The notes: generated from the sequence alone by a model not told the origin. A stretch of 10,235 nt of DNA from an uncultured Deinococcales bacterium (GCA_964247135.1 CAXTTL010000176.1:1-10235), one strand, 5' to 3'. Positions 1 through 10,235 are shown, numbered from the stretch's first letter. Numbers and translations are program-made.

Positions 1-69
1 CAATCGGTTGAAAGCCCGATTTGCTTCACGTTCCCCGAGTTTTGACACAACGTTTGCCAACGTGTTCAT
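1..69 (-). CDS. 5' end of a gene running off the window (MNTLANVVSKLGEREANRAFNRL...), possibly a third paralog of the basic repeat proteins
   Basis: ATG at 69-67 preceded by AGGTG (77-73). Open for 23 codons to the window edge. Shares the leader GAAAGCAGG with the genes starting at 1759 and 2786, and lies downstream of a repeat-motif copy. Not in the ORF track. Confidence 0.6.
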   Translation of the reverse strand, partial: MNTLANVVSKLGEREANRAFNRL

Positions 70-102
70 CTGCACCTGCTTTCTCCCAATTGGGATGCCT
101 TT

Positions 103-133
103 GTGCTGGCTCGAGCGGGTTTTTCGAGCTATG
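103..133 (-). promoter_or_regulatory. Double-CTCGAG upstream motif, copy 1 (degenerate)
   Basis: + strand gtgctggCTCGAGcgggtttTTCGAGctatg; one hexamer has a mismatch; 7-nt spacer. Confidence 0.6.
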
Positions 134-147
134 ATTTTTTGGCAAGG

Positions 148-177
148 CTCGAGGTTCCAGTTTTCTGGAACCTCGAG
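148..177. repeat. Perfect 13-bp inverted repeat with CTCGAG ends
   Basis: CTCGAGGTTCCAG-TTTT-CTGGAACCTCGAG, downstream of the 242..688 gene. No U-tract on the minus strand, so a terminator role is uncertain. Confidence 0.7.
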
Positions 178-241
178 TGCCGCCTGTTGCGCGGGAATCC
201 GGTCGGGACCCGAGGATGGGAGGGGCGCAACACCCGAGGTT

Positions 242-688
242 TTAAGCGGCTGCGAACAGGTTGACTTGCCCTGGGCGGATTGCCAGGACTTGCGGGGCGG
301 CTCGCCTTGGCGCTCCGCGAAAAAATTCCAGGTTGTTGATGACAAAGCTTGCCATGTCTTCACTGGTGATTTCAGGTCCGTCGTAGGCGCCGAAACGTTT
401 GGCGAATCCGCCCAGGGTTTGAAGTTGTCCGGGACGTGGTTGTTTGCCGTCGCGCTTTACGCTGAAGTTGTCAAACAATGCTTCCCAGGGGATGAGTGTT
501 GGTTTTTCGCTCGTCCAGATCATGGTTTCAACTCCTTGTGAACGGTGAACCACGAAATTGATGATTTTGTCATTTTTGATTTCCGAGCATTTTTGCAGGT
601 GCGCATGTTGTTGCATGGTGGCGTAAGCGAGGGCTTTTGTGCGGGCGTTGCGGAGGGCGGTTTGCATTTGGATTTCGACTGGATTCAT
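242..688 (-). CDS. Hypothetical protein (148 aa) with a C-terminal QVNLF clamp-binding-like motif
   Basis: Start reassigned to ATG 688 because GAGGTG (700-695) lies 6 nt upstream. Preceded by a motif copy. Confidence 0.75.
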   Translation of the reverse strand: MNPVEIQMQTALRNARTKALAYATMQQHAHLQKCSEIKNDKIINFVVHRSQGVETMIWTSEKPTLIPWEALFDNFSVKRDGKQPRPGQLQTLGGFAKRFGAYDGPEITSEDMASFVINNLEFFRGAPRRAAPQVLAIRPGQVNLFAAA

Positions 689-707
689 GATTTTCACCTC
701 GCTGTAT

Positions 708-740
708 GATCTTGCTCGAGTGGGGTTCTCGAGCCACGGG
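708..740 (-). promoter_or_regulatory. Double-CTCGAG upstream motif, copy 2
   Basis: + strand gatcttgCTCGAGtggggttCTCGAGccacggg, between the stop at 748 and the RBS at 695-700. Confidence 0.75.
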
Positions 741-747
741 TTTGGGT

Positions 748-1215
748 TTAGGTGTTGGGTTTGTCGTGTTGAACCGAGAATTTTCCTGCTGGCAGGTTTT
801 GGGTCATGATGATCTGAATGTGTTTTTCGTCTTTCAACACGATTGAATCGTGTTCCTCACCTTTGGTTTTGTCTGGAATCAAGACCGCGTCGTATCCCGC
901 CGCCCAACAGGCGTTGATGACCTTGGTCTCGAGGTCGTTGAACAGGTACAAGCTTCGTCCCTCGAGGCATCGCTCGAGGGTTTTGCGTTCTGAGCGCTCG
1001 CGAAATATCGCTCTAACGCACTCAGGCTTGGTCAGATCGGCGATTACGGTCTCCTGTGAAATGTTGACCGTGTGAATCAGTCCACCAATTGGCGATTGCT
1101 GATACCACCACGCCGCATCCCAGGTGCTCGAGAGCCAAATGCCTGGACTGCGGGCGTCGGTTTGGAATTTGGATTTGGCGACATCAGTCAAAGTCATGCC
1201 GTGATACGCGATCAT
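748..1215 (-). CDS. Small ADP-ribosyltransferase-fold protein (ART-PolyVal-like), 155 aa
   Basis: Start reassigned to ATG 1215 (RBS GAGGAGG at 1226-1220). Motif order YHG...F...GIWLS...AxxY...GYDAV...E-x-x-x-IVL...HIQI matches the YHGT/GxYF/AxxY/GYDG pattern of H-Y-E-class ART-like domains. Confidence 0.65.
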   Translation of the reverse strand: MIAYHGMTLTDVAKSKFQTDARSPGIWLSSTWDAAWWYQQSPIGGLIHTVNISQETVIADLTKPECVRAIFRERSERKTLERCLEGRSLYLFNDLETKVINACWAAGYDAVLIPDKTKGEEHDSIVLKDEKHIQIIMTQNLPAGKFSVQHDKPNT

Positions 1216-1295
1216 CTTGCCTCCTCGGTTCACTGCAAGGTTTTTGAAAGGTCAAAAGTGTTCGATTCAGTTTTGACTTCTGGTGTTTTGCAATC

Positions 1296-1327
1296 AAAAA
1301 AAGGGGAGGGCGCAATGCGCCCTCCCC
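1296..1327 (-). terminator. Rho-independent terminator of the 1343..1759 gene
   Basis: Stem GGGGAGGGCGC-aat-GCGCCCTCCCC (1303-1327). A7 at 1296-1302 gives a U7 tail on the minus strand. Confidence 0.9.
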
Positions 1328-1342
1328 AGCAGTTCAAAAAGG

Positions 1343-1759
1343 TTAGTTCAATGCTTTTTTCGCTGCCTTGGCGATGGCGCGGCGTCTGGTTTCAGCGTTG
1401 TAGACGGTGAGCGCATCGCCGTGGATCGCTGGCACCTCGAGATTGAACTGGGTCAACAGCGCCACGATCGCGGGTTTGGTTGGACCGGCGAGTTCGGCGG
1501 CGCGTTTTTCGGCGGCGCGTTGCTGAAGTTTCTCGAGTCCATTCGCCCGCTTTTCGCGCCCGACGCCGCTGGCGGTGAGTTCTTCAACCTTTTTCAAGTA
1601 CACATTGACGGCTTTGCCGTGGTTGCTCGGGACTTTCTTGATGCCAATGGTTTGCATCAGTGTTTTCAACTCGGGCTTGGTCGGACCGGCGTTGCGGGTG
1701 GCGATCTTCTTGGCGCGGTTGTTGTTGAGTTTCTCGCGGATTGCTGCGGTGATGTTCAT
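1343..1759 (-). CDS. Basic repeat protein A (138 aa, 2 repeats), putative nucleic-acid binding
   Basis: Start reassigned to ATG 1759, because the longer ORF reads through the motif and leader. Repeats AGPTKPELKTLMQTIGIKKVPSNHGKAVNVY and AGPTKPAIVALLTQFNLEVPAIHGDALTVY. Paralog of 2175..2786. Confidence 0.85.
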   Translation of the reverse strand: MNITAAIREKLNNNRAKKIATRNAGPTKPELKTLMQTIGIKKVPSNHGKAVNVYLKKVEELTASGVGREKRANGLEKLQQRAAEKRAAELAGPTKPAIVALLTQFNLEVPAIHGDALTVYNAETRRRAIAKAAKKALN

Positions 1760-1812
1760 ATTTCCTGCTTTCTGCCCCGTGCTGGGGCGGTGCTGCGTTG
1801 TCCGTTTGGGAC
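1760..1812 (-). promoter_or_regulatory. Conserved two-hairpin 5' leader
   Basis: Minus strand GTCC-CAAAC-GGAC...GCCCC-AGCAC-GGGGC-AGAAAGCAGGAA; near-identical to 2787-2839. Confidence 0.65.
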
Positions 1813-1818
1813 ATCTTT

Positions 1819-1851
1819 GATCTTGCTCGAGCGGGGTTCTCGAGCTACGGG
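1819..1851 (-). promoter_or_regulatory. Double-CTCGAG upstream motif, copy 3
   Basis: + strand gatcttgCTCGAGcggggttCTCGAGctacggg. Confidence 0.75.
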
Positions 1852-2174
1852 TTTGCTTTGGTTTGAGGTCAACCACCTTGTTGGGGACTTGGCTGAATCC
1901 TCGAACCGAAGCCGCTCAAGAGAAATTGAGCTATAGGTTGTTGGTTCTCGAGCTGAGTCTGCCCGAGCTGGTTTTTGTTGCTGCTGAGGCGTTCGGAAGG
2001 GCTGGCGATCACCCTTCATTGACTCTACGAAGCCGAGGCATTGATGCTGGATTGTGAATTCACCGAAAGCGTTTTGCTGGGGCAAAATGGTTCGCCTCGC
2101 CATGGGACGCATCCCAGTCCGGTACGAGAGGGGAGGGTTGAGGTCACGCCGTTTTGGGCGTGATCTTAGGGTGG

Positions 2175-2786
2175 TTAGGCGGCGATGGCTTTGTTTTTCG
2201 TGACTTGGTTGTAAATCAACACCGCCTCGCCGTGCGTTGCTGGCACGTTTAAGCCCAGGCGTTCGAGGTGGTTGACCATGCCTTTGGTTGGGACGCCCGC
2301 GTGTTTGGTGGCTCGAGCGTGGCTGGCTTTGTTCTTCAATTTTTGCAAGCCTCGAGCACGACGGTTTGCGCTGTTTTCAGGCGTTGCACGTTTGGCACAA
2401 AGCTCGTTGTAACGAAGTGCAGCCACGCCATGGATGGCTGGAATATCTTTCTTCTTCATGCCCAAGCGTACCAACAGGTCTTTCAAGGTGGGTGTGGTGG
2501 GACCTTGGTCTTTCTCCAATTTCTTGAAAGCGTTTTTGACCTTTAACTTGTCCAAACTTGCGGCTTGTTTCTCTTCTTGGCTGCGCGTGCCTGTCCTCGC
2601 GGCAACCAAGCTGTTGTACATTTCCACCGCCTCGCCGTGAATGGCTGGCACGTGTTGCGGTTTGACCCCAAGGCGCTCGAGGTTTACCCGCAAGGTGTCT
2701 TTGGTGGCACCCGCATCGCGCATGGCACGTTGGACGAATTTTTGTTCCTCGAGTTTGCTGCGGACTGCTGCCGGCATCTTGCTCAT
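2175..2786 (-). CDS. Basic repeat protein B (203 aa, 3 repeats), putative nucleic-acid binding
   Basis: Three repeats: AGATKDTLRVNLERLGVKPQHVPAIHGEAVEMYN, QGPTTPTLKDLLVRLGMKKKDIPAIHGVAALRYN and AGVPTKGMVNHLERLGLNVPATHGEAVLIYN. K/R-rich, with AGGA upstream of the ATG. Confidence 0.85.
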   Translation of the reverse strand: MSKMPAAVRSKLEEQKFVQRAMRDAGATKDTLRVNLERLGVKPQHVPAIHGEAVEMYNSLVAARTGTRSQEEKQAASLDKLKVKNAFKKLEKDQGPTTPTLKDLLVRLGMKKKDIPAIHGVAALRYNELCAKRATPENSANRRARGLQKLKNKASHARATKHAGVPTKGMVNHLERLGLNVPATHGEAVLIYNQVTKNKAIAA

Positions 2787-2839
2787 ATGTTCCTGCTTTC
2801 TGCCCCGTACTGGGGCGGTTTTGCCTGTCCGTTTGGGAC
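2787..2839 (-). promoter_or_regulatory. Conserved two-hairpin 5' leader
   Basis: Minus strand GTCC-CAAAC-GGAC...GCCCC-AGTAC-GGGGC-AGAAAGCAGGAA; matches 1760-1812. Confidence 0.65.
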
Positions 2840-2845
2840 GCGAAA

Positions 2846-2880
2846 GTTCTTGCTCGAGCGGGGTTTGCTCGAGCTATGGG
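2846..2880 (-). promoter_or_regulatory. Double-CTCGAG upstream motif, copy 4 (9-nt spacer variant)
   Basis: + strand gttcttgCTCGAGcggggtttgCTCGAGctatggg. Confidence 0.75.
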
Positions 2881-2896
2881 TTTCGGGTGTTTGGTT

Positions 2897-2931
2897 AAGA
2901 AACAGGGGAGAGCGTCGAGCGCTCTCCCCTG
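2897..2931 (-). terminator. Rho-independent terminator of the lipoprotein gene
   Basis: 12-bp stem CAGGGGAGAGCG-tcgag-CGCTCTCCCCTG (2903-2931), followed by TTTCTT on the minus strand. Confidence 0.8.
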
Positions 2932-2954
2932 GTCAAAGGTTGTTGAAGTGAAAT

Positions 2955-5201
2955 CTATCTTGGAAAGTAAAACCGTGTAATTAGCGCATCGCTGTTGGGG
3001 ATGATGTTAAAGATGGTGCCCACGACATAGATTTTGCCGTTGAGCGGGTCGCGGGCGACGGCGTTGCCATAATCGTCACTTTCACCGTTTACATCGGTCA
3101 GCCCACAATTGCCGCTGGCTGTGCCGTTGACCGTCAAAAAGCGTTGGCAGGCGATGTCGTGATCGTTCAAAACGCTGCCAAGTGGATTCACCAGGTCACC
3201 GGCGATGATGATATTGCCGTTATTGTCAAGGATGATTGATTTGGCGCTGAGCTTGCCGGCGCTCGAGTATGGATCATTGGAGTTGAAGCCGTCGCCTGAA
3301 AATGTGGTGTCGACCAAGCCGGTCTTCAAAAAGCGTCCGATGGCGAAATCACCGCTCGAGCCACCGGTTGAACCGGCAACCACGATCCGTCCAGCCGCGT
3401 CGACGGTCACGGCGTTGGCTTCCTCGACGCTCGAGCCTGGGAAACTGATTTGCAATTGTCCGGTGGTGTTGATGGTTGGATCTATATTGCCGTTGACGCT
3501 AAGTTTGGCAATGAACCAATCTTTTGTTCCAGCGTTGTCGGTGGTGCCTGCCAAGTAAATTTCGGTGGCGTTCGCGGCGGCGATCCCGCCCAGGACCTCG
3601 TCGAATCCACGATCAACACTTTGCTTGCCGTCGCCGCTAAAATTCACGTCGAGCACACCGGTGTTCAGCACTTTGAAGGTTAGGTAATCCCTCGAGCCGA
3701 CAGCGCCTGTGGTGCCACCAATGTACAGGGTGTCTCCCAGAACCGTCAACGCCGTGCCGGTGTCCATCGTGTTCGCGCCAAAATCCACCACCAGCAAACC
3801 GTCTCCCGAGAAACTGGTGTCAAGTGCGCCGTTGTCCAAAAGGCGCATGATGCCAACTTCGGTGTCACCGTTCACCGTGTCTGTGACCGTTCCAACCACG
3901 TCGATCGCACCGTTGATGTCAACTTTGACCGCGTTGGCGACCGCGTTGCTGTAGCCTGGGCCAAAATTGTAATTGGCGCTGCCGTCTGTGTCAAAGCTGG
4001 TGTCTTTGGTTCCATCGCTGTTAAAACGCCTGACGATAAAATCGCTGCTTGGACTGCCCGAACCCACGACCACCAGGCGGCTCGAGCTGTCAATGATGGC
4101 ACCGTTGGCTTTGTCGTTGGTGGGACTGCCAAAGTTATCACTCAGCGCTCCACCCGACCAGTAGCAGTCATCAATGGAGCCGATGCCGACGTTGAAGCTC
4201 GATGGCAAGAGGTTCGCGTTGGTGAAAGTGCCGCTGGCGTTCGCGGTTGGGATTTGGCAGAGGTTCTCGACGCTTAGGGCTGAAAAGTTTTTGGAGCTGC
4301 CCGCCAACATTTTCACTGTTCCGGTCGGCAAGGTTTTGGCGGCGATCGTGCCTGTGGCTTGTTCTTCGAGACTTTGGGTGGTGCTCGCAAGGGTTTGATT
4401 GCCTGCCGCGAAATCGAACGCAAACGCCCAGGGTCGGCTGGCACGAGTCGAGCCGATCACGAATGGAACCTTAAATGCGAATGTGATGTAGCCTTGGCAC
4501 ACATTGCTGGTGCAACTATTGGCTACCCCAGGTGCGCCGTTGGTCGCACCGATAGCGCGACCCGAATTGGTGGCATTCCGGGCGACGTAGCCGTAACCAA
4601 GCACACCGGCTGTGTTGATGCCATATGCCGCGTTCAATTGTCCTGCAACGTCGGCGCGTTCGCTGGGGCTGATGATTTGCAAGTCCGAGGTGTCAGAGTT
4701 GATCTGCACCTCACCGGTGTAGCTGGGTTTCACGCCGTGAATCGGTTGGATGTTGCGGATTTGCACGCCGTCCGTAATTGCGGCGCCAGCGGCGTTGTTG
4801 ATGACCGTGAACATCGTGCCGAACTGGGTCGGCGTCGGAGCTTCGCCGCTCGGCACCGGAACGTCAAGCGCCCAGGTTGTGAAATTGTTGATTGGGCTGG
4901 CGGTGTTGTTTCGCACACCGAAGGTAGCGTAGACCGTTCTGACGCCAGCCAGTTCGTTGTCGTGGAATCCAACCCCAAGGCGCGTGAAGCCAAAGGATAC
5001 CGAGGGCAGGACGGATGCGGCTCGGGTCTGCTTAGGGCTTTTGATCTTGGCGCTCGCCTCGTTGGTGGTGAGATCAATTTTGACCTCGAGCAAACCGATC
5101 GGCGTTTGTGCCGGGGTTGGAGGTTTGGTGGGTTCGATGCTGGGACAAGCCACCAAACCCAGACTGAGGGCGAGGGCGAAGACGAGGACGGTTTTTTTCA
5201 T
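2955..5201 (-). CDS. Surface lipoprotein (748 aa) with C-terminal delta-60-type beta-propeller repeats
   Basis: Signal peptide MKK plus hydrophobic core plus lipobox LVA-C. RBS AAGGAG (5212-5207). Repeats such as RFNSDGTKDTSFDTDG, RLLDNGALDTSFSGDG, NTGVLDVNFSGDG and RFLKTGLVDTTFSGDG, with G[RK]IVVAG strands. Confidence 0.88.
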   Translation of the reverse strand: MKKTVLVFALALSLGLVACPSIEPTKPPTPAQTPIGLLEVKIDLTTNEASAKIKSPKQTRAASVLPSVSFGFTRLGVGFHDNELAGVRTVYATFGVRNNTASPINNFTTWALDVPVPSGEAPTPTQFGTMFTVINNAAGAAITDGVQIRNIQPIHGVKPSYTGEVQINSDTSDLQIISPSERADVAGQLNAAYGINTAGVLGYGYVARNATNSGRAIGATNGAPGVANSCTSNVCQGYITFAFKVPFVIGSTRASRPWAFAFDFAAGNQTLASTTQSLEEQATGTIAAKTLPTGTVKMLAGSSKNFSALSVENLCQIPTANASGTFTNANLLPSSFNVGIGSIDDCYWSGGALSDNFGSPTNDKANGAIIDSSSRLVVVGSGSPSSDFIVRRFNSDGTKDTSFDTDGSANYNFGPGYSNAVANAVKVDINGAIDVVGTVTDTVNGDTEVGIMRLLDNGALDTSFSGDGLLVVDFGANTMDTGTALTVLGDTLYIGGTTGAVGSRDYLTFKVLNTGVLDVNFSGDGKQSVDRGFDEVLGGIAAANATEIYLAGTTDNAGTKDWFIAKLSVNGNIDPTINTTGQLQISFPGSSVEEANAVTVDAAGRIVVAGSTGGSSGDFAIGRFLKTGLVDTTFSGDGFNSNDPYSSAGKLSAKSIILDNNGNIIIAGDLVNPLGSVLNDHDIACQRFLTVNGTASGNCGLTDVNGESDDYGNAVARDPLNGKIYVVGTIFNIIPNSDALITRFYFPR

Positions 5202-5372
5202 GTGATCTCCTTGACAAAGGTTGACTTTGTTGCGTCGTCAGCCTATGTCGATTGATTGAAGCAAAAGTTGTAAACCCGACAAGTGGGTTTGTTGGTTTTT
5301 CAAAAATAGGGACTGGTTACCCAAAAATGTTGTCATGCGGAGTGTTAGGTTTTTTGGTTATCACCGCTTGAG

Positions 5373-5597
5373 TTAGTCAACCAGTCGGCATTCTTCGAGT
5401 GTTCGGGCATAAAGACGATGGAAGCGCGTACCGTTTTTAAGGACGTTTTTCAAAGCCCAAGTCAATTTGTCGTCGTAAGTCCCATGTACCGGAAATGTCG
5501 AGACGCGCACTCGAGGCTTAATTCGCCAACTGAATCTTGGCTCGTGCGTAACTTTGATATATCGTTCCTCGAGAACAATCGTTTTGATTGGTGGCAT
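5373..5597 (-). CDS. Hypothetical basic protein (74 aa)
   Basis: ATG 5597 lies 7 nt after the stop of the upstream small ORF, with AAGGA as a possible RBS. Co-oriented with its neighbours. Confidence 0.55.
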   Translation of the reverse strand: MPPIKTIVLEERYIKVTHEPRFSWRIKPRVRVSTFPVHGTYDDKLTWALKNVLKNGTRFHRLYARTLEECRLVD

Positions 5598-5604
5598 GAA
5601 CGGC

Positions 5605-5739
5605 TCATTCCTTGGCTCGAGCCGTGTACGCCCGCACCGCGTAGATTTTGATTTGCGTCATTCGCGCTTCACGCTCACGTTTTTGTTTCACGGCGGCTTC
5701 GAATTGAGGAATGATTACTTTGAGAAACCACCTGTTCAT
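5605..5739 (-). CDS. Small hypothetical protein (44 aa): MNRWFLKVIIPQFEAAVKQKREREARMTQIKIYAVRAYTARAKE
   Basis: Manually translated. GGAGA (5750-5746) lies 6 nt upstream of ATG 5739; TGA at 5607-5605. Fills the gap between neighbouring genes and is below the ORF-track size cut-off. Confidence 0.6.
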   Translation of the reverse strand: MNRWFLKVIIPQFEAAVKQKREREARMTQIKIYAVRAYTARAKE

Positions 5740-5769
5740 GTTTTGTCTCCAATCAACACCATAAGTGAA

Positions 5770-5793
5770 GGGAATGCCAAACTTGGCATTCCC
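5770..5793 (-). terminator. Hairpin downstream of the 5811..6065 gene (possible weak terminator or processing stem)
   Basis: GGGAATGCCAA-ac-TTGGCATTCCC; imperfect minus-strand tail TTCACTTAT. Confidence 0.5.
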
Positions 5794-5810
5794 GATTTTG
5801 GATTGCCTTT

Positions 5811-6065
5811 TCAGGCGTTGGCACCGACGCTGCGCGGCGCTGGCGCGGCAAGCACTGAGTAATCAGGGTGACCGTGGCGTTTGGTGAATTCAAACTGGCT
5901 GATGCGGTCCAAGCCTGCCATCTCGAGGTTTTTGAAGTTAGAAACCACTTCTTGCACGCCGTCGTTGACGATCGAAACGAATTCGTGCCCCATTTGTCCG
6001 ATGGTGAACGTGTACTCGTGGTTGCGGATGTTTGCGACCCAACGGCTCAAGTGACGTACTGGCAT
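5811..6065 (-). CDS. Hypothetical protein (84 aa)
   Basis: Start reassigned to ATG 6065 (GGAG at 6074-6071). Lies downstream of motif copy 5 and a two-hairpin leader. Confidence 0.65.
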   Translation of the reverse strand: MPVRHLSRWVANIRNHEYTFTIGQMGHEFVSIVNDGVQEVVSNFKNLEMAGLDRISQFEFTKRHGHPDYSVLAAPAPRSVGANA

Positions 6066-6132
6066 GATGACTCCATTCAATGCGGTGTCCGCATTTTGAA
6101 CTTGCCCTGAGAGCGTCTCAGGTTCTGGAGTT

Positions 6133-6163
6133 GACCTTGCTCGAGTGGGTTTCTCGAGCTACG
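6133..6163 (-). promoter_or_regulatory. Double-CTCGAG upstream motif, copy 5
   Basis: + strand gaccttgCTCGAGtgggtttCTCGAGctacg. Confidence 0.75.
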
Positions 6164-6178
6164 CTGTTGAATTTGGGC

Positions 6179-6829
6179 TTAAAACGGTAAGTCCAGTCCT
6201 GACTGAGCGGTTTGCGGCATTGGTTCATTCGCTTCTGGCTGCAGCGCTTCGTTTGGGCGATTGAAGCTCTCAACGATCGCCCCGGCGAGCGAGTCGAAAA
6301 CCCCGCCGCTGCTGAGTTCCCAACCACCCTCGACTTCGGTTATGGTTTCGGTGGTGGGGCTTTCGTTGATGAACAATTGAAATTCCTTGAGGTTGGCGGT
6401 TGTGGTTTCGAGCCTGATGGAGGCTTGTTCGTAATCAGGCTCGCCGTAACCAAACTCACAACGAAAATCATCGAGATCATTGCCCTCCTCGAATTCGTCC
6501 TCGAAATCGTTGATGTCCTCCGAGTAAGCAATCACAATGTCTCGCAACATCGATTCACTCGCAACACCCTGACCAGGCAAAAGCAATTGAAAGCCTTGCG
6601 GCATCACCAAATACGCATCTTCTCCCTCTTCAAGCACGTCACCGACCGACAAGGACCGATGACCGTGATCCGCACCGATGCCAGCTTGCAGTTCAGCGAA
6701 TGCCGCTTCCAGGTCTGTTGCCTCGAGCAAACCGTGTGGTTCGTGCGTTTCGGTTAGCGTTTCGAGATTTGCTTGTGGGACGAGCATTGCGAGGACGTTT
6801 TTGGCCAGCCAAACTTTATAGGTTTTCAT
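6179..6829 (-). CDS. YodL-like domain protein with a highly acidic C-terminal part (216 aa)
   Basis: LEAAF...HRSLSVGDVL...AYLVMPQGF resembles the YodL signature (LExxF...RSLSVxDVV...YxxxxxGF). RBS GAGGTG (6839-6834). About 43 D/E versus 9 K/R by manual count. Confidence 0.75.
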   Translation of the reverse strand: MKTYKVWLAKNVLAMLVPQANLETLTETHEPHGLLEATDLEAAFAELQAGIGADHGHRSLSVGDVLEEGEDAYLVMPQGFQLLLPGQGVASESMLRDIVIAYSEDINDFEDEFEEGNDLDDFRCEFGYGEPDYEQASIRLETTTANLKEFQLFINESPTTETITEVEGGWELSSGGVFDSLAGAIVESFNRPNEALQPEANEPMPQTAQSGLDLPF

Positions 6830-6845
6830 GTTTCACCTCGCAAAT

Positions 6846-6875
6846 TTCCTTGCTCGAGCGGGGTTCTCGAGCTGC
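6846..6875 (-). promoter_or_regulatory. Double-CTCGAG upstream motif, copy 6
   Basis: + strand ttccttgCTCGAGcggggttCTCGAGctgc. Confidence 0.75.
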
Positions 6876-7035
6876 TGAATTTGTACTGCGCCAGCTTGGC
6901 TTTACTCAGCAACGTGTTGCTTTTCCTCAAACCAAAAACCAAACTCGTACTACCCTGAAATCGTTCAGTGTACGAAGTCAGAATTTCTGATTTCCGATCG
7001 CTGAATGCGATCCGTACAACTGGCAGAGGAGTCTT

Positions 7036-7191
7036 ATGGTTTGGATCAAGATTTTGGCTTTTGGTCATTCAAGTTGGTTTCAAGTGCCCGTCATGCAGCT
7101 CGAGGCACTCAAAACGGAGTTGTTGTCCCAAGGTCATAAGCTGCTTGAGACGCTCACCGAGACTGATCTGAACAGGGTCTTGTACGGTTAG
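7036..7191 (+). CDS. Small plus-strand protein (51 aa): MVWIKILAFGHSSWFQVPVMQLEALKTELLSQGHKLLETLTETDLNRVLYG
   Basis: Manually translated. GAGGAG (7026-7031) precedes ATG 7036; TAG at 7189-7191 is followed directly by hairpins and a plus-strand T-tract. Not in the ORF track. Confidence 0.65.
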   Translation: MVWIKILAFGHSSWFQVPVMQLEALKTELLSQGHKLLETLTETDLNRVLYG

Positions 7192-7196
7192 TCGCC

Positions 7197-7249
7197 CAAG
7201 GCTTTTGCCTTGTGTGGTCAAAACAAATTGTTTTGACCACTTTTATTTT
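7197..7249 (+). terminator. Tandem hairpins / plus-strand terminator
   Basis: CAAGGC-tttt-GCCTTG (7197-7212), then GTGGTCAAAACAA-a-TTGTTTTGACCAC (7214-7240), then TTTTATTTT. Confidence 0.65.
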
Positions 7250-7325
7250 GTGACTGCACGGTCTGGACATTTTTTAAACACGGGGAACGTTATGTTCCCT
7301 CGAGCATCAATGCCCGCGTGTTTGC

Positions 7326-7808
7326 TCACCCTTTGCCTTCCTCGCGGATGTTCATTAGCATTTTGCCCAACCGGTTTTGACCGATCCCGGTTTTAAGGTC
7401 AACCCCCCAAAAGCGGTCGCCCCAGGCGTTCCCCTCAGCAATGTGCAATTCGCCAGTGTTTTGCAAAAGCCGCCCCAGGCTCGGGATGCTAAACTTTTGC
7501 CGTACCAAGTCCAGCATAATTGCCTCTTTCACGCTGTTCCAGTCGGCGTGAACCATAATTTCTTTACCAAGGCGTTTGGCTTCAAATGCCTTGAGTCCAA
7601 CGAACCGCAAGGCATCTCCTGGGTTTGCACATTTCGCTGCCTGGTACGCGCCTTCAACATGCTCAAACTGAAGGTCTTCTTTCAATCCCGGCAGTAATTT
7701 GGCACTCAATCGAACTCGAGCCAACCAGAAGTTTGAGAGAAACCGAAACTCGCCCTGGAATTCACGGATTGCATCGGTTGAACTTGCGCCAATGTTTAAG
7801 TTATTCAT
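7326..7808 (-). CDS. NADAR family (YbiA-like) protein, 160 aa
   Basis: Motifs FLSNF, VEGAYQAAK, AKRLG, W...K..IM.....QKF, L...L..TG...IAE, WGDRFWG and GQNRLGKMLM.IR are typical of NADAR proteins. Confidence 0.93.
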   Translation of the reverse strand: MNNLNIGASSTDAIREFQGEFRFLSNFWLARVRLSAKLLPGLKEDLQFEHVEGAYQAAKCANPGDALRFVGLKAFEAKRLGKEIMVHADWNSVKEAIMLDLVRQKFSIPSLGRLLQNTGELHIAEGNAWGDRFWGVDLKTGIGQNRLGKMLMNIREEGKG

Positions 7809-7814
7809 GCCGTT

Positions 7815-7847
7815 GATCTTGCTCGAGCGGGGTTTGCTCGAGCTACG
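7815..7847 (-). promoter_or_regulatory. Double-CTCGAG upstream motif, copy 7 (9-nt spacer), directly before an apparently leaderless ATG
   Basis: + strand gatcttgCTCGAGcggggtttgCTCGAGctacg. Only 6 nt separate it from ATG 7808, and there is no SD sequence. Confidence 0.78.
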
Positions 7848-7850
7848 CTT

Positions 7851-7885
7851 TTGATGGTGGGCAGTATCAACTGCCCCACCATCAA
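7851..7885 (-). terminator. Hairpin after the helicase stop codon
   Basis: TTGATGGTGGGCAG...CTGCCCCACCATCAA, 14 bp with one bulge. It lacks a minus-strand U-tract. Confidence 0.5.
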
Positions 7886-7889
7886 GATT

Positions 7890-9959
7890 TCAGTTTAGAC
7901 GTTGAACCGAACGCTCCCGCCAGTACGTTTCTGCCATGGCGCTGACCTCGAGCCGACCCCGCATCCCATACCGTTTTGCATCATCCAGTACCGAGGTGAT
8001 CAGCACCCCAGCTTCTTTGAGCAATGCCTGGGCTTTGAAGAACCGTTCAAAGTACCGCTCGAGTCCCAGTTCATCAACACTCCGTGCAACCTCGAGCGTT
8101 TCTTGCGGCGTCCACGAACGCGGATGCACTTGCAAGGCGTCTCCGACCACCACCATGCTCGAGAGCAGCTTTTCGATCAACGCCTCGTCAAAGAACCTGG
8201 ATCGTTTGCCCAACCGGGTGAACAAATGCAGCTTCTGACGGCAACGCGTCACCCCGACGTAAAACAATCGGCGTTCGTCCGCCAAGTTGCTCTCACTCGG
8301 AAATGCCCCATGTGGCAGCACCCCGTCGTCAACGTCGGGCATGATCACCACATCCCATTCCAAGCCCTTGCTCGAGTGAATGCTGCTCAACGTGAGCGCC
8401 TGATTGTGAACCAATGGGTTCAGCAACATCTCGAGTGTTTCACGTGCGTTGATTGAGGCACAAAAATCCTCGAGCAACGCCGCCTTGCGCGGATCACGCT
8501 TTTCATTCCAGTGCCAAGCCGCGTGCTGCGCGGTTTGCCGCATGGCTGCCTCGAGACTCAAGTGCTTCAAGTCAAGCGTGAACTCGAGCACTTCGAGCGC
8601 CACCTCGCCCGCGTGACCGACCTGATTTAAAGCCTGGGTCAAACCCTTGCCTTGCTCCAAAATCAACATTGGCACGTCTTTTAAAGCCTTTTTCAGTTGA
8701 TGGTCGAAACCCGCCACCAACCACGACCAACGGTTTTTCAGGTGGCTGCCATCCTCGGGCGTCCATTGAACCCGAGGCACGCCGAGCAAACCAGACAACC
8801 AAAACGCAGCCATCAATGCCAATCCCTCAGCCCGTTCGCGCAGCGCCTCACGACCCTCAAGCCGGTACGGAATGCCCGCCTTCAACAACCTCGACTCGAG
8901 CGCCGTGCTGTTGTTGAAATTGCGCACCAAAATCGCCACGTTCTCTAAACCGCCCGAGTGGGCTTCCGCCGCAACAACTTGCGTGATCTCTTCAGCCATG
9001 TCTGCTTGAAGACCGAGCTGGTACAGTTTGGTTTCACCACCAAAACCGAGCGTCAACGACGCCTGTTTCACTTCACGGTCGCTGTTGTTGGCGATCACCC
9101 GATTCGCCAGACCCAAATGACTCGCCTGGCAGCGAAAATTGTCCGAGAGCACGAACTTCTTGGCTTGCCAACGACCCTCAAAATTCAGAATGTGCGAGCT
9201 GCTCGCACCCTGAAACGAAAATATGCACTGGTCGTCATCGCCCAAAACCATGATGTTGCGGTCTCGAGCCGCGATCAGATCCACCAAACCCGCCTGGGCG
9301 AGATTGACGTCCTGATACTCGTCGATGAACAAACACCTGTAACGGTTTTGCACCCGCTCGAGCAACTCCGGACGGTTGCGCAACAGCAGCCACGCGTCGG
9401 CAATCAGATCACAAAAATCCATCAAACCACGCTCGAGCCGAATCCGCTCGAAAGCCCGGTACACCTCGAGTAGCCCACCGTGCAACTGCGACGCACCCAT
9501 CGGGATGAGTTCACCAACGGCACGCCCGAGGTCCGCGAACACCAGGTTCGCCTTCCACAACCTGACATGCTCGAGTAACACCTCCGGCGCCAGATTAGCC
9601 TGGCTGACCTTTACTGCCGCCGCCGCCGCCCCGAACAACTTCATCGAATCCAGACTCAGCTCGGGCGACCAATGTTCGCGCACCGCAACATTGATGATTT
9701 GACGCGCCAGTCGGTGCGTGGTGCCGAGTTCAATCCCAGAGCACAGCTCAAAGTCCTTCAATTTTCGCTCAATCGCATTGACCGAAGCGTTCGAGAAGCT
9801 GCCAGCAAAAATTTCACGGGCATTGAACACACCTTCACGTACCAAACGTTCGGCTCGAGCGACCATCGCCGTCGTTTTACCCGCGCCCGCGACGGCAAAA
9901 ACCAGCGCGGGTCCCAAATCGTGCTCGACGACCGCCATTTGTTCTGGAATCAGTTTCAT
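7890..9959 (-). CDS. UvrD/REP/PcrA-family SF1 ATP-dependent helicase (689 aa)
   Basis: Walker A AVAGAGKT, Walker B IDEYQD, motif III GDDDQCIFSFQGA, IV NFR, V IHSSKGLEW and VI ERRLFYVGVTR. RBS AGGAGG (9969-9964). Confidence 0.95.
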   Translation of the reverse strand: MKLIPEQMAVVEHDLGPALVFAVAGAGKTTAMVARAERLVREGVFNAREIFAGSFSNASVNAIERKLKDFELCSGIELGTTHRLARQIINVAVREHWSPELSLDSMKLFGAAAAAVKVSQANLAPEVLLEHVRLWKANLVFADLGRAVGELIPMGASQLHGGLLEVYRAFERIRLERGLMDFCDLIADAWLLLRNRPELLERVQNRYRCLFIDEYQDVNLAQAGLVDLIAARDRNIMVLGDDDQCIFSFQGASSSHILNFEGRWQAKKFVLSDNFRCQASHLGLANRVIANNSDREVKQASLTLGFGGETKLYQLGLQADMAEEITQVVAAEAHSGGLENVAILVRNFNNSTALESRLLKAGIPYRLEGREALRERAEGLALMAAFWLSGLLGVPRVQWTPEDGSHLKNRWSWLVAGFDHQLKKALKDVPMLILEQGKGLTQALNQVGHAGEVALEVLEFTLDLKHLSLEAAMRQTAQHAAWHWNEKRDPRKAALLEDFCASINARETLEMLLNPLVHNQALTLSSIHSSKGLEWDVVIMPDVDDGVLPHGAFPSESNLADERRLFYVGVTRCRQKLHLFTRLGKRSRFFDEALIEKLLSSMVVVGDALQVHPRSWTPQETLEVARSVDELGLERYFERFFKAQALLKEAGVLITSVLDDAKRYGMRGRLEVSAMAETYWRERSVQRLN

Positions 9960-9975
9960 CTTTCCTCCTGCAAAT

Positions 9976-10007
9976 GATCTTGCTCGAGCGGGTTTCTCGA
10001 GCTACGG
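9976..10007 (-). promoter_or_regulatory. Double-CTCGAG upstream motif, copy 8
   Basis: + strand gatcttgCTCGAGcgggtttCTCGAGctacgg. Confidence 0.78.
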
Positions 10008-10202
10008 TGTTTTGCTTTTTGGTTGACACGGCAAGGTAAATTGACGTTTCCAACGCTTGCCAAAACTTAAAGCAAATCTGTGACGACTCAAATAACCGCT
10101 TGACTTCACCAAAACACCATTCAAATAGCAATTGCAAATGCAGCACTCAATGTCGTTAGAAACCTCAAAACGTGCTCGAGCGTTCTTGGTCAGGTCACTC
10201 AC
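10002..10202 (-). CDS. Hypothetical protein (about 66 aa; start uncertain)
   Basis: Co-oriented ORF whose TAG stop lies inside motif copy 8. No clear RBS. Confidence 0.35.
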   Translation of the reverse strand: MSDLTKNARARFEVSNDIECCICNCYLNGVLVKSSGYLSRHRFALSFGKRWKRQFTLPCQPKSKTP

Positions 10203-10235
10203 GACTCTGACCGTTAGGTTTTACGGTTCCCTTTG

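Follow-up and report, generated by a model that had tools for sequence, protein, structure and literature searches.

Promoters read by T7-type polymerases are conserved through the transcription start, from -17 to +6, while the hairpin promoters of the N4 virion polymerase carry 3-nt loops. At T4 middle (MotA/AsiA), Mu late and P2 late promoters an activator box replaces the -35 element. Regulators of the MerR/HspR type instead use dyad operators placed in the promoter spacer, such as HAIR (CTTGAGT-N7-ACTCAAG). Whole expression signals may also be mobile, as in the promoter-stem-loop (PeSL) cassettes of T4, in which a promoter moves as a unit with its leader and start codon.

The phage-polymerase promoters of AR9 and phiKZ combine an extended conserved motif, a short variable gap and a fixed start; the accessible text gives the early AR9 promoter as AAATATATATTAT-6N-G, the late one as AACA-6N-T-A/G, and 5' UTRs of 26-491 nt (PMC5312081). 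Leaderless mRNAs in Deinococcus-Thermus are described, in the parts available of two reports, as arising from TANNNT -10-motif promoters that adjoin open reading frames (PMC4007540, PMC12340547). HIP1 (GCGATCGC), according to the accessible portion of its source, is a hyper-abundant palindrome of cyanobacteria (PMC5861425).

The window analysed here, a whole contig of 10,235 nucleotides from an uncultured Deinococcales bacterium, contains a 35-base signal in eight near-identical copies; all are on the same strand, and each immediately precedes a minus-strand gene in DNA that does not code for protein (Table 1). Each copy is built from two CTCGAG palindromes and a CAAGAT box, in the layout (A-rich tract)-YRTAG-GCTCGAG-N6-8-CTCGAG-CAAGATCA. 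The core pattern occurs seven times, against 0.00 occurrences expected by chance, and there is one degenerate copy in addition; the placement of 8/8 copies in non-coding DNA and on the coding strand has a probability of about 8e-9. Adenine makes up 41% of the 24 nt upstream of the copies, compared with a background of 26% (79/192, P=4e-6), an A-rich tract like that of UP elements.

Table 1. Repeat copies and associated features of the window; predicted starts lie 14 nt past the proximal CTCGAG.
Feature	Position	Strand	Proximal CTCGAG	Context	Details
Putative promoter copy	9969..10006	-	9983	upstream of UvrD-like helicase	GTAG-GCTCGAG-AAACCCG-CTCGAG-CAAGATCA-TTTGC-A; predicted start 9969, first A of AGGAGG; ATG at 9959
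UvrD/PcrA-like helicase, 689 aa	7890..9959	-			contains 16 CTCGAG sites
Putative promoter copy	7808..7847	-	7822	upstream of NADAR	15-nt-spaced variant, 8-bp stem; predicted start 7808, A of ATG
NADAR-domain gene, 160 aa	7326..7808	-			ATG 7808 is first start codon of open frame
Strong terminator	7214-7240			of the only plus-strand gene	
Putative promoter copy	6839..6876	-	6853	upstream of 216-aa acidic protein	CAAGGA variant; predicted start 6839, first G of GAGGTG; ATG at 6829
Putative promoter copy	6126..6163	-	6140	upstream of 84-aa gene	CAAGGT variant; ATG at 6065
Canonical intrinsic terminator	2903..2931	-		after 748-aa lipoprotein gene	copy 2839-2878 immediately next
Putative promoter copy	2839..2878	-	2853	upstream of 203-aa paralog	15-nt-spaced variant, CAAGAA; predicted start 2839, first G of GTCCCAAACGGAC hairpin
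Putative promoter copy	1812..1849	-	1826	upstream of 138-aa paralog	predicted start 1812, first G of GTCCCAAACGGAC hairpin, as in 2839 copy; ATG at 1759
Canonical intrinsic terminator	1303..1327	-		after 138-aa paralog	
Putative promoter copy	701..738	-	715	upstream of 148-aa gene; begins 13 nt after upstream stop codon	offset 14 is C; GAGGTG from offset 15 (position 700); fits 1-nt insertion relative to copy 6853
Degenerate putative promoter copy	96..133	-	110	upstream of truncated gene 1-69	distal CTCGAA, box CCAGCA

The palindromes of each copy form an inverted repeat, GCTCGAG...CTCGAGC, with a stem of 7-8 bp and a constant 7-nt AAMCCCN loop, extended to 9 nt in the degenerate copy. Two spacing variants exist, with half-site distances of 13 and 15 bp; the variant longer by 2 nt gains one base pair and leaves the loop unchanged. 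The box hexamer, at offsets 1-6 from the proximal CTCGAG, is CAAGAT in four copies and CAAGAA, CAAGGT, CAAGGA or CCAGCA in one each. The inverted repeat and the CAAGATCA box overlap by one base, and the first C of the hexamer is invariant (8/8) because it supplies the outer base pair of the repeat. The initial annotation, which saw here a -10 element carrying C instead of T, was in this respect too simple.

Conservation follows a regular course along the copies: offsets 1-8 are kept, 9-12 vary, offset 13 is C in 6/8, offset 14 is a purine in 7/8, and no conservation follows. It had been proposed that transcription begins at offset 14, 7 nt beyond the hexamer, and all eight coordinates, counted along the minus strand, match the sequence, as do the bases claimed for them. 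Offset 14 falls on an ATG (n=1, NADAR), on the first base of a Shine-Dalgarno (SD) sequence (n=3, one shifted by 1 nt) or at a 5' hairpin (n=4), the last including the GTCC-CAAAC-GGAC hairpin common to 1812 and 2839. The SD sequences start at offsets 14, 14 and 15 and the hairpins at 13/14, 14, 15 and 18; in 0/8 copies does a translation signal or hairpin precede offset 13/14. The description of an A just before a hairpin holds for 96, where the TCCCAATTGGGA hairpin is directly next, and only roughly for 6126.

As a statistic, the purine count at offset 14 is weak by itself (P=0.05), and offsets 12 and 20 also reach 7/8. More telling, beside the C at offset 13, are the pyrimidine-purine step at 13/14, which 7/8 copies have against 0-4/8 at every other offset between 9 and 20 (uncorrected P=3e-4), and G-C-R, which occupies offsets 12-14 in 5/8 (P=1e-5 if the copies were independent). 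The copies in fact fall into about four leader classes and are not independent, so that part of their common geometry reflects common descent.

Homologous leaders follow copies 110, 1826 and 2853, whilst those of 715, 6853 and 9983 carry one common SD cassette. The two paralog leaders beginning at 1812 and 2839 differ across offsets 5-13, and their identity resumes at offset 14; the third, behind copy 96..133, retains a hairpin at that place with a different stem. The 84-aa gene has a structured leader of 61 nt (z = -3.3), with a strong CCUGAGA stem 4 nt after 6126. Only one of the 12 minus-strand genes, NADAR, is without an SD core, and it alone has its ATG at offset 14. Its predicted start is the A of that codon, and the NADAR mRNA is predicted to be leaderless; the leaders of the other seven genes would measure 10-61 nt, and four of the eight 0-13 nt.

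The motif, its location and its geometry are established by the sequence, and from them we infer that the repeats are promoters: the copies stand upstream of genes, in the right orientation, with no earlier translation signal or hairpin, and a promoter starting RNA about 14 nt past the proximal CTCGAG gives the best fit to this internal evidence. Offset 14 itself is favoured by the ATG of the SD-less gene, by the C(-1)/R(+1) step and by the point at which paralog identity resumes; the same evidence cannot separate it from offsets 12 and 13. Our preferred explanation, to which we give a reasonable degree of confidence, is that the eight repeats constitute one family of element-specific, factor-dependent promoters, with a start at offset 14 +/- 2, on a mobile and probably phage-like contig. 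A factor reading the doubled palindrome would position RNA polymerase, the CAAGAT region, which includes A2 and T6, would melt, and transcription would start at a purine 14 nt (+/- 2) past the proximal CTCGAG, behind the conserved C. The resulting mRNAs would begin with AUG (NADAR), with an SD sequence (three genes) or with a 5'-terminal hairpin (four genes), which would shield the RNA. An activator is one candidate for this factor, and a dedicated sigma-like subunit or private polymerase another; in each case it would be encoded outside the window. Searches of the window with Pfam, PHROGs and NCBIfam found no polymerase, sigma, regulator or methylase gene.

A scan of the intergenic regions for the sigma-70 consensus gave three matches where 4.3 were expected, and flagged none of the eight copies. 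As no promoter of this type is predicted between genes, the repeat is the sole promoter candidate for 8/12 minus-strand genes. No -35 element resembling TTGACA was found at the expected 16-18 bp upstream of the -10; by eye, GTAGCT or TAGCTC at the right distance matches at 2/6 positions. These results make it plausible that an additional factor may be required, as suggested initially. Genes 748-1215 and 2955-5201 lie behind terminator-like hairpins without a copy of the repeat, which calls for either a further kind of promoter or read-through.

An ordinary host sigma-A promoter needing only CAAGAT, of the -10-only, leaderless type, with the doubled CTCGAG serving as an overlapping operator for a repressor or switch protein, is possible but fairly unlikely. 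A2 and T6 are the critical bases in -10 recognition, and the hexamer retains them in 7/8 and 5/8 copies, whereas T1 and T3 of a TATAAT-type element occur in none. The A/T positions on which a sigma-70 -10 relies are less well conserved than CAAG, of which C1 and G4 are invariant, and 0/8 copies have a TANNNT box in the stretch from the proximal palindrome to offset 14. The documented -10-motif-only promoters adjoining reading frames in Deinococcus-Thermus would support this possibility (PMC12340547, PMC4007540), and the NADAR copy resembles them, as far as they are described there, in that its -10-like hexamer precedes the ATG by 7 nt and an SD sequence is absent. It is the only one of the eight with a start codon just after the box, however, and unlike those promoters the repeat has about 27 more conserved upstream bases. 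The initial framing in terms of Deinococcus-Thermus agrees with leaderless promoters in print, but the helicase's best relatives in a protein search, at 33-42% identity, are taxonomically mixed.

As to the operator, palindromic arms suit a dimeric DNA-binding protein, and the dyad and the box have 1 nt in common; the bound protein would be a dimer, or a dimer of dimers, centred near -23/-24. Half-site distances 2 bp apart are, however, awkward for a rigid dimer, and no gene for a regulator was recognised in the window. Given a start at offset 14, this dyad centre would lie as in MerR-type promoters, and the 7-N7-7 arrangement resembles HAIR; MerR/HspR-type promoters, however, have a recognisable -35 and -10 separated by 19-20 bp, and here no -35 could be recognised.

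Among phage systems, the repeat is like T4 middle, Mu late and P2 late promoters in keeping a -10-like element and in having a conserved site, there phage-specific, about 30 bp upstream in place of a -35; it differs in that a doubled 6-bp palindrome reaches the -10 box and in a -10 far from TATAAT. An inverted repeat immediately upstream of the start region is shared with N4, but the N4 design of a 5-7 bp stem and a 3-nt loop was not found, the stem here being 7-8 bp and the loop 7 nt. Nor is there the contiguous conservation of T7-type promoters, as it ends 5 nt before the predicted start, at the variable offsets 9-12. Compared with AR9 and phiKZ, as portrayed in the accessible text (PMC5312081), there are again many near-identical copies before genes, a long conserved block, a short variable gap, a pyrimidine-purine start and no -35/-10 consensus. 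Unlike those AT-rich motifs the present one is GC-rich and palindromic, no polymerase gene is visible, and its four shortest predicted leaders are shorter than the AR9 5' UTRs. Inspection by eye rejected a sigma-54 promoter (no GG-N10-GC on either strand), an integron attC site (no GTTRRRY), CRISPR or iterons (the copies lie scattered and close to genes) and a single-strand Frpo-type promoter (the hairpin recreates no -35/-10 duplex).

Folded as RNA, the repeat is a stable hairpin (-11.6 to -15.2 kcal/mol), so a role at the RNA level is conceivable: within polycistronic transcripts from upstream promoters it might direct an endonuclease or binding protein, offset 14 being a processing site that frees SD- or AUG-first mRNAs, or act as a regulatory hairpin of the 5' UTR. 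The constant loop in both spacing variants suits such a role, the conserved GC|R could serve as a cleavage site, and two copies, starting 13 and 19 nt past the upstream stop codon without a terminator between, would be included in read-through RNA. We nevertheless regard it as distinctly unlikely. Both arms are one self-palindromic hexamer, 20-fold enriched in the DNA in all frames, which points to recognition at the DNA level, because an RNA stem needs complementarity alone. The stems are invariant and hence without covariation, and at 7-8 bp too short for RNase III. One copy (2839-2878) begins 25 nt past the canonical terminator 2931-2903, and an A-rich upstream tract with an AT-rich box suits a melting region.

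It is very improbable that the repeat is no transcription signal at all but marks boundaries or recombination sites of shuffled cassettes, belongs to the intergenic repeats of REP/MITE type, or acts on the plus strand as a terminator against antisense transcription. Promoter, leader and start codon do move together as homologous cassettes, as in PeSL, but a boundary role would leave promoter function possible, and strict co-orientation with genes at a fixed distance from translation signals is untypical of REP and recombination sequences. Terminator-like sites on the plus strand, at 107-131 and 2866-2889, overlap only 2/8 copies, and the stem of the latter holds the distal palindrome only; none of the copies has a plus-strand gene upstream of it, and the sole such gene in the window has a strong terminator of its own.

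CTCGAG occurs 59 times in the window against 2.2 expected, given as an over-representation of about 20-fold. Coding sequences contain 38 sites, where 1000 rounds of synonymous shuffling gave 5.4 +/- 2.2 and never more than 14, spread over all three reading frames (23/7/8), and their abundance biases codon and dipeptide choice. CTCGAG is thus over-represented, frame-independent and beyond codon usage, as a highly iterated palindrome should be. It resembles HIP1 in these respects, as far as the latter is described in the accessible text (PMC5861425), but is only six bases long, comes from an orphan contig of 10 kb and doubles as a building block of the putative promoter. No report of the repeat motif or of CTCGAG over-representation appeared in the literature searched; one paper names the hexamer, but solely as a methylation site of giant viruses (PMC12700378). 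No methyltransferase gene was found in the window.

A bolder and unlikely extension is that CTCGAG is the element's own highly iterated palindrome, with promoters being two copies 13-15 bp apart beside a CAAGAT box, and that one factor would serve both as reader of this genome-wide mark and as promoter specificity determinant. The state read might be methylation or its absence, or duplex DNA as opposed to an extruded 7-8 bp hairpin or cruciform. In that case DNA modification, replication or supercoiling would be linked to transcription throughout the element, in a system without a described counterpart.

If the preferred promoter reading is correct, the contig holds a compact and unusually legible expression system, in which one 35-bp signal sets each mRNA 5' end to the nucleotide and a single promoter type yields leaderless, SD-first and hairpin-first messages. 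Its specificity element would be a doubled palindrome itself enriched 20-fold through coding DNA, joining two usually separate questions, the private promoters of uncultured mobile elements and the accumulation of palindromes in genomes. GCTCGAG-N7-9-CTCGAGCAAG provides a precise probe for recovering from metagenomes the remainder of the element, including any polymerase, sigma factor or methylase that it encodes, and its relatives.

The contig is an orphan, and probably mobile and phage-like. Phages and plasmids gave no match to the complete window in megablast, nor phages to a single 39-nt copy of the repeat in blastn (E<=10), and a motif scan of 185,579 species genomes returned 16 single matches only; these were judged to be due to chance, as all lie in high-GC sequence of unrelated taxa and lack the CAAGATCA extension. 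Rfam and tRNA scans of the window revealed nothing relevant, and a protein-atlas look-up of the 148-aa and 51-aa proteins no usable match. For the 138-aa paralog the AlphaFold model is all-helical (pLDDT 84.8) and has no PDB match at E<=0.001, leaving the impression of a SAP/HeH-like DNA-binding repeat unsupported. In tblastn against phages the helicase reaches at most 31.5% identity. The 203-aa paralog is related only to its paralog in the window and to one 1784-aa repeat protein, and the lipoprotein has full-length relatives at 40-43% identity.

Eight copies of a repeat are found on the minus strand of the window, with the form (A-rich tract)-YRTAG-GCTCGAG-[AAMCCCR or CAAACCCCG]-CTCGAG-CAAGATCA. 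Seven contain an exact GCTCGAG-N3-5-CCCN-CTCGAGCAAG, for which shuffled sequences give an expectation of 0.00. The eighth, copy 110 (copies are named by the position of their proximal CTCGAG), is degenerate, with a distal CTCGAA and with CCAGCA in place of the CAAGAT box at offsets 1-6, offsets being counted in nucleotides downstream of the proximal CTCGAG on the minus strand. All eight lie in non-coding DNA, which makes up 19.5% of the window, oriented with the genes and immediately ahead of a start codon (P about 8e-9), and the 24 nt upstream of them are 41% A (79/192) against a background of 26% (P=4e-6). That copies so placed are promoters, with transcription starting near offset 14, is likely; that they are a non-transcriptional repeat, a cassette boundary or a plus-strand terminator is highly improbable.

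The initial annotation had proposed a start at offset 14, downstream of a -10 hexamer carrying C for the usual first T, in a frame of leaderless Deinococcus-Thermus mRNAs. The promoter and the approximate start are retained here, while the defective -10 and the Deinococcus-Thermus frame, as put forward, are not. The hexamer variants (CAAGAA, CAAGGT, CAAGGA, CCAGCA) are as listed there. The first C of the box, however, forms the outermost pair in the inverted repeat GCTCGAG...CTCGAGC, and there is no 'wrong T'. C1, A3 and G4 are the invariant positions, with A2 in 7/8 and T6 in 5/8 copies. A sigma-70 scan returned three sites where 4.3 were expected across the window, none of them at the copies or in other intergenic regions, and by eye TTGACA is matched at 2/6 positions (TAGCTC or GTAGCT, 16-18 bp upstream of CAAGAT). 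Promoters with a -10 motif beside ORFs are documented for Deinococcus-Thermus in the available text of two reports (PMC12340547, PMC4007540), and to that extent a host -10-only promoter with the doubled-CTCGAG dyad as its operator is conceivable. It is nevertheless unlikely, as a TANNNT box is absent from all eight copies and the distance between half-sites varies by 2 bp.

Single strands of the repeat, whether DNA or RNA, are predicted to fold into a hairpin with 7 bp in the stem and 7 nt in the loop. For the 15-nt-spaced copies (2853 and 7822) the predicted stem is 8 bp and the loop still 7 nt, so the 2-nt insertion lengthens the stem and not the loop; this is weak evidence, since the insertion may be a single event and would do so by chance about 1 time in 4. 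The stability of this predicted hairpin, together with two copies that begin 13 and 19 nt after stop codons, would suit an RNA hairpin or processing site. Yet one copy comes after a canonical terminator, and the hyper-abundance of CTCGAG favours recognition of the promoter arms as DNA sites, and not merely as complementary RNA arms; a role in RNA is quite doubtful.

No other hexamer of the window comes near CTCGAG in enrichment, with its 59 sites against 2.2 expected (about 20-fold). Its abundance biases codon choice: the 38 coding sites occur in all three frames (23/7/8), compared with 5.4 +/- 2.2 after synonymous-codon shuffling (maximum 14 in 1000 shuffles). CTCGAG spells 23 of the 37 Leu-Glu dipeptides, which are themselves twice as frequent as expected (37 vs 16.2). 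Density is lowest in gene 242-688 (0/kb), intermediate in the genes for the acidic protein (1.5/kb), the NADAR protein (2.1/kb) and the delta-60-repeat protein (2.7/kb), and highest, at 7.7-8.9/kb, in the helicase gene (7.7), the ART-PolyVal-like gene (8.5) and gene 5373-5597. This several-fold contrast might separate long-resident from recently acquired genes. HIP1 is a hyper-abundant palindrome of cyanobacteria, as described in the available part of PMC5861425; by comparison with that account, CTCGAG here is a HIP1-like iterated palindrome, but on a small orphan contig. Our literature search retrieved no description of the motif or of such an abundance of CTCGAG.

In activator-dependent phage promoters a specific box replaces the -35, and the repeat resembles these. 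Given a start at offset 14, the box would span -13 to -8; the dyad would be centred on -23/-24, and the A-rich tract would extend from about -60 to about -40. The layout is that of a long near-invariant block, followed by a variable gap of 4-5 nt and a conserved C/R step; promoters of phage-encoded polymerases (AR9 early and late, phiKZ) likewise combine a conserved block, a variable gap and a fixed start, as far as the available text of PMC5312081 describes them. These two likenesses underlie our reading, in which the repeat would be an element-specific promoter that depends on a factor and starts at offset 14 +/- 2. So read, the copies would be a promoter family private to one putative mobile element, with the unusual twist that they are built from the element's own hyper-abundant palindrome.

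The coordinates and counts first reported for offset 14 all agree with the sequence. It falls on the A of the NADAR ATG (7808), the first A of AGGAGG (9969), the first G of GAGGTG (6839), a C 1 nt ahead of GAGGTG (701), the first G of the GTCC-CAAAC-GGAC hairpin (1812 and 2839) and an A immediately ahead of the TCCCAATTGGGA hairpin (96). At 6126 it is also an A, but the strong stem, described as immediately following, begins 4 nt later. Purines do occupy offset 14 in 7/8 copies, but the signal is weak (P=0.05 for a single offset, with offsets 12 and 20 scoring alike). Stronger, and unused in the initial annotation, are a C at offset 13 in 6/8 copies, a pyrimidine-purine step at 13/14 in 7/8 (0-4/8 elsewhere at offsets 9-20; P=3e-4 uncorrected) and G-C-R at offsets 12-14 in 5/8 (P=1e-5 if the copies are independent), a sixth copy having it one position away.

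The eight copies are not independent trials, and about four classes remain: the paralog hairpin leader, the Shine-Dalgarno (SD) cassette, the structured leader of copy 6140 and the NADAR gene, whose mRNA would be leaderless. Copies 110, 1826 and 2853 have homologous leaders and paralogous genes (37% identity), and the leaders of 715, 6853 and 9983 have in common the cassette ...TTTGC-SD-AAAnATGAA, in which the SD of 715 starts at offset 15 because of a 1-nt insertion. The first downstream element lies at offset 14-15 (or 18) in 4/4 classes, and none lies earlier. Other features inside the window also favour a boundary at offset 14. Two paralog leaders differ at offsets 5-13 (ATCAAAGAT vs AACTTTCGC) and regain identity exactly at offset 14; the third keeps a hairpin in the same place with the stem shifted from GTCC/GGAC to TCCC/GGGA. 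Predicted folding is stronger in the long leaders than in shuffled sequences (z = -2.4 to -3.3), the short 110 leader, at z = -1.6, being the exception. 5'-terminal stem-loops are known to stabilise bacterial mRNA. An SD core lies within 18 nt of the start in 11/12 minus-strand genes. The exception is NADAR, the sole gene with its ATG at offset 14; this ATG is the first start codon of the open frame, and translation from the next one would cost 28 residues, among them the first of the NADAR domain.

Three unrelated genes have homologous promoters, SDs and first codons (ATGAA), a unit that looks like a portable expression cassette. T4-type phages carry promoter-stem-loop (PeSL) cassettes, of which those here are reminiscent. 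The paralogs form a three-member orphan family, in which a ~65-aa helical repeat (..AGPTK..L..L....G..VPAIHGEAV..YN..) occurs two or three times, and have in common a conserved leader with two hairpins and with AGAAAGCAGG at its end. The sole relative outside the family is a 1784-aa repeat protein, and an AlphaFold model (pLDDT 84.8) had no match in the PDB.

Features of the window
Feature	Position	Strand	Remarks
UvrD/PcrA-like helicase, 689 aa	7890-9959	minus	Pfam 2.9e-41; PHROG 1967, 3e-83
NADAR protein	7326-7808	minus	Pfam 2.2e-18; PHROG 1017, 6.6e-34
Lipoprotein-like delta-60-repeat protein, 748 aa	2955-5201	minus	
ART-PolyVal-like protein	748-1215	minus	sub-threshold match, E=4e-4
Very acidic protein, 216 aa	6179-6829		
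51-aa gene	7036-7191	plus	sole plus-strand gene; good GAGGAG SD
Terminator of 51-aa gene	7214-7240	plus	strong, canonical
Paralog genes	1343-1759, 2175-2786, 1-69		last truncated
Paralog leaders	1760-1812, 2787-2839, 70-96		
Promoter-SD-ATGAA units	676-750, 6817-6888, 9947-10018		
ACCTTT-(C/G)-(A/T)-CAA regions	1216-1302, 5202-5372		near SD
Long perfect hairpins	148-177, 7850-7884	minus	first capped by two CTCGAG sites
ACCCGCTCGAGCAA	9352-9365	plus	promoter-like, in helicase gene, antisense
CTCGAGCAAACC	5085-5096, 6722-6733	plus	each encodes GLLE on minus strand
CTCGAGCAAGGGCT	8363-8376	minus	in helicase gene, sense
Gap between two paralogs, 330 nt	1846-2174		
Upstream of helicase promoter to contig end, 230 nt	10007-10235		

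The window (10,235 nt, 53.9% G+C), which is the entire contig according to the protein database, carries twelve minus-strand genes and a single small one on the plus strand; those without a named family in the table had no match in Pfam, PHROGs or NCBIfam. Nucleotide relatives were found among neither phages nor plasmids, and at the protein level any relatives are distant. This isolation, the gene content and the one-way order of the genes suggest that the contig comes from a phage or another mobile element. Among 185,579 species genomes none has the motif in multiple copies; its 16 single matches were judged to be chance. No convincing gene, RNA family or tRNA was found in the 330-nt and 230-nt stretches. 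NADAR and the next promoter copy are 450 nt apart, and the 51-aa gene lies between them; its product has no family or Atlas match, and its orientation would suit a regulator, though such a role is speculative. The occurrence of the NADAR, ART-PolyVal-like and acidic proteins in one window suggests ADP-ribosylation-related defence or counter-defence, possibly with a DNA mimic among them.

The ART-PolyVal-like and delta-60-repeat genes have terminator-like hairpins upstream, with neither a promoter repeat nor a sigma-70-like site, so another promoter class or read-through must exist. Both upstream regions contain ACCTTT-(C/G)-(A/T)-CAA and are possibly a second class. The two long perfect hairpins directly follow genes, just upstream of promoter copies, and are not canonical terminators because A-rich, not U-rich, sequence comes next. 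The intragenic partial strings contain a single palindrome each.

Follow-up and report, generated by a model that had tools for sequence, protein, structure and literature searches.

A recurring module at gene starts

What does a short sequence do that recurs, always in the same orientation, ahead of genes with little in common? The question is raised by a 10,235-nt stretch of DNA from an uncultured Deinococcales bacterium (hereafter the window, which is contig C176), in which eight copies of a double-CTCGAG motif had been read as a promoter/operator regulon. We built a profile from the eight copies, and nhmmer recovered all of them at their predicted positions on the minus strand (E-values of 1e-12 to 2e-8). 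As had been claimed, all eight are co-oriented with the genes and each precedes a start codon, at a distance of 6-67 nt, and the hexamers are 7 nt apart in six copies (a degenerate one included) and 9 nt apart in two. Seven copies carry two perfect CTCGAG hexamers; in the remaining one, at 103-133, one hexamer is degenerate and reads CTCGAA on the minus strand. A further double-hexamer match at 961-978 is an unrelated pair within a coding region and was rejected as a module copy. The features of the window that matter here are the following.

9969..10011, minus strand: module copy 1, with arms at 9996-10001 and 9983-9988, loop AAACCCG and box AAGATCA
7890..9959, minus strand: UvrD/PcrA-like helicase gene, 689 aa (Pfam UvrD-helicase 2.9e-41, UvrD_C 4e-28; PHROG DNA helicase 3e-83)
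7808..7852, minus strand: module copy 2 (nhmmer match 7807-7852), with an 8-bp stem (GCTCGAGC) and hexamer spacing 9
7326..7808, minus strand: NADAR-domain gene, 160 aa (Pfam NADAR 2.2e-18; PHROG 1017 6.6e-34)
6839..6881, minus strand: module copy 3, upstream of the 216-aa gene, with 5' flank GCAG instead of GTAG
6179..6829, minus strand: 216-aa gene with no assigned function, with a paralogue of its N-terminal 82 residues encoded downstream of a module copy on contig C325
6126..6168, minus strand: module copy 4 (nhmmer match 6128-6168), 10 nt past the stop codon of the 216-aa gene
5811..6065, minus strand: 84-aa gene without a family match
2903..2931, minus strand: intrinsic terminator of a 748-aa gene, a 12-bp stem followed by TTTCTT
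2839..2883, minus strand: module copy 5, with an 8-bp stem and hexamer spacing 9, about 20 nt past this canonical terminator
2175..2786, minus strand: 203-aa gene with three helical repeats, a paralogue of the 138-aa gene
1812..1854, minus strand: module copy 6, upstream of the 138-aa gene unit
1343..1759, minus strand: 138-aa gene with two helical repeats, for which searches gave no homologues
701..743, minus strand: module copy 7 (nhmmer match 705-743), 4 nt past the stop codon of a 155-aa gene and upstream of a 148-aa open reading frame
96..138, minus strand: module copy 8, degenerate (first arm CTCGAA, 6-bp stem, box CAGCACA), ahead of a gene with its start at 69 and its end beyond the contig

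Pfam reproduced the helicase and NADAR labels that the original prediction had given to two of these genes; it did not reproduce the label YodL.

Specificity of the module in the genome

A profile scan of the whole 5.09-Mb assembly found comparable sites at only 13 positions on three contigs: the eight in the window, three on contig C75 and two on C325, all in gene orientation. In a 13-copy profile every member reaches 27.6 bits or more and the next site only 17.7 bits; the gap is partly circular, since these 13 copies also went into the model. Both flanks occur together nowhere else in the 5.09-Mb assembly. The pattern TAGCTCGAG-N5-13-CTCGAG occurs 10 times genome-wide, with eight of these occurrences on C176 and C75, and GTAGCTCGAG is rare (51 sites in the genome, both strands). 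Searches of relatives and public collections found no copy of the module.

Two hexamers alone mean little because CTCGAG is hyper-abundant across the genome. It occurs 33,925 times (6.66 per kb), in every contig, an over-representation of about 27-fold, and the window holds 59 occurrences where 2.2 are expected. Pairs at a spacing of 7 number 99 genome-wide. A shuffle control, under which no pairs are expected, exaggerates the significance, and the specificity resides in the flanks and loop. Elsewhere in the genome there are 233 non-coding dual-CTCGAG pairs, 34% of them with terminator-like T or A runs.

The excess of CTCGAG is one reason for considering the module functionless, either as a REP- or MITE-like selfish repeat or as a by-product of that excess; another is the 5' GTAG ahead of the palindrome, which may resemble REP heads. 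This reading is largely refuted and very improbable, given that there are just 13 copies, on the contigs of one element, all gene-oriented and 2-67 nt before start codons, that GTAGCTCGAG is rare, and that the flanks and a downstream pyrimidine-purine step are conserved. REP elements associated with a RAYT transposase, which have a high chromosomal copy number and often form inverted pairs, were rejected on the same counts, namely 13 copies, three contigs and one gene-relative orientation. As in HIP1-like hyper-abundant palindromes, the stem is built from the genome's hyper-abundant word, but the module is a specific 45-nt composite in 13 copies and not the word alone. Integron attC sites are imperfect palindromes of 55-141 nt with R'', L'', L' and R' boxes, located at the 3' end of each cassette. 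They were also rejected: the module dyad measures 21-27 nt, and its distance to the next start is tighter than that to the previous stop (about 4 to about 440 nt).

Anatomy of the module

Read 5' to 3' on the gene strand, the module consists of AAAmCcGTA, a hairpin with a CTCGAG stem (6-11 bp), AAGRTCA, four bases, and a pyrimidine-purine step. The full module spans about 45-49 nt and is longer than the motif of the original prediction. The dyad is GCTCGAG, loop, CTCGAGC. Over the 13 copies the hexamers, which are palindromic and form an inverted repeat, are separated by 7, 9 or 11 nt. When the copies are aligned on the stem, the positions after it show AAG at 1-3 (11-12 of 13 copies), C at 6 (10/13), A at 7 (11/13), a pyrimidine at 12 (12/13) and a purine at 13 (12/13), and those before it show A at -8 in all 13 copies and T at -2 in 12; these counts are not independent because the copies share ancestry. 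The upstream block holds a constant position relative to the stem rather than to the predicted start of transcription. Between stem base and loop, the distance is variable.

All 13 copies fold into the same hairpin as RNA (-8.7 to -22.4 kcal/mol, z of -1.8 to -5.7). Where the hexamers are more widely spaced, the additional bases pair and extend the stem, in five out of five such copies, compared with a baseline of 27% among 159 non-coding and 6.5% among 657 coding pairs. The loop AAMCCCR is kept in 10 of the 13 copies, and the loops of the three C75 copies differ. In the 13-copy alignment no T-run follows the hairpin.

In three copies an ATG that lacks a ribosome-binding site falls precisely on position 13 after the stem (7808 in the window, about 2057 and about 1260 on C75), each with a C directly before the ATG. 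For three copies to share one distance would be expected by chance about once in 15 trials, a rough estimate made by hand. The window case is the NADAR gene behind copy 2, a candidate leaderless start; no in-frame start other than the ATG at 7808 retains the whole domain. In four further copies a ribosome-binding site begins at position 13 or 14. For instance, the predicted transcription start of copy 1 (9969, A), upstream of the UvrD-type helicase gene, is the first base of AGGAGG, that of copy 3 (6839, G) is the first base of GAGGTG, and in copy 7 GAGGTG begins at position 14. In six copies the leader measures about 20-60 nt, and there the sequence puts no constraint on the start site; among them, copy 4 would have a leader of about 60 nt from its predicted start (6126) to the ATG at 6065, and copy 5 one of about 53 nt from 2839.

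A shared promoter as the preferred reading

We consider it probable, on the sequence evidence available, that the module is the shared promoter of one conjugative element, with transcripts that would start 13 nt after the stem. This reading follows from the position-13 geometry of the ATGs and ribosome-binding sites, taken together with a leaderless host. In this genome, 359 out of 4649 long open reading frames have TANNNT 6 nt ahead of the first ATG, where the baseline is about 42, and the base before the ATG is C in 67%. Judged by such signals, the host clearly uses leaderless mRNAs widely. In Deinococcus deserti, sixty per cent of mRNAs are described as leaderless (PMC4007540).

The sequence of the module's box is harder to reconcile with the host's own promoters, which have no -35 signal. 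As originally stated, the copies contain no TTGACA/TATAAT pair, and the host -10 signature (TANNNT) is not matched either. In the standard -10 register the box reads AAGATC, with A at -11 but A at -12 and C at -7, and in the CAAGAT register a T occupies the final position in only 8 of the 13 copies. CANNNT showed no enrichment before host leaderless ATGs (84 at gap 6 versus a baseline of 96), and the geometry AAGRTCA-N4-Y-ATG was not above controls in host genes (13 sites versus 7 and 14). In addition, the stem-anchored upstream block and the spacing of 7, 9 or 11 nt are awkward for a rigid -35/-10 pair, and this variable geometry is equally awkward for a dimeric repressor on duplex DNA.

Under the promoter reading, each copy would head its own transcription unit with an accessory or establishment-type gene (helicase, NADAR, DUF4326, small unknowns). 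RNA polymerase would start at the purine of the pyrimidine-purine step, 13 nt after the stem, and the resulting mRNAs would be leaderless in three copies and have leaders opening with a ribosome-binding site in four. The dyad, which would lie in the spacer at about -33 to -13, may be the docking site of a putative factor, element- or host-encoded, that would switch all 13 units together. The claim of a promoter/operator regulon fits the anatomy (a promoter-sized span, the fixed pyrimidine-purine step, the position-13 ATGs and the leaderless host), while the regulator, the early timing and the novelty that were claimed with it do not hold up.

The hairpin also allows an RNA-level account, in which transcripts arise from upstream or by readthrough and the hairpin and its flanks act in the mRNA ahead of each cistron, by directing processing, by affecting stability or by binding a regulatory RNA-binding protein or an antiterminator. 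In its favour, every copy forms the same RNA hairpin, the extra bases pair in all of the wider-spaced ones, the AAMCCCR loop is conserved, and two copies lie 4 and 10 nt past a stop codon without an intervening terminator. We nevertheless regard it as unlikely. The three ATGs without a ribosome-binding site at position 13 are as expected for an AUG at the 5' end of the transcript in a leaderless-rich host and do not fit an internal one, and the loops of the three C75 copies are divergent. Screening the window against the covariance models of Rfam 15 gave no family match at the module and only two chance-level hits elsewhere. Moreover, the strong terminator about 20 nt before copy 5 leaves too little space for an upstream promoter; because of this canonical terminator, a new transcription start is needed at copy 5.

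Module boundaries and gene exchange

The units headed by copies 5 and 6, with the 203-aa and 138-aa genes, share 81% identity over 135 nt, and the homology stops at the upstream edge of the module. The module and its ribosome-binding site are also common to unrelated genes on C176 and C325. Such observations, together with the mutually unrelated genes downstream of the module, are compatible with a composite cassette that has no dedicated regulator, in which an insulating or terminating hairpin is followed by a -10-only host promoter and which is kept mainly for gene swapping. The cassette would resemble the PeSLs of T4-type phages, which are described as composite terminator-promoter motifs at indel boundaries (PMC4122927, PMC2839356). 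A short -10-only promoter would be the local norm, since host promoters lack a -35 signal, and intergenic dual-CTCGAG hairpins are widespread in the genome, as the 233 non-coding pairs illustrate. Against this, the box is unlike the host -10, no T-run follows the hairpin, the conservation of the loop and the 5' block exceeds what a plain insulator needs, and we found no close relative of the element that displays motif-bounded indels. We therefore judge this account improbable too.

The original prediction had also stated that several copies follow a terminator or hairpin of the previous gene. This holds for one canonical terminator (2931-2903) and for hairpins without a T-run at about 7853-7885 and 140-185, but not for the two copies located 4 and 10 nt past a stop codon, where no hairpin intervenes. 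The PeSL-like shuffling that it had offered as an alternative is compatible with the promoter reading and has some support, in that the homology of the paralogous units ends at the module edge. The stem-loop has no T-run, and there is no sigma-70-like pair. PeSLs likewise are short composites of stem-loop and promoter repeated between unrelated small genes at module boundaries (same sources). They are, however, described there as phage-borne, with a terminator stem-loop upstream of a sigma-70-like early promoter, whereas the module belongs to a conjugative element and has its stem-loop inside the promoter-sized span. The module probably doubles as a portable cassette edge for gene shuffling.

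The conjugative element

Contig C75, with its three module copies, encodes a TrbC/VirB2 pilin, a VirB4/TraC-like ATPase and a coupling protein. These belong to a type IV secretion system, and the element is therefore conjugative and not a phage. One end of C75 shares 78 nt (92% identity) with the right end of the window, and we infer that the two contigs are physically linked. The element is that of a Deinococcota bacterium, and among plasmids the coupling protein has its best relatives exclusively in Thermus, Deinococcus, Meiothermus and Oceanithermus. Our searches found no close relative of the element. Since it is conjugative, "accessory or establishment genes" describes the set better than the "early gene set" originally proposed.

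Among the open reading frames scanned on the three contigs, in which the element is incompletely assembled, we recognized neither the element-encoded sigma factor or regulator that had been postulated nor any helix-turn-helix or ribbon-helix-helix family.

Conjugation suggests one more possibility, that the hairpin is a signal in single-stranded DNA. On the strand entering the recipient it would be a start for priming or hairpin-dependent RNA synthesis until the complement is made. All copies are on one strand, and the conserved stem base and single-stranded flanks, combined with a variable loop distance, are the pattern expected of DNA readers that recognize a hairpin plus tail. Single-strand promoters are known from the leading regions of F and ColIb-P9 (PMC8708921). 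These Frpo-type promoters (also PMC11541004) are likewise hairpin-forming sequences upstream of co-oriented genes of conjugative elements, but they are described as long imperfect hairpins that rebuild a duplex -35/-10. The module's stem of 6-11 bp is far too short for that and does not include the -10-like box. Neither a primase nor a single-subunit RNA polymerase was recognized on the three contigs, no relaxase or nick site was located, and the tight coupling to start codons and ribosome-binding sites would be unnecessary for priming. A single-strand signal is thus quite unlikely.

Comparison with known regulons

To call the candidate regulon novel, as was done originally, is too strong. Repeated promoter-operator modules have been described for p576 and the pLS20 family (PMC6294495, PMC8708921) and for IncN plasmids (PMC6289460), and the module is most likely a shared on-switch of a type already known from other conjugative plasmids.

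In IncN plasmids, the CUP elements and the ArdK repressor (Delver and Belogurov 1997, cited in PMC6289460) offer a parallel: they are described as conserved sequences, repeated upstream of leading-region genes of a conjugative plasmid and overlapping their promoters, that make up one regulon. No likeness in sequence to the module is apparent, and the copy count and hairpin architecture differ. The type is marked by an ArdK homologue and its 13-nt consensus site; on the three contigs no ArdK-like protein and no helix-turn-helix family was recognized. CUP promoters, as reported, are used by an E. coli-type sigma-70.

The Reg576 regulon (EGeRS2; p576, clade II of the pLS20 family) offers several parallels. 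It is described as having dual heptamers ahead of four establishment operons (PMC6294495, PMC8708921), that is, one short dual motif at the promoters of several separate operons of a conjugative element. The 13 copies of the module likewise stand ahead of 13 different genes. In both cases, as far as these sources describe Reg576, the genes are variable and mostly unknown or of anti-defence type, and the units share one orientation and occupy only part of the element. The sites differ in architecture: those of Reg576 are given as a pair of direct heptamers, separated by 2 bp, that immediately precede a strong sigma-A -35 box, whereas the module has inverted palindromic hexamers 7-11 nt apart, between the -35 position and the -10-like box. 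The Reg576 type also has an autoregulated ribbon-helix-helix repressor, whereas no such gene, nor any other DNA-binding family, was recognized among the scanned open reading frames of this incomplete element; in addition, the module's putative promoter is not host-canonical and its host belongs to another phylum. The regulatory logic proposed for Reg576, with derepression on entry and a later shut-off, would suit the module too, and by analogy with Reg576 and ArdK its expression may be high right after transfer and later shut off.

Distribution of the repeat in the genome

We confirmed in the window, which is the entire contig C176 of a 386-contig, 5.09-Mb assembly, the eight copies of a double-CTCGAG motif that the original prediction had placed at gene starts. 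All eight have a single orientation, and the minus strand holds every plausible gene of the window. The spacing between the hexamers is as predicted: six copies have 7 nt, and the other two have 9 nt. Two perfect CTCGAG hexamers are found in seven copies; the copy at 103-133 has CTCGAA as its first arm.

What the prediction had overlooked is the hyper-abundance of CTCGAG. The window contains 59 occurrences against 2.2 expected (5.76 per kb), and the 5.09-Mb genome contains 33,925 (6.66 per kb), with occurrences in every contig. CTCGAG-to-CTCGAG spacings across the genome show a three-base periodicity, and pairs occur 99 times at spacing 7 and 171 times at spacing 9. Because the word is hyper-abundant and its pairs are common genome-wide, a neighbouring hexamer pair is by itself unremarkable, and a shuffle control with zero expected pairs is an unsuitable control. 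Genome-wide, CTCGAG pairs often form the stems of intergenic hairpins, for instance at 140-185 of the window and at 2549-2594 of contig C75.

Specificity lies in the sequences flanking the pair. In a search of the genome, a profile of the eight window copies recovered these copies at E values of 1e-12 to 2e-8, and only five further sites fell below E 0.01: near 292 and 877 on contig C325, and near 3551, 2103 and 1307 on contig C75. A pattern that requires the flank (TAGCTCGAG-N5-13-CTCGAG) has 10 sites in the genome, eight of them on C176 and C75, and flank-requiring patterns are nearly restricted to the module-bearing contigs. With a profile of all 13 copies, members score at least 27.6 bits and all other sites at most 17.7 bits, a separation obtained on the very members on which the profile was trained. 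In 60 relatives the core, with one mismatch allowed, occurs at just two isolated sites, neither of which has the flanking blocks, and the exact IUPAC core gave 0 matches in each of the viral, metagenome and genome collections. Nothing was returned by an Rfam search of the sequence, and no tRNA was found. A look for sequencing runs that contain the window listed none, from RNA or otherwise. From the way its copies are distributed, the repeat is real and confined to one element. This distribution largely rules out that it is selfish DNA or arose as a chance by-product. We took as chance a partial motif on contig C53, ahead of a MerR-B12 regulator and carotenoid genes, which is chromosomal and lacks the second arm.

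Gene content of the module-bearing contigs

Contig C75 and the window encode the following proteins.

C75: TrbC/VirB2 pilin
C75: VirB4/TraC-like ATPase
C75: TraG/VirD4-type coupling protein
C75: PLD-like proteins
C75: SRAP peptidase
C75: DUF4326 protein
Window: UvrD/PcrA-like helicase
Window: NADAR protein
Window: ADP-ribosyltransferase (polyvalent-type), weak match
Window: two paralogous helical-repeat proteins (203 aa and 138 aa)
Window: several orphans
Window, 2955-5201, minus strand: 748-aa secreted delta-60/DUF5122 beta-propeller repeat protein, located among the accessory genes, no module copy ahead

A "YodL" label given earlier to one window gene was not reproduced. The secretion genes of C75 are followed downstream by its three module copies, all within the final 3.5 kb of the contig, and the best plasmid relatives of the coupling protein all come from Thermus, Deinococcus, Meiothermus and Oceanithermus. 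The right end of the window (10158-10235), the 3' end of a gene, is 92% identical to positions 6-83 of C75. This repeated gene end at the contig ends probably caused the assembly break; it may point to paralogues in tandem or to a pair of sister elements. Given the shared contig ends and the secretion genes of C75, the window is most likely a continuation of the accessory region, either of this conjugative element or of a sister element. The density of CTCGAG is 3.45 per kb on C75 and 4.65 on C325, compared with 5.76 in the window, and C75 falls in the lowest 1% of the 222 contigs of 8 kb or more. On sequence composition, this low density seems to fit a mobile element just partly adapted to the word bias of its host.

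Anatomy of the module

Aligned on the stem as anchor, all 13 copies show a module of 45-49 nt that runs from AAAmCcGTA through GCTCGAG-loop-CTCGAGC to AAGRTCA-N4-YR.

Base conservation around the stem in the 13 copies (negative positions, before the stem; positive positions, after it)
-9, -8, -7: A in 11/13, 13/13, 9/13
-4: C in 9/13
-3: G in 9/13
-2: T in 12/13
-1: A in 10/13
1-3: AAG in 11-12/13
4: purine in 12/13
6: C in 10/13
7: A in 11/13
12: pyrimidine in 12/13
13: purine in 12/13

The dyad folds as a hairpin in 13 of 13 copies (-8.7 to -22.4 kcal/mol as RNA, -5.1 to -13.6 kcal/mol as DNA). The hexamers are spaced by 7 nt in eight copies, by 9 nt in two and by 11 nt in three, and in all five wider-spaced copies the added bases are complementary, so that the stem grows to 8-11 bp. 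The clearest extension is GGCTCGAGGG/CCCTCGAGCC on C325, where the loop is AAACCCG as usual. In the rest of the genome, the inner and outer neighbours both pair in 27% of 159 non-coding and 6.5% of 657 coding pairs (10.5% over all pairs). The non-coding baseline is inflated by real hairpins, since, of the 233 close pairs found in non-coding sequence outside the element, 34% have T or A runs resembling bidirectional terminators; an extra outer base pair is present in 51% of these 233.

The loop reads AAMCCCR in 10 of 13 copies, and the three copies on C75 deviate. In three copies the upstream block duplicates the loop (AAACCCG/A), and these modules can thus also be read as two tandem AAACCCG-(TAG)-CTCGAG units. 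The upstream block keeps its register with the stem and not with the start, so that in the wider copies it is displaced by 2-4 bp. A role as stop codon was also considered for the TAG in the 5' flank and rejected, as this holds for one upstream ORF only.

The module as a candidate promoter

We consider it moderately probable that the module is a shared promoter module of the conjugative element, which is its most likely role. Three copies have an ATG exactly at position 13 after the stem, and none of these ATGs has a ribosome-binding site.

Window, 7808, minus strand: start of the NADAR gene
C75: start of the DUF4326 gene
C75: start of a 78-aa ORF

For NADAR, any alternative in-frame start would lose part of the domain. 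In four other copies a ribosome-binding site (AGGAGG or GAGGTG) starts at position 13 or 14. Leaderless starts also have a strong signature in the host: among 4,649 long ORFs, 359 have TANNNT 6 nt ahead of their first ATG (baseline about 42), 112 have it at 5 nt and 118 at 7 nt, and internal ATGs are preceded by it at a rate of 0.35%. The signature, written as TA[A/G]ACT, ends 6 nt ahead of the ATG in 7.7% of the ORFs, with C before the ATG in 67% of these starts and G enriched at -14 and -16; no -35 signal was found at the leaderless starts among the first ATGs of the 4,649 long ORFs. By this signature the host clearly uses leaderless mRNAs, and for Deinococcus deserti 60% leaderless mRNAs have been reported (PMC4007540). 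If transcription of the module-headed genes began at position 13, the AAGRTCA box would occupy -12 to -6, the dyad would cover about -33 to -13 and the GTA block would fall near -35.

The copy at 2839-2883 (minus strand) has a canonical terminator just ~20 nt upstream, and the 203-aa gene behind this copy therefore needs its own start. The compensatory growth of the stem and the conserved loop favour a less probable reading, in which the module is a hairpin tag acting on the mRNA. Such a tag fits badly with both this terminator and the three ATGs at position 13 with no ribosome-binding site. A composite cassette of the PeSL kind, working without a regulator, is compatible with the promoter reading. 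In its support, the homology of the 203-aa and 138-aa units stops at the module, and the module together with its ribosome-binding site is common to C176 and C325. It is also possible, though less probable, that the repeat acts in single-stranded form on the strand that is transferred, oriT and relaxase not having been located; an F-type single-strand promoter, however, would require a much longer stem.

If the module is a promoter, its box is not that of the host. In the standard register the box reads AAGATC, and one base upstream CAAGAT. The host signature demands T as its first position. Leaderless ATGs show no enrichment of CANNNT ahead of them (84, with a baseline of 96), and the last T of CAAGRT is present in just 8 of 13 copies. 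The geometry AAGRTCA-N4-Y-ATG is not above shifted controls in host genes either (13 against 7 and 14). Because the box is non-host and the upstream block is anchored on the stem, the module probably depends on a factor dedicated to it, or else on an unusual kind of recognition that reads the stem base and both flanks. Sigma-54, ECF-sigma and T7/N4-type promoter patterns, compared by eye with the motif, were rejected for wrong spacing or missing invariant bases.

The original prediction invoked a sigma factor or regulator encoded by the element. None was recognised on the three contigs (C176, C75 and C325), and no DNA-binding family was hit among their proteins in searches of Pfam, PHROGs and NCBIfam. 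We considered the 138-aa repeat protein as a helix-extension-helix DNA binder and dropped it, as neither homology nor structure searches supported this role. Its homologue search was empty, its Atlas leads (HeH/LEM and Rho_N) were weak at 0.77-0.79, below the useful range, and its predicted model, all-helical with a pLDDT of 85, had no structural match at E 0.001 or better.

Relation to known systems

The nearest systems described in the reports cited here are the Reg576 regulon, the IncN CUP/ArdK regulon (PMC6289460) and the PeSL cassettes of T4-type phages (PMC4122927). In the Reg576 regulon of plasmid p576, dual heptamers TTATCCCnnTTATCCC stand at four establishment promoters, and Reg576 is a ribbon-helix-helix autorepressor (PMC6294495; PMC8708921). 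Judged by operator form, regulator and promoter type, the module does not appear to belong to any of these three families; the likeness is one of logic only.

In the Deinococcus-Thermus phylum the gene control of mobile elements is little studied, and the module, if confirmed, would be the first promoter and regulon signal to be defined there for a conjugative element; this kind of system is already familiar from plasmids of other phyla. It would mark 13 mostly unknown genes as co-controlled establishment or anti-defence candidates, including NADAR, DUF4326, the UvrD-type helicase and the ADP-ribosyltransferase-like protein, and would show a hyper-abundant genomic palindrome recruited into regulatory hairpins. 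Because it is compact (45 nt) and is proposed to give leaderless or minimal-leader mRNAs, the module could be used as an expression cassette for these hosts.

A different dual-CTCGAG module in a related element

Other genomes of the genus and of the family encode relatives of the coupling protein at 39-43% identity, and in eight loci fetched around these relatives the module was absent (best score 13.8 bits). One complete genome of the same family (G011) carries a distantly related integrated conjugative element, whose coupling protein is 39% identical. This element has five copies of a different, ~110-nt upstream module ahead of small genes, in two loci (L109 and L110).

L109, 9496-9618, plus strand: module copy
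L109, 10172-10295, plus strand: module copy
L109, 10781-10909, plus strand: module copy
L110, 8324-8439, minus strand: module copy
L110, 7438-7534, minus strand: module copy

The G011 module begins with a variable hairpin and an invariant GGGTTCTTTGAAA; these are followed by a dual CTCGAG, then by another hairpin and a ribosome-binding site. The dual CTCGAG is kept (one hexamer is degenerate in one copy), and the 5-8 nt that separate its hexamers are variable. On this rests a bolder reading, which we regard as improbable: the pair of hexamers would have a function of its own in the mobile-element promoters of this lineage. The pair may then itself be a sensor, such that conjugative-element promoters in a CTCGAG-saturated lineage read the state of the pair in their spacer. 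The sensed state could be methylation, incomplete on new DNA just after transfer or replication, or alternatively hairpin extrusion; either would give a "just arrived" switch without an element-encoded repressor.

Other features of the window

The first 82 residues of a 216-aa protein (window 6584-6829) have a 38%-identical paralogue at 961-1200 of C325. The paralogue stands behind the second module copy of that contig, which would place one domain twice under the same control module. Among 300 genomes of the order, the relatives of the 216-aa protein were this paralogue and one weak match only, and helicase relatives in genome contigs reach at most ~30% identity over the full length and are unusable for synteny. 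The genes of the 203-aa and 138-aa helical-repeat proteins have in common a conserved leader of ~55 nt (2787-2838 and 1760-1811, minus strand) with a GC-rich hairpin, CCGCCCCAGYACGGGGC, that ends directly before the ribosome-binding site and may be a separate translational control. In the 450-nt gap that follows the NADAR gene (6883-7325) sits a convergent, plus-strand 51-aa ORF (7036-7191) with its own T-run terminator (7214-7240). A 53-nt stretch at 6992-7044 is 85% identical to contig C112.
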